DNA of 64,000 bases from Mariprofundus sp. UBA1536 (GCA_002323245.1 DCPU01000016.1:108445-172444), one strand, 5' to 3'; positions 1 to 64,000 are shown, counted from the stretch's first letter. Notes: generated by a model from the letters alone, not told the origin. Translations and numbers: made by a program.

Positions 1-2
1 CC

Positions 3-242
3 ATGCCGGATATGATTGCGAAAATGACCAGTAATCCTGCGAAACTGCTGAATCTACCTGAGGGTAAGCTTAGCATCGGTAATGCGGCTGATATCTGTAT
101 TTTTGATGCGGATAAGACTTGGGTGTTGGACAAAGAGAAAATGTTTACCAAGGGGCGGAATACGCCTTGGCATGGTCGGACGATGACTGGGCAAGTTCGC
201 TTTACGATCAAAGATGGACGCGTGGTGTTTGAAAACGCTTAA
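3..242 (+). CDS. pyrC: dihydroorotase-type cyclic amidohydrolase, C-terminal 79 aa (5' end outside window)
   Basis: ORF open to the window edge. C-terminal pattern GNAADICIFD...GRNTPWHGRTMTGQV..TIKDGRVVFE is typical of the dihydroorotase/allantoinase family. Confidence 0.6.
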   Translation: MPDMIAKMTSNPAKLLNLPEGKLSIGNAADICIFDADKTWVLDKEKMFTKGRNTPWHGRTMTGQVRFTIKDGRVVFENA

Positions 243-273
243 GACCTGAATCACTTTCTAACATGAATCATCT

Positions 274-500
274 GTTCATTTTTGGGCAGCCAAAAACGAA
301 CCAAAAAGCTGCCCTTAAACAGCTGCGTACTTCCTTCACTTACAGCCATAAAAAGGGCGCGTGATACTGCGCTTTTCCTTTTTATGCCTGACGTTCCGGC
401 GCAGCTGTAACAAGGGAGGAGTTCCCTTCTCTTTTATTCTATTGATTCCAAGAAAACAAAAAAACTTCGCGTAACTTTGCGTTCTCTGCGGTGAAAGAAC
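274..500 (+). repeat. structured intergenic repeat, copy A (5' hairpin module + long nested hairpin + triple decamer)
   Basis: Shares the core CTTAAACAGCTGCGT..TCCTTCACTTACAGCC..GCCTGACG..GCAGCTGTAACAAGGGAG and a 3' triple decamer (464-493) with 27204-27380 and 37421-37614. The first 43 nt (274-316, hairpin GGGCAGC-N17-GCTGCCC) are identical to 37421-37463. Perfect nested stems at 319-327/400-408 and 347-356/377-386. Confidence 0.85.
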
Positions 501-538
501 TCTGAAGCTGCTGGGTGCCGAAGAAGGATGCGGTGGTG

Positions 539-835
539 TTAAACCAGGCTGACGCCTAGGCGGTGTAGGCTTTGGATGAGGAAGATGTCTAAGAAGTAAA
601 TCACCATCAGGGCAATGATGGGTGAGAAGTCAATGCCGCTGAAGTAGGGCACGCGGCGGCGGATGGGGTAGAGGATTGGCTCGGAGAGCTGATTGATGAT
701 ACGCACAATCGGATTGTACGGATCTGGGCTAACCCATGATAAAATGGCTCTGGCGATAATTACAATCATGGCGATGTTCAAAACAATGCCGCCCACGCCG
801 GCCAGGGCCTGCAGAAAATAACCCACGATAAACAT
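539..835 (-). CDS. yggT: YggT family membrane protein
   Basis: 98-aa hydrophobic protein with the YggT-like pattern ARAILSWVSPDPYNP...LSEPILYPIRRRVP. Lies in the conserved yggS-proC-yggT neighbourhood. Confidence 0.85.
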   Translation of the reverse strand: MFIVGYFLQALAGVGGIVLNIAMIVIIARAILSWVSPDPYNPIVRIINQLSEPILYPIRRRVPYFSGIDFSPIIALMVIYFLDIFLIQSLHRLGVSLV

Positions 836-1638
836 TAGCCCAATTCCTTGCTGCGTTTGGCAGCAGCTTGTACGGCCTTGCGCACTGCTAAAGGCAAGTC
901 ACATTCGTACATCATATCAATGGCAGCTTGGGTGGTGCCACCTGGGCTGGTAACCTGGCTGCGCAATACGCTGGCTTCGCGGCCGCTCTCAGCAAGCATG
1001 CGGCCTGCACCCATTGCTGTTTGGTTGGCCAGTTGCACTGCCAGTGCTTTGGGTAGACCAAGGGTGACGCCTGCCGCAGTGAGCGTTTCTGCAAGCAAGA
1101 AAAAGTACGCAGGACCGCTGCCAGATACGGCAGTCACAGCATGCAATAGGCGCTCTTCATTCACCCAGGCGGTAGCGCCTGAAGCTGCCAAAATATATTC
1201 GGCTCGATCTTGGTGCTCCTGCGAGGCCTGGCTGAAAAGCACGGACATGCCTGCGCCAAGCAAAGCGGGTGTATTGGGCATCACGCGTACAAAGTTTAAG
1301 TTGGGGCGCTTGGCAGCTTGCTTCATTTTATCAATACCCACGCCAGCGGCGATGCTGACCACTGTTGCGTCTTCAGGAATGCTGGTGCCCATATGCGCCA
1401 ACACATCGTGCATGGTTTGTGGTTTGACCGCCAGCACAATGACATCGGCTTCTTTTACAGCTGCGATATTATCGTTGGTGGTGTTTACTTTGTACGCGGA
1501 AGCAAGGGTTTCTAAGCGTGGTACGGATACATCACTTACTGTAATTTGCGAGCCATGATGACCAGCATTGATCAGGCCTGAGACCAATGCCTCACACATG
1601 TTACCGCCGCCAATAAATGTAATATTCAGTTGTTTCAT
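835..1638 (-). CDS. proC: pyrroline-5-carboxylate reductase
   Basis: Rossmann N-terminus ITFIGGGNM plus motifs MPNTPALLGAGMSVL and VTSPGGTT. ATG 1638 is preferred over ATG 1665, which would overlap yggS. Confidence 0.92.
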   Translation of the reverse strand: MKQLNITFIGGGNMCEALVSGLINAGHHGSQITVSDVSVPRLETLASAYKVNTTNDNIAAVKEADVIVLAVKPQTMHDVLAHMGTSIPEDATVVSIAAGVGIDKMKQAAKRPNLNFVRVMPNTPALLGAGMSVLFSQASQEHQDRAEYILAASGATAWVNEERLLHAVTAVSGSGPAYFFLLAETLTAAGVTLGLPKALAVQLANQTAMGAGRMLAESGREASVLRSQVTSPGGTTQAAIDMMYECDLPLAVRKAVQAAAKRSKELG

Positions 1639-1645
1639 GAAAATC

Positions 1646-2299
1646 CTATGCTGTTGATGACTCACCGAAAATTTCGGAGCCGACGCGAATCATAGTTGCT
1701 CCCTCTTCAACTGCAATGCGCCAGTCGTTGCTCATGCCCATGCAGAGGTGTTTTGCCTCAGGGTAACTCGGCAAGAGTGCATTGCGGCATTGGCGCAATA
1801 ATTGAAACGCTTCTCTGGCATCACCATCATGGGCGGCCATGCCCATCAGACCAATGATTTGCAGGTTTTTTAAAGCCGAAGCTGCTTTCATGAAGATGTC
1901 TAAATCATCGGGAGAAACGCCCTGTTTTTGTGGCTCAAACGAGATGTTCACCTGTACTAACACGGGTAAGATTCGGTTTTCTACTGCATCAGAGACGGCT
2001 CCTGCTGCTTCCAAATCACACATGGAGTGCCACATATGGGCAAAGCGACCCACATATTTGGCTTTGTTTTTTTGCAATGGGCCTATCATATGCCAGTTGT
2101 TTTCAGGGTAGGCCAACGCGCGATCGCGCAAGCGTTGTGGTTTGGCTTCGGCAAAGTCACGGTGCCCTGCTGCCATCAGTGTTTCTACACTTTGATCATC
2201 GGTGTATTTAGAAACAGCAATCAATTGCACATGTTCAGGGACTTGGCTTTTGACATGCTGATACCGCGTGGCTAAATCCTTATCGGTCACGATTGGCAA
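1646..2299 (-). CDS. yggS: YggS-family pyridoxal-phosphate homeostasis protein
   Basis: PLP-lysine motif LIAVSKY and C-terminal MGMSNDW..A.EEGATMIRVGSEIFG. Confidence 0.9.
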   Translation of the reverse strand: MPIVTDKDLATRYQHVKSQVPEHVQLIAVSKYTDDQSVETLMAAGHRDFAEAKPQRLRDRALAYPENNWHMIGPLQKNKAKYVGRFAHMWHSMCDLEAAGAVSDAVENRILPVLVQVNISFEPQKQGVSPDDLDIFMKAASALKNLQIIGLMGMAAHDGDAREAFQLLRQCRNALLPSYPEAKHLCMGMSNDWRIAVEEGATMIRVGSEIFGESSTA

Positions 2300-3404
2300 C
2301 CCGAATCATGAAGAAGCTGAGCAGGGCATAAAACAAAATGCCTTGCCCAAGCAGCAAATAAACTGTGAAGAAGTCTACTTGCACCAATGCCAAAGCGGCA
2401 ATGCCCATCAAGGCTGAGAAACCGATAATCAATACCACGGCCTGAGCTTGGGTGCAGCCTAGGTCCATCAAGCGATGGTGGAGATGGTCTTTACCTACAT
2501 AATCAATCCATTCTTTGAAGTTGTGTACATCGCCTCTGGCAACACGCGCCACAGTGGTATAAATCATATCGAAAATCATCACCGAAAAAATCAGCAGCGG
2601 TGCAGCATAAGCTTTGATCACACTGTCGCTGGACCAATCGCCCATCACGGCAACCGAAGCCATCATCCAGCCCAAATATGTGCTGCCTGAATCGCCAAGA
2701 AAAGTGCGTGCCTGCTCGTAATATCTGGCGTTATCAGGCAAAAATCCTGCTGAACCACCAGCCACGGCAAGGCATAAGAAAAACATATAGCTTTGGTCGG
2801 TATGCCAAGCCAGCATACCCATAAACAAGCAAGTCACCGTGGCCAAGGATGCGGCAAGCCCATTGATGCCATCCAAGAAGTTGAAGGCATTGCTGATGCC
2901 AATCACCCACACGGCAGTGACCAAATATTCAAGGCCCACCCCCCACCAAACTTGTGGCGCAAAATGAATCATCACATCGCAATAAATGAGCACCACTACG
3001 GCTAGCATTTGGCCAGCTAATTTAATGGATGCTGATAAGCCTTTGATGTCATCCCAAAGCGACATCAAGCCTACAATCAATGCAGAAAGTACCACGCCTT
3101 TAAACGCCAGGGAGTAATTAAAATTGAGCAATAAGGCAAGGTTGACGGCGATTATTACTGCTAGGCCACCGATACGGGGTGTGGGTTTGGCGTGCACACG
3201 TCTAGCACTGGGGTAATCCAAAGCATCAATGGCATGGGCAAAACGAATCACCATCGGCATCAAGGCGTATGCTATGCAAAGGCTGCCACTAAACAAAAGT
3301 AAACCATGAGTGAACAGCCCATCCACATGCCAAGGGATAACCAGGAATAAGCCAGTTGCTAATGCAGCCCAACGCATTATGGGCAAATCGAGTGTTACAA
3401 ACAT
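2280..3404 (-). CDS. polyprenyl-phosphate sugar-1-phosphate transferase, MraY/WecA type (glycosyltransferase family 4)
   Basis: About 10 TM segments and the signature NAFNFLDGINGL. Start overlaps the DegT stop; stop overlaps the yggS start. Confidence 0.85.
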   Translation of the reverse strand: MFVTLDLPIMRWAALATGLFLVIPWHVDGLFTHGLLLFSGSLCIAYALMPMVIRFAHAIDALDYPSARRVHAKPTPRIGGLAVIIAVNLALLLNFNYSLAFKGVVLSALIVGLMSLWDDIKGLSASIKLAGQMLAVVVLIYCDVMIHFAPQVWWGVGLEYLVTAVWVIGISNAFNFLDGINGLAASLATVTCLFMGMLAWHTDQSYMFFLCLAVAGGSAGFLPDNARYYEQARTFLGDSGSTYLGWMMASVAVMGDWSSDSVIKAYAAPLLIFSVMIFDMIYTTVARVARGDVHNFKEWIDYVGKDHLHHRLMDLGCTQAQAVVLIIGFSALMGIAALALVQVDFFTVYLLLGQGILFYALLSFFMIRVANRDR

Positions 3405-4438
3405 GAAAGGATTCCTTGGCTCATACGCTCAAATTCTTGCGCAGAGAAGTTGGTTAAAACAGGTAGTGAAACATTATGCTGCCATTGCAAATCAGTTTGC
3501 CTGCATAATGTTTTACCGCTGTGGTGAAGCGGCTGAATCACAGGTTTGCTGGCGCCAATGCCCAAGGCCTGAAAAGCAGCGATACAGTCTTCAGCGCTAT
3601 TGATGCAACGCACAATAAAGCGAAAATGATTGCCAGTGGTGCCCGCTTGGCTGGAAATCCACGTGGCAGAAGTATTTTCAACTAACGCTGCAAACGCCTT
3701 GGTGATTTCTTGCCGTTTGCCCAATTCATATTTAGCTACCAACAAGCGCTGTCTAGCCAAGGTTGCATGCATATTCGATAACTGATGATGGCCGGCATAC
3801 GCTTGAGAAATATCAGCACGGTCAGGGTCAGTCATGTTGCGTATTTTGGCAATAATATGTTCATCTCGGCTGGCAATAAATCCACCATAGGCGCCGCCCC
3901 AAGGTTTGGTGGCATATAAAGAGCCAATGGTCATATCCCCAAAGCTGCCCGCAGCTTTGTCTGCCAAACTGCCGCCCACTGATTGGGCAATATCTTCAAT
4001 CACTGGGCAAGGGAAGGTTTCAGCTGCAAGGGGCTCAATCATGCCAAAGGGATGAACAAGAATAAGGACATCAGCCATCGCAGCTTGGGCAAAAGCATGG
4101 TCTTTGTTCATGCACAAAAACGCATCGCAATCGATAAAGAGTGGAATACCACCAATGTGTTTCACGGCAAATAAAAGGGAGGCGCAGGCATAGCTGCTCA
4201 TCGCCACACGTGGTTGTTGTTTGCCTGCAGTGAGGTGGCGCAATGCCAGCATTAAGGCATGGGTACCTGAATCGATAGCTAGGACAAAAGGGATATTGAG
4301 CGCGGCGCTGATGTCGGCTTCTAAGGCTGTGGTTTCCTCGCCTTGGGCCAGCATTTGTGAGTGCACGGTTTGTTTGGCAGCTTGCTCGAAAGGCGCATCA
4401 AAAACAGGGCGAGAATGGGGAATCAAAGGAAGGTTCAA
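3395..4438 (-). CDS. DegT/DnrJ/EryC1/StrS-family sugar aminotransferase
   Basis: Family pattern IPHSRP..., DSGTHALMLAL and a PLP-fold core. Start is uncertain. ATG 4537 would overlap the upstream gene by 73 nt. TTG 4438 or 4426, just before the conserved LIPHSRP, is more plausible. Confidence 0.8.
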   Translation of the reverse strand: MNLPLIPHSRPVFDAPFEQAAKQTVHSQMLAQGEETTALEADISAALNIPFVLAIDSGTHALMLALRHLTAGKQQPRVAMSSYACASLLFAVKHIGGIPLFIDCDAFLCMNKDHAFAQAAMADVLILVHPFGMIEPLAAETFPCPVIEDIAQSVGGSLADKAAGSFGDMTIGSLYATKPWGGAYGGFIASRDEHIIAKIRNMTDPDRADISQAYAGHHQLSNMHATLARQRLLVAKYELGKRQEITKAFAALVENTSATWISSQAGTTGNHFRFIVRCINSAEDCIAAFQALGIGASKPVIQPLHHSGKTLCRQTDLQWQHNVSLPVLTNFSAQEFERMSQGILSCL

Positions 4439-4464
4439 AGGTAACTCTGAATTTATTTTCTTTT

Positions 4465-5076
4465 TTAAAGACGCATGCGAATAGGCACAAAAGCCTCGGC
4501 ACAAGCAAGCTTGCCTTGCACGCCGCGAAAATGGCATGTGGCCATAGCGATTTCGATAATATTCAGGCGCACATGGGTGCGTTCCACCTGCGAAGCATGC
4601 GCTTCAAGAGCAAGAATTTTCAGGGTTAAAGTGTCGGCAACATCCATAAATACGACGGGCTCAAAACCAATGGAAGATGGGGTTTCATAACATAATACAT
4701 TGGGTACATAGCGCGTAGCAGATCGCGCTACTTGCGATAGTGCCCTATGATCTTGGTGGGTGTCGTCATGGAAGTTGATATAGACGGTATCCGGATGCAG
4801 GCGCTGAATAACATCTTCAACACTGGCCATGAGCTCAGCGCTGGATTCGGGCAGCTTGGTGTCCACAAAGTTGCCCCAGTGCACTTCTTTGATGCCCAGC
4901 ACTTTTGCTGCAGCCAGTTGCTCAGCTTGGCGCGTTTTTGCATCGCCACCGACATCGCCAAAGGTGGCAATATACACGTGTACTTCATCGCCACGCTGCA
5001 CATGGGTAGCTAGGGTGCCGCCGCAGCCAATTTCCAGGTCGTCGGGATGGGGGGCGAGAGCCAGAACAATACTCAT
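4465..5076 (-). CDS. PIG-L/LmbE-family N-acetylglucosaminyl deacetylase
   Basis: N-terminal Athe PHPDDLEIGCGGTL zinc-deacetylase motif. ATGA overlap with the wbqC-like stop (5073-5076). Confidence 0.88.
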   Translation of the reverse strand: MSIVLALAPHPDDLEIGCGGTLATHVQRGDEVHVYIATFGDVGGDAKTRQAEQLAAAKVLGIKEVHWGNFVDTKLPESSAELMASVEDVIQRLHPDTVYINFHDDTHQDHRALSQVARSATRYVPNVLCYETPSSIGFEPVVFMDVADTLTLKILALEAHASQVERTHVRLNIIEIAMATCHFRGVQGKLACAEAFVPIRMRL

Positions 5077-5768
5077 GAACGCATATCTCCCATGTTGCGA
5101 ATAATTGAGTGAGAACCTTCGCCGATATTGAACAATACATCAAGCACACTCAAGTAAGGTATAAAATCACCGTGCAATTGGGGATAAACAGGCGGGCTTA
5201 CTTGCTGAAATTTGAGGGTGATATGGTGGGACGCAAACACGGCCTGATCCAAATAATGCTCACCTTCAGAGCCTGATAAATAGACATCGCCATCAAAATG
5301 TTGGGTGATTTTAATCAAGCGCGCTGTGGGATCAGTATCGGTGATGGGTAAATCCGATGCCAACAGCAAGGGGGCTGTGCAGCCGAGCAGATTACCCAGA
5401 TGCTGAATCAGGGCGACATTCAGAGCGACAAGGTTTGCATGTTCAGCTTGCATAATGGCTTTGATATCTAGCCAATACTGCTGGAAGAAAGGGGCTTTGG
5501 CATAAGCTTGTTCAATGCTAGCGATTTGTTTTTTTGCCCACAGCGGTGAGGCAATGGTGACTTCCTCAATACGCTGGGGAAAGCGGTAGTTTACTGGCAC
5601 AGTCAGCCATTGTTCGCCTTGGGCAGTTTTGATGCGGTTGCGATTTTGCCATTCGTTTTTGTGGTATTGCACGGTATCGAGAATCACGAACACATCGGCC
5701 AGCATCCATTTATGGAAAAATCCTGGCCATGGCAGGTAGTTGGGTTGATGGATGGTGATAATTGGCAA
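5073..5768 (-). CDS. WbqC-family protein (uncharacterised, polysaccharide-cluster associated)
   Basis: N-terminus ITIHQPNYLPWPGFFHK....DVFVILDTVQY is characteristic of the WbqC family. Confidence 0.8.
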   Translation of the reverse strand: MPIITIHQPNYLPWPGFFHKWMLADVFVILDTVQYHKNEWQNRNRIKTAQGEQWLTVPVNYRFPQRIEEVTIASPLWAKKQIASIEQAYAKAPFFQQYWLDIKAIMQAEHANLVALNVALIQHLGNLLGCTAPLLLASDLPITDTDPTARLIKITQHFDGDVYLSGSEGEHYLDQAVFASHHITLKFQQVSPPVYPQLHGDFIPYLSVLDVLFNIGEGSHSIIRNMGDMRS

Positions 5769-5771
5769 AAT

Positions 5772-7274
5772 TTATTTCCTGACACGCACTAAAAAAGGAT
5801 TGGCGACCATGCGCAAGCCTTGTTGCGCGGGAAGTTCAAAGCGTATCACATGCACACCTTCTGACAAGGTGAGGTTGTGGGTGAAGACTTGCCCATTACT
5901 TAAAATTTTTGGTTTTTCGACCACCTTGCCATCCACGATCCAGGCGCCCTGAAAGGCGATAGCTTGAGCATCTGGCGCCAAATCAGTGATGCTGATGCCG
6001 ACGGTTACTAGGCGACCCACTACGGCTTCATCACCGGGCATTAAATATGGCGGTGATTGTTTATCTTTTGGGGAGTAGGTTAAGAAGAGTTTTTGCACTG
6101 ACAAATGCTGATGAGGTTGCATGTGCCAAGAAGCCATGCGCCCTAGTTTTAAGGCGCTGAGTATGGATGGTGCATCGTTACTATCTGCCCACACATCCAT
6201 GGGGTAGTTGCCCAAATATTCGCCTGATTGCCCTTCTTCGTGGTAGTCACCAGCGGCCACTGCCCATATCGGTTTAGCCAGGTAGCCACGCATATAATTA
6301 AGCATGTATTTGTCCCATGCCCCACCTGCTTCAGTGTTGTTATCAGTATCACCATAAAGGGCGGCAAAACCATCTGCGGTTGGGGCTGAAAATACCTTTG
6401 TGTTATAGGGAGGGGTATCAAGTAAAATGCCCGCAGGCCCTTCCCGCACACCCGACAAGGTGCCGGGGTGGGCCCAAATGGTCATCATGTTTTGTTCATG
6501 TGCACTTTGGATAAAATCATCCACTTGATTGGGCTGGGGTTTGAGCATCCATGTGCTTAAAAAAGCAATAAAAGAGCCGACCAATAAAAAAGCGATGCTT
6601 CGTTTGCGCTTGCGCAGCAAGACCCTGACCAAAATAAAGATAAGCACAAACCAGAACACCATGGATAAAGACTGATGGCCGTGCCCATGTTTGAGTTGAT
6701 AGCTAGTGAGTGCTTGGATGTCTTCAGGGGCTTTCGCGCCCAAGGTGATAATATGTTGTTCGGCATCTCGAAGACTTAAGTCTTTGAATGGAATCCCATG
6801 CCATGTATAGCCAGGTGTGGATTCAGTACCAGCAAAGAGGGTGATGCCGCTGCTTTGTTGGGCATGGTTTAAATCGGCAAAAAAAGTTTCAAGCCCAGAT
6901 TGGTAAAGTGATGGGTGCTCCAGGCTGTAGCCAAAAATATGGGGCATGGGCTCAAGGCCAAAGCGGATGGAATACCTATCATGTTCGGTAAATGCCAAGG
7001 CTTGAATGTGGCGCTGTTGGGCAAGTGAAATCAAGGCGGCAAAATCATGTGTGCCGTCGGAATGATTGCTGCGCACATCAATCAGGGTGCGAACGGGCTT
7101 GCTTTGTTGCATGGCAAGACCCAAGTTGTTGTTTTCATTAGGCAATGTTTCGGCCAATTGTAATTTGTCTGCACCATCAAAACTTTGGAGCAATAAATCG
7201 CGGTCTAGGCTGCTAGGCGCTGCATATGCCTGGTAAGTAAATATCATCACAATAAAAAAAGTGAAGGTGCGCAT
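5772..7274 (-). CDS. PHP-like metallophosphoesterase domain protein with signal peptide and internal two-helix membrane hairpin
   Basis: ATG 7274 gives MRTFTFFIVMIFTYQAYA (signal-like). PHP-like motifs: DVRSNHSDGTHD, AFTEHD, WAHPG, AAGDYHEE. Central hydrophobic pair VFWFVLIFILVRVLL / IAFLLVGSFIAFLSTWML. The upstream part of the listed ORF (to 7535) has no support. Confidence 0.6.
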   Translation of the reverse strand: MRTFTFFIVMIFTYQAYAAPSSLDRDLLLQSFDGADKLQLAETLPNENNNLGLAMQQSKPVRTLIDVRSNHSDGTHDFAALISLAQQRHIQALAFTEHDRYSIRFGLEPMPHIFGYSLEHPSLYQSGLETFFADLNHAQQSSGITLFAGTESTPGYTWHGIPFKDLSLRDAEQHIITLGAKAPEDIQALTSYQLKHGHGHQSLSMVFWFVLIFILVRVLLRKRKRSIAFLLVGSFIAFLSTWMLKPQPNQVDDFIQSAHEQNMMTIWAHPGTLSGVREGPAGILLDTPPYNTKVFSAPTADGFAALYGDTDNNTEAGGAWDKYMLNYMRGYLAKPIWAVAAGDYHEEGQSGEYLGNYPMDVWADSNDAPSILSALKLGRMASWHMQPHQHLSVQKLFLTYSPKDKQSPPYLMPGDEAVVGRLVTVGISITDLAPDAQAIAFQGAWIVDGKVVEKPKILSNGQVFTHNLTLSEGVHVIRFELPAQQGLRMVANPFLVRVRK

Positions 7275-7483
7275 AAAAGCTGGGATTCGCAAAATATAAG
7301 CCTCCAAAAGTCTGCTGCGCGATGTTGGGCAGAGTATAGTCATAGGTATTGTGTTTATGAATCGACAATCACGCCTGTATCGGTAAGCAAGCTTGTCGCC
7401 ATGGCTCATAAACCACTTTCGTCTCACGGTTATGGTGTTATGCTTGTGCCACGAAGAGCTCTGTTCAAGAAAGGAAGTGCGAT

Positions 7484-8584
7484 TTGGAAGGTACTCAAAA
7501 GCCAGCAAATGCGGACAACGCCGATTTATCTGCAAAAGGTGCCAACCTTGCAGGTTTGATGGATGCGGCCTATGTTTTTATGGGCCTGGACGGCCGTATC
7601 ATCGAATCCAATGCCTCGTTAGAAACGATGCTTGGCTATAGCCATAAAGAGCTCATTGATCATGTCTTTTTTGAAAAGTGGGCAACACCAGGTATGGGCA
7701 GCGCCCTTGCGGATAGCGTGATTTCTGACCGTGTGGTACGCGGCTTTACCACTGATATTTTGCGCAAAGATGGTTCAAGTATGCGCGCCTCTATCAACGC
7801 CCAACTCGTGTTAAGTCATGGCGATTATAATCGCGGCATTGAGTGTATTGTGACGGATATCAGCGCTTCTGGTGACCAAGAAAAGTTTGATGAAACACTA
7901 CGTAATGTCACTGGTGGCATCGCCCATCTCATTAACAACCAAATGGCTTCGGTAGTAGGCACTGCCGATTTGATGCGTATGGAATTGCAAGACCGCCCAG
8001 AGCTTGCTGCCAAACTTGATCGCATTGCTGAAAGTGGCTTACAAGCTAGCGATGTGGCGCATAATTTGGTGGACTATGCTGATTCTGGCGAACATGAAGC
8101 GGCCCAGGATATTGACCTGAATGACATCATCATGGACAAGATCAAAACCTATAAGCAACAGGTGCATGCCAGCAAGCCAAGAAACATTCGCTTAAACTTG
8201 ACCCACGATATCAATCCTATGCGCGGTAACTTCAGGCAAGTGGCGAAAGTGTTTTCTTACATGTTTGATAATGCCATTGATGCCACAAAAAATGATGGGC
8301 TCATCATCATTGCATCGCAAAACTTACTGATCCAAAATGAGAAAACGGGGCTGAACCAAAAGCATATTATGTTCTCTATTGAAGACAATGGGCATGGCAT
8401 GGATAAAGACACCCAACACCGTATTTTTGATCCTTTCTTCTCTACGCGATTTGCTGGCCGTGGCATGAGTTTGGCACATGCGCTCAAGATTGTGCAAAAA
8501 CATAAGGGTCGAATCCGCGTGAAAACCGGGGCTGGAAAAGGCAGTGTTTTTTCCGTGTATTTGCCTGTAAGTGGCAATCAATAG
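7484..8584 (+). CDS. PAS-domain sensor histidine kinase (orphan)
   Basis: H-box GGIAHLINNQM, N-box FDNAIDAT, G1 DNGHGMD, G2 GRGMSLA. Start uncertain (TTG 7484 or ATG 7559). No adjacent response regulator. Confidence 0.85.
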   Translation: MEGTQKPANADNADLSAKGANLAGLMDAAYVFMGLDGRIIESNASLETMLGYSHKELIDHVFFEKWATPGMGSALADSVISDRVVRGFTTDILRKDGSSMRASINAQLVLSHGDYNRGIECIVTDISASGDQEKFDETLRNVTGGIAHLINNQMASVVGTADLMRMELQDRPELAAKLDRIAESGLQASDVAHNLVDYADSGEHEAAQDIDLNDIIMDKIKTYKQQVHASKPRNIRLNLTHDINPMRGNFRQVAKVFSYMFDNAIDATKNDGLIIIASQNLLIQNEKTGLNQKHIMFSIEDNGHGMDKDTQHRIFDPFFSTRFAGRGMSLAHALKIVQKHKGRIRVKTGAGKGSVFSVYLPVSGNQ

Positions 8585-8620
8585 GTTCTCCTGGGCAGAT
8601 CATACCCATCTGCAGTTCGC

Positions 8621-9265
8621 ATGAAATCAATCCCAAACGAACTCATCATCCGTCATCAACAGCAAGCCTATCCTGAAGCTATGGCTGAACAGGAAGTGTT
8701 GCGTGATGCCATGCTGGCTGGAGAAGGTCATTTCCGCCTTATTTTCACCGAACATCCGCCGATTTATACCCTTGGCACATCGGGTCATGATACCGATATT
8801 TTGGCGCGTGATATTGATGGTGAAACCATCGAAGTGTTTGCTACCGGCAGAGGCGGCGAAGTGACCTACCACGGTCCTGGGCAATTGCTCTGTTATGTGG
8901 TTGCCAATTTGGCCCAAGAGCAAGACCTGCATAAACACATCTGGCGCTTGGAAGAAATGATTATTCGTACTTTATCTAGCCTGGGTGTGCAGGCTGGACG
9001 TGATAAGCGTGGTATTGGTGTGTGGGTGAATGGATTGAAAATTGCTGCTGCCGGCGTGCGTTGTCGCAAGTGGGTGGTTTGGCATGGTATTGCTTTAAAT
9101 ATCATGCCAAACCTCAAGCATTTTTCTGGTATCGTGCCTTGCGGCATGCGCGATGCGCCAGTGACATCCTTAGAAAAGCTAGGTTTTCGTGTGAGCAGAG
9201 AAGAAGTGGAAAGCCTATTGGCGCAACACGCCAAAGACGTGTTTGCCGCCATCATCAAGGTTTAA
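8621..9265 (+). CDS. lipB: lipoyl(octanoyl) transferase
   Basis: Motif RGGEVTYHGPGQL and GLKIAAAGVR. Full-length, 214 aa. Confidence 0.92.
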   Translation: MKSIPNELIIRHQQQAYPEAMAEQEVLRDAMLAGEGHFRLIFTEHPPIYTLGTSGHDTDILARDIDGETIEVFATGRGGEVTYHGPGQLLCYVVANLAQEQDLHKHIWRLEEMIIRTLSSLGVQAGRDKRGIGVWVNGLKIAAAGVRCRKWVVWHGIALNIMPNLKHFSGIVPCGMRDAPVTSLEKLGFRVSREEVESLLAQHAKDVFAAIIKV

Positions 9266-9789
9266 TATTTCATCAAGCTAAATGTGGGCACACCCGTGAG
9301 CTTATCACGCCCCTTTAAATCTTCGAGCTCAATGACAAACAAACAAGCAGCGACGTTTGCCCCCAATTTTTGGCACAACTGCACTGTGGCCGCAGCTGTG
9401 CCGCCAGTGGCGAGTAAATCATCAATGACCACGACTTTATGACCATGGCCTAAGGCGTCTTTGTGAATTTCCAAAATATCGGTACCGTATTCCAGTTCAT
9501 ATTCAATGGCATGGGTTTCTAAAGGTAGTTTTCCTGATTTGCGGATGGGCACAAAACCCACACCTGTAAGCTGGGCTAAAGCTGCACCAAACAAGAAGCC
9601 GCGCGATTCAATGCCGACAATGGCTTCGACATCGCGGGGCATATTAACGGCCAATTCGGATATGCATGCTGAAAAAGCTTCGCCATTGGCGAGCAAGGGG
9701 CTGATGTCACGAAAGGTGATGCCAGGCTTTGGAAAGTTTGGAATGTCGCGGATATAGTCTCGTAACTGAATTGCCGGATGCGGTTTCAA
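9262..9789 (-). CDS. apt: adenine phosphoribosyltransferase
   Basis: PRPP loop VVVIDDLLATGGTA. Typical 175-aa length. 4-nt overlap with the upstream sigma gene. Confidence 0.93.
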   Translation of the reverse strand: MKPHPAIQLRDYIRDIPNFPKPGITFRDISPLLANGEAFSACISELAVNMPRDVEAIVGIESRGFLFGAALAQLTGVGFVPIRKSGKLPLETHAIEYELEYGTDILEIHKDALGHGHKVVVIDDLLATGGTAAATVQLCQKLGANVAACLFVIELEDLKGRDKLTGVPTFSLMKY

Positions 9790-10631
9790 ATGATTTCCTC
9801 CAGAAGCAAATCTCGTGCTTCTGGAAGGCTACGCAATTTCTTTAAGGCTGCAACTTGGATTTGGCGAATCCGTTCACGGGTCACGCCCAAATGCTCACCA
9901 ATGGCTTCAAGTGTCCATGGGTCATCTAATCCGCCCAGTCCGTAACGCAGTTGTATCACCTTTTGCTCTTGAGGATTGAGTTGATTTAACCAGCCGCCCA
10001 ATAACGACTTAGAAGTATCCGATTCCAAATTCGCATGTGGCAACAAAGTATCTTTATCTTCAACCATATCAAATAAGGTTGTATTTTCAGTGCCCAATAA
10101 AACCTGATCACCACTTTCAGCAGATAGAATGGATTTCATCAACTCGCGCACACGTTCTCTTGTGTTGCCCATTTTGTAAGCGATTTCATCATCGGTGGGT
10201 TCGCGGCCTAAGATGGTGCGTAAATGGTTGGAGGAGCGAAGCAGGTGATTAATTTCTTTGGCGACATGGATGGGAATACGGATGGTGTGGGATTGGTTCA
10301 TGATGCCGCGTTCAATGGCTTGGCGTATCCACCAGGTGGCGTAAGTGGAAAAACGACAGCCATATTCTGGGTCAAATTTCTCAGCGGCGCGTATTAAGCC
10401 TAAGTTGCCTTCTTCAATCATATCATCCAATGGCATGCTTTTGCTGTAATAACGGCGGGCAATGTTTATGACCAGACGCAGGTTGGCACTGATAAGCTTT
10501 TGTCTGGATTGTGTGCAGCCTGCCTGGATGGCATTGGCTAATTAAACTTCGTCTTCGGCAGTTAATAAGGCATAGCGTGAAATTTCGCGCATATAGATAT
10601 TGATTGGTTCAAGGTTAACGCTGCTTTTCAT
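9786..10631 (-). pseudogene. rpoS: RpoS-like group-2 sigma-70 factor interrupted by an in-frame TAA at codon 30
   Basis: My reverse-strand translation from ATG 10631 reads MKSSVNLEPINIYMREISRYALLTAEDEV*LANAIQAGCTQSRQKLISANLRLVINIARRY...MPLDDMIEEGNLGLIRAAEKFDP... The stop lies at 10542-10544 (tta on the + strand). The rest of the 281-codon frame is intact and collinear with E. coli RpoS regions 1.2-4.2. Confidence 0.85.
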
Positions 10632-10757
10632 GAGACTCCACTCCGTAAAACATCAGAGTTTAAAAAACTAAGATGCCCTAACGTTGCAGAGGGAGTGGTT
10701 GCCCGTATATCGCATGAATATGCGATACACTTTCAAATAGTTTGGATTGCGGCGTTG

Positions 10758-12173
10758 TTAGTCGATCAAAGGGTTGATGCTTGGATTTTCAAGAAAGCTT
10801 TTGACCTGCACCAAAAATTGCACGGCATCTTTACCATCAATCAATCGATGATCATACGACAAGGCGATATACATCATGGGTCTAATCACCATGGTATCTT
10901 GCTCAACAACCACACGTTTTAGAATGGTGTGCATGCCAAGAATGCCGCTTTGTGGCGTATTCAAGATGGGGGTGGAAAGCATGGAGCCAAACACACCACC
11001 ATTGGTAATGGAAAAAGTGCCGCCCTGCATATCTTCGGGTTTAAGTTTGCCTTCGCGGGCTTTGCCGGCCAGTTCGAGTACGCCCTGCTCAATTTCACCA
11101 AAACTTTTTAGGCCAACATCGCGTAACACAGGTACAATTAAGCCCGTATCAGTAGAGACGGCCACGCCCATATCAATGTAGTTGTGATACAACACATCAT
11201 CGCCAGCAATTTGGGCATTGAGGCTAGGAAATTGACCGCAAGCTTGGGCACAAGCTTTGATGAAAAACGACATAAAGCCTAATTTGCAGCCATATTTTGC
11301 TACAAATTCATCTTGGTATTTGCTGCGTAAGTCCATCACAGCTTGCAAGTTTACCTCATTGAATGTGGTGAGAATCGCAGCGGTGTTTTGTGCTTCTTTC
11401 AAACGCGTGGCGATGCGCTTGCGCAACCTTGTCATGGGCACAGGGATTTGCTCGCGATCAGGTATATCCATGTCGTGTTCAGACGCGGACTCCACAGGTT
11501 CTTTTTTAAGGGTAATCACCTTGGCATCTGGCTGTGCTTCTTTGGGAGCGGGGGAGGCTGAGGTGTCAATAATGCCCACCACTTGCCCTGGCTCTACGGT
11601 ATCATCGACGTTAAAGCGTTGCTCTTTAAGTACCCCGCTTTCAGTGGCTGTGATTTCCATAGTGATTTTATCGCTTTCGATTTCAGCAACAATATCATCC
11701 ACTTCAACCGCTTCGCCCACATTTTTAAGCCAGCTGATGAGTGTGGCTTCAGTTTCAGACTCGCCCAAATGGGGCACTTTGATTTCAAACATTTGCCCAG
11801 TTTTTGAAGATGATTTCTTCACTTCGGGCTTTGCTGTGGTTGCTTTTCTGGCAGCTGCTTTTTCAGCTACTGGTGCAGGCGCTTCTTTAGCTTCAGCTTC
11901 TTCAGCCGCAGGCGCGGAGTTTTTTACATTGGCCACTGCATCGGTATCAATCAATCCAATCACTTGCCCAGGTTCTACCGTGGCATCCACTGCAAATTTT
12001 TGTTCGCTTAACACACCGCTTTCTGTGGCTGTGATTTCCATGGTGATTTTATCACTTTCAATTTCAGCAACAATATCATCCACTTCGACTGGGTCGCCTA
12101 CATTTTTCAGCCAGCTAATCAGCGTGGCTTCGGTTTCCGATTCACCCAAATGGGGCACTTTAATCTCAAACAT
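10758..12173 (-). CDS. sucB: 2-oxoglutarate dehydrogenase E2 (dihydrolipoyllysine succinyltransferase) with two tandem lipoyl domains
   Basis: Two copies of [26 protein letters not shown]...[11 protein letters not shown], Ala/Pro/Lys linkers and the catalytic DHRLIDG. ATG 12173 is preferred. It overlaps the sucA stop. Confidence 0.92.
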
Positions 12174-14988
12174 ATCTTGCTCCGAATTTGTAGGCGATAA
12201 AGGCATCGGTGTTTTTGCTTAGGGCGCTGTTGACCAGATGCTCTTTTTCGCGTTGATGGCGTTTGATTGAGCCAACGGCAGGGGCTGCCAAGGATGGCCT
12301 GGCCAAAACAAACATTTTTTGGTCGGGTAACAATGAATCACGGAGCCTGTGTTTGATTTGCCGCCAAGCGCCCTGATTCAAGGGCTCTTCTTGTAGCCAT
12401 AATACTTCCTTGCTTGATGCATAGGGCTCTTGTTGTAACAGGGCTTTGAGCTCAGCCATAGGGAAGGGGTAAAGGCGCTCAAGGCGAATGCTGTGTACAT
12501 CCTCAATGCCTTGTTCTTCTCTAGCTTCAAGCAGGTCAAAATGCACTTTGCCCGTGCATAATACTACGCGGCGTGACGCTTTGGTTGCTGGCGTTTTTTC
12601 AGGCAATACAGGCTGGAAGCTTTTGGTTGTTAAATCTTCCAAATCGGAGAATGAGGCTTTGTTTCTGAGCATGCTTTTTGGCGCCATCATGATGAGCGGT
12701 TTGCGCATGGTGCTCAAATATTGCCTGCGTAATAAGTGAAACAATTGTGCAGGTGTGGTAGGGCATACCACCTGCATATTGTCATCGGCACATAATTGCA
12801 AAAAGCGCTCAAGCCTAGCTGAAGAGTGTTCCGCACCTTGGCCTTCAAAACCATGTGGCAGCCACAATACGAGGCCAGACATACGTTTCCATTTGGACTC
12901 GCCCGCAGCAATAAATTGGTCAATCACCACTTGCGCCATATTGGCAAAATCGCCGTATTGGGCTTCCCAAATCACCAAAGCTCTTGGTTCAGCTACCGAA
13001 TAACCATACTCATAACCAAGTACAGCCATTTCAGAGAGCATACTATCAATCACCAAAAAGCGTGATAACTCGCCATTAATCAACTGGCGAAGTGGTGTAA
13101 AAGCTTTGCCAGTTTTTTGGTCGTAGACAATGGCATGGCGATGGAAAAAGGTGCCGCGGCCAGAATCTTGGCCAGACAAACGCACCCAGCCACCTTCATC
13201 AAGCAAGGTGGCATAGGCCATAATTTCAGCGCAACCCCAATCGATTTGTGCCTTGCCTTCCATCATTTCAATGCGGCTGTCGTAAATACTTTTTACTTTC
13301 GGGTGCAGCGAAAAGTCATCGGGCACCTTGCAAGCATTTTTTACCAAAGTGAGCAGGGTTTCGGCAGTGGATGTGGTGTCAGGCTCACTAAAATCGCCTT
13401 TGACATAAGCTTCCCAGCGGCCTTTCAGACTGTTGGCATGGGAAGGCTCAGTTTGCGGCAAAGCCAGATTGCTCTTGCGCACGGCATCCAAGGCTTCACG
13501 GAAGTTTTTGGCAATGTCTAATGTTTCTTCTTCGCTGTAAATGCCTGCCGCTATCAATTGTTTACGGTAGATATGTTGCACGGATTCATGGGCGCGAATG
13601 CGCTCATACATTTTCGGCTGGGTGACTTCTGGAGCATCAGCTTCGTTGTGTCCCAAACGGCGGTAACAGACCAAATCAATCACCACATCACCATGGAATT
13701 GATGGCGATAGTCCATCGCCAGCTCCATCGCCATACAGCAGGCTTCAGGGTCATCACCATTCACATGCAGGATTGGCGCTTGCACCAGCTTAGCCACATC
13801 GGTGCAGTTGAGCGTAGAGCGTGCATCAAAGGGATTGGTGGTAAAACCAATTTGATTGTTCACCACAATATGGATAGTGCCGCCCGTACGATAGCCTGAC
13901 AAATCACCAAGGTTTAATGATTCAGCGACCACGCCTTGACCCGCAAAGGCAGCGTCGCCATGCACCAATACGCCAAGCACTTCGCGGCGAGCATCATCGT
14001 TGCGGCGGCATTGGCGTGCGCGCACGCTGCCTAGCACCACAGGCGAAATGATTTCAAGATGGGATGGGTTAAAGCCAAGCGATAAATGCACATCGCCGCC
14101 CGAGGTGGTGATATCCGATGAGAAGCCCATGTGATATTTCACATCACCAGCGCCCGTTTCGGCATCCGAAAATTGATTGCCTTCAAATTCAGCAAAAATG
14201 TCGGAGAGTGATTTGTTCATCACATTGGCCAACACATTCAGCCTGCCCCTATGGGCCATACCCATAATAATTTCTTTCACGCCTTTGCTGCCAGCATGCT
14301 GAATCATGGTGTTCAGCATAGGGATAAGGGTTTCGCCGCCTTCAAGTGAAAAGCGCTTTTGGCCGGTGTAACGGGTGTGCAAGAACCTTTCAAACTCTTC
14401 GGCTTTCATCACATCCCTAAAAATAAGTTTGCGTTTCTCTTCTTCAAATTGCGGGGTGGAGCGAACCTTTTCTAAGCGATGTTGAAACCACTGCTTACGC
14501 GCTGTATTGCTGATATGCATCAGCTCAGGGCCAATATGCCCGCAATAGGTTTTGGATAAAATATCGAGAATGTCGCGTAGCGGCAGGGTGGTGGGTGCTA
14601 TCAAATCACCTGTTGGGAAGGGTTTGTCCAAATCATTGTCGTCCAAGCCATAATAGGCCAACTCCATATCTGGGCTGCGACGACGTTCTTGTTGTTGCAG
14701 CGGATCGAGCTTGGCATGTAAGTGGCCATGGATACGCCAGGCATGAATCAAATACAACGCCCTTGAGGGATATTCTACTGCACTCAAGCCTTGGGTTTGG
14801 CTTGATTCTTGGATTGCTATAGGTGTAGAAGCCCGCGCGATAGCTTCAGCAGCCTTTGGCGCAGCTATGGGTTTGGGAGATGATACTGAAGCAGGCTGAT
14901 GCTGTCGCAAACGCATGCTGCCTTGCAACTTTTTGATGATGTCCTCATGCGAGGGGTGTTGATTTGAAGGATCGTTCGAAGCTGGCAT
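12166..14988 (-). CDS. sucA: 2-oxoglutarate dehydrogenase E1 component
   Basis: 940 aa with E1o motifs [23 protein letters not shown] and LWEAQYGDF-like [11 protein letters not shown]. Confidence 0.95.
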
Positions 14989-15042
14989 TCATCTCTCCCG
15001 AAGATTTCTGAAACCTACCCCAATTTTAGCTACAATATCTGC

Positions 15043-16473
15043 TTAAAGCCAACGCAAAAGGAAACGCACTACCTTTTTTGTGCCAGATGAGAACAATTTA
15101 TCTGTATAAAAGCTTCCCGCCACGCGCTTATTCACTTCCGCCAATGTCGGATACGGGGCAATCATGGAGGCCATGGCTCCAATTTTCAGCTTTTGGCTCA
15201 CTGCCAAAATCCACGGCTGAATCAATTCGCCTGCATGCAACCCCACAATGCTGGCGCCAAGAATCAATCCCTTGGGCGTAGTTACTACTTTTACCAATCC
15301 TTCGGTGCGGCGCTCGGCTTGGGCGCGATCATTTTCTTCAAATGACCATTTCAAAATCCGCACTTCTTTGCCCTGTTTTTTGGCATCGGCTTCCGATAAA
15401 CCCACATGTGCAAGTTCCGGATCGGTATAGGTCACCCATGGCACGGCCGAATAATCCACTCTGGCAGGCAGCTTGAATAAAATGTTGCGGATAATGATGC
15501 CCGCTTGGTATGCCGCCATATGTGTGAACTGATAAGGACCTGCTACATCACCAATGGCAAACACCTTTTTGTTGCTCGTGCGCAAGCGCTTGTCCACCTT
15601 AATGCCACGCGGTGAATATGTAATGCCCGCTGCTTCTAGGTTGAGGCTATTCACATTGGCTTTTCGGCCCGTGGCCACCAACACATGCGAGCCATCCACT
15701 TGCTGGCTTTGCCCATCAAGGTTGTAAAAGGCCGTGATGACGTTGGCTGTTTTTTCAAGGCGCAGGTCTTGTACACCTTCAGCCAAAGCGATGCCTTCGC
15801 CGCGCAAATGATCGATTACAATCGACGTTAAATCAGGATCATCTTTCATCAGCAGTTTGGCCACTTCAATCACAGTCACCTTTGCGCCAAGGCGGCGATG
15901 GGCCTGGGCCAATTCTATACCAATTGGGCCGCCACCAATCACGATGAGGTGGTCGATTTTTTCTTTGTTATCGAAAATATTTTCGTTGGTGAAATAGGGT
16001 ACATGTTCAACGCCTGGAATGGGCGGCACAAAAGCAGAAGAGCCAGTGGCCACCACCACATACTTGGCTTGGATTTGCGTGTTGCCTGCTTGTACGGTGT
16101 GTTTGTCGACAAAACTTGCGGCGGCTTGAATCACGTGCACGCCCAAGCCCTCAAAGCGCTCCACAGAATCATTAGGGGCAATGGCGTGAATCACGCTATG
16201 CACATGCTCATGCACTGCCGCCCAATCCACTTCTGGCTGGGAGGCTTTGATGCCAAAGGCAGCCGCATCACGCATGGTTTGCGCCGTATGCCCTGCTGCA
16301 AGTAAGGCTTTGGATGGTACGCAGCCTGTGTTTAAACAATCTCCGCCCATGTCGCCTTTTTCAATCAGCACCACTTTGGCGCCCATTTGCACAGCGCCAG
16401 CGGCAACAGATAAGCCACCAGATCCCGCGCCGATGACGCAAATATCAGTTTTGATGATGTTTAGATTGCTCAT
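15043..16473 (-). CDS. class I pyridine nucleotide-disulfide oxidoreductase (dihydrolipoamide dehydrogenase / mercuric reductase-like core)
   Basis: FAD motif GAGSGG, redox-active disulfide GGDCLNTGCVPSK, NAD motif GGGPIG. The C-terminal dyad reads APYPTLAE (Tyr where Lpd has His). There is no C-terminal Cys pair. Confidence 0.85.
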   Translation of the reverse strand: MSNLNIIKTDICVIGAGSGGLSVAAGAVQMGAKVVLIEKGDMGGDCLNTGCVPSKALLAAGHTAQTMRDAAAFGIKASQPEVDWAAVHEHVHSVIHAIAPNDSVERFEGLGVHVIQAAASFVDKHTVQAGNTQIQAKYVVVATGSSAFVPPIPGVEHVPYFTNENIFDNKEKIDHLIVIGGGPIGIELAQAHRRLGAKVTVIEVAKLLMKDDPDLTSIVIDHLRGEGIALAEGVQDLRLEKTANVITAFYNLDGQSQQVDGSHVLVATGRKANVNSLNLEAAGITYSPRGIKVDKRLRTSNKKVFAIGDVAGPYQFTHMAAYQAGIIIRNILFKLPARVDYSAVPWVTYTDPELAHVGLSEADAKKQGKEVRILKWSFEENDRAQAERRTEGLVKVVTTPKGLILGASIVGLHAGELIQPWILAVSQKLKIGAMASMIAPYPTLAEVNKRVAGSFYTDKLFSSGTKKVVRFLLRWL

Positions 16474-17168
16474 GAAGCCGCCTTTGATGCTTTGAATTTT
16501 TTATAAAACACAGGCAGTAGTGAAAGCAGGCCAAGGCCCGCCAGTGCGCCAATCATTTGTGGGGTCAACACACCTGCAATGGAAAAGCTCTCACCCTGCT
16601 CAAACACTTGGCCAAGGCCGCTGCCAGCAAAAGCAAAGACAAAGGTGGCTGGCATAATGCCAAAGAAGGTGGCAATCACGTAGGTGCGCAACGGCACGCC
16701 CAAAAATGCAGGAGCCAAGTTGACAATAAAGAAGGGAAAAAGCGGCACAAGGCGCAGCACAAACATATAAGATAAAGCATTATCGTTAAAGCCATCGCGC
16801 ATGGTCTGCATGTATTTGCCTGCCTTGGCCAATAAGGCATCACCCAAAGATGATTTGGCAATCAAGAAGATGGCCGTTGCGCCCAAGGTGGCGCCCACCA
16901 CGGTGTATAGGCCGCCCCAAAGGCCACCAAAAAGAAAGCCGCCAGCAAGGGTCATGATGGTGCCGCCAGGCAAAGAGAAGGCGACCACAGCGATGTAGAC
17001 AAGGATAAATACCAGCGGAGCGATGAAGGGGTTCGTGCTCACCCAATCGTTGAGTTGTAAACGGTGTTCGCGAAGTTGTTCAAAGCTTAGATATTCATGC
17101 CAGCCCATGCCGATAAACAGGGCTGTGAGGGCGATAATGAGTAGCAGGGGTAAACTTTTTTTCAGCAT
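16470..17168 (-). CDS. TVP38/TMEM64 (DedA-related) family membrane protein
   Basis: Multi-TM protein with the pattern SLPGGTIMTLAGGFLFG. 4-nt overlap with the downstream flavoprotein gene. Confidence 0.8.
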   Translation of the reverse strand: MLKKSLPLLLIIALTALFIGMGWHEYLSFEQLREHRLQLNDWVSTNPFIAPLVFILVYIAVVAFSLPGGTIMTLAGGFLFGGLWGGLYTVVGATLGATAIFLIAKSSLGDALLAKAGKYMQTMRDGFNDNALSYMFVLRLVPLFPFFIVNLAPAFLGVPLRTYVIATFFGIMPATFVFAFAGSGLGQVFEQGESFSIAGVLTPQMIGALAGLGLLSLLPVFYKKFKASKAAS

Positions 17169-17250
17169 GAAGTCATGGCCTCTAGTGTTCGATTTGTTGT
17201 TTGGTCGCGCCGTTTACCGAAAGCTTACAAAGCTTGTGCTGCGCCAGAGA

Positions 17251-17832
17251 TTAATACGGCCAGGTATCAAAGGCCGTCATCGAAAAGGCGATACCATTGT
17301 ATGCCAGAATCACACCCGTGGGGGTGATTTCGCGTAGCAATAAAGCAGCGCTGACATGGCGCATTTCATGCATCACTTTGTCGTTGATAATCACCATACG
17401 TTTGGCCGCGTCATCGGCATAGGTGTGGGCGGAAATGTTGATGGCCGGTAAGGAAGCTAACACTTCAGACGGCAACTCGCTTAAGGTCGGTAAATTCGTC
17501 ATTTCGCTTATCGGCGGTGCAATGGATTGCTCTACTTCTACGATGGGTTCGACTGGTGCAGGCGCAACCGACTTGGCTTCAGGTTGGGTTGTTGGCAAGA
17601 CATTAGGCGCTTGGGTTGCGGCAGATGTCAGCTGCTTGTCAGGTTGTTCAGGCATCAGCAACCAGAGCAGTAAGGCAGCAGCAAGCAGACCAAAGCTAAA
17701 GCGCCATGTTGTTCTGTTGTGCGACGGCTGTTCAGTAGCGTTGGTTTGTGTATTTATCGTTTGGCTGGTGGGCGTTTGTTGCTGTTGCCTGCTTTGTTCG
17801 GCTTTGTTGAGAGCATCGAGAATATACGACAT
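17251..17832 (-). CDS. gspB: GspB/ExeB-like general secretion pathway protein B
   Basis: N-terminus MSYILDALNKAEQSRQ, a single TM and a C-terminal domain. Directly abuts the exeA stop. Confidence 0.75.
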   Translation of the reverse strand: MSYILDALNKAEQSRQQQQTPTSQTINTQTNATEQPSHNRTTWRFSFGLLAAALLLWLLMPEQPDKQLTSAATQAPNVLPTTQPEAKSVAPAPVEPIVEVEQSIAPPISEMTNLPTLSELPSEVLASLPAINISAHTYADDAAKRMVIINDKVMHEMRHVSAALLLREITPTGVILAYNGIAFSMTAFDTWPY

Positions 17833-19581
17833 TTATAGCTTGGCCTCGCTAGCTGGCGTGGTTTGCAAACTTGGAAAACCGTTATCCACCAAGCTGTTGA
17901 TATGAATCCAAGTGATGGGGCCAGCCACACCGTCGGGGTTCAGGCCTTGGCCGCGTTGAAAGCTTTTTACTTGGTCTTTAAGACCTGCATCATATGTTAG
18001 GCGCGGCGCGCCAATCCATTGCAGGTGTTCAGCAGCTGAGATTTTTTCAGCCAGCAATTGCACAAGTTTACCTTCATGGCCGGGGCGCACAGGGCCTTGG
18101 TAACCCATAGGCGCGCGCCACAAAATCGTGAAATCGTTATGGCTTTGTAGCACCAACTGGGCAAGGCTGACTTGGGCGGTATCACCCGCCGCTAATATTT
18201 TGGCAGTGGTGCCAGAAAGGGCTGTGATGCTCGCAAAAGTGGTTTGCCCTTGGGCATCCGAAAGGGTCAACACCGCTGGCCGATTGAGGCTGCGCATCTG
18301 CGCAATATCGCCGCGCTGACGCAAGCAGCGCAATTGGTGCGTGCTGGCAAACGCGCATGCTGCGCCATCACGGGCTGCATCATAAGTGATGCCCCAGGCG
18401 GCAAAGATGCTTTCAAAGGCAATGTCTTGCTCGGGAGTGGATGGAATATTAGGCAAGGATAGCATTTCAGGTTGCGCTTTTTGGCTCACAACTTCTTCGG
18501 CGACAACTTCTTCGGCGACAACAGCTTCGACGGCCACTTCTTCGGGTAGTGTTTCGGCAATGATTGCAGCCATGGGATCAGCTTCGATGTCTTGTCGGAG
18601 GGCTGGTTCAGGTTGCTGGGTGATGGTCACAGGCAAAGGTTCAGTGATGGTTGTGTGTACGTTAGTGACCTTGCTTGTTGATGTCTGTAGATTCATCCAA
18701 ATCAATCCAGCGGAAATAAGCAGCAGCGAAGTTGCATAAACCCATAGCATGCTCGCGCCTTGGGGTTTGCTGTGATGACCGCAAACTTCCAGCACAGCTT
18801 GCTTTAAAATCTTTTTACTTACCGTTTTTTGTTCGCAGCTATAAGTGCCAAGCAAAGCGCGATCAGCAATCAGATTCATCAAGCGTGGCACGCCGTGTGT
18901 ATGCTTGTAAAGCAAGTTGATGATGGTTGGGGAGAAGATGCTTTGCTTGTCCAATCCCGCTACGCTGAGACGATGGTTGATGTAGGCATGTGACTCGCTC
19001 TTGCTCAGCGGGGTGAGGTGATAGCGGGCGGTGATGCGTTGGGCGAGTTGGCGCAGCTCTTGGCGTTGCAGCAGCTCGGCCAGTTCGGGTTGTCCGAGCA
19101 ACATGATTTGCAGCAGCTTTTTATCGTTGGTTTCAAGGTTGGTGAGCAAGCGTAGTTGTTCTAACACACTGGGATCAAGGTTCTGCGCTTCATCAATGAT
19201 GACGACCGTGTGCCGCCCCGCTGCGTGTTGCGCCAAGAGGTAATCGTTGAGTAAATCCGTTAAATCTTTGATGCTGTGTTGCGCGGGATAACTGATGTGC
19301 ATCTCATCGCAAATGCTGGCCAGCAGCTCCAGCGATGTAAGTTTGGGATTGATGATATAAGCGATATTGGTTTTATCGGGCACACGCTCAAGCAATCGCC
19401 TGCAAATCGTGGTTTTGCCCGTGCCCACTTCGCCAGTAAGGACCATCACCCCGCCTTCACCCTGCAAGCCATACAGCATATGCGCCAAAGCTTCCTGATG
19501 GCGCTCGCTCATCAACAAATAACGCGGATTGGGCGCAATGGTGAAAGGTTTTTCGCTAAACCCGAAGTAGGCGTTATACAT
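17833..19581 (-). CDS. exeA: ExeA/GspA-type AAA ATPase with C-terminal peptidoglycan-binding domain
   Basis: Walker A LTGEVGTGKTT, Walker B VVIIDEAQNL, a central TM, and C-terminal PG_binding_1-like FQRGQGLNPDGVAGPITW. Confidence 0.88.
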   Translation of the reverse strand: MYNAYFGFSEKPFTIAPNPRYLLMSERHQEALAHMLYGLQGEGGVMVLTGEVGTGKTTICRRLLERVPDKTNIAYIINPKLTSLELLASICDEMHISYPAQHSIKDLTDLLNDYLLAQHAAGRHTVVIIDEAQNLDPSVLEQLRLLTNLETNDKKLLQIMLLGQPELAELLQRQELRQLAQRITARYHLTPLSKSESHAYINHRLSVAGLDKQSIFSPTIINLLYKHTHGVPRLMNLIADRALLGTYSCEQKTVSKKILKQAVLEVCGHHSKPQGASMLWVYATSLLLISAGLIWMNLQTSTSKVTNVHTTITEPLPVTITQQPEPALRQDIEADPMAAIIAETLPEEVAVEAVVAEEVVAEEVVSQKAQPEMLSLPNIPSTPEQDIAFESIFAAWGITYDAARDGAACAFASTHQLRCLRQRGDIAQMRSLNRPAVLTLSDAQGQTTFASITALSGTTAKILAAGDTAQVSLAQLVLQSHNDFTILWRAPMGYQGPVRPGHEGKLVQLLAEKISAAEHLQWIGAPRLTYDAGLKDQVKSFQRGQGLNPDGVAGPITWIHINSLVDNGFPSLQTTPASEAKL

Positions 19582-19605
19582 GGCTAGATATCGTGAAAAC
19601 GGAAT

Positions 19606-19926
19606 TCATATTGCAACCAATATAAGCAAGATTAAATCGCATACAACCTTAAGCTTGTTTCTTTTAATGATTTGTTTTGCTGTGATCACAGTCAACGGGT
19701 GTTTGTTGATGGTCAACACCGCGTTGTATTGCAGACATTTGAAATAGTAATTTTTCCCTACACTTTCTACGGCATCAAGGGGCGTTGATAAAATAATCTT
19801 TTTTAAAAAGACCTCAATTTCAGTATCTGAGAAATGATTGATGGCCAAGTTTTTCCGAACCCTCAAAAAACCAAGTGTAGTGTTTCTAAACTGTTCAGCG
19901 ATAGATGTTTTAAGCGCTTCGTTCAT
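19606..19926 (-). CDS. DUF3781-family protein
   Basis: Pattern NTTLGFLRVRKNL......GKNYY......VLTINKHPLTVITAKQ matches my recollection of the DUF3781 signature. AT-rich gene. Confidence 0.65.
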   Translation of the reverse strand: MNEALKTSIAEQFRNTTLGFLRVRKNLAINHFSDTEIEVFLKKIILSTPLDAVESVGKNYYFKCLQYNAVLTINKHPLTVITAKQIIKRNKLKVVCDLILLILVAI

Positions 19927-20068
19927 TCTTGGAGACTAGGATTGTTGATGAAACTAAAAAGGTTGGAGCGCTTAATTTCTTATTCAGGAAGCTCAATCTA
20001 TGCCAACAAATGAAAAATATAATTTCTATTTGTTTGCATAAACATATTATTATTTTTATTGTAAGCCT

Positions 20069-20506
20069 ATGTTATTCGCTCAAAAGCCATTGCCCACTGC
20101 CATCAAGCAACAAGCTGTTTTGCTTGGTGAAGCAGTTTGCCAAGCGCGAAAAGCTCGTGGCATCAAACAAGCTGAGCTGGCTCAGACCTTGAATATCACC
20201 ATCCCAACCTTGCGCAAGTTGGAGTCGGGCGATGCTTCGGTTGGCCTCAACACCTGCTTTGCAGCGTTATTGAGCTTAAATATTCAAGGCAGTGTGTTGC
20301 AACAAAGCGCCCCAGCATTGTCGCCGCTGCCCAGTATCAGCAAGGATAAACGCAACGAATTTGCTGCCTTGCTCACCCAGCAAGGTTTGTTTGCCAGTGA
20401 TGCAGAAAATGCAGCTTGGTTGTTGGCGCTGACTCCACAGCAGCGCCTTCAAGCGATGATCAATCAGGAAAAGGAGCAGCGCTTATGTGGCATCGCACTC
20501 CGATAG
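20069..20506 (+). CDS. Xre/Cro-type helix-turn-helix transcriptional regulator (putative antitoxin)
   Basis: HTH region ARKARGIKQAELAQTLNITIPTLRKLESG. The 3' end overlaps the next gene by 22 nt. Inverted repeat TGTTTgcatAAACA at 20031-20044 lies just upstream. Confidence 0.8.
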   Translation: MLFAQKPLPTAIKQQAVLLGEAVCQARKARGIKQAELAQTLNITIPTLRKLESGDASVGLNTCFAALLSLNIQGSVLQQSAPALSPLPSISKDKRNEFAALLTQQGLFASDAENAAWLLALTPQQRLQAMINQEKEQRLCGIALR

Positions 20507-20955
20507 AGCAAGCCGTAGCTTTGGTGACTGCCATTGAGCAGCATCATGGCCGCGCCTTGCTCATTGGCGGGGCGGCATTGTTTTTATACGGCAAAGCTCA
20601 ACGCTCCCTGGACTATGATTTGTGGGTACGCATTGCCAACGATGAATTGGTAGAGATTCTAACCGCTCTTGGTTTTGAAATTGGCAGCAATCGCCCCGGC
20701 CTTTTGGTGGCGTATTACGAAGAATGTAAGTTCGATTTTTTCTTGTTCAAACGGGCATATAATCAAGATAAAGAATTGGTGGAATACGATGCCATCGAAG
20801 CCAACGGCAAAACCGTGCAACTCGAAAGCGGTACACTCATTGTGCCATCCATAGCTGACATGATTAAGCTTAAAAAACTCGGCGATGACCTCCGCCCCAA
20901 AGACCTCGAAGATATCGCCTACCTTGAGGCATTGCTGAAAACAGGCATGTCATAA
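20485..20955 (+). CDS. minimal Pol-beta-superfamily nucleotidyltransferase (putative toxin of a TA/Abi-like pair)
   Basis: ATG 20485 is preceded by AAGGAG (20471-20476). NTase signature LLIGGAALFLYGKAQRSLDYDLWV (GG-x-A...G..R...D-x-D). C-terminal ADMIKLKKLGDDLRPKDLEDIAYLE. Confidence 0.7.
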   Translation: MWHRTPIEQAVALVTAIEQHHGRALLIGGAALFLYGKAQRSLDYDLWVRIANDELVEILTALGFEIGSNRPGLLVAYYEECKFDFFLFKRAYNQDKELVEYDAIEANGKTVQLESGTLIVPSIADMIKLKKLGDDLRPKDLEDIAYLEALLKTGMS

Positions 20956-21094
20956 AAAAGAGCAACACGCCCTAATCAGCAACTTCTTGGCCATCTAATT
21001 TATGAATCAAATCTATCGATATATCCCATTATATTTATGAATCGCGGAGGTATACACTGCAGTCAAGCACAGCTTTTGTATGCAGGAGGTTGTT

Positions 21095-21343
21095 ATGAAA
21101 AAAACGATATCGTTTGGCATATTGCACATGACGATTGCTTTTACTGTGGCCTATGCGATGACTGGCAGTTTACTGGTAGGCGGGGCAATCGCCTTGGTTG
21201 AGCCAGCGGTCAATACGGTGGCTTATTTCTTCCATGAGAAATTCTGGGAATCCAAAACTGGTTTTGGTAAGCATCGGTTTGCGGCCATGAAAGCACGCTT
21301 TGAAAATGTGTTGATTCAAGTTTTTGCATCAAGTGCGCGGTAA
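21095..21343 (+). CDS. DUF2061-family small membrane protein
   Basis: AGGAGG RBS at 21083-21088. Pattern KKTISFGILHMTIAFTVAYAMTGSL....EPAVNTVAYFFHEKFWE. Confidence 0.75.
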   Translation: MKKTISFGILHMTIAFTVAYAMTGSLLVGGAIALVEPAVNTVAYFFHEKFWESKTGFGKHRFAAMKARFENVLIQVFASSAR

Positions 21344-22306
21344 GCTATCTCCAATAGTGATAACCACGTTGCCCTTTTTATGACCTGAATCCACATGATG
21401 GTGTGCTTCAGCGATTTGAGAAAGCGGGTAGGTTTTGTCGATTACCGGTTTGATATCGTTAGCCTCAGCGCGCTCACGAAGATAGTTGAGCCCCCCTTTG
21501 GATTCATCGGCAACGCCGCATATCAAGCGTTTGTTGATTAGCGAAGAAAGCTGCGTTTTGAGGCTGGCATTGATGAGAATCAGTTTGCCATCCTTGGCTA
21601 ACATGGGCTCACACTTTGCCCAATGGAGATTGCCCACAGTATCCAGAATGATGTCATAGCAGGCTCCGTGGGTTGTCATATCTTCTTGGGAATAATCGAT
21701 GAGATGATGTGCGCCCAGTGCTTGCACCAAAGGCAAATTGGCTGTGCTGCAAACCCCCGTCACTTCAGCGCCAAAAAACTTGGCCAACTGAACTGCAGCC
21801 GTGCCTACTGCACCTGCTGCGCCATTGATAAGCACTTTCTGCCCTTGCTGGATATTGGCGCAATCGCGCAAGAAATGAAGCGCGGTTAAACCACCAAAAA
21901 TAATGGCTACGGCTTGTTCGTGATTGAGGTTGTCTGGCTTTTTCACCAACGCTGCTTTTTCAGTCAAACACACATATTCGGCATGTGCGCCAAGCTTCAT
22001 GCCTGTGCTGCCATACACCGCATCTCCAACTTGAAATTGATTAACATTTTCGCCGACAGCCACGATTTCACCCGATAGCTCCATACCAGGGATAGCGCGT
22101 TTGGGTTTACTAAAACCAAACGCCAGACGTGATAGCAGCTTAAATCCTGCGGGCACCCGCAATGCGCGCAGCCGCGCATCGCCAGCTGTCACCGTGGATG
22201 CGAATACTTTGATAAGCACTTCGCCTTTTTTGGGGCTGGGCGTAGGGAAGTCTTTGAGTTGGAGTACTTCTGGTCTGCCAAATGCTGTCCAAGCGATAGC
22301 TTTCAT
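21329..22306 (-). CDS. NAD(P)H-dependent quinone oxidoreductase / medium-chain (zinc-type alcohol) dehydrogenase-like protein
   Basis: MDR fold with GAAGAVGTAAVQLAK nucleotide motif and GroES-like N-terminal domain. Convergent 15-nt overlap with the DUF2061 gene. Confidence 0.85.
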   Translation of the reverse strand: MKAIAWTAFGRPEVLQLKDFPTPSPKKGEVLIKVFASTVTAGDARLRALRVPAGFKLLSRLAFGFSKPKRAIPGMELSGEIVAVGENVNQFQVGDAVYGSTGMKLGAHAEYVCLTEKAALVKKPDNLNHEQAVAIIFGGLTALHFLRDCANIQQGQKVLINGAAGAVGTAAVQLAKFFGAEVTGVCSTANLPLVQALGAHHLIDYSQEDMTTHGACYDIILDTVGNLHWAKCEPMLAKDGKLILINASLKTQLSSLINKRLICGVADESKGGLNYLRERAEANDIKPVIDKTYPLSQIAEAHHHVDSGHKKGNVVITIGDSLPRT

Positions 22307-22920
22307 AACACGAGCACCTCACCGTCGCGAAACGTTCTGTAGGGCATGTTATTTGCAGAGCAAATCGCGACCTCTTTTTGGAAAAGCGCCCAATCAGGAT
22401 GTTCGGGTTGATAGTGCGGCATAAACGCGAAATCGAGAATCCCAAGGCCATCCCATATCATCTCGGTGATCTCAGGATAAGGAAGTACACTTGGGTCATC
22501 AGCAATGGCAAAAGCTTTGAGGCTAGGCGAGAGCACACAGCATGCAGCGCTATATCCACCATACGTAAAGTTGTCTGATTTCTGATTTTCTAAGATGAAA
22601 GCATCTAATCCACTCAGCGTCATGGCTTGGCGCAGAACAAACACATTACCACCACTCATCCAGACCCCGCTATACTTGGCAGCCACGTCTCTAAAATCGG
22701 TTCCCTTTTGGAAGAAATCGCGCAGATCAACATGCTCAGCCCGTAGGCCAGCATCATTGAGCTCCTGAATTTCATCTGCAATCCAAGCCTCAAGCCACCC
22801 TTTGTCGGCCGCGTGATCCAAAGCGTTAGCGATATAGGCCACTGGCCTGTCGTTGCCATACAACTCGGCAAGCAAAGGTGCTTTTTCGCCGAGCTTCGAG
22901 GAGGATAAATAGAAGCGCAT
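22303..22920 (-). CDS. peptidase E-like S51 family dipeptidase
   Basis: Motifs MSGGNVFVL and nucleophile region GGYSAAC. 4-nt overlap with the downstream oxidoreductase gene. Confidence 0.75.
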   Translation of the reverse strand: MRFYLSSSKLGEKAPLLAELYGNDRPVAYIANALDHAADKGWLEAWIADEIQELNDAGLRAEHVDLRDFFQKGTDFRDVAAKYSGVWMSGGNVFVLRQAMTLSGLDAFILENQKSDNFTYGGYSAACCVLSPSLKAFAIADDPSVLPYPEITEMIWDGLGILDFAFMPHYQPEHPDWALFQKEVAICSANNMPYRTFRDGEVLVL

Positions 22921-23039
22921 TCAAGTTCTCGTCGATATGTGTTTCTTACCAGCAGCATGAGGCGCCATGATTTCTCCATTGCTCATTGGTTTTCTTGTAA
23001 GTAGAGAGGGTAGCATTCCTAATCTATTAGGCATGAAAG

Positions 23040-24095
23040 TTATGCGGCAACCTTGCTATACCAAGTCGCTCTAGCCTTTCCGTGACGTTCAATAAGCCCA
23101 AGGTTTATGAGCTCAGCCATTCTATTCTTCACAGTAGGCTTGGAAACATTGGTGATTAATGCATAAGCCTCAGATATCGTGATTCTCCCATGCGTATCAA
23201 GGTGCTGCAGAATCACCGAACATTCCTTAGAAAGGTGATTGTATTGTGCTAGGGTATCTGTTTTTGCTTTGAGATGATCTTTCTGCCGTTTTAATGAGCG
23301 TAGAAAGAAGTTCAGCCAGGGTAGCCAGTCAGTTTCACCCTTCAGCGTTTTCTGTGTTCTTTGCAAAGCCAAGTAATAAGCATCTTTATTCTTTTCAACA
23401 ATACTTTCTAATGAGCTGTAGGGAATATAGGCATACCCCGCCTTGAGCATGAGTAGAGAAATCAAAACACGGGAAAGCCTGCCATTTCCATCCTGGAATG
23501 GATGAATGGCCAAAAAGACCACATTAAATACCGCTATCACAATGAGTGGGTGGTAGCTTTTATCTTCTAAGCACTCCCTCGCCCAATATACCAATTCCTG
23601 CATTTGTTTTGGCGTATCAAAAGCTGATGTGGTTTCAAAAACCACACCTAAACTTTTACCTGCCGCATCAAAAGCTTCAACACTGTTTGAGTGCTTTTTA
23701 TATTCGCCTCTATGCCGTGTATCTTTGTTTGAGTGTCTAAGTAAACCGATATGAAGTTGCTTGATATAATTCTCTGAAATTGAAATATGTTCAAAATTCT
23801 CAAACACAGTTTCCATCACTTCAGCATAACCGATGACTTCTTGCTCATCCCTATGGGCAAAAGACTGTTGACCAACCTGGCCTAGTAAAGATTCAATCTC
23901 ATTATCTGAAAGTTTTGAGCCTTCAATGCGGGTAGAGGAACCAATGCTTTCAATCGTAGCCACATGGCGAAGCTTGGTTAGATAATCAGGGTTAAGGTTG
24001 TTTTTTGCCTTCCAGCCACCATTAAATTCATCAATTTCAGAGATGATTCTCAATAGTTCAGGGGTTATGATTAGGTTCGTTAAGTTCATATTCAT
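23040..24095 (-). CDS. class II Fic-family protein (AMPylase-type) with C-terminal winged-HTH
   Basis: Active-site HPFQDGNGRLSR. N-terminal inhibitory-helix motif STRIEG ((S/T)xxxE(G/N)). C-terminal wHTH-like TVKNRMAELINLGLIERHG. Confidence 0.88.
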   Translation of the reverse strand: MNMNLTNLIITPELLRIISEIDEFNGGWKAKNNLNPDYLTKLRHVATIESIGSSTRIEGSKLSDNEIESLLGQVGQQSFAHRDEQEVIGYAEVMETVFENFEHISISENYIKQLHIGLLRHSNKDTRHRGEYKKHSNSVEAFDAAGKSLGVVFETTSAFDTPKQMQELVYWARECLEDKSYHPLIVIAVFNVVFLAIHPFQDGNGRLSRVLISLLMLKAGYAYIPYSSLESIVEKNKDAYYLALQRTQKTLKGETDWLPWLNFFLRSLKRQKDHLKAKTDTLAQYNHLSKECSVILQHLDTHGRITISEAYALITNVSKPTVKNRMAELINLGLIERHGKARATWYSKVAA

Positions 24096-24107
24096 CAGTA
24101 TTATTGG

Positions 24108-24161
24108 TTATCCGCTTATCCGATATTATCCAATTTTATCCAATAATCAAATAAATTATCC
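24108..24161. promoter_or_regulatory. array of five direct TTATCC repeats upstream of the Fic gene
   Basis: TTATCC starts at 24108, 24116, 24126, 24136 and 24156. The last four are in 10-bp register. The array lies 13-66 nt upstream of Fic ATG 24095. Confidence 0.6.
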
Positions 24162-24362
24162 CATGGCATAGTTTTGTCTCGTAAATCCATCTTTGGGAGA
24201 ACTAAAATGGATCTGCTTATAAAATATCAAGTTATGAAAGCCTGGTACCATTTTCCCTTACGTTTTCACCATATATAGACTCAAATAAATTGATTTATAG
24301 GGCATTTGGTGAGATTGTTTTTTTGCTTCACGTTTTCAAACACCCTAGGTCGAAAGCGGATG

Positions 24363-25178
24363 TTAGGATAAGCCGTCATTTTCCCACGCATCTAAATATT
24401 CAGAGAAATGAGGGCGTTGTTCTTTTTCGGATTCGAGGTAGTTGCGCATGCCGAGCATGGCGCGGGCGTAGGCGCTTTCGCTGAGGTCGCCGCGGAAGCG
24501 GAGCCAGCGTAGGAAGAGTAGGGATGTGGTGCAGACATCAGTTTCGCAGTAGTTGCGGATGGCGTCGATTTCTCCGCCTTCAAACATGCCGCGCACATCA
24601 TCGCCGGCGGTGTCTAGCTTGCCAGGGATGCCAAAGGCGGAGGCCACCTCGTGCATGGAGCAGCGCGCTGAGGCACCAAAATCGGAGAGTACTTCTAAAA
24701 GGTCGAGGTGGTAGTTGGTGGAATAACGGCTTTCGTAGTTGTTCCACTTATCACCTTCGCTAAACCAGCGCGGGCAAGATAAGCCGTGCACCATGGCGCG
24801 ATATTTAAGCACGGGCATATCAAAGCCACGGCCATTGAAGCTGACCAGCTGCGGGGCGCGGGATTCGATGATGTTGAAAAAGCCAGCCAACATCTCTGCT
24901 TCGCTGGAATCGGCTTTGCCGCCAGTGGCGATGCGCTTCACAATGACTTCGGAACCATCTTCGCCTGCTTCACGCATCAAATGCACATAGCTAATCGCCA
25001 CCACCTGATGAAAGGGCTGGCGCGGAAAATCATTTTTACCATCGGTCTTGCTCAGGAAATATTCGGAGAGGGCATCTCGGGCTTCGAAATCATCCAATTC
25101 AGGCGCATTCAATAAGCGTCGGGTGGCATCGGCATCGGGCACTGTTTCAATGTCATACACAAAAATCTCACGCTGCAT
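24363..25178 (-). CDS. DEDDy 3'-5' exonuclease related to the PolB exonuclease domain
   Basis: Exo I VYDIETVPD, Exo II FNGRGFDMPVL, Exo III YCETDV. Start overlaps the murJ stop by 11 nt. Confidence 0.8.
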   Translation of the reverse strand: MQREIFVYDIETVPDADATRRLLNAPELDDFEARDALSEYFLSKTDGKNDFPRQPFHQVVAISYVHLMREAGEDGSEVIVKRIATGGKADSSEAEMLAGFFNIIESRAPQLVSFNGRGFDMPVLKYRAMVHGLSCPRWFSEGDKWNNYESRYSTNYHLDLLEVLSDFGASARCSMHEVASAFGIPGKLDTAGDDVRGMFEGGEIDAIRNYCETDVCTTSLLFLRWLRFRGDLSESAYARAMLGMRNYLESEKEQRPHFSEYLDAWENDGLS

Positions 25179-26745
25179 GTTTTTCCCCCCTTTTTATCCC
25201 TTTCAGCAGTTTGCGCTCACCAAGTAACCAGGCGCTGGCAAAAAATACCGCCATGCTGGCCATGACAAGAGTGCTGAGCCAAACAAACTGCATGGTTTTG
25301 CTCTCGCTTGGAAACGCCCAATAGTCTGGGAGATAATAAAGCAGAGCCGCCATTGGAAGGCAAGCCAGCGCCGCAGAAGCCATACGGGTTGAGCTTTTGA
25401 GATCAAAGATGGCGCCTTGTTTTTGATGAAGATGTTTCCACAGTAAACCGACGTTGAAAAACGAGGCCAATGCCGTTGCCAATGCTAGACCCACATAACC
25501 CAGCGGCCCCATCAGGGCGATAGCCAAGACGATATTGGCGACCACCGAATACACAGCATATTTCATCGGCGCTTTGGCATCTTTGCCTGCAAAACAAGCT
25601 GTAGACAACACGCGGCCCCAGCAAAAAGCGAGCAGCCCAAGGGCATAAGCTTGCAGGGCATGGGCGGTGTTGATGGCATCACTGTGGGTGAACTTCCCTT
25701 GCTCAAACAGGGTGCGGATAATGGGCTCGGCCATAAACATCAAGCCCACCACTGCGGGCAGGATAATCCATGTCAGCCATGTGAGCCCTTGGCGCAAATC
25801 ATCGCGGGCATCATCAAGACGTTGGTTGGACATATGTTCAGCAATAGCGGGTAACAAGGCTGTGCCCATGGCGATGCCGAACAGGGCAAGCGGTAGCTGC
25901 ACAATTCTATCGGCATAATACAGATACGAGACAGCGCCAACAGGCAATAGCGTGGCCAAAATGGTGCCGACCAAAATGTTAAACTGCACAGCGGCAATGC
26001 CGAGCACGGCGGGGCCAAAGAGCTGCATGGTGGCAGCAATCGCCGGCAGTTTGGGATTCCATGTAGGTTTGGGAATCCAGCCAATGCGTTTAAGCGCTGG
26101 AAATTGAATCAGCAGTTGAAGTGCACCGCCAAGCAACACACCAATGGCCAAAGCTTCAGCGGGGTTTTCATAAAGGGGTGCTAAAATGATTGCTGCAAAA
26201 ATAATGGCGATATTCAGCAATGCGGGGCTAGCAGCGGCGACTGAGAACTTCCGATACGCATTGAGCACTGCCCAAGCCATGGCGGTGAGTGAAATCAGTG
26301 CCAGATAAGGAAACATGAGTTTGGCCAAATACAGCGCCTGATTCCAGCGGCCGGGCTCATCATAAAAGCCAGGGGCAAAGGCATAGAGCAGCCAGGGCAT
26401 AAACACCATGCCCGCGATGGTGAAAAGCAGCAGGGCTGCGAGCAATAATCCAGCCATAGCATTTAAATACGCATGGGCATCTTCTTCGCCTTTCTTACGC
26501 TCATCCATCAATACGGGCACCAAAGCTACAGTGAGCGTGCCTTCAGCAAACATGCGGCGGAAAAAGTTGGGAAGCTTGAAGGCGACAAAAAATGCATCGG
26601 CAAGCGGGCTGGCGCCAAGCAATCTGGCGATAAAAATATCACGCACAAAACCCAGGATACGCGAAATCATGGTCCAGCTGCCGACTTTCGCCGCAGCTCT
26701 GAACACTTTGCTTTGCTTCATTGACTTCGAGGGTTGCTTATCCAT
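25168..26745 (-). CDS. murJ: lipid II flippase MurJ
   Basis: 525 aa, about 14 TM, N-terminal SRILGFVRDIFIARLLGA, MurJ/MviN family pattern. The true start may be the internal ATG (MKQSK). Confidence 0.9.
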   Translation of the reverse strand: MDKQPSKSMKQSKVFRAAAKVGSWTMISRILGFVRDIFIARLLGASPLADAFFVAFKLPNFFRRMFAEGTLTVALVPVLMDERKKGEEDAHAYLNAMAGLLLAALLLFTIAGMVFMPWLLYAFAPGFYDEPGRWNQALYLAKLMFPYLALISLTAMAWAVLNAYRKFSVAAASPALLNIAIIFAAIILAPLYENPAEALAIGVLLGGALQLLIQFPALKRIGWIPKPTWNPKLPAIAATMQLFGPAVLGIAAVQFNILVGTILATLLPVGAVSYLYYADRIVQLPLALFGIAMGTALLPAIAEHMSNQRLDDARDDLRQGLTWLTWIILPAVVGLMFMAEPIIRTLFEQGKFTHSDAINTAHALQAYALGLLAFCWGRVLSTACFAGKDAKAPMKYAVYSVVANIVLAIALMGPLGYVGLALATALASFFNVGLLWKHLHQKQGAIFDLKSSTRMASAALACLPMAALLYYLPDYWAFPSESKTMQFVWLSTLVMASMAVFFASAWLLGERKLLKGIKRGEKHAA

Positions 26746-26857
26746 AATGCGCGACCCTTTGCACAGCTAGACACATAGTCAAGCTTGAGTGAAGGCCCTC
26801 GTTGCCCTTGGTGGCAGCGTTATTTTTTCGGTTTGCCCAAGGGGGTGATGTTTTTAC

Positions 26858-27073
26858 ATGCCAGGAATTAAATTGAGTCATGATGAGCCTATTGAAATGG
26901 CCATCAAGCGTTTCCGTAAACAAGTTGAGCGTGGCGGTGTTATCACTGATTGCCGTAAACGTGAAGCTTACGAAAAGCCTTCTGTGGCGAAAAAACGTAA
27001 AGATGCTGCAGCGCGTAAGCGCCTAATGAAGCGCCTTCGCCGTATTCGTAGCCGCCAGTCGCGCGAATTCTAA
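26858..27073 (+). CDS. rpsU: 30S ribosomal protein S21
   Basis: MPGIKLSHDEPIEMAIKRFRKQVERGGV...; 71 aa, basic C-terminus. Confidence 0.95.
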   Translation: MPGIKLSHDEPIEMAIKRFRKQVERGGVITDCRKREAYEKPSVAKKRKDAAARKRLMKRLRRIRSRQSREF

Positions 27074-27096
27074 GCAAACCAATCATAGCTGATTGA

Positions 27097-27131
27097 GAAA
27101 ATGCCGAGCCCCAGGGTTCGGCATTTTTGTT
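27097..27131 (+). terminator. rho-independent terminator of rpsU
   Basis: Stem ATGCCGA (27101-27107) / TCGGCAT (27118-27124) followed by a T-run. Confidence 0.75.
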
Positions 27132-27203
27132 TGTGCTTTTTGTAAAACGGGGTGAAACACGTCTGTAGCCAAAGGAGCTTACCTTATGTCCCTGACCCGT
27201 ACA

Positions 27204-27380
27204 CTTAAACAGCTGCGTTTGTCCTTCACTTACAGCCAGAAAAAGAGCGCGTGTTACTGCGCTTATCCTTTTTCAGCCTGACGCTCTGGTGCATCTGTAA
27301 CAAGGGAGAGGGTGAATCCCCCTACCAACTTATATATTCCGACGAAAAAAACTTCGCGTAACTTCGCGTCCTTTGCGGTG
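27204..27380 (+). repeat. structured intergenic repeat, copy B
   Basis: Same core and nested hairpins as copy A. Stem 27239-27245/27268-27274 carries G27239-C27274 where copy A has T349-A384. Triple decamer ACTTCGCGTA ACTTCGCGTC CTTTGCGGTG at 27351-27380. Confidence 0.85.
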
Positions 27381-27399
27381 GAAAAATGAGAGGGTGAAC

Positions 27400-28569
27400 T
27401 TAAACCAAGGTTAGTAGTGTGATTTCTGGTTCAGTTCCCAGGCGCACGGGCGGGCCCCAGTAGCCGGTGCCGCGGCTGACGTAAATCCATGTTTTATCTT
27501 GGTGTTTGTGCAGGCCTTCGATATAGGGGTTGGCCATTTTGGCGATGAAGTTCCATGGGTAATACTGGCCGCCGTGGGTGTGGCCGGAAATTTGTAAATC
27601 AAATCCTGCTTCGGCGGCGGCATCAATGCTTTTGGGTTGATGCGCCAATAAGATTTTTACATCGGCTTGTTCAGCTTTATGAAGCGCTTTTTTTGGGTCG
27701 GATAAATGCTCAGCCTTATATTGATGGGCGCGGTAATCGGTGACGCCTGCCAGCAACAAGCGGCTGCCTTCGTGGTTGATGATGCGGTGTTCATTAATCA
27801 AATTGGTAAAACCAAGGAGAGCCGTTTCTTCCAGCCAGTCGTCCACGCCTGAATAATATTCATGGTTACCCGTAATAAAGTATTTGCCGTAGGTGGATTG
27901 CAGCTCTGCCAAGGGGGCAACATCGGGGCGCAAATGCACCACTGAGCCATCCACCAAATCACCAGTCATGACAATAATATCAGGCTTTAGGGCGTTGATT
28001 TGTTCGACGATGCGTTGCACATGATGGCGCTTAATCATGGGGCCAATATGCAGGTCGGTGAATTGCACAATGCGCAGGTTCTGCAGGCTTTGGGGTACAT
28101 TACCCACAGGCACTTTCACTTCTTTGATGGTGGCATCTTGCAAGGCTTGTTGCACGCCAAAACCAGCCAAAGCGCCTGTGCCACCGAGCAGGCTAAAGTG
28201 GAAAGTGCTTTTCATCAGATTGCGGCGGTCTTCATCATAGGCATTGTCGCAAGACGTTTGCTTTAACAAGCAAAGTTTCTTGGCTGTGAAGCGGGTAAAA
28301 TCGGCAAGCAGGTAGCCAATAAAGACAACTGAGAAAATGCCCATATTGATATATACAAACCAAGACAAGGAATCACCAAAGCTGGTTTCCATATCGTTGA
28401 AGCGCAAAATAAAGGGGAGAGGCGAAGCCAACCAGCAGGTAAAGAAATAAAGGATAATAGCAATTTGCATGGCCTTATTGGCATGGAATGCTTGGTAAAC
28501 ACGGGAGCCAACATAACCATACATAATGGCAAGCAGCAGCAGCGATACGATCAAAAAGACTGGGATCAT
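27400..28569 (-). CDS. membrane-anchored calcineurin-like metallophosphoesterase
   Basis: N-terminal TM segments. Motifs FTDLHIG, TGDLVDG, GNHEY, GHTHGGQ. Confidence 0.88.
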   Translation of the reverse strand: MIPVFLIVSLLLLAIMYGYVGSRVYQAFHANKAMQIAIILYFFTCWLASPLPFILRFNDMETSFGDSLSWFVYINMGIFSVVFIGYLLADFTRFTAKKLCLLKQTSCDNAYDEDRRNLMKSTFHFSLLGGTGALAGFGVQQALQDATIKEVKVPVGNVPQSLQNLRIVQFTDLHIGPMIKRHHVQRIVEQINALKPDIIVMTGDLVDGSVVHLRPDVAPLAELQSTYGKYFITGNHEYYSGVDDWLEETALLGFTNLINEHRIINHEGSRLLLAGVTDYRAHQYKAEHLSDPKKALHKAEQADVKILLAHQPKSIDAAAEAGFDLQISGHTHGGQYYPWNFIAKMANPYIEGLHKHQDKTWIYVSRGTGYWGPPVRLGTEPEITLLTLV

Positions 28570-28791
28570 GTGTCGTCCTTATGGAAAATTTTTCAAGGCA
28601 TGAGTGCTTATGCTTGGGCACGCAAATGAAGAAAGTATTAAATTTGGAGCGAGATATGTCACAACAGGATATTCAGAGTCGACCGAATATGATAGCCAAG
28701 CCTACGCCTTGGGATTTGGTGGCATCGGCATCGACCTTGGATTCATCTAAAAATATTCGCTGTAATTTTACTCATACAGACAAAGCTTGTC

Positions 28792-28811
28792 ACTTTTGTG
28801 CGCACAAAAGT
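28792..28811. repeat. perfect 20-bp palindrome ACTTTTGTGCGCACAAAAGT
   Basis: Read directly from the sequence. Lies 16 nt upstream of the truncated repeat copy D in a 316-nt intergenic region. Confidence 0.8.
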
Positions 28812-28827
28812 AACGTAAAAAGCGACC

Positions 28828-28860
28828 CTTAAACAGCTGCGTTTTTCCTTTACTTACATT
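28828..28860 (+). repeat. structured intergenic repeat, truncated copy D (5' part of core only)
   Basis: CTTAAACAGCTGCGTTTTTCCTTTACTTACATTC compared with copy B CTTAAACAGCTGCGTTTGTCCTTCACTTACAGCC. Similarity ends after about 33 nt. Confidence 0.7.
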
Positions 28861-28885
28861 CAGATTATTTTGACTATTGCATATA

Positions 28886-29374
28886 TTAGTCGTGTTTGCC
28901 GATGTAACCTTTGGGGCGGATGGCGACGGTGTTTTTGATTTCGGTGCATACTTTGCCGTCGGCTCGGGTGTAAACCATCGTAAAGGTTGGGGTTGAGCGG
29001 CCATGAGCTTCAAGCTCGCTGCGAATCTGGGCTTCGATGGCTTCGTCAAACGCTAAGTGCAGGGTTAAATCGGAGCTGCCGACGCGGATGAAGTCTAAGG
29101 TGAGGTGCTTGGTGGCGACCCGATAACCGGGAAATTTTTGGGCGCAGACCAAGGCTGGAACGGGGTCGGCAAGGCTGGCTTGGTAACCACCAAACATATT
29201 GCCTGCTGCATTTTTCGACATCCAATTCAGTGGCAACAGCAATTCCAATTTGCGCATATCATCATCAAGTTTGATCACTTTCACGCGCATCAAAAAGAAG
29301 GGCAGAAATAAGGACAATTTCCGCTTGTTGGAGAGGAAGGGTAAATTGCTAATCAGCTGAATATGCCTGGACAA
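28886..29374 (-). CDS. hotdog-fold thioesterase (PaaI / DUF4442-like)
   Basis: Pattern NAAGNMFGGYQASLADP and the size are typical of PaaI-type thioesterases. Start position uncertain. Confidence 0.6.
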   Translation of the reverse strand: MSRHIQLISNLPFLSNKRKLSLFLPFFLMRVKVIKLDDDMRKLELLLPLNWMSKNAAGNMFGGYQASLADPVPALVCAQKFPGYRVATKHLTLDFIRVGSSDLTLHLAFDEAIEAQIRSELEAHGRSTPTFTMVYTRADGKVCTEIKNTVAIRPKGYIGKHD

Positions 29375-29401
29375 CTTGGCTTCCTCCTATGGTAAAACGT
29401 C

Positions 29402-31309
29402 TTAAAAACTGGCTTGCTTGGTTTCCAACTCTTCCCAGCGATGATAGGCCAGCTCCAAATCTTTTTCCAATGCGGATAAGCGGATTTGATCCTTTTGAAA
29501 ACCATCAGGGTCGCGTGTGAAATAATCCGTTTCGCAAAACCGTGCTTCGATAGCTTCTTTTTCAGCATCCCATTTTTCAATGTTAGCTGGCAAATCATCC
29601 AGTTCTTTTTGCTCTTTGTAAGCCAGTTTATGGGCTTTCCTGGGTGCTTCTTTTACGGGTGCTGCCGCTGAAGCTTTGACCACAACTTCAGGTTTCTCAT
29701 CCAATGCGCGGCGCTCTTTCCAAGCCAGATAATCCGAATATCCACCCTCGATAGGTACGATTTTCCCATCACCCTCAAAGGCCAATACCTTGGTGGCTGT
29801 CCTATCCATAAAAGCGCGATCATGGCTGACGATAATGACAGTGCCCTGATATTTGGCGATAGCTTCTTCGAGCACGTTTAATGTGCCGATATCCAAATCA
29901 TTGGTCGGCTCATCGAGTACTAATAAATTAGCGGGTTCGAGCAACAATCTAGCCAGCAGCAAACGACCACGCTCGCCGCCCGATAAGGCACCAACTTGGG
30001 CATTGAGCAGCTCTTTATCAAACAAGAAATCCTGCATATAGCTGATGATGTGCCGCGGCTCTGTGCCGCCTATATGCACGTGGTCTGAGCCGCTGGGGGA
30101 AAGCACATCTTTGAGTTTGTCCTTGGGGTTTAAGCTGCGCAATTGGGTGAGAAAAGCTGGCGCAAGGCGTGCGCCGTGTTTGATGTGGCCGCTTTCGGGT
30201 GTCAAATCGCCTAGCAACATTTTCAGCAGTGTGGTTTTGCCAATGCCGTTGGGGCCGAGCAGACCAATACGCTCACCGGCCATCACTTTGAGATTAAACT
30301 TCTCAACAATTTTTAAATCACCAAAGTTGTGACTGAGAGCAACTGCTTCAATCAGCAATTTACCGGGTTTGATGCCGCTGGCCACGCGCAACTCCACATC
30401 GCCGCCGCGCAACCTGCGCGCTGCCCGTTGTTCACGTAAATCTTCTAGGGCACGCACTCTGCCTTCGTTGCGCGTGCGCCGCGCTTGGATGCCTTTGCGA
30501 ATCCATTTTTCTTCGCTGGCGAGCACCTTATCAAACTTTTTATAGTCGCGGTTTTCGATTTCCATCAGCTCTGCTTTTTTGTCGATGTATTCGGCATAAG
30601 TTGCCTCAAAATGGGTGAGCTTACCGCGATCAAGCTCAACGATTTCTTCAGCCACGGCATCCAGGAAATAACGATCATGGGTGATGAATACCACCGCGCC
30701 AGCAAAGGCGGCGACAAAATCTTCAAGCCACTCAATCGAAGCGATATCCAAATGGTTGGTGGGCTCATCAAGCAACAAAATATCGGGCTCTAAAGCCACA
30801 GCTTGCGCCAAGGCTACGCGGCGCAGCCAACCACCAGAGAGCTCGCCCACATCTCTGTGTGTATCCAAGCCCAGCTTGGAGATGGCGGTTTCAATGCGAT
30901 TGTGGAGTTGCCATGCGCCGGTGTGTTCGAGCTGTTGTTGAAGGGTATCAAGGCGTTTGAGCACTGCATCGGAAGGGTTATCAGCCAGCGACTCAGTGAG
31001 GTTGTGGTATTCTTCCAATAGTTTGGCCACTTCACCCAAGCCTTGTGCCACCACTTGAAACACGGTTTGCCCAGGTTCGAAATACGGGTCTTGATGTAGG
31101 TAGGCGACTTTAGCATTGTGTTTGAGCTGCACCCTGCCGCTATCAACATCCATTTGCCCAGCAATCACTTTCAGCAGGGTGGATTTACCCTCGCCATTGC
31201 GGCCAATCAGGCCGATACGGGCGCTGCTGCCCACGCGCAAATTGACGCCATCGAGCAATACCTGTGGCCCAAAAGCTTTGTGTAAATCATGTAATACCAA
31301 GACTGGCAT
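29402..31309 (-). CDS. uup: ABC-F family ATPase (Uup-like)
   Basis: Two ABC cassettes (GRNGEGKST / GPNGIGKTT, LSGGW / LSGGE signature, LLLDEPTNHLD / LVLDEPTNDLD), no TM domain, C-terminal coiled coil. Confidence 0.88.
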   Translation of the reverse strand: MPVLVLHDLHKAFGPQVLLDGVNLRVGSSARIGLIGRNGEGKSTLLKVIAGQMDVDSGRVQLKHNAKVAYLHQDPYFEPGQTVFQVVAQGLGEVAKLLEEYHNLTESLADNPSDAVLKRLDTLQQQLEHTGAWQLHNRIETAISKLGLDTHRDVGELSGGWLRRVALAQAVALEPDILLLDEPTNHLDIASIEWLEDFVAAFAGAVVFITHDRYFLDAVAEEIVELDRGKLTHFEATYAEYIDKKAELMEIENRDYKKFDKVLASEEKWIRKGIQARRTRNEGRVRALEDLREQRAARRLRGGDVELRVASGIKPGKLLIEAVALSHNFGDLKIVEKFNLKVMAGERIGLLGPNGIGKTTLLKMLLGDLTPESGHIKHGARLAPAFLTQLRSLNPKDKLKDVLSPSGSDHVHIGGTEPRHIISYMQDFLFDKELLNAQVGALSGGERGRLLLARLLLEPANLLVLDEPTNDLDIGTLNVLEEAIAKYQGTVIIVSHDRAFMDRTATKVLAFEGDGKIVPIEGGYSDYLAWKERRALDEKPEVVVKASAAAPVKEAPRKAHKLAYKEQKELDDLPANIEKWDAEKEAIEARFCETDYFTRDPDGFQKDQIRLSALEKDLELAYHRWEELETKQASF

Positions 31310-31313
31310 GGGT

Positions 31314-32003
31314 TTAACCTCTTTGGGCTAGCGCGACGACTGCAGCGGGAATAATAAAAATATTGAGCAAAGGCACCATCATCAAGACAAGGGCAGTACC
31401 GCCAAATCCCAGCCAAAACCAGAAGTGTTGTTTCATATAAACTTTACGATCTTTGAAATTTAAACCAGCCCGGCTGGCTTGGGTATCGAACAATTCAAAA
31501 TTGAGAAAACGAATGCTGGCATAAGTCCAAATCGCCGCCGCCAGTGGGGGGAACCAGAAAAATAATAAGGCCACGATGCCCAACACCAACAGTCCAAACA
31601 AAGGGCGGACAGAATTGGCTAAGCTGCTCATGCTTTGTTCCAACCAACCGCTGCTGTTTTCTTGCGATGTCTTGCCAAGCAATCGCTCCGTGCGCGTGGC
31701 CAATTCATCCAGCCAGGGGGCAATAGCCGCCGAAGCCAAGGCCGTAAAACCCACCACACCTGAAAGCAGCGCCATTAACACAGCCAGCAACCAAGCCACC
31801 GCCGAGACCACTTGCCAATACCACGCATCACCCTCAGGCATCCAAAGCGCCGTTAAATAATCAGCAAGGAAAAATACGCCAACCATCAAAGCTAGCATCA
31901 CCGCCAGTAATAAGCCCAGCATACGCCAAAGCACCTGACGTAAACTTGCTTCACCAATCAGCATGGCAAAGCCTGCGAAAAATGTAGTCATTCCCTTCAA
32001 CAT
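31314..32003 (-). CDS. EI24/CysZ-family membrane protein
   Basis: Multi-TM protein resembling the EI24/CysZ family. ATG 32003 has GGAGA about 6 nt upstream. The longer ORF (to 32060) would leave only 9 nt to divergent tldD. Confidence 0.65.
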   Translation of the reverse strand: MLKGMTTFFAGFAMLIGEASLRQVLWRMLGLLLAVMLALMVGVFFLADYLTALWMPEGDAWYWQVVSAVAWLLAVLMALLSGVVGFTALASAAIAPWLDELATRTERLLGKTSQENSSGWLEQSMSSLANSVRPLFGLLVLGIVALLFFWFPPLAAAIWTYASIRFLNFELFDTQASRAGLNFKDRKVYMKQHFWFWLGFGGTALVLMMVPLLNIFIIPAAVVALAQRG

Positions 32004-32069
32004 GCTTGTCTCCAAAAGTAAGGCCTGCCCAAACTTGACCAAACCATACGCATTCCACACGATGTTGCC

Positions 32070-33500
32070 ATGCCAACCTTATTGTCTACCCCTTCGGCTT
32101 TACCCATTTCAGAAACGACGCTAAGCAAGATGTTGCAGCAGATGATTCCTGCTGGCGCTGATGATGCTGATTTGTATCTGCAACACTCGGTGTCTGAATC
32201 GTTGGCGCTGGAAGAAGGGCGCGTCAAACATGTCTCGGCCAGCACTTCGCAGGGCATTGGTGCTCGGGTGATTGTGGGTGAAGCCTCCGGGCATGCATAC
32301 ACCGACAGTTTTGACACGGCCGCTTTGATGGATACTGCCAAAGCCGCACGCGCCATCGCTGCCAGCGGCAAAGACTTATCGCCGCAAGCTATTCGCAGCC
32401 AAGCGCTCAAACATCAGCTCTATTCGGCCATCAACCCCATGCAGCAAGTGAATATGCAATCGCGCAAAGCCTTGCTGGAAAAGCTCGATGCATTAGCGCG
32501 TAGCATTGATCCGCGTGTGCAGCAGGTCTCGGCGAGTATTTCTTCAGCCTTTAAGCAAGTGCATATCGTGTGCATGGATGGTCGCACCTTTAGTGATGAT
32601 AGGCCGCTGGTGCGCCTGAATATCTCGGTGGTGGTTGAGCAAAACGGCAAACGCGAATCCGGCGGCGCAGGCGGCGGTGGCCGCTTTGATTTGGCGCGCT
32701 TGCTTGAAAGCGGCGAAGCTGAGCGACTCACCCGCGAAGCCGTGCGTACGGCCCTACTCAACCTTGATGCGGAACCCGCCCCAGCAGGCACCATGCCTGT
32801 GGTCTTAGGCCCAGGCTGGCCTGGTATTTTATTGCATGAAGCCATTGGGCATGGTCTTGAAGGCGATTTTAATCGCAAAGGCACCTCGGTGTTTGCGGGC
32901 AAAATGGGCGAGCAAGTTGCCGCCAAAGGCGTGACTGTGGTCGATGACGGTACCATCGCTGAGCGACGTGGTTCACTTAATATTGATGATGAAGGCACCG
33001 ACACCCAATGCACCACGCTGATTGAAGATGGTGTATTGGTGGGTTATTTGCAGGACAAACAAAATGCCCGTTTGATGGGCGTGAACCCCACGGGTAATGG
33101 CCGCAGGGAATCGTATTCTGATCCTGTATTACCGCGCATGACCAACACCTTTATGCGCGCTGGCAACGACAAACCCGAAGATATTCTCGCGTCCTTGGAG
33201 AATGGCATTTATGCCGTCAATTTTGGTGGCGGTCAGGTGGATATCACCTCGGGTAAATTTGTGTTTACCACTTCCGAAGCCTATTTGGTGAAAAATGGAA
33301 AGATTCAACATCCCGTTAAAGATGTAACCCTGATTGGATCCGGCCATGAAGTGCTGAAGAAAGTATCAATGATTGGCAATGATTTGGCGCTGGATCCAGG
33401 CGTGGGCACCTGCGGCAAAGCTGGGCAATCGGTGCCCGTTGGTGTTGGTCTGCCTACCATTCGCATTGATGAGCTCACCGTTGGTGGCACCCAAGCCTGA
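32070..33500 (+). CDS. tldD: metalloprotease TldD
   Basis: 476 aa. HEAIGHGLEGD metal-binding motif and C-terminal GGQV..TSGKFVF pattern. Confidence 0.93.
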   Translation: MPTLLSTPSALPISETTLSKMLQQMIPAGADDADLYLQHSVSESLALEEGRVKHVSASTSQGIGARVIVGEASGHAYTDSFDTAALMDTAKAARAIAASGKDLSPQAIRSQALKHQLYSAINPMQQVNMQSRKALLEKLDALARSIDPRVQQVSASISSAFKQVHIVCMDGRTFSDDRPLVRLNISVVVEQNGKRESGGAGGGGRFDLARLLESGEAERLTREAVRTALLNLDAEPAPAGTMPVVLGPGWPGILLHEAIGHGLEGDFNRKGTSVFAGKMGEQVAAKGVTVVDDGTIAERRGSLNIDDEGTDTQCTTLIEDGVLVGYLQDKQNARLMGVNPTGNGRRESYSDPVLPRMTNTFMRAGNDKPEDILASLENGIYAVNFGGGQVDITSGKFVFTTSEAYLVKNGKIQHPVKDVTLIGSGHEVLKKVSMIGNDLALDPGVGTCGKAGQSVPVGVGLPTIRIDELTVGGTQA

Positions 33501-33534
33501 AATTTTAGAAATCCTAGCGAAAACTGTAGACTAG

Positions 33535-33666
33535 CCCCGGTATCTGTTGATTGGTCGGATAGACAACAAGATCTGGTCTGCGATAGCTACTTATCGAAAT
33601 GCAAATATTAGAATTATTTCGGTTCGTCGCGCTAGGAAAGAGGAGATTGCCTTATATGAAAGCTAA
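33535..33666 (+). pseudogene. brnT: 5'-truncated remnant of a BrnT-family type II toxin
   Basis: Frame 1 reads PRYLLIGRIDNKIWSAIATYRNANIRIISVRRARKEEIALYES*, which matches the C-terminal half of BrnT (..RIIS.R.A...E...Y). A TAG lies immediately upstream (33532-33534). There is no N-terminal half or credible start. Confidence 0.7.
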
Positions 33667-33880
33667 AGATTTTGATGCTGCCTTTGATGATGGTGAAGAT
33701 ATCACTTCACAGCTAGATTTGAGCAAGAAACGTCGACCTGAATTGAAACAAAAGCGTGTAAATGTCGATTTTCCTGTGTGGTTGATTCATCAGCTTGATA
33801 AAGAGGCAAAACGTTTGGGTGTCACCCGTCAGTCCATCATAAAAATGTGGCTCGCTGAGCATTTGAAGGAAGCGGCTTGA
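33656..33880 (+). CDS. brnA: BrnA/CopG-family type II antitoxin
   Basis: ATG 33656 with AGGAG at 33641-33645. Overlaps the brnT remnant stop. RHH-type C-terminus RVNVDFPVWLIHQLDKEAKRLGVTRQSIIKMWLAEHL. Confidence 0.8.
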   Translation: MKAKDFDAAFDDGEDITSQLDLSKKRRPELKQKRVNVDFPVWLIHQLDKEAKRLGVTRQSIIKMWLAEHLKEAA

Positions 33881-33892
33881 TACGCATCTAAA

Positions 33893-34414
33893 GTGGAAGA
33901 AACTCCCAGAATACCCAGCTTGGCAGCGCGCCTATCGACCATCGCTTTGATTTGTGGCCTTGGCTTGCTTTTTTTGGGCATCAGCTCTGGCCTGAAAGGT
34001 TACGATGGGCTCATGGAGCCAAGCGCTGAGCAATTGAAAAGTATTACAGGCAATCTGGAGCATTTGGCCTATTTGACCCCGAGCAAAGCGCCAACCGTGG
34101 TTGATATCCAGCTCTACCATAAAGCCGATGGACGCAAGCAGGCCTATCTCAATTATGGGCCGCATGAATGGGAAGAGCGACTCAAGCCCTATATGCACAA
34201 GGAAATCACTATGTTTGTGGCTTCCACGCAACAGGTGTGGGGCATCATGGCCGATGGTCAGACGCTGGTGTCGGCTGCTGAAATTCAGAAGACATTTCTG
34301 GCTGTGAAAAAAGGGCAAGAAATATTTGCGACACAGATGACTTATGTGGGGCTGGGGCTGGTGGTGTTTTGGCTGTTGTTTTTACGCAAGCGTTATCGCC
34401 AATCTGCGGCGTGA
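33893..34414 (+). CDS. hypothetical two-TM membrane protein
   Basis: GTG start 12 nt after the brnA stop. Hydrophobic helices near residues 15-35 and 145-165. I recognise no family. Confidence 0.5.
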   Translation: MEETPRIPSLAARLSTIALICGLGLLFLGISSGLKGYDGLMEPSAEQLKSITGNLEHLAYLTPSKAPTVVDIQLYHKADGRKQAYLNYGPHEWEERLKPYMHKEITMFVASTQQVWGIMADGQTLVSAAEIQKTFLAVKKGQEIFATQMTYVGLGLVVFWLLFLRKRYRQSAA

Positions 34415-34499
34415 ATCTCGCTTGAAAGCTGACGACCTTTAATCGAGAGAAGCTTGCCCCTATACAACATAAGCTAGTGTTCGATTGGAGGTGATGTTG

Positions 34500-34931
34500 A
34501 TGTCAGAAAATATTCATATTGTTTGTCACGCTTGTGATGCCGTGAATCGGCTGCCTTTGGCCAAGCTTGAATCCGTTGCCAACTGCGCACGTTGCAAAAA
34601 ACGATTGCTAGCTGGTGATGTCAAAAGCTTAACCCAGGATAATTTTGATGCCTTTATCGCCAACAATGATTTGCCCGTCGTTGTCGATTTTTGGGCGCCC
34701 TGGTGTGGCCCCTGCAAGATGATGGCACCCGCATTTGAAAAGACAGCGATGACCCTTTCCACAAAAGCGATATTGGCTAAGGTCAATACCGAAGAGCAGC
34801 AAGCACTGGGTGCGCGATTTGCCATTCGCAGCATTCCCACCTTGATGATGTTTAAAGATGGAAGAGAAGTGCGCCGCCAATCTGGAGCCATGGATGCCGC
34901 CGCGTTGCAACGCTGGATTATGGGCGCATGA
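34500..34931 (+). CDS. trxC: thioredoxin 2 (TrxC) with N-terminal zinc-finger
   Basis: CHAC...CARC zinc-finger followed by the WCGPC active site. GGAGG RBS at 34487-34491. Confidence 0.92.
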   Translation: MSENIHIVCHACDAVNRLPLAKLESVANCARCKKRLLAGDVKSLTQDNFDAFIANNDLPVVVDFWAPWCGPCKMMAPAFEKTAMTLSTKAILAKVNTEEQQALGARFAIRSIPTLMMFKDGREVRRQSGAMDAAALQRWIMGA

Positions 34932-35200
34932 AAGCTTTGAACGTCAACATCCAAGGCGGGGTACAAGGCGTTGGCTTTCGTTATTACGCAGAACGCGAGG
35001 CCAAACGGCATGGGCTAAAGGGCTGGGTGCGCAATCATCCTGATGGCAGCGTCCAAGCTTTGATATGCGGCGAAGAAGACCAGCTGCAAGCCATGTTGTC
35101 TTGGTTTAAACATGGCCCGCCTGCAGCATCTGTTACCTCAGTGGATACTGAAGACACCCAACTCGAAACTGAGCCTTTGGATTTTCAAATTACGTTTTAA
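34928..35200 (+). CDS. acyP: acylphosphatase
   Basis: VQGVGFRYY motif, 90 aa, ATGA overlap with trxC. Confidence 0.9.
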   Translation: MKALNVNIQGGVQGVGFRYYAEREAKRHGLKGWVRNHPDGSVQALICGEEDQLQAMLSWFKHGPPAASVTSVDTEDTQLETEPLDFQITF

Positions 35201-35228
35201 GTTCATTGTTGAATGGGCTAACGCGGAC

Positions 35229-35257
35229 AAAAAAAGGGCAACGCCGAAGCGCTGCCC
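35229..35257 (-). terminator. rho-independent terminator of the lipoprotein gene (minus strand)
   Basis: On the minus strand: GGGCAGCGC-TTCG-GCGTTGCCC followed by TTTTTTT. Confidence 0.8.
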
Positions 35258-35283
35258 TTGTGAACATCTGCATTGTTTAAGCG

Positions 35284-35607
35284 TTACTGCGCTAAATTTT
35301 TCTCAACGCCGCAAAACATTTGGGTGCTTTTGAGCTCGTGTTGCACTTGGGCAATGGAGCGGTCGTCATCTTCCCATGTGACGATATAAAGATGTGGCGA
35401 CATTTGTTTGCGAATGGTGACTTCGTGTTCTTCAAAGAGCTTGGCCAATTCCAAATCACTGATGTCTTGGCATTGACGCACCACCAACTCACCGGCTTTG
35501 TAGGCGATGCCCTTGGGCTCTTCGGGCATCTCTTTGGATGCGCAAGCTGCAAGTAATAATACGCTGCCTGCTAAAATCACTGTTTGAATCAATTTGTTCA
35601 TGTTCAA
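35284..35607 (-). CDS. small lipoprotein, function unknown
   Basis: Signal peptide with lipobox LLAAC. 107 aa. Confidence 0.7.
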   Translation of the reverse strand: MNMNKLIQTVILAGSVLLLAACASKEMPEEPKGIAYKAGELVVRQCQDISDLELAKLFEEHEVTIRKQMSPHLYIVTWEDDDRSIAQVQHELKSTQMFCGVEKNLAQ

Positions 35608-35659
35608 CCTCCGTGGGATTGCTTAGTTAAATTAGACATTGCCCTCATATTGTCAACAT

Positions 35660-36418
35660 TCAGGCAATGTTAATCCAGGCTGGGGCGTGATCGGAAGGGC
35701 GCTCTTTGCCGCGTTCTTCAGCGTGGATGCCGCCTTCAGTCACTTCAACTGCTTGGCTGACCAACAGATGGTCGATACGAATCCCCCATTTGCGTCTGTA
35801 GGCATTAGCGCGGTAGTCCCACCACGAATGCATGGGTTCATTAGGGTGCAGCTCGCGCAAGCTATCGCGTAGGCCAAAGTCGAGCAGGTCTTGATAGTGC
35901 GCGCGCTCTTGATCCGAGCACATGATTTGGCCTTCCCAACGCGAGGGGTCGTGGATATCAATGTTGGCGGGGGCGATATTGTAATCGCCCAATAAAACGA
36001 GTTTGGGGTGTTTCTCCAGCTCAGCTAACACGAACTTCTTAAGCGCGCTTAGCCACTTCATTTTGTAGCTGTATTTATCCGAACCCACTTCCTGCCCATT
36101 GGGGATATACACATCAATGATGCGCACGCCATTGATGGTGGCGGCAATGACGCGTTTTTGCGGGTCGTCCAAATCGGAGATGTCTCTATGCACATCCTGC
36201 ATGGGCATTTTGCTGATGATGGCAACGCCGTTGTAGGTTTTTTGACCAGAGAATTCGACAAAATAACCCGCAGCCTCAATTTCAGCTTGGGGGAACTTGT
36301 CATCGGTCATTTTGGTTTCTTGCAGGGCGAGCACATCGGGTTGTTCAGCGGCCAGATAAGCCAACACATGCTCAAGGCGCACATTTAATGAGTTTACATT
36401 CCAGCTAACAATTTTCAT
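35660..36418 (-). CDS. xthA: exodeoxyribonuclease III
   Basis: MKIVSWNVNSL..., LQETK, C-terminal SDHAP. 252 aa. Confidence 0.93.
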   Translation of the reverse strand: MKIVSWNVNSLNVRLEHVLAYLAAEQPDVLALQETKMTDDKFPQAEIEAAGYFVEFSGQKTYNGVAIISKMPMQDVHRDISDLDDPQKRVIAATINGVRIIDVYIPNGQEVGSDKYSYKMKWLSALKKFVLAELEKHPKLVLLGDYNIAPANIDIHDPSRWEGQIMCSDQERAHYQDLLDFGLRDSLRELHPNEPMHSWWDYRANAYRRKWGIRIDHLLVSQAVEVTEGGIHAEERGKERPSDHAPAWINIA

Positions 36419-36569
36419 GGGCTTACCTTAGGCGTGGGCGAAGTGAAATCCAATCGTTTATGGTGTCTGTGAAGCGTGCTTCCAAAAGCCATATCAAATG
36501 CGTGTGATTGTCATTACATATCCAGTGCTAGGCTCATTTATGGTGTACTTATGTAAAACGGAGGTTCTT

Positions 36570-36743
36570 ATGAATACTTTAGGTAGTCTTGCTCTAGGCG
36601 ATTTTGGCATATTGGCATTAACCATTATCGGTGGTCTGTGCTTAGCTTTGGCCATCGGTTTTTCTGTTTTTGTTTGGTATAAAGAAGCTTACACAGAAGA
36701 AGGTTTCTTAACCGACAAAGATAAAGAAAACTGGAAAGCTTAG
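36570..36743 (+). CDS. small single-TM membrane protein, function unknown
   Basis: ATG 36570 with a GGAGG RBS. Hydrophobic helix ILALTIIGGLCLALAIGFSVFVW. A hairpin and T-run follow downstream. Confidence 0.55.
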   Translation: MNTLGSLALGDFGILALTIIGGLCLALAIGFSVFVWYKEAYTEEGFLTDKDKENWKA

Positions 36744-36808
36744 AATGTTTCTCTGAGAAATAAGTGAGGCCTCTTTCTAAGGCCGCATAGTCTATTTTTT
36801 TGATTACG

Positions 36809-36847
36809 GAATGCCTGCTTTGTTATCGAAGCAGGCATTCTTTTTTT
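36809..36847 (+). terminator. rho-independent terminator (between convergent genes)
   Basis: GAATGCCTGCTT-tgttatc-gAAGCAGGCATTC followed by TTTTTTT (36841-36847). Confidence 0.75.
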
Positions 36848-37250
36848 AGGCTACCCGCCATTCAGCCAGCGATGCAAGCGCATTTCCGCCGCTGATATCT
36901 GGGGTGATACACAACTCCAACGAAGTAACACCCATCAAATTGACTTCAAAGTTCTCAGTTTCAATTGTTGAATCGGGTGCGCTGAAATTGTATTGCTGCC
37001 TAGCGATATCGTGGCACTTAGCATCATCACACCAACGCAATAAAAACTGCTGGGTACGCTGCTGATTATCTTCTTGAAAGATTAAACGGATGTGGGTTAG
37101 ATGCTGTGGGGCATCAAATAATAATCGGATGGTTTGCTCGCCAGCTTCGCCTGCGCGCCAGCTTCCGCCACCAGGGTTCAAGGCAGCCTCGAATGGAAAC
37201 GCTTCGTCTTCGGAAGTGAGCTCCACCTGTGCAATTGATTGTAAATCCAA
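36846..37250 (-). CDS. hypothetical protein (134 aa, TTG start)
   Basis: Intact ORF with unbiased composition. Possibly a beta-sandwich/galactose-binding-like protein, but that is only a guess. I recognise no motif. Confidence 0.5.
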   Translation of the reverse strand: MDLQSIAQVELTSEDEAFPFEAALNPGGGSWRAGEAGEQTIRLLFDAPQHLTHIRLIFQEDNQQRTQQFLLRWCDDAKCHDIARQQYNFSAPDSTIETENFEVNLMGVTSLELCITPDISGGNALASLAEWRVA

Positions 37251-37420
37251 CCAATGTTTTTCTCTTGTGTTTTCTTTGGTGGTTCCTGTCCGATGATACG
37301 TTTGCGCATGTGTTTCTCCTCTGACGAAGCTTTGCGATTTGGACTATAGACCTATCTTCACTATTTTACATTCTCTCTCAGTGCTTAGGTTAACGAGTAT
37401 TGATGACCTTTTGGTGGGAT

Positions 37421-37614
37421 GTTCATTTTTGGGCAGCCAAAAACGAACCAAAAAGCTGCCCTTTACAATCTGCTTGTTTCCTTCGCTGCACTATGGAAGC
37501 GGGGCGAAAAGTTTTTTCGCTTTATCCCTTCTCCCATAGCACGACTACGGCGCAGCTTGAACAAAGGGAATCCGCGTCTACTAAACTTTGCGTAACTTCG
37601 CGTACTTCGCGGTT
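37421..37614 (+). repeat. structured intergenic repeat, copy C
   Basis: 37421-37463 is identical to 274-316. The core is diverged but keeps the nested hairpin (37491-37496/37534-37539 and 37504-37510/37514-37520). Triple decamer ACTTTGCGTA ACTTCGCGTA CTTCGCGGTT at 37585-37614. Confidence 0.8.
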
Positions 37615-37638
37615 CCATTTAATGATGAAAAGAAATTT

Positions 37639-38865
37639 TTATTTGGTGATTGAAGCAAAGAAGAAGCCGTCATGTTCGTTGTTGGGTAAGAGGCGTTGCT
37701 TGGTGATGATGTTGCCAGCTTGGGCGATGACATCTTCATTTTCTGCTGCGTGGATCGAGCACACAGCATAGGTCATGGATGCGCCGGGTTTGAGTACGCG
37801 TAGGGCTTCTTGGAGCAATATGAGTTGAAGTTGGCCTGCGGCTTTGACGTCTTCGATGGTGTGTAAGAATTTGGCATCGGGGTGACGGCGAAGGGTGCCT
37901 GATGCAGAGCATGGGGCATCAAGCATGATGGCATCCACGCTGTTGTCGGCGTAAGGCAAAAAGGCGCAATCAGCTTGCAGCACTTGGGTGTTGCTGCATT
38001 GCAAGCGTTTGAGATTTTCTTCCAAGCGCGGGATGCGGCGGGGGTTGAGCTCCACGGCAGTGATGCTGGCCTTAGGAAAACGATGAGATAACAAGGCCGT
38101 TTTACCGCCTGGGGCAGCGCACAAATCGAGCAGCAGACCATCTTCTTCTTTTAAATCCACCGACAAGGTGGCCATTTGCGCAGCTTGATCCATGACCATC
38201 ACATCGCCTTCGGCAAAGCCAGGCAGCGAGGTCACCGATGTGTTGGCATTGAGCAACACAGCATAAGGCGAAAAAGAGCCCGCTTTGACTTCGAGGCCAA
38301 GGTCTTGGGCTTGCTGCATCCAAGCTTCTCTATCGCTGAACACAACCACACATAAATCGGGGCTGGTGTTGCAGGCCGACGCAATATCGCTGACCACATC
38401 GGCAGTAAAGGCATCGCGCCATAATGCATACATCCATTGCGGCAGTTCCACGCGTTGATGGGGTTTTAATTTTTGCGGAGCTTCGCTTTTGGCCACTTGG
38501 CGCAACACGGCATTGATAAAGCCAGCGGTGTGCGTTTCATAGGGTTTGATCGCAGCCACAGTTTCACCCACAGCGGCATGATCGGGGATACGCATCAAGC
38601 GCAATTGGTATGTGCCAAGCAGCAAGGCCAGGCGCGAATAATCGCTGGGTTTTTGTTTTACAAAGCGGCTGAAATCAGCTTCCAAAGCAAAATAATTGCG
38701 CAACACCCCATACACCATTTCGCGCAACAAACCGATATCACGAGGCTCCCATGATTGCGAGGAGGTGGTATGTACAATAGCGGCTTTGGCTTTGTTCTTT
38801 TTAATCAACACCTCAAACAAAACAGCTAAGGCAACAATGCGCACGCGGGCGTTAGAAATGCTCAT
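37639..38865 (-). CDS. rsmB: 16S rRNA (cytosine967-C5)-methyltransferase
   Basis: NusB-like N-terminus, SAM motif DLCAAPGGKT, catalytic DAPCSASG. Confidence 0.9.
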   Translation of the reverse strand: MSISNARVRIVALAVLFEVLIKKNKAKAAIVHTTSSQSWEPRDIGLLREMVYGVLRNYFALEADFSRFVKQKPSDYSRLALLLGTYQLRLMRIPDHAAVGETVAAIKPYETHTAGFINAVLRQVAKSEAPQKLKPHQRVELPQWMYALWRDAFTADVVSDIASACNTSPDLCVVVFSDREAWMQQAQDLGLEVKAGSFSPYAVLLNANTSVTSLPGFAEGDVMVMDQAAQMATLSVDLKEEDGLLLDLCAAPGGKTALLSHRFPKASITAVELNPRRIPRLEENLKRLQCSNTQVLQADCAFLPYADNSVDAIMLDAPCSASGTLRRHPDAKFLHTIEDVKAAGQLQLILLQEALRVLKPGASMTYAVCSIHAAENEDVIAQAGNIITKQRLLPNNEHDGFFFASITK

Positions 38866-39800
38866 GATTCTTGGTCTACCTTTTTATGTGAGCGCGGGTG
38901 GGCGTCGTTATATGTTTGTTGCAGCTGCGGCAGGGTGATATGGGTGTAGTGCTCAGTCGTGGCCAATGAGGCATGGCCGAGTAGGGTTTGGATGCTGCGT
39001 AGGTTGGCGCCGCCAGCGAGCATATCCGTGGCAAAGGAATGGCGTAGCCTATGGGGAGTGACGCTGCTATCGGCACCTGTTTCCAAGGCTCTGTCTTTAA
39101 GCATGCGTTGCACGCTGCGCACGCTTAAGCGCTGGCCAAAGCGATTGAGAAACAAAGCCTGATTGGTGGGTTTTAATTGCAAACGCGCTTGCAGCCATTC
39201 CAGAATCAAATCCACAGCCAGTTCGGGCAACGGCACGATGCGTTCTTTATTGCCTTTGCCCAACACTTTGACTTCACCCTGCTTGCTGCGGCGATTGATG
39301 GTGAGGTCAGTAAGGTTCACACCTACCACTTCTGAGACACGTAAGCCGCAGCCATAAAGCAGCGCCATCAGCGCCAATTCGCGTTCATCAAAGGTGCGGT
39401 TGGTGGTTTCAAGCAGTTGTTGGGTTTGATGCGGCGGCAAAGTTTTGGGCAGACGTTTGCCCAGCTTGGGGGCGCGGATACCTATGGCAGGGTTGTCGGT
39501 GGTCAGTTTCTGGCGCAGGGCATAAGCGCATAAACCTTTGATGGCCGATAAGCGGCGGGCAAGGGTGGAAGGGGCTAAACCTTGGCTGTGACCAGCGACC
39601 AACCAGTCTTGGATGGTGTGACGCTCAATGTCAGCAAGCAGAAGTTTGCCTTCTTCTTTTTGAAACTTGCTAGCCAGAAATTCGGAGAAGCGTTGCAAGT
39701 CGCGTTGGTAATTGCTGGTGGTGTGGCTGGATGCCAAACGCACATGCACCAATTCCGCGAGAAAGTCGGTGCAGGTTTGAGAAAATAATGAGTTGGCCAA
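38862..39800 (-). CDS. xerC: tyrosine recombinase XerC
   Basis: R..HxxR..Y catalytic set (LRHSFAT, LGHASLATTEHYTHI). C-terminus YNDAHPRS resembles E. coli XerC. Preceded by a DUF484 gene, as in the yigA-xerC arrangement. Confidence 0.85.
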   Translation of the reverse strand: MANSLFSQTCTDFLAELVHVRLASSHTTSNYQRDLQRFSEFLASKFQKEEGKLLLADIERHTIQDWLVAGHSQGLAPSTLARRLSAIKGLCAYALRQKLTTDNPAIGIRAPKLGKRLPKTLPPHQTQQLLETTNRTFDERELALMALLYGCGLRVSEVVGVNLTDLTINRRSKQGEVKVLGKGNKERIVPLPELAVDLILEWLQARLQLKPTNQALFLNRFGQRLSVRSVQRMLKDRALETGADSSVTPHRLRHSFATDMLAGGANLRSIQTLLGHASLATTEHYTHITLPQLQQTYNDAHPRSHKKVDQES

Positions 39801-39805
39801 GGCGT

Positions 39806-40921
39806 TTAATCCTTGGCTGCGATTTCGATGCGGTTGCCACCCAAGGCTTTAGCGATATACATGCCTTTATCGGCCTTGGCGATGAGGGTGTTGAGGGTGA
39901 TGTCTTCCGTAGGTGCGGAGCAAGCCAGCCCTACACTGATGCGAATTTGCTCATTGTTGCACACCAAACCATTCACATCATTGAGGATGTTGGTGGCAAT
40001 TTCTTGGGCTTTATCGGTATTACAACCCGAAAGCAATAAAGAAAACTCATCACCACCCATGCGAATGAGTGGGTCTTGGGTGCGCACATGACGGCGAATA
40101 GCGTCGCAGAGCTGGTTTAATGCTTCATCACCAGCTTGGTGGCCAAGGCGATCATTGATGCCCTTAAAATCATCCAAATCAAAATAAAGGGCGGCAACGC
40201 TAACGTCTTTGCCAAACCAACGCGAAAGCGGTTGATGGCTGTAGGGTTGCAGGAAACGGCGATTATGTGAGCCAGTGAGCGCATCGGTAATGGCTAGGCG
40301 CGCCAAGCGCTCACGCGATACGGCATGCTCCAAGCTCAAGCCAATCACTTGGGCGAGATGTTGCAAAAAGTCGGTGCCCTGCTCGGGGGAAAACCTTGCT
40401 GCATCGGCAGCACCTAAGCCTAAAATGCCAAATGGATTTTCGGCGCTACCCAAGCGAAGAAGGGCTAAAGAGCCTAATGATTTATCAGTCTCTTCCAGCC
40501 AAGGGAAACCATCTTTTTCCACTTGAATCAAATACACATCACGTTTGGCTAGGCCAACATGTTCAATTTCACCCGCTTCTATCCACACCAAATCATGGCT
40601 GGATAAAGCGTTCATCGGCGATGTGCCGATAATGCTGTCGCGGCACAACCAAAAGCGCACCAAATCCAGTGAAAACTGGCTGCGTAGCTCACGCAACAGT
40701 GTGAAGCACATATCTTCTGGGTCACCCGCTGCCAACACAGCAGCTTCAAGCTGAAACAGGCGACCAAACAACTCATCATTGGTATGCAATCGCTGCATCA
40801 TGGTGGCCACATAAGCGCGAAGTTGGGTGTTTTCTTGCGCCAGCGCTTGCATGCGGCGTTCGGTAAAGTCCAAGGTGTTATCTTCTTTGTTTTCTTCGCT
40901 GGTCACGGGCGAATCGCTCAT
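39806..40921 (-). CDS. DUF484(YigA-like, GAF-fold) - GGDEF diguanylate cyclase fusion
   Basis: The N-terminal 200 aa are collinear with E. coli YigA (e.g. GSLALLRLGSAENPFGILGLGAADAARFSPEQGTDFLQHLAQVIGLSLE). The C-terminal domain has RMGGDEFSLLL and an I-site-like RHVR upstream. Confidence 0.8.
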   Translation of the reverse strand: MSDSPVTSEENKEDNTLDFTERRMQALAQENTQLRAYVATMMQRLHTNDELFGRLFQLEAAVLAAGDPEDMCFTLLRELRSQFSLDLVRFWLCRDSIIGTSPMNALSSHDLVWIEAGEIEHVGLAKRDVYLIQVEKDGFPWLEETDKSLGSLALLRLGSAENPFGILGLGAADAARFSPEQGTDFLQHLAQVIGLSLEHAVSRERLARLAITDALTGSHNRRFLQPYSHQPLSRWFGKDVSVAALYFDLDDFKGINDRLGHQAGDEALNQLCDAIRRHVRTQDPLIRMGGDEFSLLLSGCNTDKAQEIATNILNDVNGLVCNNEQIRISVGLACSAPTEDITLNTLIAKADKGMYIAKALGGNRIEIAAKD

Positions 40922-42192
40922 AACTCCACCTTTTCTTCAATCAGGATTTTCCATGGTGCGTCTTGATCTGGTCGCGCCAAATACAAGCGTTTGCGTTCGG
41001 CATCTTTGTAATTATTGGATTGATAATGCTGGATAAATTCAGCCACCACCACTTCGCCTTCTGCCCATGGGGTGGGGTCGTGCAATAGGGTTAAGCGCGA
41101 GAACGCAACGCGGATAAATTCCTTGCTGCCGTTCACTTTGGTTTTGTATTTTTTCCAAGCTTTTAAATCATATTGACCAGAGCGAAATTTATGATGGTAA
41201 TGGCTTAAGTAGGCCTCTGTATCCAGCGATTGCCAGTCTTGTTGCCAAGCGACCAATGATTTTTCGAGCGAAGCCAGCAAATCTTTTTGCGCCTCCCGCT
41301 CACCAAAGGCGATGTGTTCGCTAATCACCACCCAAGTTTTACCCGGAATCACAAATGGCTCCATTTTCTGCAGTTGGGCATTGGGCAGGGCAAAGCAGCC
41401 GCGGGTATCTTGGGGTGGGCGACGGCTAACATCTTCGGGATAACCATGCATCCAAATGCCATTGCCATTTTTGCCGTGTAATGCGTCCAATGCATTGGGG
41501 TAATCGATAGGGAAGACCACGGGGCCATATTTGGAGTAAAGTTTTGCATCATGGCGTACATCGGTGAATCTGTAGATGCCATTGGGCGTGCGCGCATCAC
41601 CGCGCTGCTTTTTATCGCCACCTTTGGCGCCAGTAACCACATATTCATCAGCCACACGCTGCCATTGGTTCTCAGCATCGCGTTGATATACAAACAAACG
41701 CGAGCGACCTTTATCCACCAAAAACACGCTGGATACATCAGCACTTAAAAACAATAAATCCAAGGGGAAGCCCGTGACACCATCCACTTTATCGGCAAAA
41801 GCTTGCAAACGAACATCGGCTTCGGAAAGGTCGCTGCTCAAATCAATTTGCGCCAATTGTAATTCGGATTGTTTGTTGTTTTTGCCGTAATCACCTGCCG
41901 AGCTCACAGCTTGCAAGGCAGCGCGGCGATAGGCTTCAGCTTTCAATAAACTGGCCAATGGGTCTTGATTGTTTTCGGCGGTTTCCAGCATGGCCAAGGC
42001 TTTGGAAAAATCATTTTGTTTGAGGGCAAGGGTGGCGCCAAGGATGCTGCGTTCGTTGGCATTTTGCAGGTTGTCAGAATCGCTTTCCAAAGCTTTCCAT
42101 AAACGGTCTTCCAAACCGTTTTTCAGCTGAAATTCTTCAGCAAAAGCTTGGCCGCTCATGCAGCAAAGCACGAAAAAAATGATTTTGAGCAT
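40918..42192 (-). CDS. L,D-transpeptidase (YkuD) with C-terminal NTF2/SnoaL-like domain
   Basis: Signal peptide. YkuD motifs GIWMHGYP and TRGCFALPN. The C-terminal about 110 aa are paralogous to the C-terminus of the upstream TPR protein. Confidence 0.82.
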   Translation of the reverse strand: MLKIIFFVLCCMSGQAFAEEFQLKNGLEDRLWKALESDSDNLQNANERSILGATLALKQNDFSKALAMLETAENNQDPLASLLKAEAYRRAALQAVSSAGDYGKNNKQSELQLAQIDLSSDLSEADVRLQAFADKVDGVTGFPLDLLFLSADVSSVFLVDKGRSRLFVYQRDAENQWQRVADEYVVTGAKGGDKKQRGDARTPNGIYRFTDVRHDAKLYSKYGPVVFPIDYPNALDALHGKNGNGIWMHGYPEDVSRRPPQDTRGCFALPNAQLQKMEPFVIPGKTWVVISEHIAFGEREAQKDLLASLEKSLVAWQQDWQSLDTEAYLSHYHHKFRSGQYDLKAWKKYKTKVNGSKEFIRVAFSRLTLLHDPTPWAEGEVVVAEFIQHYQSNNYKDAERKRLYLARPDQDAPWKILIEEKVEL

Positions 42193-43250
42193 CAGATGCT
42201 TTCCTCAGCAAAAATCTTCCAACCATCGCGGCCAAATTTCATGGTGATTTTTTTCTTGGACTCGTTGTTGTAATTGTTGGAGCGGAAATCCTGCATGGCG
42301 GTGACGGTTGCAAACACGCTATTGTCGGCCATATCAACATGCACATCGTTAAATTTGATGCGGATATACGATTTACTGCGAATGACGCGGGTTTTGTATG
42401 CTTTCCATGCCTCTCTAGAGGCAAAGCGTGATTCAGGCTGATAGGCCACATCGTAGGCATCAAAATACGCATCCACATTTTGCGCTGACCATGCAGCGCG
42501 CCATGCTTCTAGGGCGTCCAACACACCAGCAATAGTGCGGCCCTCTTCAGGCATGGCTGGCAGCGGGGTATCAGCTGTTGGCGTAACAACTGGGGTTGCT
42601 TCGGGTGCTGCGGTGGCCGGTGAGTCCACTTGGCTAGTTTCAAGCGCAGCAACCACCACAGGCTCAGCAACGGGCGTGATAGGATTATTTTCAGGTGCTT
42701 TGTCTTGATCAGAAGGCATGGGGTTGCGCACATTGAGCAATCGATTATAGCGTTGTTCTACCCTTGGGTTTTCCACTTGATCCAAGGTGTTGCGATAATG
42801 CTGCAAGGCGAGTTTCACATACAAATCAGCCAAATTTTCTTCAGCGACCACATAGTTGGGGCGTTTCTTCAAAGCTTCTTCGAGTTCGTTCACCGCCGCT
42901 TTAGGGTCGCCCAAGGCATTGTACACCGCAGCTAAATTATTGTGCGGCTCAGCCAGTGTCGGGCGCAGTTCAATCACATGACGAAAAGCCTCGATAGCTT
43001 GGTGAAATTGTTGCTCATGCACATGGGCAACACCATACATAAACCAAGCTTCGTAGTTGTCTTGCTCGGTTTTGACCAGCGGGTCTAGTTTGGCTAAGGC
43101 GGCGGTGTATTTACCTGCGGCCATGTCCTCTTTGACTTGGGTCAAAGCATCACTATCAGCGGCTTGGCTGACATGGGTTATGGTCACAAAAGATGCCAAC
43201 ATGAGCGGCAGGATGAGCAATAGGATTCGGTTGGTTTTGGCTTTCATCAT
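42192..43250 (-). CDS. secreted TPR-repeat protein with C-terminal NTF2/SnoaL-like domain
   Basis: ATG 43250/43247 gives the signal peptide MMKAKTNRILLLILPLMLASF. TPR repeats (YEAWFMYGVAHV.., AEPHNNLAAVYNALGD). The longer ORF would overlap folA. Confidence 0.78.
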   Translation of the reverse strand: MMKAKTNRILLLILPLMLASFVTITHVSQAADSDALTQVKEDMAAGKYTAALAKLDPLVKTEQDNYEAWFMYGVAHVHEQQFHQAIEAFRHVIELRPTLAEPHNNLAAVYNALGDPKAAVNELEEALKKRPNYVVAEENLADLYVKLALQHYRNTLDQVENPRVEQRYNRLLNVRNPMPSDQDKAPENNPITPVAEPVVVAALETSQVDSPATAAPEATPVVTPTADTPLPAMPEEGRTIAGVLDALEAWRAAWSAQNVDAYFDAYDVAYQPESRFASREAWKAYKTRVIRSKSYIRIKFNDVHVDMADNSVFATVTAMQDFRSNNYNNESKKKITMKFGRDGWKIFAEESI

Positions 43251-43272
43251 AGGTTCTCTTGGTGTGCTTTTT

Positions 43273-43761
43273 TTAAGCTGTTGTCTTGCGCTCATAAATA
43301 TCGAAATGATACGCACAGCTGTTTTTTTCATCGGGTTGGTGAGATTCGTGATGGGCAGGTTGCCAGGCTGATAAATCAATGGCTGGAAACCAAGCGTCAC
43401 CCTTAAACTCTGCTTCTAAGGTGGTGCAATATAAGCGTTGGGCAAAGGGAAGTGCCAAGGCATAAATTTCTGCACCGCCAATCACCATCAGTTCTTCATC
43501 TTGGTGGGTGTTCAGGGCTTGCTCAATGCTGTGCACCACTTCGCAGCCATCAATCTGCAAATCGGCTTGGCGGCTGAGCACAATATTTTTGCGTTTGGGC
43601 AGGGGTTTACCCAAGGAATCGAAAGTCTTGCGACCCATCAAAATGCTTTTGCCTAGGGTATGCTGGCGAAACCAAGCCATGTCAGCAGGCAAATGCCATG
43701 GCATTTGATTGTTAGCGCCAATTAAGCGCTGCTTATCCATAGCCCAAATCAACGAAATCAT
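43273..43761 (-). CDS. folA: dihydrofolate reductase
   Basis: MISLIWAMD....IG....MPWHLPADMAWFRQHTLGK.ILMGRKTFDSLG. Confidence 0.93.
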   Translation of the reverse strand: MISLIWAMDKQRLIGANNQMPWHLPADMAWFRQHTLGKSILMGRKTFDSLGKPLPKRKNIVLSRQADLQIDGCEVVHSIEQALNTHQDEELMVIGGAEIYALALPFAQRLYCTTLEAEFKGDAWFPAIDLSAWQPAHHESHQPDEKNSCAYHFDIYERKTTA

Positions 43762-43862
43762 CTGTTTAACTATCCCCATCTTTGCTTCTTAGCAGAAGCG
43801 CAATATAAGCATATGTCGCATAAAAAAACAGTTCGGTCTTGACGCGCCTTGGCTTGAAAGGA

Positions 43863-44393
43863 TTACCAGGCCACCGATAGCTGAGCGCCATACCCTGATT
43901 GGCTGGCTTTGGGTTGCATGCTGATGCCGTTGTAGGGGTCGCTAAAATAAAAGGCACTGAGGCTGCCAATTAAGGCACCAGCGAACACATCGCTGTTGTA
44001 ATGTTTGTTAGATTCAACGCGGCTGTAACCGACAAAAGCCGCGCCAATATAAGCAGGAATTGCATAACTCAGCCCAAAGCGTGCATGGATAAAAGCCGCG
44101 CCTTGAAAGGCTGCGGAAGTATGGCCTGAAGGGAAGGATTGGCTTCCGCCATTGGGGCGTTCTCGATTGATGCTATACTTGAGAACTTGGGTGATGACAA
44201 CAGTGCTAGCAAAGGATTGCAGGAATTGATCGCGGCCTTGGTCATCATCCAAATAAAGCGTGGCGCCGAAACCAATACTTGGAATCAGCACCTGCAAGAT
44301 ATCGCCTGCCACCTCAACATCGCTGGCTGCTTGCGCAGTTTGGGCAGGGAGCCAACAACCCACAAGCAGCAGTGCGATGATGGCTTGGCGCAT
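43863..44393 (-). CDS. PAP2-family phosphatase
   Basis: Signal peptide. Motifs KYSINRERP, PSGHTSAAF, SRVESNKHYNSDV. Confidence 0.85.
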   Translation of the reverse strand: MRQAIIALLLVGCWLPAQTAQAASDVEVAGDILQVLIPSIGFGATLYLDDDQGRDQFLQSFASTVVITQVLKYSINRERPNGGSQSFPSGHTSAAFQGAAFIHARFGLSYAIPAYIGAAFVGYSRVESNKHYNSDVFAGALIGSLSAFYFSDPYNGISMQPKASQSGYGAQLSVAW

Positions 44394-44399
44394 GTTGTT

Positions 44400-45383
44400 T
44401 TACGCCAATAAGTTTTGGATTTCAGCGTGGCTTAACGGTGCTGGCAAACGTGCACCCAATTGGCTAACAATTTTGCCAGCTGCATGGCTGCCCAAGTGGC
44501 CGGCTTGTTTCCATGAAAGACCATTGGTGATGCCGTAAAGCACACCTGCTGCATACATATCGCCGGCGCCAGTGGTATCAATGGCGGCCACTTCTGTGCC
44601 TTCAATGGCAATGACTTGGCCTTCATGCATGATGATAGAGCCATTTTTACCAAGGGTGAGCGCCACGTTTTCACAATGCTTGTGAATGGCGTGGGCAGCA
44701 GCGATAGGGTCAGCTTCGCCAGTGAGGGCAGCGGCCTCTTCTTCATTACAAAACAATAAATCCACAGGGCCTTCAACCAAGGCCTGAAATTCGTCTTTGC
44801 AGATGGCAATCAGGAAGGGGTCGGAAATGGTCAGGGCGACTTTGGTGTTATGTTTTGCGGCCAAGGCTATGGCGTGCTTGGCTGCTGCTTTGGTGGACTC
44901 GCCTGCAAACAAATAACCTTCAATATATACATACTCAGCATCGGCGATGGCTTCTTCATCGATATCATCCGGTGAAAGTGTGGCCGACACGCCAAGGTTA
45001 GTAAGCATGGTGCGTTGGGCATCCGGGGTGATAAGCACCACGCAAGTGCCAGTGGTTTCAAGGCTAGCCTCAGCATTAAAATGAATGCCAAGCTCACGCA
45101 ATTCGCTGGCGTATTGTTGCCCAAAATTATCTGAGCCTGTTTTGCCGCAATACGCCACGCTGCCGCCCATATCGGCGATACCAACGATGGTGTTGGCCGC
45201 TGAGCCACCCGAGCAATAGTTGATATTTTGACCCTTAAGGGCTTTAAGCACTTCTTGTTGTGCATGGCCTTCAGTCAAAGTCATGATGCCTTTTTCGATG
45301 TTATTGCTGCGTAAAAAATCGTCATCGCATTGTACTTGTAAATCCATAATCGCGTTACCCACGCCGTAAACATTGATGCCCAT
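44400..45383 (-). CDS. PfkB-family kinase (adenosine kinase-like)
   Basis: PfkB signatures GGSAANT and [12 protein letters not shown]. Confidence 0.85.
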
Positions 45384-45407
45384 GAGAGAAGTCCTTTCCT
45401 TAAAAAA

Positions 45408-46793
45408 TTATTGTTGTTGACCAGCAAGGGTCATGTTCGAAATCACGATGCTTGGCACCGCAGTGGAGCCCAACCATGTCACATCATTGCCAAGGTGAGA
45501 AATATTTCGAAACATATCTTTCAAATTGCCCGCAATGGTGACTTCATGCACGGGCTGGCTGATTTTTCCGTTTTCGATTAAAAAACCAGACGCACCGCGC
45601 GAATAATCGCCAGTCACGCCATTCACACCAAAACCCATCAGCGAAGTGACGAAAAAACCGTCTTGGATATCAGTAAAGATATCCGCTTGGCTCATTGTTC
45701 CGCCAGCCAACAACAGGTTAGAAGTGCCAATGCCGATGTCACCCGTTAAACCACGACTGGCATTGCCTGTCTCAGCAACATTTAAGCGTTTGGCGGCATA
45801 CCTGTCGGTTAAAAAGCCAGTGAGCTTGCCTGCTTCGATAATGTTTCTCGCCTTACAAATGGTGCCTTCACCATCAAATAATCGATTGGAAAGTCCTAAG
45901 GGGTGGTTTGGGTTTTCTTCTAGCGTAAAGAAGCTTGGAAAAAGTGCTTCGCCCACCGAGTCAGCAAGAAACGAACGCTTTTGAATTACACTTCTGCCGT
46001 TAATCGCAGAAAGCAAATGCCCAAGAATGGAGCTGGCCACGCGCGGCTCGAACACCACGGGGCAGCTACGGCTGCTTAAACTTTTGCTGCCAAGCAAAGC
46101 AACCGCTCTGGAGGCCGCTTCTTGGCCAATGCTTTTGGCGTCGCGTAGATTGGATGCTGCAAATGCGCTATGCCAAGCATAATCGCGCTGCATGCCTTCG
46201 CCGCTGCCTGCAATCACTGATGCAGATAATGAAGCTGATGATTTGGCATATTCAGCCATAAAACCATCGCTGGATGCGTAAGCTGTGAAGCTATCACCAA
46301 AACCAGCGATGGCGCCTTCACTGTTGGTGACTTGTGTTGAAAATCCTAAAGCTTCCGCTTCGCAAGCCAAGGCTTGGGCTTTGGCAGCTTCAGTATTCCA
46401 ACCATGAGCAACGTGGGGGTGCGCATCTTGCCAATCGCTGATGGCTTTGGCGTTGGGGTGGTTCCCGCCCACAGGTGGCACCACATCAGGGTCAGGCTCA
46501 CTGATCTTGGCCATTTCAACCACTTGCGCCGCAAGTTTTTTCAAACCTTCATCCGAAAAATCCGAAGTGCTAGCCGATGCAAAAGCCAAACCTTTGCTTG
46601 TTTCCACAAAACCACGCAAGCCAATGCCTTGGGCGTGTTCGCCTTCAATGCTTTCTACTTTTCCTTGGCGCACACTGATGGATTCACCCACGCTAGTGGC
46701 AACGATGGCATCAGCATGAATAGCTCCAGATGTTTTGGCGTAATCGAGAAGTTTGCTGGCCGTTTGAGCCAAATTCATGTGAGCTAAATTCAT
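45408..46793 (-). CDS. pmbA: metalloprotease PmbA (TldE)
   Basis: PmbA/TldD fold. C-terminal GDYSRGASGFLIENGK pattern. Partner tldD is at 32070. The start may be the second MNLA repeat (46778). Confidence 0.9.
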   Translation of the reverse strand: MNLAHMNLAQTASKLLDYAKTSGAIHADAIVATSVGESISVRQGKVESIEGEHAQGIGLRGFVETSKGLAFASASTSDFSDEGLKKLAAQVVEMAKISEPDPDVVPPVGGNHPNAKAISDWQDAHPHVAHGWNTEAAKAQALACEAEALGFSTQVTNSEGAIAGFGDSFTAYASSDGFMAEYAKSSASLSASVIAGSGEGMQRDYAWHSAFAASNLRDAKSIGQEAASRAVALLGSKSLSSRSCPVVFEPRVASSILGHLLSAINGRSVIQKRSFLADSVGEALFPSFFTLEENPNHPLGLSNRLFDGEGTICKARNIIEAGKLTGFLTDRYAAKRLNVAETGNASRGLTGDIGIGTSNLLLAGGTMSQADIFTDIQDGFFVTSLMGFGVNGVTGDYSRGASGFLIENGKISQPVHEVTIAGNLKDMFRNISHLGNDVTWLGSTAVPSIVISNMTLAGQQQ

Positions 46794-47692
46794 GGGTTCA
46801 CCTTGTAATGCTTGAACAGGATGGGGGCTGCTTCGCGAAAGCTTGGGTATTGCAGGTTGGGAAGCAATTCCGCGTGTAACTTTTTATTATCAATACGTTT
46901 GTTGTCTTTGAAAAAGCTGAGGAACGCAGGCGAGAGTTGTTGTTTGGCTTCTTGCTCGTTCAAGATCATAGGCGCTGGCGCACCGACAAGCGTGGCAAGC
47001 TCTGCGGCATAGGCAGCATGCGAGCATGGATAGTCGTCGGCAAGGTTGAGGATACGTTGCGGCGCGGGCTTTTGCATGGCGGCGATAAGGGCTGCAACGA
47101 TATCATCGACATGGATACGGTTGGAAAAGTGTTCGGGTAACCACGACACGGCTTTGTAATCACCTGCGAATAGTTTACTGACAATATTACGTTCATTCCC
47201 ATAAATGCCAGCAAGTCGGAACACTTCTGTGTTTTCCAAAGCGCTTAGCCAAGCTTGTTCAGCTTTTAGGCGCTCTAGGCCGCGTGGGCTCTTGGAGAAG
47301 TTGGTGCTTTCTTCGTTAATCCAATCACCATTACTGCAGGCGTAGACACTGGTGGAGGATAAATAAGCTGCCCAGCGCAAAGCGGGTAGTTTTTGAAGAA
47401 GCAGTGGTAAAAAATCAGATTGAATTTGTTTGCCTTCTCTAGCGGCATTGTAGGCAAGCGGAATGGAATCAACAATGGCCTCAACATCTTCAAGCCAAGC
47501 ACTTGGGATTTGATGGGGGTGTTCGGTGCAGAAAACGTCAAGGTCTTGCTGCCGAAGAAGTTGCGCGGCTTCTTCATTGCGAACAGAGGCTTTTACGCGG
47601 ATGCCAAGCGTTAAGCATTTGGCAGCAAGCTTGCTTCCGACATAGCCACAGCCCAAGATAAGCACTGAAGATGGCAGGGATTGTTTTGTCAT
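46790..47692 (-). CDS. NAD(P)-binding SDR/epimerase-family protein
   Basis: Rossmann LILGCGYVGSKL. 300 aa. Confidence 0.75.
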   Translation of the reverse strand: MTKQSLPSSVLILGCGYVGSKLAAKCLTLGIRVKASVRNEEAAQLLRQQDLDVFCTEHPHQIPSAWLEDVEAIVDSIPLAYNAAREGKQIQSDFLPLLLQKLPALRWAAYLSSTSVYACSNGDWINEESTNFSKSPRGLERLKAEQAWLSALENTEVFRLAGIYGNERNIVSKLFAGDYKAVSWLPEHFSNRIHVDDIVAALIAAMQKPAPQRILNLADDYPCSHAAYAAELATLVGAPAPMILNEQEAKQQLSPAFLSFFKDNKRIDNKKLHAELLPNLQYPSFREAAPILFKHYKVNP

Positions 47693-47782
47693 GTCATCTC
47701 CGTTGTGGGGGTTGATTTACTCATTGCCTAGGCCCTACATAGTTACTATCGTGCGGCTCTTGTTGCAGGATTTTGATGCAAC

Positions 47783-47859
47783 GGGCCTATGGCGCAATTG
47801 GTTAGCGCAACCGGCTCATAACCGGTTGGTTCTAGGTTCGAGTCCTAGTGGGCCCACCA
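47783..47859 (+). tRNA. tRNA with CAT anticodon (elongator Met or lysidine-modified Ile2), CCA encoded
   Basis: Cloverleaf by hand: acceptor GGGCCTA/TGGGCCC, D arm GCGC-AATTGGTTA-GCGC, anticodon arm ACCGG-CTCATAA-CCGGT, T arm CTAGG-TTCGAGT-CCTAG, 3' ACCA. Not an initiator (G1-C72, no 3xGC in the anticodon stem). Confidence 0.9.
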
Positions 47860-47897
47860 AATTATGGCACATGATGAAGACGAGAAGGAGTTTGACA

Positions 47898-48143
47898 ATG
47901 AGTAATATCAATCCAGACGACTTAAAAGCTTTGGTTTGCCAACATATCACCGATGCGCAAGTGGATGTGCATTGTTATTCGGGCGATGACCATTTTGAAA
48001 TGACTGTGATTGCAGCTTCATTTGAAGGGCAGTCGCGGGTGAAACGTCATCAAATGGTTTATAACGCTCTTGGCGATAATATGAGAGCTGCCGTGCACGC
48101 ATTGGCATTAAAAACACAAACACCAACGGAGGCTTCAAAATGA
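47898..48143 (+). CDS. BolA-family protein
   Basis: AAGGAG RBS at 47885-47890. Pattern HF.M.VIA..F.G.S.V.RHQMVY.AL. The listed 150-aa ORF runs through the tRNA and is an artefact. Confidence 0.88.
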   Translation: MSNINPDDLKALVCQHITDAQVDVHCYSGDDHFEMTVIAASFEGQSRVKRHQMVYNALGDNMRAAVHALALKTQTPTEASK

Positions 48144-48466
48144 CTGATTCAGTACAAAGCCAAATTGATAGCGTAATTAAAGGCAACGACATTGTGTTGT
48201 TTATGAAAGGTACGCCGCAAATGCCGCAATGTGGTTTCTCGCAACGTGTGAGCGCAATTTTGGCTGCCCATGAAGTGCCTTATGTATCGATTAATATCTT
48301 GCTTGATCCTGCAGTGCGTGAAGGCATCAAAATCTACAGTGATTGGCCAACTATTCCGCAATTGTATGTGAAGCAAGAATTCATTGGCGGTTGTGATATC
48401 GTATCTGAGATGCACGAAAATGGTGAGCTTGCTGATGTACTCAAGCCATTTGTGAAAGCGGCGTAA
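48140..48466 (+). CDS. grxD: monothiol glutaredoxin Grx4
   Basis: CGFS active site, VLFMKGTPQMPQCGFS, WPTIPQLYV. Confidence 0.93.
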   Translation: MTDSVQSQIDSVIKGNDIVLFMKGTPQMPQCGFSQRVSAILAAHEVPYVSINILLDPAVREGIKIYSDWPTIPQLYVKQEFIGGCDIVSEMHENGELADVLKPFVKAA

Positions 48467-48569
48467 GCTTTAATTTCGATTGCTAGATTTGTCTAAAGAA
48501 AGTATAACTTTGCTTGTGACTACTTTTTCTACTTCTGCCATTGGCTCACCATTTCGGGGAGCTTTCTAA

Positions 48570-49970
48570 ATGGCAGGCAATGTCAGCCAAAATCTTTCCC
48601 AAAAAGCCACCCAGCGCCTGGCGCTAACCCCGCAACTAACCCAAAGCTTAAAAGTGTTGGCTATGAACTGCCAAGAGCTTGAGCTATACATTGAAGAAAG
48701 TCTTGAATCCAATCCGTTGTTGGAAATGGAAGGTGAGACCTTATCGGATGAGCCCAAAGAAATTCAAATCAGTGAAGATGAATGGCGCGAGCAGGGTGAT
48801 GATCGTTGGGAATCAATGTATCAAAACAACCAGCAGTTTGATGGTCTTCCTGATCCCGATCAGCAATGGGAAGATGAGCAAAGCTTAAGCGAAACGCTGC
48901 ATGAACAAATCAATCGCCAGCCGATGACTGATGGTGAGCGCGAACTGGCGCATGCTATTATTGATTCCTTGGAAGACGATGGTTACTTCCGCGTCAGCGC
49001 TGAAGATATTATCGAAGCTTCGGGTGTGAAGAGTGCGAAAAAATCAGATGTGATTCATGTGCTGGAAACTGTGGTGCAAGAGCTTGAGCCAGCCGGCATC
49101 GGCGCGCGCAGTCTCACCGAATGTTTATTGCTGCAAATTTCTGATGATGATTCATCGGCAACGCTTGTGCGCCAATTATTATTACATCATGCCGATGCCT
49201 TGCTAAAAGATGATATGGCGATTATGGCTGCGGCAGAATGCTCGTTTGAAGAGCTGCAAGCTGCGCGGGCATTGCTTCGCAGATTGGATCCCTTTCCTGG
49301 TCATGGCTTGCGCGGTGAGGCCAATATCTTTGTGCAGCCCGAAATCATTTTCCGCATGGCCAATAAGCAGGTTGAGGTGGAAGTGCCACGTTCAGGTTGG
49401 CGCGGCTTGAAAATCAGCGAGCAATGGTCGGGAACGAAATTTACAGGCCCAGATCGCAGCTTTATGGAAGCAGCAAGCCAAGAGGCAAAATGGTTGCTGC
49501 ATGCCCTTGATCAGCGCAGCGAAACATTAAAAAAAGTGGGTTTGTGTTTGGCAAGCAAACAAAGGTTGTTTCTTGAGCATGGCATTCTAGGGTTGAAACC
49601 ATTAACCCTGCAGGATGTTGCTGAAGAGGTGGGTTTGCATGAATCAACCATCTCACGCGTCACCAACGGAAAGTATGCGCAAACGCCTTTGGGCTTGATT
49701 GAAATGCGTAGATTCTTTTCGGCAGGGTTGCCTACGCGTGGTGGCGGCATGGTGAGTGTGTATCGCGTGCAACAACGCGTGAAAACGCTTATTGATTCCG
49801 AGCCGGCTGGCCGGCCCATATCAGATCAAGCAATTTCAGAGCGCCTTCAAGCTGAAGGCATTGAAATTGCAAGACGAACGGTAGCAAAATACCGTGAACA
49901 GTTGGGGCTGCTACCTAGCAGCCAACGAAGACGAGCTGGTGAAGCAAGTCTATCTCAAGGCAGGAGGTAA
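48570..49970 (+). CDS. rpoN: RNA polymerase sigma-54 factor
   Basis: N-terminal Gln/Leu-rich region and the C-terminal RpoN box ARRTVAKYRE. Confidence 0.95.
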   Translation: MAGNVSQNLSQKATQRLALTPQLTQSLKVLAMNCQELELYIEESLESNPLLEMEGETLSDEPKEIQISEDEWREQGDDRWESMYQNNQQFDGLPDPDQQWEDEQSLSETLHEQINRQPMTDGERELAHAIIDSLEDDGYFRVSAEDIIEASGVKSAKKSDVIHVLETVVQELEPAGIGARSLTECLLLQISDDDSSATLVRQLLLHHADALLKDDMAIMAAAECSFEELQAARALLRRLDPFPGHGLRGEANIFVQPEIIFRMANKQVEVEVPRSGWRGLKISEQWSGTKFTGPDRSFMEAASQEAKWLLHALDQRSETLKKVGLCLASKQRLFLEHGILGLKPLTLQDVAEEVGLHESTISRVTNGKYAQTPLGLIEMRRFFSAGLPTRGGGMVSVYRVQQRVKTLIDSEPAGRPISDQAISERLQAEGIEIARRTVAKYREQLGLLPSSQRRRAGEASLSQGRR

Positions 49971-49974
49971 GTGT

Positions 49975-50547
49975 ATGCAAGTATCAATTACAGGGCGCCA
50001 TATGGAGTTAACAGACCCTATTAAAGCGTATGTACATGATAAACTTGGTCATTTGAAACATTCATTTGATCATGTTGTTGATGTTCATGTGGTTTTAGGG
50101 GTGGAAAAACACCGTCAGCGTTGTGAAGTGAATATGGCAGCAAATGGCATCAATATTCATGGTAAACATGAGACCGATGATTTGTATGCAGCCATTGATG
50201 GTGTGGTGGATAAACTCAACCGCCAACTCAAACGCTATCGTGCAAAACTTCATCGCCATCAAAGCAATCATAGCCAACGCGTTGGCCGTGAAATCAAAGT
50301 GTCACATAAGGTTTTGGATTTATCCAACGACTTTGATGAGTTGGCTGAAGATCATGCACATAGCACAGTCACTCATGAAGTGATTGCCGCAGCACCGATG
50401 AGCATTGATGAAGCGGTGATGCAGCTTGAGCTAAGTGAAGAACGCAATGTGTTGTTTTTCACCAATGCTGAAACCGATGCATTGAATGCGGTGTATCGTC
50501 GTTCCAATGGCACCATCAGCTGGATTGAGCCTGGTGAGGCCAACTAA
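49975..50547 (+). CDS. hpf: ribosome hibernation promoting factor, long form
   Basis: MQVSITGRHMELTDPIKAYV... plus a C-terminal dimerisation-type domain (..MSIDEAVMQLELSEERNVLFFTN..). 190 aa. Confidence 0.9.
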   Translation: MQVSITGRHMELTDPIKAYVHDKLGHLKHSFDHVVDVHVVLGVEKHRQRCEVNMAANGINIHGKHETDDLYAAIDGVVDKLNRQLKRYRAKLHRHQSNHSQRVGREIKVSHKVLDLSNDFDELAEDHAHSTVTHEVIAAAPMSIDEAVMQLELSEERNVLFFTNAETDALNAVYRRSNGTISWIEPGEAN

Positions 50548-50549
50548 CC

Positions 50550-50993
50550 ATGAATGAGACTTTCGGCATACCGGTCACCCCTGATCATGTATTGATGGGC
50601 TCTGAGGCGCAAAGTAAGCGAGCGCTGCTCACAGAGATGGCTGGTATGTTGACGTCCATGGATCCCGATTTGGTGCTCGAAGTGATTATGGCTAGAGAGC
50701 AATTGGGAAGCACGGGTATGGGTCACGGTGTGGCCATTCCTCATGGCCGAATGAAGGCGTTAAATGGCCCTGTTGTTGCCGTGGCAATTCATGAGCAAGG
50801 CCTTGATTTTGATGCTATTGATGATGCGTTGGTGCATATCGTTGTGATGCTTCTTGTCCCTGACGATGATAGTAAGGTTCATTTGGAGTTGTTGGCCAAG
50901 CTGGCCAGACTTCTTCAGCAAGATGCAGTACGCACCCAATTGCGTCAGGCCAAAGATGCTGAAGCTGTGGTTATGCTGCTGTTGGGCAAATAG
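50550..50993 (+). CDS. ptsN: PTS IIA-like nitrogen regulatory protein PtsN
   Basis: Phosphorylation-site region GMGHGVAIPHG. 147 aa. Position is after rpoN-hpf. Confidence 0.9.
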   Translation: MNETFGIPVTPDHVLMGSEAQSKRALLTEMAGMLTSMDPDLVLEVIMAREQLGSTGMGHGVAIPHGRMKALNGPVVAVAIHEQGLDFDAIDDALVHIVVMLLVPDDDSKVHLELLAKLARLLQQDAVRTQLRQAKDAEAVVMLLLGK

Positions 50994-50996
50994 ATT

Positions 50997-51938
50997 TTGG
51001 CAAAACCAGCGCAAATTACCATCGCTCAAATCCTTGAGCAGCAAAGCGAAGCGCTGAAGATGAAACTGCTGGTGGGTGAAGCAGGGTTACAGCGTTATAT
51101 CGATCACCCCAGATTACAAAAACCATCCCTTGCTTTTGCGGGATTTATTGAAAACTTGAGCGATTATCGCTTGCAAGTGATTGGAAAAACTGAACTCCAT
51201 TTTTTAGAAACACGTACGCCCGAGCAGCAGCATATAGATGTGAATGCCGTCTTTGATTTACGCTTGGCTGGTGTGGTGATTACGCGCGGTTTAACACCGC
51301 CGCCACTGATTCTTGAAGCAGCTAAGCGCACCGACACCCCCTTGATTCAAACGGATTTGGACTCTTCCAGCTTTATGACGCATATGACCGTGTTTTTATC
51401 CCATGCGTTGGCGCCTGTTGCTTATCAACATGGTGTGTACATGGATGTATATGGTATTGGTGTGATTTTGCTGGGTGAAAGTGGTATTGGTAAAAGTGAA
51501 ATTGGTTTGGAGCTTATTACCCGTGGTCATCGTTTGATTGCCGATGATATGGTGCAGTTGGTGCGCCAAACACCATCCGTGCTTGTGGGGCAAAGCCCAG
51601 AATCACTGCGTTATCATATGGAAATTCGAGGCTTAGGCATTTTAGATATTCGCAATATTTTTGGTGCAGCTGGTATCACCGATACCAAGCGGGTGCGCCT
51701 TATTGTTAATCTTATTCGTTGGTCGGAATTTAAAGAAGAGCAGCGCTTTAATAGCGAAGATATGATGGAGCTACATGGCGTGGTCTTGCCAGTGGTGAAT
51801 TTGCCGATTCGCCCAGGTCGCTCTATGGCGGTGTTGATTGAATTGGCCGCACGCAGTCAGTTGCTGAGATTACGCGGCATCAATAGCACCTTGAATTTCA
51901 CCCAAGCTTTACAGCAGCGCATCCAAGACGGAAATTAA
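50997..51938 (+). CDS. hprK: HPr kinase/phosphorylase
   Basis: P-loop GESGIGKSE and signature LIADD..Q. TTG start. Confidence 0.9.
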   Translation: MAKPAQITIAQILEQQSEALKMKLLVGEAGLQRYIDHPRLQKPSLAFAGFIENLSDYRLQVIGKTELHFLETRTPEQQHIDVNAVFDLRLAGVVITRGLTPPPLILEAAKRTDTPLIQTDLDSSSFMTHMTVFLSHALAPVAYQHGVYMDVYGIGVILLGESGIGKSEIGLELITRGHRLIADDMVQLVRQTPSVLVGQSPESLRYHMEIRGLGILDIRNIFGAAGITDTKRVRLIVNLIRWSEFKEEQRFNSEDMMELHGVVLPVVNLPIRPGRSMAVLIELAARSQLLRLRGINSTLNFTQALQQRIQDGN

Positions 51939-51939
51939 T

Positions 51940-52800
51940 ATGCTCCTTATCATTACAGGTTTATCAGGCGCCGGAAAATCGACAGCTCTACACGGCTTGG
52001 AAGATTTGGGCTTTTTTTGTACGGACAATTTGCCCGTTACGATGCTAGGCCAATGGGCGGAGCAAATGATTCAAAGCGGCAGTAATGCGGCGGTGGGTAT
52101 TGATATTCGCAGCGCAGAAAATCCTCAATTATTACATCAATCCTTAGAAGACATTCGCGACACTTTGGATTGGAAGATTATTTTTGTCGATGCTCAGCAT
52201 GAGGTATTGCAACGTAGGTTTTCAACCCTGCGCCGTCGTCATCCATATGCACCGAATATTGCGCTTGATACTGCAATCGATTCTGAGCGAGAAGCTTTGC
52301 ATACCCTTCGTCAGCAAGCGGACTTGGTGATTGATAGTTCCAATCTCACCCCTTACCAGCTTTCAGATTTGGTGGAGACATTTTGGCGAAAACAAAAGAA
52401 TGAATTGTCCAAACACCATCATATTGTCTGCAATGTGATGTCGTTTAGTTATCAGCGCGGCTTGCCAGCCGGCGCAGACATGGTGATGGATTTACGCTTT
52501 TTGCCCAACCCGCATTATGTACCAGGCTTGGCGGTGCAGACGGGTCGTGACCAAGATGTGATTGATTATTTCGCGCCACTTGCCGATGTCAGTGAAGCTG
52601 AAGCTAAAATAAAAGATTGGTTATTGTTTGTTTGGCCGCGTTTAAATAGTGAGCGTAAGCGCTATTTCACCATCGCATTTGGATGCAGTGGTGGTAGGCA
52701 TCGTTCGGTGTATATGGCTGAGCGCATTGCCGCTTGGCTACAAGAACAACAAATGAGCACAGCGATTGTATCGCATCGTGAACTCGGAGTGTTATCATGA
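51940..52800 (+). CDS. rapZ: RNase adapter protein RapZ
   Basis: Walker A GLSGAGKST and C-terminal FGCSGGRHRSV. Confidence 0.92.
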   Translation: MLLIITGLSGAGKSTALHGLEDLGFFCTDNLPVTMLGQWAEQMIQSGSNAAVGIDIRSAENPQLLHQSLEDIRDTLDWKIIFVDAQHEVLQRRFSTLRRRHPYAPNIALDTAIDSEREALHTLRQQADLVIDSSNLTPYQLSDLVETFWRKQKNELSKHHHIVCNVMSFSYQRGLPAGADMVMDLRFLPNPHYVPGLAVQTGRDQDVIDYFAPLADVSEAEAKIKDWLLFVWPRLNSERKRYFTIAFGCSGGRHRSVYMAERIAAWLQEQQMSTAIVSHRELGVLS

Positions 52801-53210
52801 TTTCCATTATTCTCATAGGTCATGCCCGAATTGCTTCGGAAACCAAATTGGCTGTGGAGCATATTCTGGGGCCACTGGATAAAGTATTGGCTATAGATTT
52901 GCCAAGCTCGGACATTTCTCCCGCTGAAGAGGAAGTGATGATGGGCAGCATTCAACAAGCCAGCGCCGATGGTGGGGCATTGGTGTTGGTCGATCTTTAT
53001 GGAGCAACGCCTTGTAATATTGTGCTGAAAGTGATGGCTCAAGATGTGGAGGTGGTGACTGGTTTTAATATGCCGGCAGTTTTAAAGGCGGTCACATTAC
53101 GTCATCAAGAGATCAGCTTGCAGTCTTTGTCCGACCTTACTGTGCAAGCGGGCAAGCAATATATTTCAAAGGGTACCCAGCAAGTTTCTGGGGATATGTT
53201 TCATATCTGA
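52797..53210 (+). CDS. PTS EIIA component, mannose/fructose family
   Basis: N-terminal IILIGHARIA (phospho-His region). 137 aa. Confidence 0.82.
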   Translation: MISIILIGHARIASETKLAVEHILGPLDKVLAIDLPSSDISPAEEEVMMGSIQQASADGGALVLVDLYGATPCNIVLKVMAQDVEVVTGFNMPAVLKAVTLRHQEISLQSLSDLTVQAGKQYISKGTQQVSGDMFHI

Positions 53211-53476
53211 TGCGCCGTGGTGTAGTGATACAAAACAAGCTGGGGCTGCATGCTAGGGCGTCGGCTAAATTTGTGGGCGAGGCCAGTCGTCATGCATGTT
53301 ATATTGGCATCAAGCGTGATGACATTGAGGTCAATGGTAAGAGTATCATGGGTATAATGATGCTAGCCGCGGCCAAAGGCACAACCGTAGAGCTGATTGC
53401 GGATGGTGATGGCGCGGAGCAAGCCTTGGATGCATTGCAGGCATTGATTGATGATAAGTTTGGAGAAGGTGAATAG
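53210..53476 (+). CDS. ptsH: HPr-family phosphocarrier protein
   Basis: His-15 region NKLGLHARAS and Ser-46 region GKSIMGIMML. Confidence 0.9.
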   Translation: MRRGVVIQNKLGLHARASAKFVGEASRHACYIGIKRDDIEVNGKSIMGIMMLAAAKGTTVELIADGDGAEQALDALQALIDDKFGEGE

Positions 53477-55137
53477 TGGCTGAGCAGCGCGAGAAAATCC
53501 GGCTTTCTGGTTCAGCTGCTGCTGGCAGCTCAGGTGTTGTCATTGGCAATATCCAGAAGCTGGATGCAAGGCACCAATTTCTCCCCGAATATATTATTGA
53601 AGCAGGTGAAGTTGGTAGTGAGCGTGAACGCTTGCGCCAAGCTGTGGCGGATGCTTGCAAACAACTTGATGATGAAATCTTAGATTTTGAGCATCATGAA
53701 CGGGCACAAGAACTGATTTCTATTTTGCAAGCGCATCGTTTGATGCTAACAGATTCATCCATTTCAGAAGCAGCGCTATTGTTGATCCAAGAGCAACATA
53801 TCAATGCCGAATGGGCATTGAAAAAATGTCTGGCTGAAATTGGGCAAGCTTTTGATCAAATGAGTGATCAATATTTGCGTAGTAGAAAAGCGGACGTGGA
53901 GCATGTAGGGCAGCGCATTTTTAGTATGCTTGCCAATGATGAACCCATTTCGCATGTGTCGGCATCGATTATGATGGCCAATGATTTTTCACCATCGGAT
54001 GTGGTGGCTATGTGGCGCTCAGGTGTGTCTGGATTTGTATCAGTTCAGGGCGGGGCAGACAGCCATGCCATGATTGTGGCGCGAAGTATTGGCTTGCCAG
54101 GCTTGTCGGGTGTGCAAGGGCTCTTTGATGCGGCTGAAGATGGTGATGATTTTGTGCTGGATGCAGAACATGGTGCATGGGTGTTGCATCCCCATGAAGA
54201 TGAGTTGGCTGATTATGCACAAATACAGTTTGCGCTTTTGGAAGTCGAACAGGGCTTACAAGCTTATGCAACAGCGGCTTCAACATCTGCCGATGGTTAT
54301 TTTATGCCCTTGATGGCCAATTTGGAGTTTGCCGAAGAAGCGCGGGTAGCAGTCGATAGCGGCGCAGAAGGAGTGGGTCTTTTTCGTACTGAGTTTTTAT
54401 TCATGCAGTCTGATGAATTGCCGCAAGAGGATTTACAGTTTCAGCATTATGCCCAAGTGGTGCAAGGTATGCATGGTAAGCCTGTCACCTTCCGCTTGCT
54501 TGATATTGGTGCTGATAAGCTTATCAAAGCTGAGGAATTGCAGGGTATTTGCGATGGTTTAAATCCTGCCTTGGGTTTGCGCGGCGTTAGAATGTTGCTG
54601 AATAAACCCAAGATTTTAGAAACCCAATTGCGGGCTATGGTGCGCGCAGCGGCCTTTGGCCATGTTTCTATCCTTATCCCTATGGTCACCACGGTGGCCG
54701 AAGTGGAAGAAGTGCGGGCGATGATGCTCAAAGTGCAAGAAGCGTTGGGCTTTAAAAAACACATTGATTTGGGTGTGATGATTGAGGTGCCAGCATCGGT
54801 ATTTATTGCCAATGAGTTGGCACAAGTATCGGATTTCTTCTCGATTGGTAGCAATGACTTGGTGCAATATAGCTTGGCCGTGGATCGCGCCGATGAGCAA
54901 GTCGGTTACATTTACAATTCATTTCACCCTGCCATTACCACGCTGATTGGTTTGGCAGCTGAAGCTGCGCATCGTCATGAAATCGCGATTTCTGTGTGTG
55001 GGGAGCTGGCGGCAAACCCTGATTGGACGCAATTCTTTTTGGATGTGGGCATGACCAGCTTATCGATGGGTACCCGTAATATCCTGCCCATTCGCAAACA
55101 ATTGTCTGAACTGCAACAAAACAAACGAATCAACTAA
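53476..55137 (+). CDS. ptsI: phosphoenolpyruvate-protein phosphotransferase (Enzyme I, no GAF domain)
   Basis: GGADSHAMIVARSIGLP phospho-His region, LFRTEFLF, IGSNDLVQY. GTG start overlapping the HPr stop. Confidence 0.9.
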   Translation: MAEQREKIRLSGSAAAGSSGVVIGNIQKLDARHQFLPEYIIEAGEVGSERERLRQAVADACKQLDDEILDFEHHERAQELISILQAHRLMLTDSSISEAALLLIQEQHINAEWALKKCLAEIGQAFDQMSDQYLRSRKADVEHVGQRIFSMLANDEPISHVSASIMMANDFSPSDVVAMWRSGVSGFVSVQGGADSHAMIVARSIGLPGLSGVQGLFDAAEDGDDFVLDAEHGAWVLHPHEDELADYAQIQFALLEVEQGLQAYATAASTSADGYFMPLMANLEFAEEARVAVDSGAEGVGLFRTEFLFMQSDELPQEDLQFQHYAQVVQGMHGKPVTFRLLDIGADKLIKAEELQGICDGLNPALGLRGVRMLLNKPKILETQLRAMVRAAAFGHVSILIPMVTTVAEVEEVRAMMLKVQEALGFKKHIDLGVMIEVPASVFIANELAQVSDFFSIGSNDLVQYSLAVDRADEQVGYIYNSFHPAITTLIGLAAEAAHRHEIAISVCGELAANPDWTQFFLDVGMTSLSMGTRNILPIRKQLSELQQNKRIN

Positions 55138-55161
55138 ACACGTTTTTCACTGAGGTAATTT

Positions 55162-55935
55162 ATGTCTGATGTTTCATTGTTCGGCGCACTGCTGGCTGGA
55201 TTGTTATCGTTTTTATCACCATGCGTGCTGCCTTTGGTGCCAGCATATTTATCTTTTATTAGTGGTGTTTCGGTGGATGCGTTGCGTGGCCAAGCCCAAG
55301 CTGATGATTCGCAAACCGATCATGCCCAAATTCGCCGTGTGGCCATGATTCAATCATTGTGGTTTGTCTTGGGCTTTAGTTTGGTGTTTATTGCCTTGGG
55401 CGCATCAGCAACCTTTTTAGGCCAGTGGTTACTCACGCATATGGCATCACTGGCCAAAGTGGCTGGTATCATCATCATTATTTTTGGTCTGCACTATACT
55501 GGCCTGATTCGCATTCCGTTTTTGATGGTGGATGCGCGCTTGAATACTGCTGAGGTCAAAGGCACCAGTGGTTTGGGTGCTTTGCTGCTAGGTTCGGCAT
55601 TTGCTTTTGGTTGGACGCCATGCATTGGCCCGATTTTAGGCGCGATTTTGGCGATGGCGGGTATGCAGGGGCAAGTTGGTGAAGGTATGATGTTGTTGGT
55701 CATGTACTCCATTGGATTGGGTATTCCATTTTTGACTGCAGCATATGCCACCAATGCTTTCTTGGATTGGTCAAAGCGTTTTAAACGTCATTTGCATGCT
55801 GTTGAAATCGTTTCGGGTGTGTTGTTGGTCTTGGTCGGCATCATGATTTTCTTGGGTAGCTTTACGGTGATTTCAGGACTTCTCATTGAATATTTGCCGT
55901 GGTTGGCCGACATCGAAAGCCTTGCGGATTTCTGA
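55162..55935 (+). CDS. ccdA: cytochrome c biogenesis thiol-disulfide transporter CcdA (DsbD family)
   Basis: SPCVLPLVP and WTPCIGPILG motifs. 6+ TM. Confidence 0.88.
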   Translation: MSDVSLFGALLAGLLSFLSPCVLPLVPAYLSFISGVSVDALRGQAQADDSQTDHAQIRRVAMIQSLWFVLGFSLVFIALGASATFLGQWLLTHMASLAKVAGIIIIIFGLHYTGLIRIPFLMVDARLNTAEVKGTSGLGALLLGSAFAFGWTPCIGPILGAILAMAGMQGQVGEGMMLLVMYSIGLGIPFLTAAYATNAFLDWSKRFKRHLHAVEIVSGVLLVLVGIMIFLGSFTVISGLLIEYLPWLADIESLADF

Positions 55936-55953
55936 AATCCTCACGGCTATTGC

Positions 55954-55973
55954 GGCAGATACATGTATCTGCC
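55954..55973 (+). terminator. perfect 20-nt palindromic hairpin downstream of ccdA (possible terminator)
   Basis: GGCAGATACA/TGTATCTGCC. The following T-run is weak (ACTATTTTG). Confidence 0.4.
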
Positions 55974-56027
55974 ACTATTTTGCTGAATATGTTTTGTTTT
56001 TATAGGTAGTTACACAGGGGTATTCCG

Positions 56028-57092
56028 ATGAAACTTCATTTTTACACACTGGCCTTTCTGGTCATTTTGATTCCCATCCAAGTGCAGGCTGATGCTTTTT
56101 TGATGCCTGGTGAAGTGGCTAGTGTGGATTTGGTAAAACCTTTCCCACAACCATACATTGTAAAAAAAGGCGATACGCTTTGGGATATTGCGAATGAATA
56201 CTTCGCAGACCCTGAGAAGTGGTTGAAAATCTGGGAGCACAATCTGCAAGTGAGCAATCCCGATTTGATTTACCCTGGCAATGAATTGTGGTTAAAAATC
56301 AAGCTTGAGCCTGTGGTGAAAGAACCAGAACGCAAAGTGGTAACCCTTACCCCACGTATTATTTACAAACCAGCTCAGCGCATCGAAAAAGACATCAACA
56401 ATGATATGGTGATCAAAGCTTTGGCTCGCCAAGATTTTATTCGCGCTGACAAAATTGAAGGTGAAGGTCATATTCTTGATTCAGAAGATGAGCGGTTAAA
56501 TTATGGCGCCTTTGATAAGGTGTATTTGTCATTGGATGAACCTGCCAAACCTGGCGATATATTTAATATTTTCCGCAATGGCGACCCCATTTTTAATGAG
56601 GCTGAAAGCACTGAAAAACCCGTGGGTTATTTGGTGAATCATTTGGGCCGCGTAGAAGTGACATCGGTTGAAAGTGGCGTATACCGCGGTAATATCATTG
56701 AAGCATTTGAAGAGATTGGCCGCACCGACCGACTTAAACGGGCGGTACCACAAGATTATAATATCAAACCAGAATACCCTGAAAAACCAATCTTTGGCCG
56801 CGTGCTTTATATGCGTAATGATGCAGTTGAAGCCGGTCAAGGCCAAGTGTTGGGTATTAATTTAGGTATCAATGATGGGCTTAAAGCTGGTTCTGTATTG
56901 GGCTTGTATCGCTCGGGACGTTTGGTGGTGGACCAAGCCTACTCCGAAGAAGTGTTCCAAGCTTTGCCTGAAGAGAAAGTCGGTGAAGTGATTGTCATTG
57001 CCCCGCAAGATAAAGCATCCATTGTGTTGGTGACCAGATCTTCTTCATCAATCAATAAAGGCGATATCGTCCAAACTCTACCCAAACGTTAA
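56028..57092 (+). CDS. LysM-domain peptidoglycan-binding protein
   Basis: Signal peptide. LysM YIVKKGDTLWDIANEYF....W..IW..N. Position upstream of dprA. Confidence 0.82.
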   Translation: MKLHFYTLAFLVILIPIQVQADAFLMPGEVASVDLVKPFPQPYIVKKGDTLWDIANEYFADPEKWLKIWEHNLQVSNPDLIYPGNELWLKIKLEPVVKEPERKVVTLTPRIIYKPAQRIEKDINNDMVIKALARQDFIRADKIEGEGHILDSEDERLNYGAFDKVYLSLDEPAKPGDIFNIFRNGDPIFNEAESTEKPVGYLVNHLGRVEVTSVESGVYRGNIIEAFEEIGRTDRLKRAVPQDYNIKPEYPEKPIFGRVLYMRNDAVEAGQGQVLGINLGINDGLKAGSVLGLYRSGRLVVDQAYSEEVFQALPEEKVGEVIVIAPQDKASIVLVTRSSSSINKGDIVQTLPKR

Positions 57093-57093
57093 C

Positions 57094-58188
57094 ATGACGA
57101 TTAGCTCGGCAGCTTGCGATTACCTTCGCCTAAGCTTGGTGCCGGGCGTGGGTGTGTATACAGCTCAGTTGCTGATTCAACATTGTGGTTCGGTGGCCAA
57201 TATTTGGCAGCAAACGCCAGCGCAGTGGGCTGATGTTGAGGGTGTAGGGCCAAAACTCATTCAAGCTTTAGCGGCTGCTTTTTCAGAGCAAAACGAAGCC
57301 ATCATCGCCAGTATCTTCAACACGTGTGAACAACAAGATATCCAGCTGATTTGTCCTGAAGATGAAGCTTGGCCAGCCAATCTGATGGGCTGTAGCGATG
57401 CGCCATTGGTGTTGTATGCCAAGGGCAACTTGGATTGTTTAGGTAACGAAAAAATTCTAGGCATGGTCGGTGCACGCAAAGCTTCAGCAGAGGGTAAGCT
57501 GATTGCCAGACGTTGGTCGGCATATTGTTCCAGTCAAGATGTGGTGATGGTTAGCGGTATGGCGCCAGGCATTGATTCAGCGGTGCATGGTGGCTCGCTT
57601 GATTCCGTTAAAGCGGGCGTGGCTGTGCTGGGTTATGGTTTTGGTGCTGGCAGCGTTCAGCAACAGAAACAGATTGCGGCGCTGGCAGATTTGGGATGCG
57701 TACTCACCGAATATGCCCCTGAAGTACAGGCGCACCCCGCATTCTTTCCGCAACGCAATCGCATCATCGCTGGCTTGTCACAAGCATTGGTGATTATTGA
57801 GGGTGGCTTGAAATCAGGCTCTTTAATCACGGCGCGGCAAGGGCTGAATTATGGCAGGGAGATATTTGCAGTTCCCGGTTCAGTTTTGAATGATATGCAT
57901 GCGGGCTGTCATCAACTGATTCAGGATGGGGCGCAGCTGGCCAATGATGCCGAATATGTGATGCGCTGTATGGGCTGGCACACACAACGAAGTGCTAAAA
58001 ATCATTACCAGCCAAGTGATGAAACGGAAGCAAAATTACTGGAAATGCTAGGTAATCAAATTTTGCATATTGATCATTTGGCTGAAGATTGCTGCTTGAC
58101 CGTGCCAGCGCTTTCTACCATCTTGCTCCGCCTTGAATTAGAGGGTGTTATCGAAAAACTGCCCGGAAGTCGTTATACCTTAAGCTAA
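57094..58188 (+). CDS. dprA: DNA-processing protein DprA (Smf)
   Basis: Rossmann-like core GMAPGIDSAVHGG, FFPQRNRIIAGLS, C-terminal wHTH. Confidence 0.9.
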   Translation: MTISSAACDYLRLSLVPGVGVYTAQLLIQHCGSVANIWQQTPAQWADVEGVGPKLIQALAAAFSEQNEAIIASIFNTCEQQDIQLICPEDEAWPANLMGCSDAPLVLYAKGNLDCLGNEKILGMVGARKASAEGKLIARRWSAYCSSQDVVMVSGMAPGIDSAVHGGSLDSVKAGVAVLGYGFGAGSVQQQKQIAALADLGCVLTEYAPEVQAHPAFFPQRNRIIAGLSQALVIIEGGLKSGSLITARQGLNYGREIFAVPGSVLNDMHAGCHQLIQDGAQLANDAEYVMRCMGWHTQRSAKNHYQPSDETEAKLLEMLGNQILHIDHLAEDCCLTVPALSTILLRLELEGVIEKLPGSRYTLS

Positions 58189-58233
58189 GTTACACCTATT
58201 CAGGCGAAGTCAAAAAAAGCAGAGAGGATTAAT

Positions 58234-60510
58234 ATGAGTGCTGTAGTTGTCGTGGAATCTCCTGCAAAAGCCAAAACCATTGAGAAATATTTGGGCAAAG
58301 GTTACAAGGTGTTGGCCTCTTATGGTCATGTGCGTGCATTTCCTAAAAAGAACGGCTCAGTAGACACTGAAAACGATTTTGCGCTGAAATATGTGGTCAT
58401 CGACGATAAGAAGAAACGTCTTGATGATATTGAAAAAGCCCTGAAAAAAGCCGATACACTTATCCTCGCCAGCGATTTGGATCGCGAAGGGGAAGCTATT
58501 GCTTGGCATGTGGCTGAAGAAATGCGTGCCCGTGGTTTGCTTGATACCCGAGAAGTGCAACGTATCACCTTCAACCAAATTACCCGCAAGGCCATTCAAG
58601 ATGCTGTTGATCATCCTGCTGTTTTAAATATGCCGTTGGTGGATGCCCAACAAGCGCGCTCAGCCTTGGATTATTTGGTGGGCTTTACTTTATCGCCCCT
58701 ATTATGGAAAAAAATTCGCGGCGGCTTATCTGCTGGCCGCGTGCAGTCGGTAGCCTTGCGCTTGGTGTGTGAGCGCGAGCAACATATTCGTGATTTTCGC
58801 CCCAAAGAATATTGGTCAGTAGAAGCCAATTGTGCGGTCAAGGGCCAAGCAGATAGCCCATTTCAAGCCATGTTGCAGGAATTGGCAGGCGAGAAGTTAA
58901 CCAAATTCTCGCTGGTGAATGAAAAAGCTGCGCGCGCAGCTACGGATGTGGTCAACAAAGGCAGCTTTAAAGTTGCCGATATTCAGAAGAAACAAAGCAA
59001 ACAGCTTCCTTCACCTCCGTTTATTACTTCAACTATTCAAATGGAAGCATCGCGCAAATTGGGCTTTACTGCCCGTAAAACCATGCAGATTGCCCAAAAG
59101 CTTTATGAGGGTGAAGAAGTGGACGGTGAACGCGTGGGTCTTATTACTTATATGCGTACTGACTCAGTTTCTTTATCGGCAGAAGCCATTGAAGAAGCGC
59201 GCGAACATATTTTAAGTAAATACGGCAAAGACTATTTGCCATCCAAGCCGCGCGAATTTAAAACCAAAAGTAAAAATGCGCAGGAAGCGCATGAAGCGAT
59301 TCGCCCCACGTCATTTGCCCGCACACCTGAAAGCATGCGTCAGTCATTGCAAGCTGATGAGCTCAAGCTTTATAAGTTGATTTGGAAACGCACCCTGGCT
59401 TCGCAAATGGAATCTGCAGTGCTTGATCAAGTGCGCGCTGATTTAAGTGATGGCAGCACCACGCTTCGCGCCAATGGTTCCACATTGATTTTCCCAGGCT
59501 TTCGCACGCTTTATATTGAAGGTACTGATGAGCCGGCGACATCCAGTGATGACAGCACCTTGCCGCCACTCAATCTTGGTGATGTGATTGATATTGCTGA
59601 AGTCTTGCCCAAGCAGCATTTTACTGAGCCTAAGCCGCGCTTTTCTGAAGCAACCTTGGTCAAAGAGCTTGAAAGTCATGGTATTGGCCGCCCTTCTACG
59701 TATGCCTCAATTTTGAATGTGCTGCGTGAGCGCAAATACGTGGACATGGATAAAAAACGCTTTGTGCCCACCGATGTAGGTGAAATCGTAAGTAAATTTT
59801 TGACCACTTATTTTGGCGATATTGTCGATGTGAACTTTACTGCCGATATTGAAGACAAACTCGATGCTGTAGCACGCGGTGAAAGCGATTGGAAACCATT
59901 GCTGCGTGAATTCTGGGGGCCATTTAAAGCCCGTATTGATCATACGGAAGAGCATGTGAATCGCGCAGATGTAACCCATGAAGAAACCGATGAGAAATGC
60001 CCAGAATGCGGTAAACCTATGGCGATTAAGCTGGGTAAGTTTGGGAAATTTCTTGCTTGCACGGGTTATCCCGAGTGTAAAGTGGCCAAGCCACTTAATG
60101 GTGATGATGAAAATCGTGCTGAGCCAGAGGCATCCGATGAAATTTGCGAGTTGTGTAATTCTCCCATGGTGGTCAAAGCTGGCCGCTTCGGAAAATTTTT
60201 AGGCTGTTCTTCGTACCCTGAGTGCAAAAATATTCAGCCCTTGGAAAAACCTGTGGATACAGGCATCCCTTGCCCAACGTGCAATCAAGGCACTTTCTTA
60301 GAAAAGAAATCTCGCCGTGGTAAAGTGTTTTATTCCTGTTCGAAATACCCCAAATGCAAACACGCGCTTTGGAATAAACCCATTGATAAACGCTGCCCAG
60401 AATGTGATGCGCCGTTTGTGACTGAGAAAGTAACCAAACGTAATGGCACGGAATTGGTTTGTGCCAATGAATCATGCAAATGGAAGGAGCAAATTGAAGC
60501 TCCAGTCTAA
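58234..60510 (+). CDS. topA: DNA topoisomerase I
   Basis: TOPRIM VVVESPAKAKTI, active-site Tyr region ITYMRTDS, four C-terminal CxxC...CxxC zinc ribbons. Confidence 0.95.
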   Translation: MSAVVVVESPAKAKTIEKYLGKGYKVLASYGHVRAFPKKNGSVDTENDFALKYVVIDDKKKRLDDIEKALKKADTLILASDLDREGEAIAWHVAEEMRARGLLDTREVQRITFNQITRKAIQDAVDHPAVLNMPLVDAQQARSALDYLVGFTLSPLLWKKIRGGLSAGRVQSVALRLVCEREQHIRDFRPKEYWSVEANCAVKGQADSPFQAMLQELAGEKLTKFSLVNEKAARAATDVVNKGSFKVADIQKKQSKQLPSPPFITSTIQMEASRKLGFTARKTMQIAQKLYEGEEVDGERVGLITYMRTDSVSLSAEAIEEAREHILSKYGKDYLPSKPREFKTKSKNAQEAHEAIRPTSFARTPESMRQSLQADELKLYKLIWKRTLASQMESAVLDQVRADLSDGSTTLRANGSTLIFPGFRTLYIEGTDEPATSSDDSTLPPLNLGDVIDIAEVLPKQHFTEPKPRFSEATLVKELESHGIGRPSTYASILNVLRERKYVDMDKKRFVPTDVGEIVSKFLTTYFGDIVDVNFTADIEDKLDAVARGESDWKPLLREFWGPFKARIDHTEEHVNRADVTHEETDEKCPECGKPMAIKLGKFGKFLACTGYPECKVAKPLNGDDENRAEPEASDEICELCNSPMVVKAGRFGKFLGCSSYPECKNIQPLEKPVDTGIPCPTCNQGTFLEKKSRRGKVFYSCSKYPKCKHALWNKPIDKRCPECDAPFVTEKVTKRNGTELVCANESCKWKEQIEAPV

Positions 60511-60526
60511 ATCTGAAACATCAGGT

Positions 60527-60991
60527 ATGTTGCTGGAGCTCGATTTTCGCGCAGGCAATATTGATGATATTGAGGCTGTATTTGCTTTGAACCGGACTGT
60601 GTTTGATGAGGCGTGGTCGAAGCAAGCCATGCTGCAATCATTACAAGTGGGTTATGATTTGTTTGTGTGTTGGCACAGCGAAACACTGGTGGGTTATGTG
60701 CTCAGTCAGGATATTTTGTTTGAGGTGCAAGTGATGCAAATTTCCGTAGCTCCAACGCATCGACGCCAAGGAATTGCTAAAACATTGCTCAATATGCTGA
60801 TTCAAGATAAAGCTGATTATGATGTAGTGATGCTTGAAGTGCGTGCTTCGAATATTGCGGCGCAACGTTTTTACGAAAGTTTGGGTTTTTCGCAGGTCGG
60901 TAAACGACCAAAGTATTACAGCCCAACGCCAACCTTGGCCGCTGAAGACGCCATTCTTTTTAATTTTTGTCCGCAAGTTCAGTCATGTTGA
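60527..60991 (+). CDS. rimI: ribosomal-protein-alanine N-acetyltransferase
   Basis: GNAT acetyl-CoA motif HRRQGIAKTLL. RimI-like C-terminus YY....EDAILF. Confidence 0.8.
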   Translation: MLLELDFRAGNIDDIEAVFALNRTVFDEAWSKQAMLQSLQVGYDLFVCWHSETLVGYVLSQDILFEVQVMQISVAPTHRRQGIAKTLLNMLIQDKADYDVVMLEVRASNIAAQRFYESLGFSQVGKRPKYYSPTPTLAAEDAILFNFCPQVQSC

Positions 60992-61551
60992 TGTCGGGAA
61001 TTTTGGCGCGTGAGTCTTGGTTGGAAGCGCCGTCCTGGCGGGCGACAGATACTGGTCAAATTGCCTCGGATTTGCAGTGTGATGTGCTGACGGTAACCAC
61101 CTCGCTGACGCGATTTTTGGAAAAGAAGTACCAGTTACGTTTGGAAGTGTTTGTGCATGAGCAGTTTATTGATGCGCCCACTGTCGTAGAAGCAACATTA
61201 TTGAATATCGACACATCGTCGCGTTGTTTGCGCCGTAAAGTGTCGCTGCTTTTTCGTAAAGAAAGCATGTTTGATGCTGAATCGGTATTACCCTTGGATG
61301 TATTGCCCACCACGTTGATGGCGGAGCTTGAAGCAGGGCAGCGGCCGCTGGCAAATTTATTGTCGGATCGTGGTTTGTCGCTTTCTCGCACAGATTTAAG
61401 TATCGCGCATATTCAAGGCCCGAGCATTTATGAGCATTTATGGGCAAGGCGCTCTGTGTTGCGCTCAGAATCAGGGGCAACTGCCTTGGTCACAGAGGTG
61501 TTTCACGAAACATTTTGGCGGAAGTTGCATTATCTCTGCCAAAGCATGTGA
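60985..61551 (+). CDS. ubiC: chorismate-pyruvate lyase (UbiC family)
   Basis: Pattern TSLTRFLE....L.V.V..Q, CLRRKVSLL, QRPLANLL, ALVTEVF. ATG 60985 overlaps the rimI stop. Confidence 0.7.
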   Translation: MLMSGILARESWLEAPSWRATDTGQIASDLQCDVLTVTTSLTRFLEKKYQLRLEVFVHEQFIDAPTVVEATLLNIDTSSRCLRRKVSLLFRKESMFDAESVLPLDVLPTTLMAELEAGQRPLANLLSDRGLSLSRTDLSIAHIQGPSIYEHLWARRSVLRSESGATALVTEVFHETFWRKLHYLCQSM

Positions 61552-61689
61552 AGGCTAAAATGCAAAAAGTGAGACTAAGGCGCAAAGCATTGGCGTAAAG
61601 TGCGTGGATATGGGCAGATAATTGACACTAGGGCGGCGCTCTTTATCGTGTCGCAACAATTTAATGGCTTTTAAGCAAGGGAAAATCCT

Positions 61690-62349
61690 GTGAAGACAAA
61701 GAAAGAAAACGAAAACATCATTGAGAATTTAGTCAGCGCTGAAGATATCGTTGAGCTTAAACGCGACATGCAAAGCGCGAAAGTTGCCGACTGGCTACAC
61801 AAAAACCAACAGCAAATCATTGCTGGGGCTGTGGTATTTGTGTTGGTGATTATCGGCGCATCACTTTGGAAAGAGCAACGTGTAGCCCAGCGTGAAGCTG
61901 CGGCGTTGGCCTATATGCAAGCTACAAACATCAAAGATGCGACTGAGCGTAATGCCATGCTCGAAGCTGTGCGCGCCAACTACCCCGATTCGGGTTATGC
62001 CTTACTGGCAGCTATGCAACAAAGCAAAGCTGAAGACGTGGCTGTGAAAAAAGAAAGCCTAACCTTGCTAATCAACAGCAAAAGTGCCCCGGAATTAAAA
62101 TGGCAAGCACAATTGGATTTGGCAGAGTTGTTGATTCATGAAGGTGAATTGGCAGAAGCGGCTGAAGTACTAAAAGAGCGTGTAGGCAAACATTACGAAC
62201 AAGAGCGTTTCTATTTATTGTCACGCACCACCAACGATGCGGCGAAAAAAGCAGAGTGGATTCAAAAATCATTGGATGCGGAATCCCATGATAATGATTT
62301 AACAGCAGCACTAGAGGCTGAATTGGCTTCGCTGCAAGCAGCACAATAA
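61690..62349 (+). CDS. yfgM: YfgM-family TPR-like membrane-anchored protein
   Basis: N-terminal cytoplasmic tail, single TM (IIAGAVVFVLVIIGASLW) and a helical periplasmic domain. Conserved position before bamB-der. Confidence 0.8.
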   Translation: MKTKKENENIIENLVSAEDIVELKRDMQSAKVADWLHKNQQQIIAGAVVFVLVIIGASLWKEQRVAQREAAALAYMQATNIKDATERNAMLEAVRANYPDSGYALLAAMQQSKAEDVAVKKESLTLLINSKSAPELKWQAQLDLAELLIHEGELAEAAEVLKERVGKHYEQERFYLLSRTTNDAAKKAEWIQKSLDAESHDNDLTAALEAELASLQAAQ

Positions 62350-62350
62350 C

Positions 62351-63499
62351 GTGAAACTAACCCATGCTATTGCAGCGCTTGGATGTGTGGGTGTTTGCAT
62401 GATTACGCAATTTTCGCCTGTAGATGCCATAGCTGCCCAATCACCTGAGATTCACCAAGTTTGGTCAGTGGATGTTGACCAGCGCCCTCCCAATGCGCCC
62501 ATTGCATTAAGCACACCTGCGGTTGTGAACACGGCAGATGATACTTTGTTGGTATTGGCCGCAAGGGATAAATTCGTGCATGTTTATAATCTAGAAGGTG
62601 ATGATGTTCGTCGCATTGCTATTGAAGCACCATCGGATTCTGGCGCTTTATTACTTAGCAATGGTTTGGTTGTGGTCGGCGATATTGATGGTCGCATCTA
62701 TGGTATCGACCCCATTGCGGGTGTCGTGGCTTGGCAAGTGCAGTTGACCGCTTCTTTCACCAATACGCCTGTGGCTTTAGGTGATGATTTTCTAGTGCAA
62801 ACCAACGATAACTTTATTTATTACTTCACAGCTGCGGGTGAGAAGAAGTGGAGTTATGCCGGTCAAAACAGTGTGTTAAGTTTGTACTTGAGTTCAACGC
62901 CTTTGGTGGCGGGCAATCGTATTTTTGCTGTTCAAAGCAATGGTGATTGCGTGGCTTTAAAAGCCGATAGTGGTGATTTGTTGTGGAAACGTCAGTTGCT
63001 AATGTCCAACAACTCATCAGTGCTTACCGAAATGAAAGCGCCTTTGGCAACGCCTTTGTTGTTGGATACATTAAATATGAATGGCGAGTCCGTGAGCGAT
63101 GTGCTTCTGGTGCCGTTTTATCAGGGCGAATTGCATGCGCTCAGCGCCAGCGACGGCAGTGAATTGTTTAGTGTGCCTACTTCCATCAAATCTTCACCGT
63201 TATTATGGGGTGGTATGATGTATCTTGCGGACAGTGAAGGGTATATTCATGCCTATCACCGTGATAAGGGACTTCGTGCCTGGAGTAAAAAAATATCCAG
63301 CACTGAATTGCTTGGTCCAGTATTATGGCAAGAGCGTTTGTGGGTTGCTGATAAGCAAGGCAATGTTTTAGTTTTAAATGCAGATGGTGAAGTGCAAGCG
63401 CAGACAACAGTTGTTGGCCGTATCGCGCGTTTGCCGCAGGTAACAACAGAAGGTGTCGTGATTCGCACAGAACGTGGTGTCATGGTTAAGGTGCAATAA
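62351..63499 (+). CDS. bamB: outer membrane protein assembly factor BamB
   Basis: Signal peptide with Cys. Repeated PQQ-like beta-propeller blades (..G.VVAWQ.., ..GDLLWKR.., ..GLRAWSK..). Position between yfgM and der. Confidence 0.85.
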   Translation: MKLTHAIAALGCVGVCMITQFSPVDAIAAQSPEIHQVWSVDVDQRPPNAPIALSTPAVVNTADDTLLVLAARDKFVHVYNLEGDDVRRIAIEAPSDSGALLLSNGLVVVGDIDGRIYGIDPIAGVVAWQVQLTASFTNTPVALGDDFLVQTNDNFIYYFTAAGEKKWSYAGQNSVLSLYLSSTPLVAGNRIFAVQSNGDCVALKADSGDLLWKRQLLMSNNSSVLTEMKAPLATPLLLDTLNMNGESVSDVLLVPFYQGELHALSASDGSELFSVPTSIKSSPLLWGGMMYLADSEGYIHAYHRDKGLRAWSKKISSTELLGPVLWQERLWVADKQGNVLVLNADGEVQAQTTVVGRIARLPQVTTEGVVIRTERGVMVKVQ

Positions 63500-64000
63500 A
63501 TGTTTGATCGCGTATTACCAGTTATTGCTATTGTCGGCCGCCCTAATGTTGGTAAATCAACATTGTTTAATCGTATTATCAAAAAACGCCAAGCTATTGT
63601 TGGCGATCGCCCGGGTGTGACAGTTGACCGCCTTGAAGTGGAATTTCGCATTGGTGATGAGCTTTGCGTGCTTGTGGATACCGGTGGTATTGGTGAATCG
63701 CAGCATGGTGAAATGCAATACGCCATTGATATGCAAGTTGAAGCTGCGCTGGATGTTGCCGATGTGGTAATGTTTGCTGTGGATGCGCTTGCTGGCGTGA
63801 CCCCTGTAGATCACGCCATTGCGCAAAAGCTACGCAAAGCTGGTCGCCCTGTGATTATGGTGGTGAACAAAGCTGAAAACCCAGACTTAGCCACTGACTT
63901 TTTTGCGCTTGGTATGGGTGAACCTTTGCCTGTTTCAGCGGCTCACGGTCAAGGTATGTTGCCATTGATGGCAGCGCTGGCCAAAGCCATCCCAAGGTAT
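63500..64000 (+). CDS. der: ribosome-associated GTPase Der (EngA), N-terminal part (3' end outside window)
   Basis: My translation from ATG 63500: MFDRVLPVIAIVGRPNVGKSTLFNRI...DTGGI. Open to the window end. Confidence 0.92.
   Translation, partial: MFDRVLPVIAIVGRPNVGKSTLFNRIIKKRQAIVGDRPGVTVDRLEVEFRIGDELCVLVDTGGIGESQHGEMQYAIDMQVEAALDVADVVMFAVDALAGVTPVDHAIAQKLRKAGRPVIMVVNKAENPDLATDFFALGMGEPLPVSAAHGQGMLPLMAALAKAIPRY

What the first reader, a model, noticed from the sequence alone, without database searches (positions are those of the whole stretch)
274..500. Unassigned family of ~190-230-nt structured intergenic repeats (copy A; others at 27204-27380, 37421-37614, fragment 28828-28860)
Four co-oriented intergenic copies share the core CTTAAACAGCTGCGT..TCCTTCACTTACAGCC..AAAAAG-GCGCGTG.TACTGCGC..CCTTTTT..GCCTGACG..GCAGCTGTAACAAGGGAG. 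Copy A folds into three nested stems: 319-327/400-408 (9 bp, perfect), 347-356/377-386 (10 bp, perfect) and 357-360/369-372 (4 bp, 8-nt loop). Copy B keeps this architecture with a compensatory pair change (T349-A384 in A, G27239-C27274 in B). Copy C keeps the architecture with a different inner-hairpin sequence. Every full copy ends in three tandem 10-nt units (ACTTYGCGTA / ACTTYGCGTN / CTYYGCGGTK; 464-493 in A), spaced one helical turn apart. I see no transposase, clear terminal inverted repeats or target duplication. No T-tract follows the hairpins, so these are not simple terminators. I do not recognise the element as REP/BIME, ERIC, attC or any ncRNA family I know. Possibilities are paralogous sRNA genes, structured UTR elements, a non-autonomous mobile element, or a DNA site array for a sequence-specific protein.
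Basis: seen in the sequence. Interest (0 to 1): 0.7.

Follow-up and report, generated by a model that had tools for sequence, protein, structure and literature searches.

The report
Mosaic hairpin repeats ending in decamer array
A small family of non-coding, hairpin-forming repeats has spread into gaps between genes in one lineage of iron-oxidising Zetaproteobacteria, and its three-decamer tail is one arm of a repeat signature that in many bacterial phyla brackets small gene cassettes resembling ribosomal-RNA intervening sequences.

Summary
Four co-oriented, non-coding copies exist: A 273-493, B 27204-27380, C 37420-37614 and D 28787-28887. The stated stems and the T349-A384 to G-C compensatory change are exact. 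B is 5'-truncated and D 3'-truncated by deletions; a 93-97% relative has both intact. Relatives at 65-80% protein identity have no element at any of the four sites, so the copies are lineage-specific gains. Each copy is a mosaic of a 5' hairpin (two types), a long irregular hairpin P0-P3 supported by covariation, a variable linker and the triple decamer. The centre of the long hairpin is an A-tract, GC hairpin and T-tract, which looks like a bidirectional terminator. No Rfam, attC, MITE or REP membership test is met. The core occurs only in this lineage. The decamer array is widespread. In many phyla it occurs as inverted pairs bracketing 40-470 nt of cargo, sometimes a GxxExxY nuclease gene or a 23S-rRNA-IVS four-helix-bundle gene. 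Genes of these two families picked independently of the repeats are bracketed by comparable inverted tandem-repeat arms in 6 of 14 cases, against 0 of 50 control genes. My best reading is a one-armed, non-autonomous, REP/BIME-like selfish element related to IVS-type cassettes. Neither the mobilising enzyme nor any RNA role is shown.

The parts
273..493 (+). Copy A, full length. It lies between the convergent genes pyrC (DHOase, ends at 242, + strand) and yggT (539-835, - strand).
   Evidence: The site has no spacer at all in a 74% relative, L142.
274..301 (+). 5' hairpin hp1, A-type: GTTCATTTTTGG-GCAG-CCAAAAACGAAC. An alternative pairing is GGGCAGC 284-290 with GCTGCCC 308-314. The 44 nt from 273 to 316 are 100% identical to 37420-37463 in copy C.
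312..416 (+). Core long hairpin of copy A. P0 is 312-316/412-416, P1 is 319-327/400-408, P2 is 343-356/377-390 and P3 is 357-360/369-372. The conserved unpaired stretches are TnnnTCCTTCACTTA and ACGYTCYGG.
347..386 (.). Centre of the core: A-run, GC hairpin, T-run. This looks like an intrinsic terminator when read on either strand.
   Evidence: for copy A (+ strand match over 353-376 plus tail). for copy B (matches on both strands, 27245-27264).
412..435 (+). Third hairpin hp3, AAGGGAGGAG-TTCC-CTTCTCTTTT. It is terminator-like in A. B has GAGGG-TGAAT-CCCCC at the same place. C and the full D copy lack it.
464..493 (+). Triple decamer array of copy A, ACTTCGCGTA ACTTTGCGTT CTCTGCGGTG, preceded by an A-run at 458-464. 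It ends 45 nt from the yggT stop codon.
27204..27380 (+). Copy B, 5'-truncated (core, hp3, linker and array 27351-27380). It lies between rpsU (ends 27073, with its own terminator at 27097-27128) and a metallophosphoesterase gene (27400-28569, - strand). The Shine-Dalgarno sequence plus ATG at 27171-27190 is the stump of a deleted rsgA gene, not a gene of the element.
28787..28887 (+). Copy D, 3'-truncated. It has hp1 of the D-type (CACTTTTGTGC-GCACAAAAGTA) and the first ~60 nt of the core. The full copy, with the array AAACTTCGCGTAACTCTGCGTACTCAGCGGTT, is present in the 97% relative L124.
37420..37614 (+). Copy C, full length. It has A-type hp1, a divergent core that keeps the same architecture, a short linker and the array at 37585-37614. 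It lies between the rsmB stop (37639, - strand) and the start of a 154-aa gene (37310, - strand).

Best explanation
The copies are members of a lineage-restricted family of non-autonomous, non-coding, mosaic intergenic elements. They resemble REP/BIME elements in lifestyle. The host is an uncultured Zetaproteobacterium.

A full unit is about 195-225 nt and has four parts:
- a 5' A/T-stem hairpin;
- a long irregular hairpin whose centre is an A-tract, GC hairpin and T-tract (bidirectional-terminator-like);
- a variable linker;
- one 'arm' of three CTYYGCG decamers ending in GCGGT.

The arm is the same module that, in Zetaproteobacteria and many other phyla, occurs as inverted pairs. The pair is (ACCGCAAAG..)n, then cargo, then (..CTTTGCGGT)n. 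The two arms can form a stem of about 28 bp around short cargo, which is sometimes a GxxExxY (PD-(D/E)XK) gene or a 23S-rRNA-IVS-type four-helix-bundle gene. That is the architecture of rRNA intervening sequences.

Inferred mechanism: the elements are selfish DNA that entered very short spacers at gene 3' ends. They are copied and reshuffled through their hairpin and array modules by a factor supplied in trans, which I have not identified. They are tolerated because they bring termination or processing structures for the flanking transcripts.

Shown here: the repeats, the structure with covariation, lineage-specific presence, mosaicism, adjacent deletions, and the arm being shared with bracketed cassettes.

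Inferred only: mobility as such, the enzyme, and any RNA-level termination or processing.
For: - Presence and absence. All four sites lack the element in relatives at 65-80% protein identity. The rpsU-MPE gap is 71 or 145 nt against 326 nt in the window. The 162aa-MPE gap is 76 or 92 nt against 316 nt. pyrC and yggT overlap, against a 296-nt gap here. rsmB is followed after 5 nt by the next gene. A 93-97% relative carries copies at B, C and D.
- Mosaicism. hp1 is 100% identical between A and C while their cores are about 60% alike. B in the relative carries the D-type hp1. Apical parts and linkers come in 2-3 types.
- Structure. P1 and P2 are kept through changes on both sides. Comparing A with C, two P1 pairs and four P2 pairs changed on both sides. 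Three positions changed on both arms between the two B orthologues and are standard pairs in the L124 copy; two of them are mismatches in the window copy.
- No coding potential is conserved, no promoter is found, and the centre is terminator-like.
- The array is shared. The genome scan gave 99 loci, many from Mariprofundus and Ghiorsea, mostly as inverted pairs around 40-470 nt.
- Cargo genes inside such pairs: a GxxExxY gene (TIGR04256, E=4e-40) and 23S_rRNA_IVP genes.
- Independent test. 6 of 14 GxxExxY or IVP genes taken from plasmids have inverted flanking arms matching at 16 or more of 20 positions. None of 50 window genes does.
- Orientation rule. In all four sites the purine-rich form of the arm follows the stop codon of the - strand host gene by 19-45 nt. 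Gene-carrying cassettes show the same arrangement: the purine-rich arm lies directly upstream of the cassette gene, which is co-oriented with the flanking host genes.
- Literature anchor. The Coxiella IVS carries an S23p/IVP ORF, a 28-bp terminal stem cut by RNase III, and tandem heptamers of variable number at its 5' end (PMC4990558).
Against: - The window copies have only one arm, so they cannot form the long bracketing stem that defines the cassettes. Their other end (hp1) is unrelated to the arm.
- No mobilising enzyme was identified. The only Y1 (RAYT-like) transposase on the contig is flanked by unrelated inverted repeats.
- Exact insertion boundaries, and therefore any target-site signature, could not be defined. 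The empty sites are too diverged to align.
- Copy number is low as far as it can be seen: 4 copies in 84 kb. The metagenome scan returned only the copy-A locus, and that collection evidently lacks the B and D contigs.
- Gain by translocation together with neighbouring genes (rsgA, a methyltransferase) is an alternative to element-only insertion.
- The terminator-like hairpins are weak (4-5 GC pairs, interrupted T-run) and untested.
- Counts of G.U against A.C do not identify a functional strand. In the window stems, by my hand count, 2 favour the + strand and 3 the - strand. In cassettes, 11 against 4 favour the sense strand, with crude gene calls.
Confidence: 0.5

Rival explanations
1. The elements are cis-acting RNA elements of the flanking genes, retained for function rather than selfish spread. 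Candidate roles are 3'-UTR or intergenic structures that terminate convergent transcription, protect the 3' end as some REPs do, or are cut by RNase III.
For: - They sit 19-45 nt after the stop codons of - strand genes, and three of the four sites are convergent gene ends.
- The centre of the core is an A-tract, GC hairpin and T-tract on both strands.
- The stems are kept by compensatory change.
- Folding z-scores for copy A are -3.0 on the + strand and -4.6 on the - strand.
- Copy C is 98.5% identical between strains whose flanks are 94.4% identical.
Against: - Relatives manage with 0-145-nt spacers and no element.
- rpsU keeps its own strong terminator right next to copy B.
- The window strain has deleted parts of B and D.
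- B differs by 20% between strains whose flanks are 93% identical.
- The whole C intergenic region, not just the element, is 98% conserved.
- The folding z-scores for B (+0.8) and C (-1.5) are unremarkable.
- This rival is compatible with the main explanation rather than exclusive of it.
Confidence: 0.2
2. The triple decamer is a DNA operator array. A sequence-specific protein binds three sites on one helix face, and the rest of the element is incidental.
For: - The period is 10 nt.
- The units have polarity (two ACTTYGCGTA units, then CYYTGCGGT), and this is conserved across copies and across species.
- A second small insert lands at exactly the same position, CCT^TTGCGG, in two genera. This suggests the site is specifically recognised.
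Against: - The arrays lie at gene 3' ends, not at promoters, and no promoter-like sites are nearby.
- Elsewhere the arrays come as inverted pairs around cargo, inside operons. That is not how operators are arranged.
- Unit sequence and period drift freely between lineages (CTCTGTG, CTTGGCG, GGGAAAA, AAGGTTY; periods 7-12) while complementarity between the two arms is kept. This points to pairing or end recognition rather than one conserved regulator.
Confidence: 0.1
3. The copies are inert debris. They would be decayed halves of ordinary two-armed cassettes, or remnants carried along by gene translocations, and would have no current activity.
For: - Two of the four window copies are truncated.
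- Deletions removed rsgA, a methyltransferase and part of D next to the elements.
- Only one arm is present.
- No GxxExxY or IVP gene is found in the window.
Against: - Four separate loci share the same one-armed architecture, so it was propagated in that form.
- The stems show compensatory rather than random change.
- The 44-nt hp1 is identical in A and C, which indicates recent exchange.
Confidence: 0.15

Closest known systems
REP / BIME elements (and REPINs) of Proteobacteria
   Same: Both are short, non-coding and strictly intergenic. Both form hairpins, are built as mosaics of modules, often sit between convergent genes or inside operons, and vary between strains. Inverted doublets around a spacer (REPIN-like) are the common form of the decamer arrays in other Zetaproteobacteria.
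   Different: There is no conserved 5' GTAG and no 20-40-nt REP palindrome. The arms are made of three tandem ~10-nt units. The RAYT-like gene on the contig is flanked by unrelated inverted repeats. The window copies have a single arm.
23S rRNA intervening sequences (IVS) with S23p / four-helix-bundle ORFs (Leptospira, Coxiella; PMC4990558)
   Same: In both, terminal inverted repeats of about 28 bp bracket a cargo that can be a 23S_rRNA_IVP gene. Tandem short repeats of variable number sit at the 5' arm. The stem is an RNase III substrate in the IVS, and the arms found here would form an equivalent stem.
   Different: The elements found here lie in mRNA spacers, not in rRNA helices 25 or 45. 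The cargo is usually non-coding. The window family has one arm only. RNase III cutting has not been tested.
MITEs (for example Correia elements of Neisseria)
   Same: Both are small non-autonomous repeats in intergenic DNA that can carry terminators or processing sites.
   Different: There are no terminal inverted repeats at the two ends of the window copies, no target-site duplication, and no cognate DDE transposase.
Integron attC sites
   Same: Both are imperfect hairpins of about 100 nt with a variable apical part. In the close relative, two copies sit directly 3' of extra genes (rsgA, a methyltransferase).
   Different: There are no R''/R' core sites (RYYYAAC / GTTRRRY) and no integron integrase or cassette array. 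The copies are dispersed between housekeeping genes.
Cyanobacterial STRR heptamer repeats
   Same: Both are tandem short units in intergenic DNA. The arms that bracket four-helix-bundle genes in Nostoc, Stanieria and Geminocystis plasmids are heptamer-type arrays.
   Different: The period here is 10 nt and the sequence and phylum differ. To my knowledge STRRs have not been described as inverted arms around cassettes.

Membership tests
Any Rfam family | Covariance-model match at the gathering score | tested here: not met
   Scanning the window gives only one tRNA. Copy A at E<=10 gives only chance-level hits of at most 21 bits. Eighteen array-bearing loci give no family on the arrays.
REP/BIME (RAYT-associated) | Conserved 5' GTAG followed by a 20-40-nt imperfect palindrome | tested here: not met
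   The sequences of hp1, core and array contain no such unit.
REP/BIME (RAYT-associated) | The genome's RAYT gene is flanked by the same repeats | tested here: not met
   A Y1_Tnp gene (NF047646, 69 bits, below the cut-off of 80) lies 3.3 kb beyond the window. Its flanks are the unrelated 20-bp inverted repeats GGGGACACAATACTTAATTA, which are absent from the window.
REP/BIME (RAYT-associated) | Tens to hundreds of copies per genome | not testable with these tools
   Only 84 kb of the genome could be read, and it holds 4 copies. The metagenome scan was uninformative.
MITE | Terminal inverted repeats plus target-site duplication | tested here: not met
   The left end (TGTTCATTTTTGG or TCACTTTTGTG) and the right end (..CTYTGCGGT) are unrelated, and no duplicated flank is seen.
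Integron attC | R'' RYYYAAC and R' GTTRRRY core sites at the hairpin base, in an integron context | tested here: not met
   The hairpin base is CCCTT-AA-ACAGCTGCG / CGCAGCTGT-AAC-AAGGG. There is no intI, and the only tyrosine recombinase nearby is the conserved DUF484-xerC pair.
IVS-type bracketed cassette (inverted tandem-repeat arms) | An arm made of tandem CTYYGYG-type units ending in GGT | tested here: met
   The same 19-mer and the same terminal unit occur in Mariprofundus and Ghiorsea cassettes.
IVS-type bracketed cassette (inverted tandem-repeat arms) | A second, inverted arm that can form a stem of about 28 bp around the cargo | tested here: not met
   The window holds only three arrays, all on the + strand and all unpaired. 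Folding does not pair the array with any partner.
IVS-type bracketed cassette (inverted tandem-repeat arms) | Excision of the bracketed RNA by RNase III | not testable with these tools
   This needs RNA end mapping. It is shown only for rRNA IVSs in the literature.
Rho-independent terminator | A GC-rich hairpin directly followed by a U-run | tested here: inconclusive
   The consensus scan hits the core centre in A and B (on both strands in B) and hp3 in A. It does not hit C, apart from a weak hairpin in the array. The stems have only 4-5 GC pairs and the T-run is interrupted.

The most novel reading that the evidence does not exclude
The triple decamer marks a cross-phylum class of hairpin-bracketed cassettes that I could not find described in the searched papers. 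In this class, inverted arms built of tandem 7-10-nt units enclose either non-coding cargo or one of two enigmatic small genes. The upstream arm is purine-rich and Shine-Dalgarno-like, and the downstream arm is its complement. The two genes are a GxxExxY PD-(D/E)XK nuclease and a 23S-rRNA-IVS four-helix-bundle protein.

These cassettes insert in sense orientation into operon spacers, for example fabD-[cassette]-fabG and tkt-[cassette]-gap. On this reading, rRNA intervening sequences are just the rRNA-resident subset of a general mobile cassette system. The window family is a one-armed, terminator-carrying offshoot of it.
Probability: 0.4. Interest if true: 0.75.

Novelty: new variant of a known kind. 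Interest (0 to 1): 0.55.

Why it matters
The window family on its own is a modest addition to the catalogue of bacterial intergenic repeats. It does document insertion and deletion dynamics in an uncultured iron-oxidiser.

The wider point is the decamer arm. It links the family to cassettes bracketed by inverted tandem-repeat arms in Zetaproteobacteria, Gammaproteobacteria, Alphaproteobacteria, Acidobacteriota, Gemmatimonadota, Bacteroidota, Cyanobacteria, Verrucomicrobiota, Cloacimonadota and others. Some of these cassettes carry GxxExxY or S23p/IVP genes.

How rRNA intervening sequences originate and move, and what these two very widespread small protein families do, are both open questions. 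A shared and easily recognisable cassette architecture outside rRNA would allow three direct tests:
- comparing filled and empty sites;
- asking whether the nuclease or the four-helix bundle binds or cuts the arms;
- mapping RNase III cuts.

Tried and rejected
- Rfam at the gathering threshold and at E<=10 found nothing.
- Small-protein reading. The Shine-Dalgarno sequence plus ATG before copy B looked like an XRE-type N-terminus. It is the stump of rsgA, left by a 1.1-kb deletion. No ORF is conserved between copies on either strand.
- attC, MITE and REP membership all fail on defining features (see the membership table).
- A RAYT-like Y1 transposase just outside the window was considered as the mobilising enzyme. 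Its flanking inverted repeats are unrelated to the family.
- The metagenome scan with the 20-nt core pattern returned only the copy-A locus and two chance coding hits. It gives no copy-number information.
- A covariance model of the core, searched over the window and 35 loci (26 from other Zetaproteobacteria), found only the known copies and their counterparts (the same contig or the 93-97% relative), plus one E=0.17 hit. The core is therefore lineage-restricted.
- I tried to identify the functional strand from G.U against A.C asymmetry. The result is not decisive (and my hand count).
- I looked for a degenerate left arm in hp1. There is only a vague resemblance (CGTAAAAAG against CGCAAAG), and I make no claim from it.
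- The PADLOC defence library gave no meaningful hit for the cargo proteins.
- Literature searches for GxxExxY, PDDEXK_3, TIGR02436 and IVS protein found no description of the bracketing arrays. The library is incomplete, so this is absence of evidence only.

Full report
**Observation.** The four copies are real and lie on the + strand. BLAST and repeat finding give three matches. A 314-418 matches B 27204-27308 at 88%. A 273-316 matches C 37420-37463 at 100%. A, B and D share the exact 15-mer CTTAAACAGCTGCGT. The triple-decamer pattern occurs three times against 0.06 expected. In B, however, the neighbouring pair is an A.A mismatch. Neither the window nor copy A matches any Rfam family.

**Source and context.** The flanking proteins are encoded identically on contigs MNZV01000015.1 (GCA_001873795.1) and DFBB01000025.1 (GCA_002366535.1) and on several groundwater metagenome contigs. 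The closest named homologues are Ghiorsea and Mariprofundaceae proteins at about 55-70% identity, so the host is an uncultured Zetaproteobacterium.
- Copy A lies between the convergent genes pyrC and yggT.
- Copy B lies between rpsU, which keeps its own strong terminator, and a metallophosphoesterase gene.
- Copy D lies between that gene's start and a 162-aa gene.
- Copy C lies between rsmB and a 154-aa gene.

In all four sites the array end faces the stop codon of a - strand gene, 19-45 nt away.

**Relatives: gains, truncations and mosaicism.**
- A strain with 93-97% identical proteins (L124, L127) carries copies at B, C and D.
- In that strain B and D are full length, and each lies directly 3' of an extra gene (rsgA, a UbiE-like methyltransferase).
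- Relative to it, the window has lost 1.1 kb (rsgA plus the 5' hairpin of B), 0.8 kb (the methyltransferase) and 139 nt (the 3' part of D).
- The apparent Shine-Dalgarno sequence plus ATG before B is therefore the rsgA stump.
- Relatives at 65-80% protein identity have no element at any site. The rpsU-MPE spacer is 71 or 145 nt, the 162aa-MPE spacer is 76 or 92 nt, rsmB is followed after 5 nt by the next gene, and pyrC and yggT overlap.
- The modules are shuffled. hp1 comes in two types: A and C are identical over 44 nt, while D and the relative's B share the other type. Apical regions come in three types and linkers in at least two.
- C is 98.5% identical between strains whose flanks are 94.4% identical, but the whole intergenic region is equally conserved. 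B is only about 80% identical against 93% flanks.

**Structure.** Each core is one long irregular hairpin:
- P0 is CCCTT/AAGGG.
- P1 is ACAGCTGCG/CGCAGCTGT.
- A conserved 5' bulge, TnnnTCCTTCACTTA, follows.
- P2 is CAGCCATAAAAAGG/CCTTTTTATGCCTG.
- The tip is variable, and the 3' bulge is ACGYTCYGG.

Covariation supports the stems:
- Copy C keeps P1 with two pairs changed on both sides. It keeps the six basal P2 pairs with four changed on both sides.
- The two B orthologues differ at three P2 positions on both arms. All three are standard pairs in the L124 copy, while two are mismatches in the window copy.
- On the model-fitted alignment, 85.7% of cells pair against 39-56% for slid partners. 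The covariation score is 0.298 against at most 0.164, and 0 of 500 shuffles reach it. With six sequences and a fitted alignment this is supportive, not conclusive.

The centre (A-run, GC hairpin, T-run) is picked up as terminator-like on the + strand in A and on both strands in B. No sigma-70-like promoter is found near any copy.

**The decamer array is not private to the family.** Scanning one genome per species for ACTTYGCGTAACTTYGCGT returned 99 loci. By my estimate about 17 would be expected by chance over 596 Gb, and the list may be capped.
- More than 25 loci are from Mariprofundus, Ghiorsea or other Zetaproteobacteria.
- Others come from Verrucomicrobiota (many per genome), Pyrinomonadaceae, Nostocales, Bacteroidia, Gammaproteobacteria, Leptospirales, Gemmatimonadota and more.
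- The end ...CTTTGCGGT is conserved across them.
- In most loci the array is one of an inverted pair: ACCGCAAAG-GACGCAAAG-TTACGCAAAGT, then 40-470 nt, then ACTTTGCGT-AACTTTGCGT-CCTTTGCGGT. The two arms match at 21-28 of 28 positions.
- Pairs sit in intergenic spacers, including inside operons, and sometimes occur in tandem.
- The cargo is usually non-coding. In L087 it is a GxxExxY gene between tkt and gap. In L090 it is two 23S_rRNA_IVP genes and one GxxExxY gene.
- Rfam has no family for these arrays.
- The core of the window family is absent from all these loci.

**Independent test.** I took GxxExxY and four-helix-bundle genes from the plasmid collection by protein similarity alone and read their flanks.
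- Bacteroides finegoldii has CCACAGAGGACGCAGAGGACACGGAGG ... CTCTGTGACCTCTGTGTCCTCTGTGGTGAA.
- Comparable arms occur in Bernardetia, Sphingomonas (fabD-[cassette]-fabG), Gemmatirosa, Nostoc (GGGAAAA-type arms), Stanieria (CAGAGGG/CCCTCTG), Geminocystis and Riemerella (AAGGTTY/RAACCTT).
- The upstream arm is always purine-rich and the downstream arm is its complement.
- Six of 14 genes have an inverted flank match of at least 16 of 20 positions. None of 50 window genes does, the maximum there being 15.
- The described Coxiella 23S IVS has the same layout: an S23p ORF, a 28-bp terminal stem cut by RNase III, and tandem heptamers of variable number (PMC4990558).
- I found no paper describing such arms outside rRNA. 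The searchable library is incomplete.

**Interpretation.** The window family is best read as a one-armed, non-coding, mosaic derivative related to these IVS-type cassettes. It is REP/BIME-like in lifestyle but fails the defining tests for REP, MITE and attC. Its spread into four minimal spacers, its module exchange and the adjacent deletions argue for selfish, recombinogenic DNA. The hairpins with compensatory change argue that single-stranded folding matters, whether in RNA or DNA. The terminator-like centre offers a reason why insertion between convergent genes is tolerated or even useful.

The following are not shown:
- transposition itself;
- the enzyme (the nearby RAYT-like gene has unrelated flanks);
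- the functional strand (one search gives 11 against 4 G.U in the sense orientation for cassettes, which is suggestive only);
- genome-wide copy number.

Noticed in passing
L139 14140-14802 (same contig as the window, about 3.3 kb beyond its right end): A 220-aa Y1_Tnp / RAYT-like transposase gene (NF047646, 69 bits, below the cut-off). It is flanked by perfect 20-bp inverted repeats, GGGGACACAATACTTAATTA / TAATTAAGTATTGTGTCCCC, and sits next to an RHS/YD-repeat gene. The repeats are absent from the window.
   Followed up: partly
L124 about 3835-3875 (- strand; copy B of the 97% relative) and L022 about 3885-3950 (- strand; Mariprofundus sp. EBB-1): A conserved insert of about 40 nt (GAAG[AG]TGAAT...GAGAGA..CTCCCCTGGGGGA) splits the third decamer at exactly CCT^TTGCGG in two different genera. 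It could be a tiny nested element with site specificity or an optional module of the arm.
   Followed up: partly
window 24107-24175: Five TTATCC boxes at about 10-nt spacing (GGTTATCCGCTTATCCGATATTATCCAATTTTATCCAATA...ATTATCCCA). They are DnaA-box-like and lie just upstream of a Fic-family gene (23043-24095, - strand).
   Followed up: partly
window 27131-27203 and 28581-28789: Gene stumps. The rsgA 5' region with its Shine-Dalgarno sequence and ATG is fused to copy B. The first ~100 nt of a UbiE-like methyltransferase are also present. Both genes are intact in the 97% relative L124, so the window strain has lost them at these positions.
   Followed up: yes
L090 1-4600 (Cloacimonadia MAG): A tandem run of bracketed cassettes: two identical 23S_rRNA_IVP genes and one GxxExxY gene. 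Each junction reads right arm (CTTGGCG x2, then CTGGCGGT), about 13 nt, then left arm (ACCGCAAAG AACGCTAAG). The layout resembles a cassette array.
   Followed up: partly
L148 (Pseudanabaena galeata plasmid): A four-helix-bundle gene sits between cas6 and cas4. It is flanked on both sides by long direct, not inverted, heptamer arrays: (AAAGCTA)n upstream and (AAAGCCA)n downstream.
   Followed up: no
window 11562-11792 and 11943-12173: A 231-nt direct repeat (81% identity) inside the 2-oxoacid dehydrogenase E2 gene. It corresponds to its two biotin/lipoyl domains and is an ordinary domain duplication.
   Followed up: partly
Right flanks of arrays in Mariprofundus loci (for example L003, L022, L091): The arms are followed by a conserved GGTGAAAGCCTTTGAC (mirrored as GTCAAAGGCTTTCACC on the left). 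The real terminal repeat of the two-armed cassettes may therefore be about 45 nt. The window copies share only GGTGAAAG.
   Followed up: no
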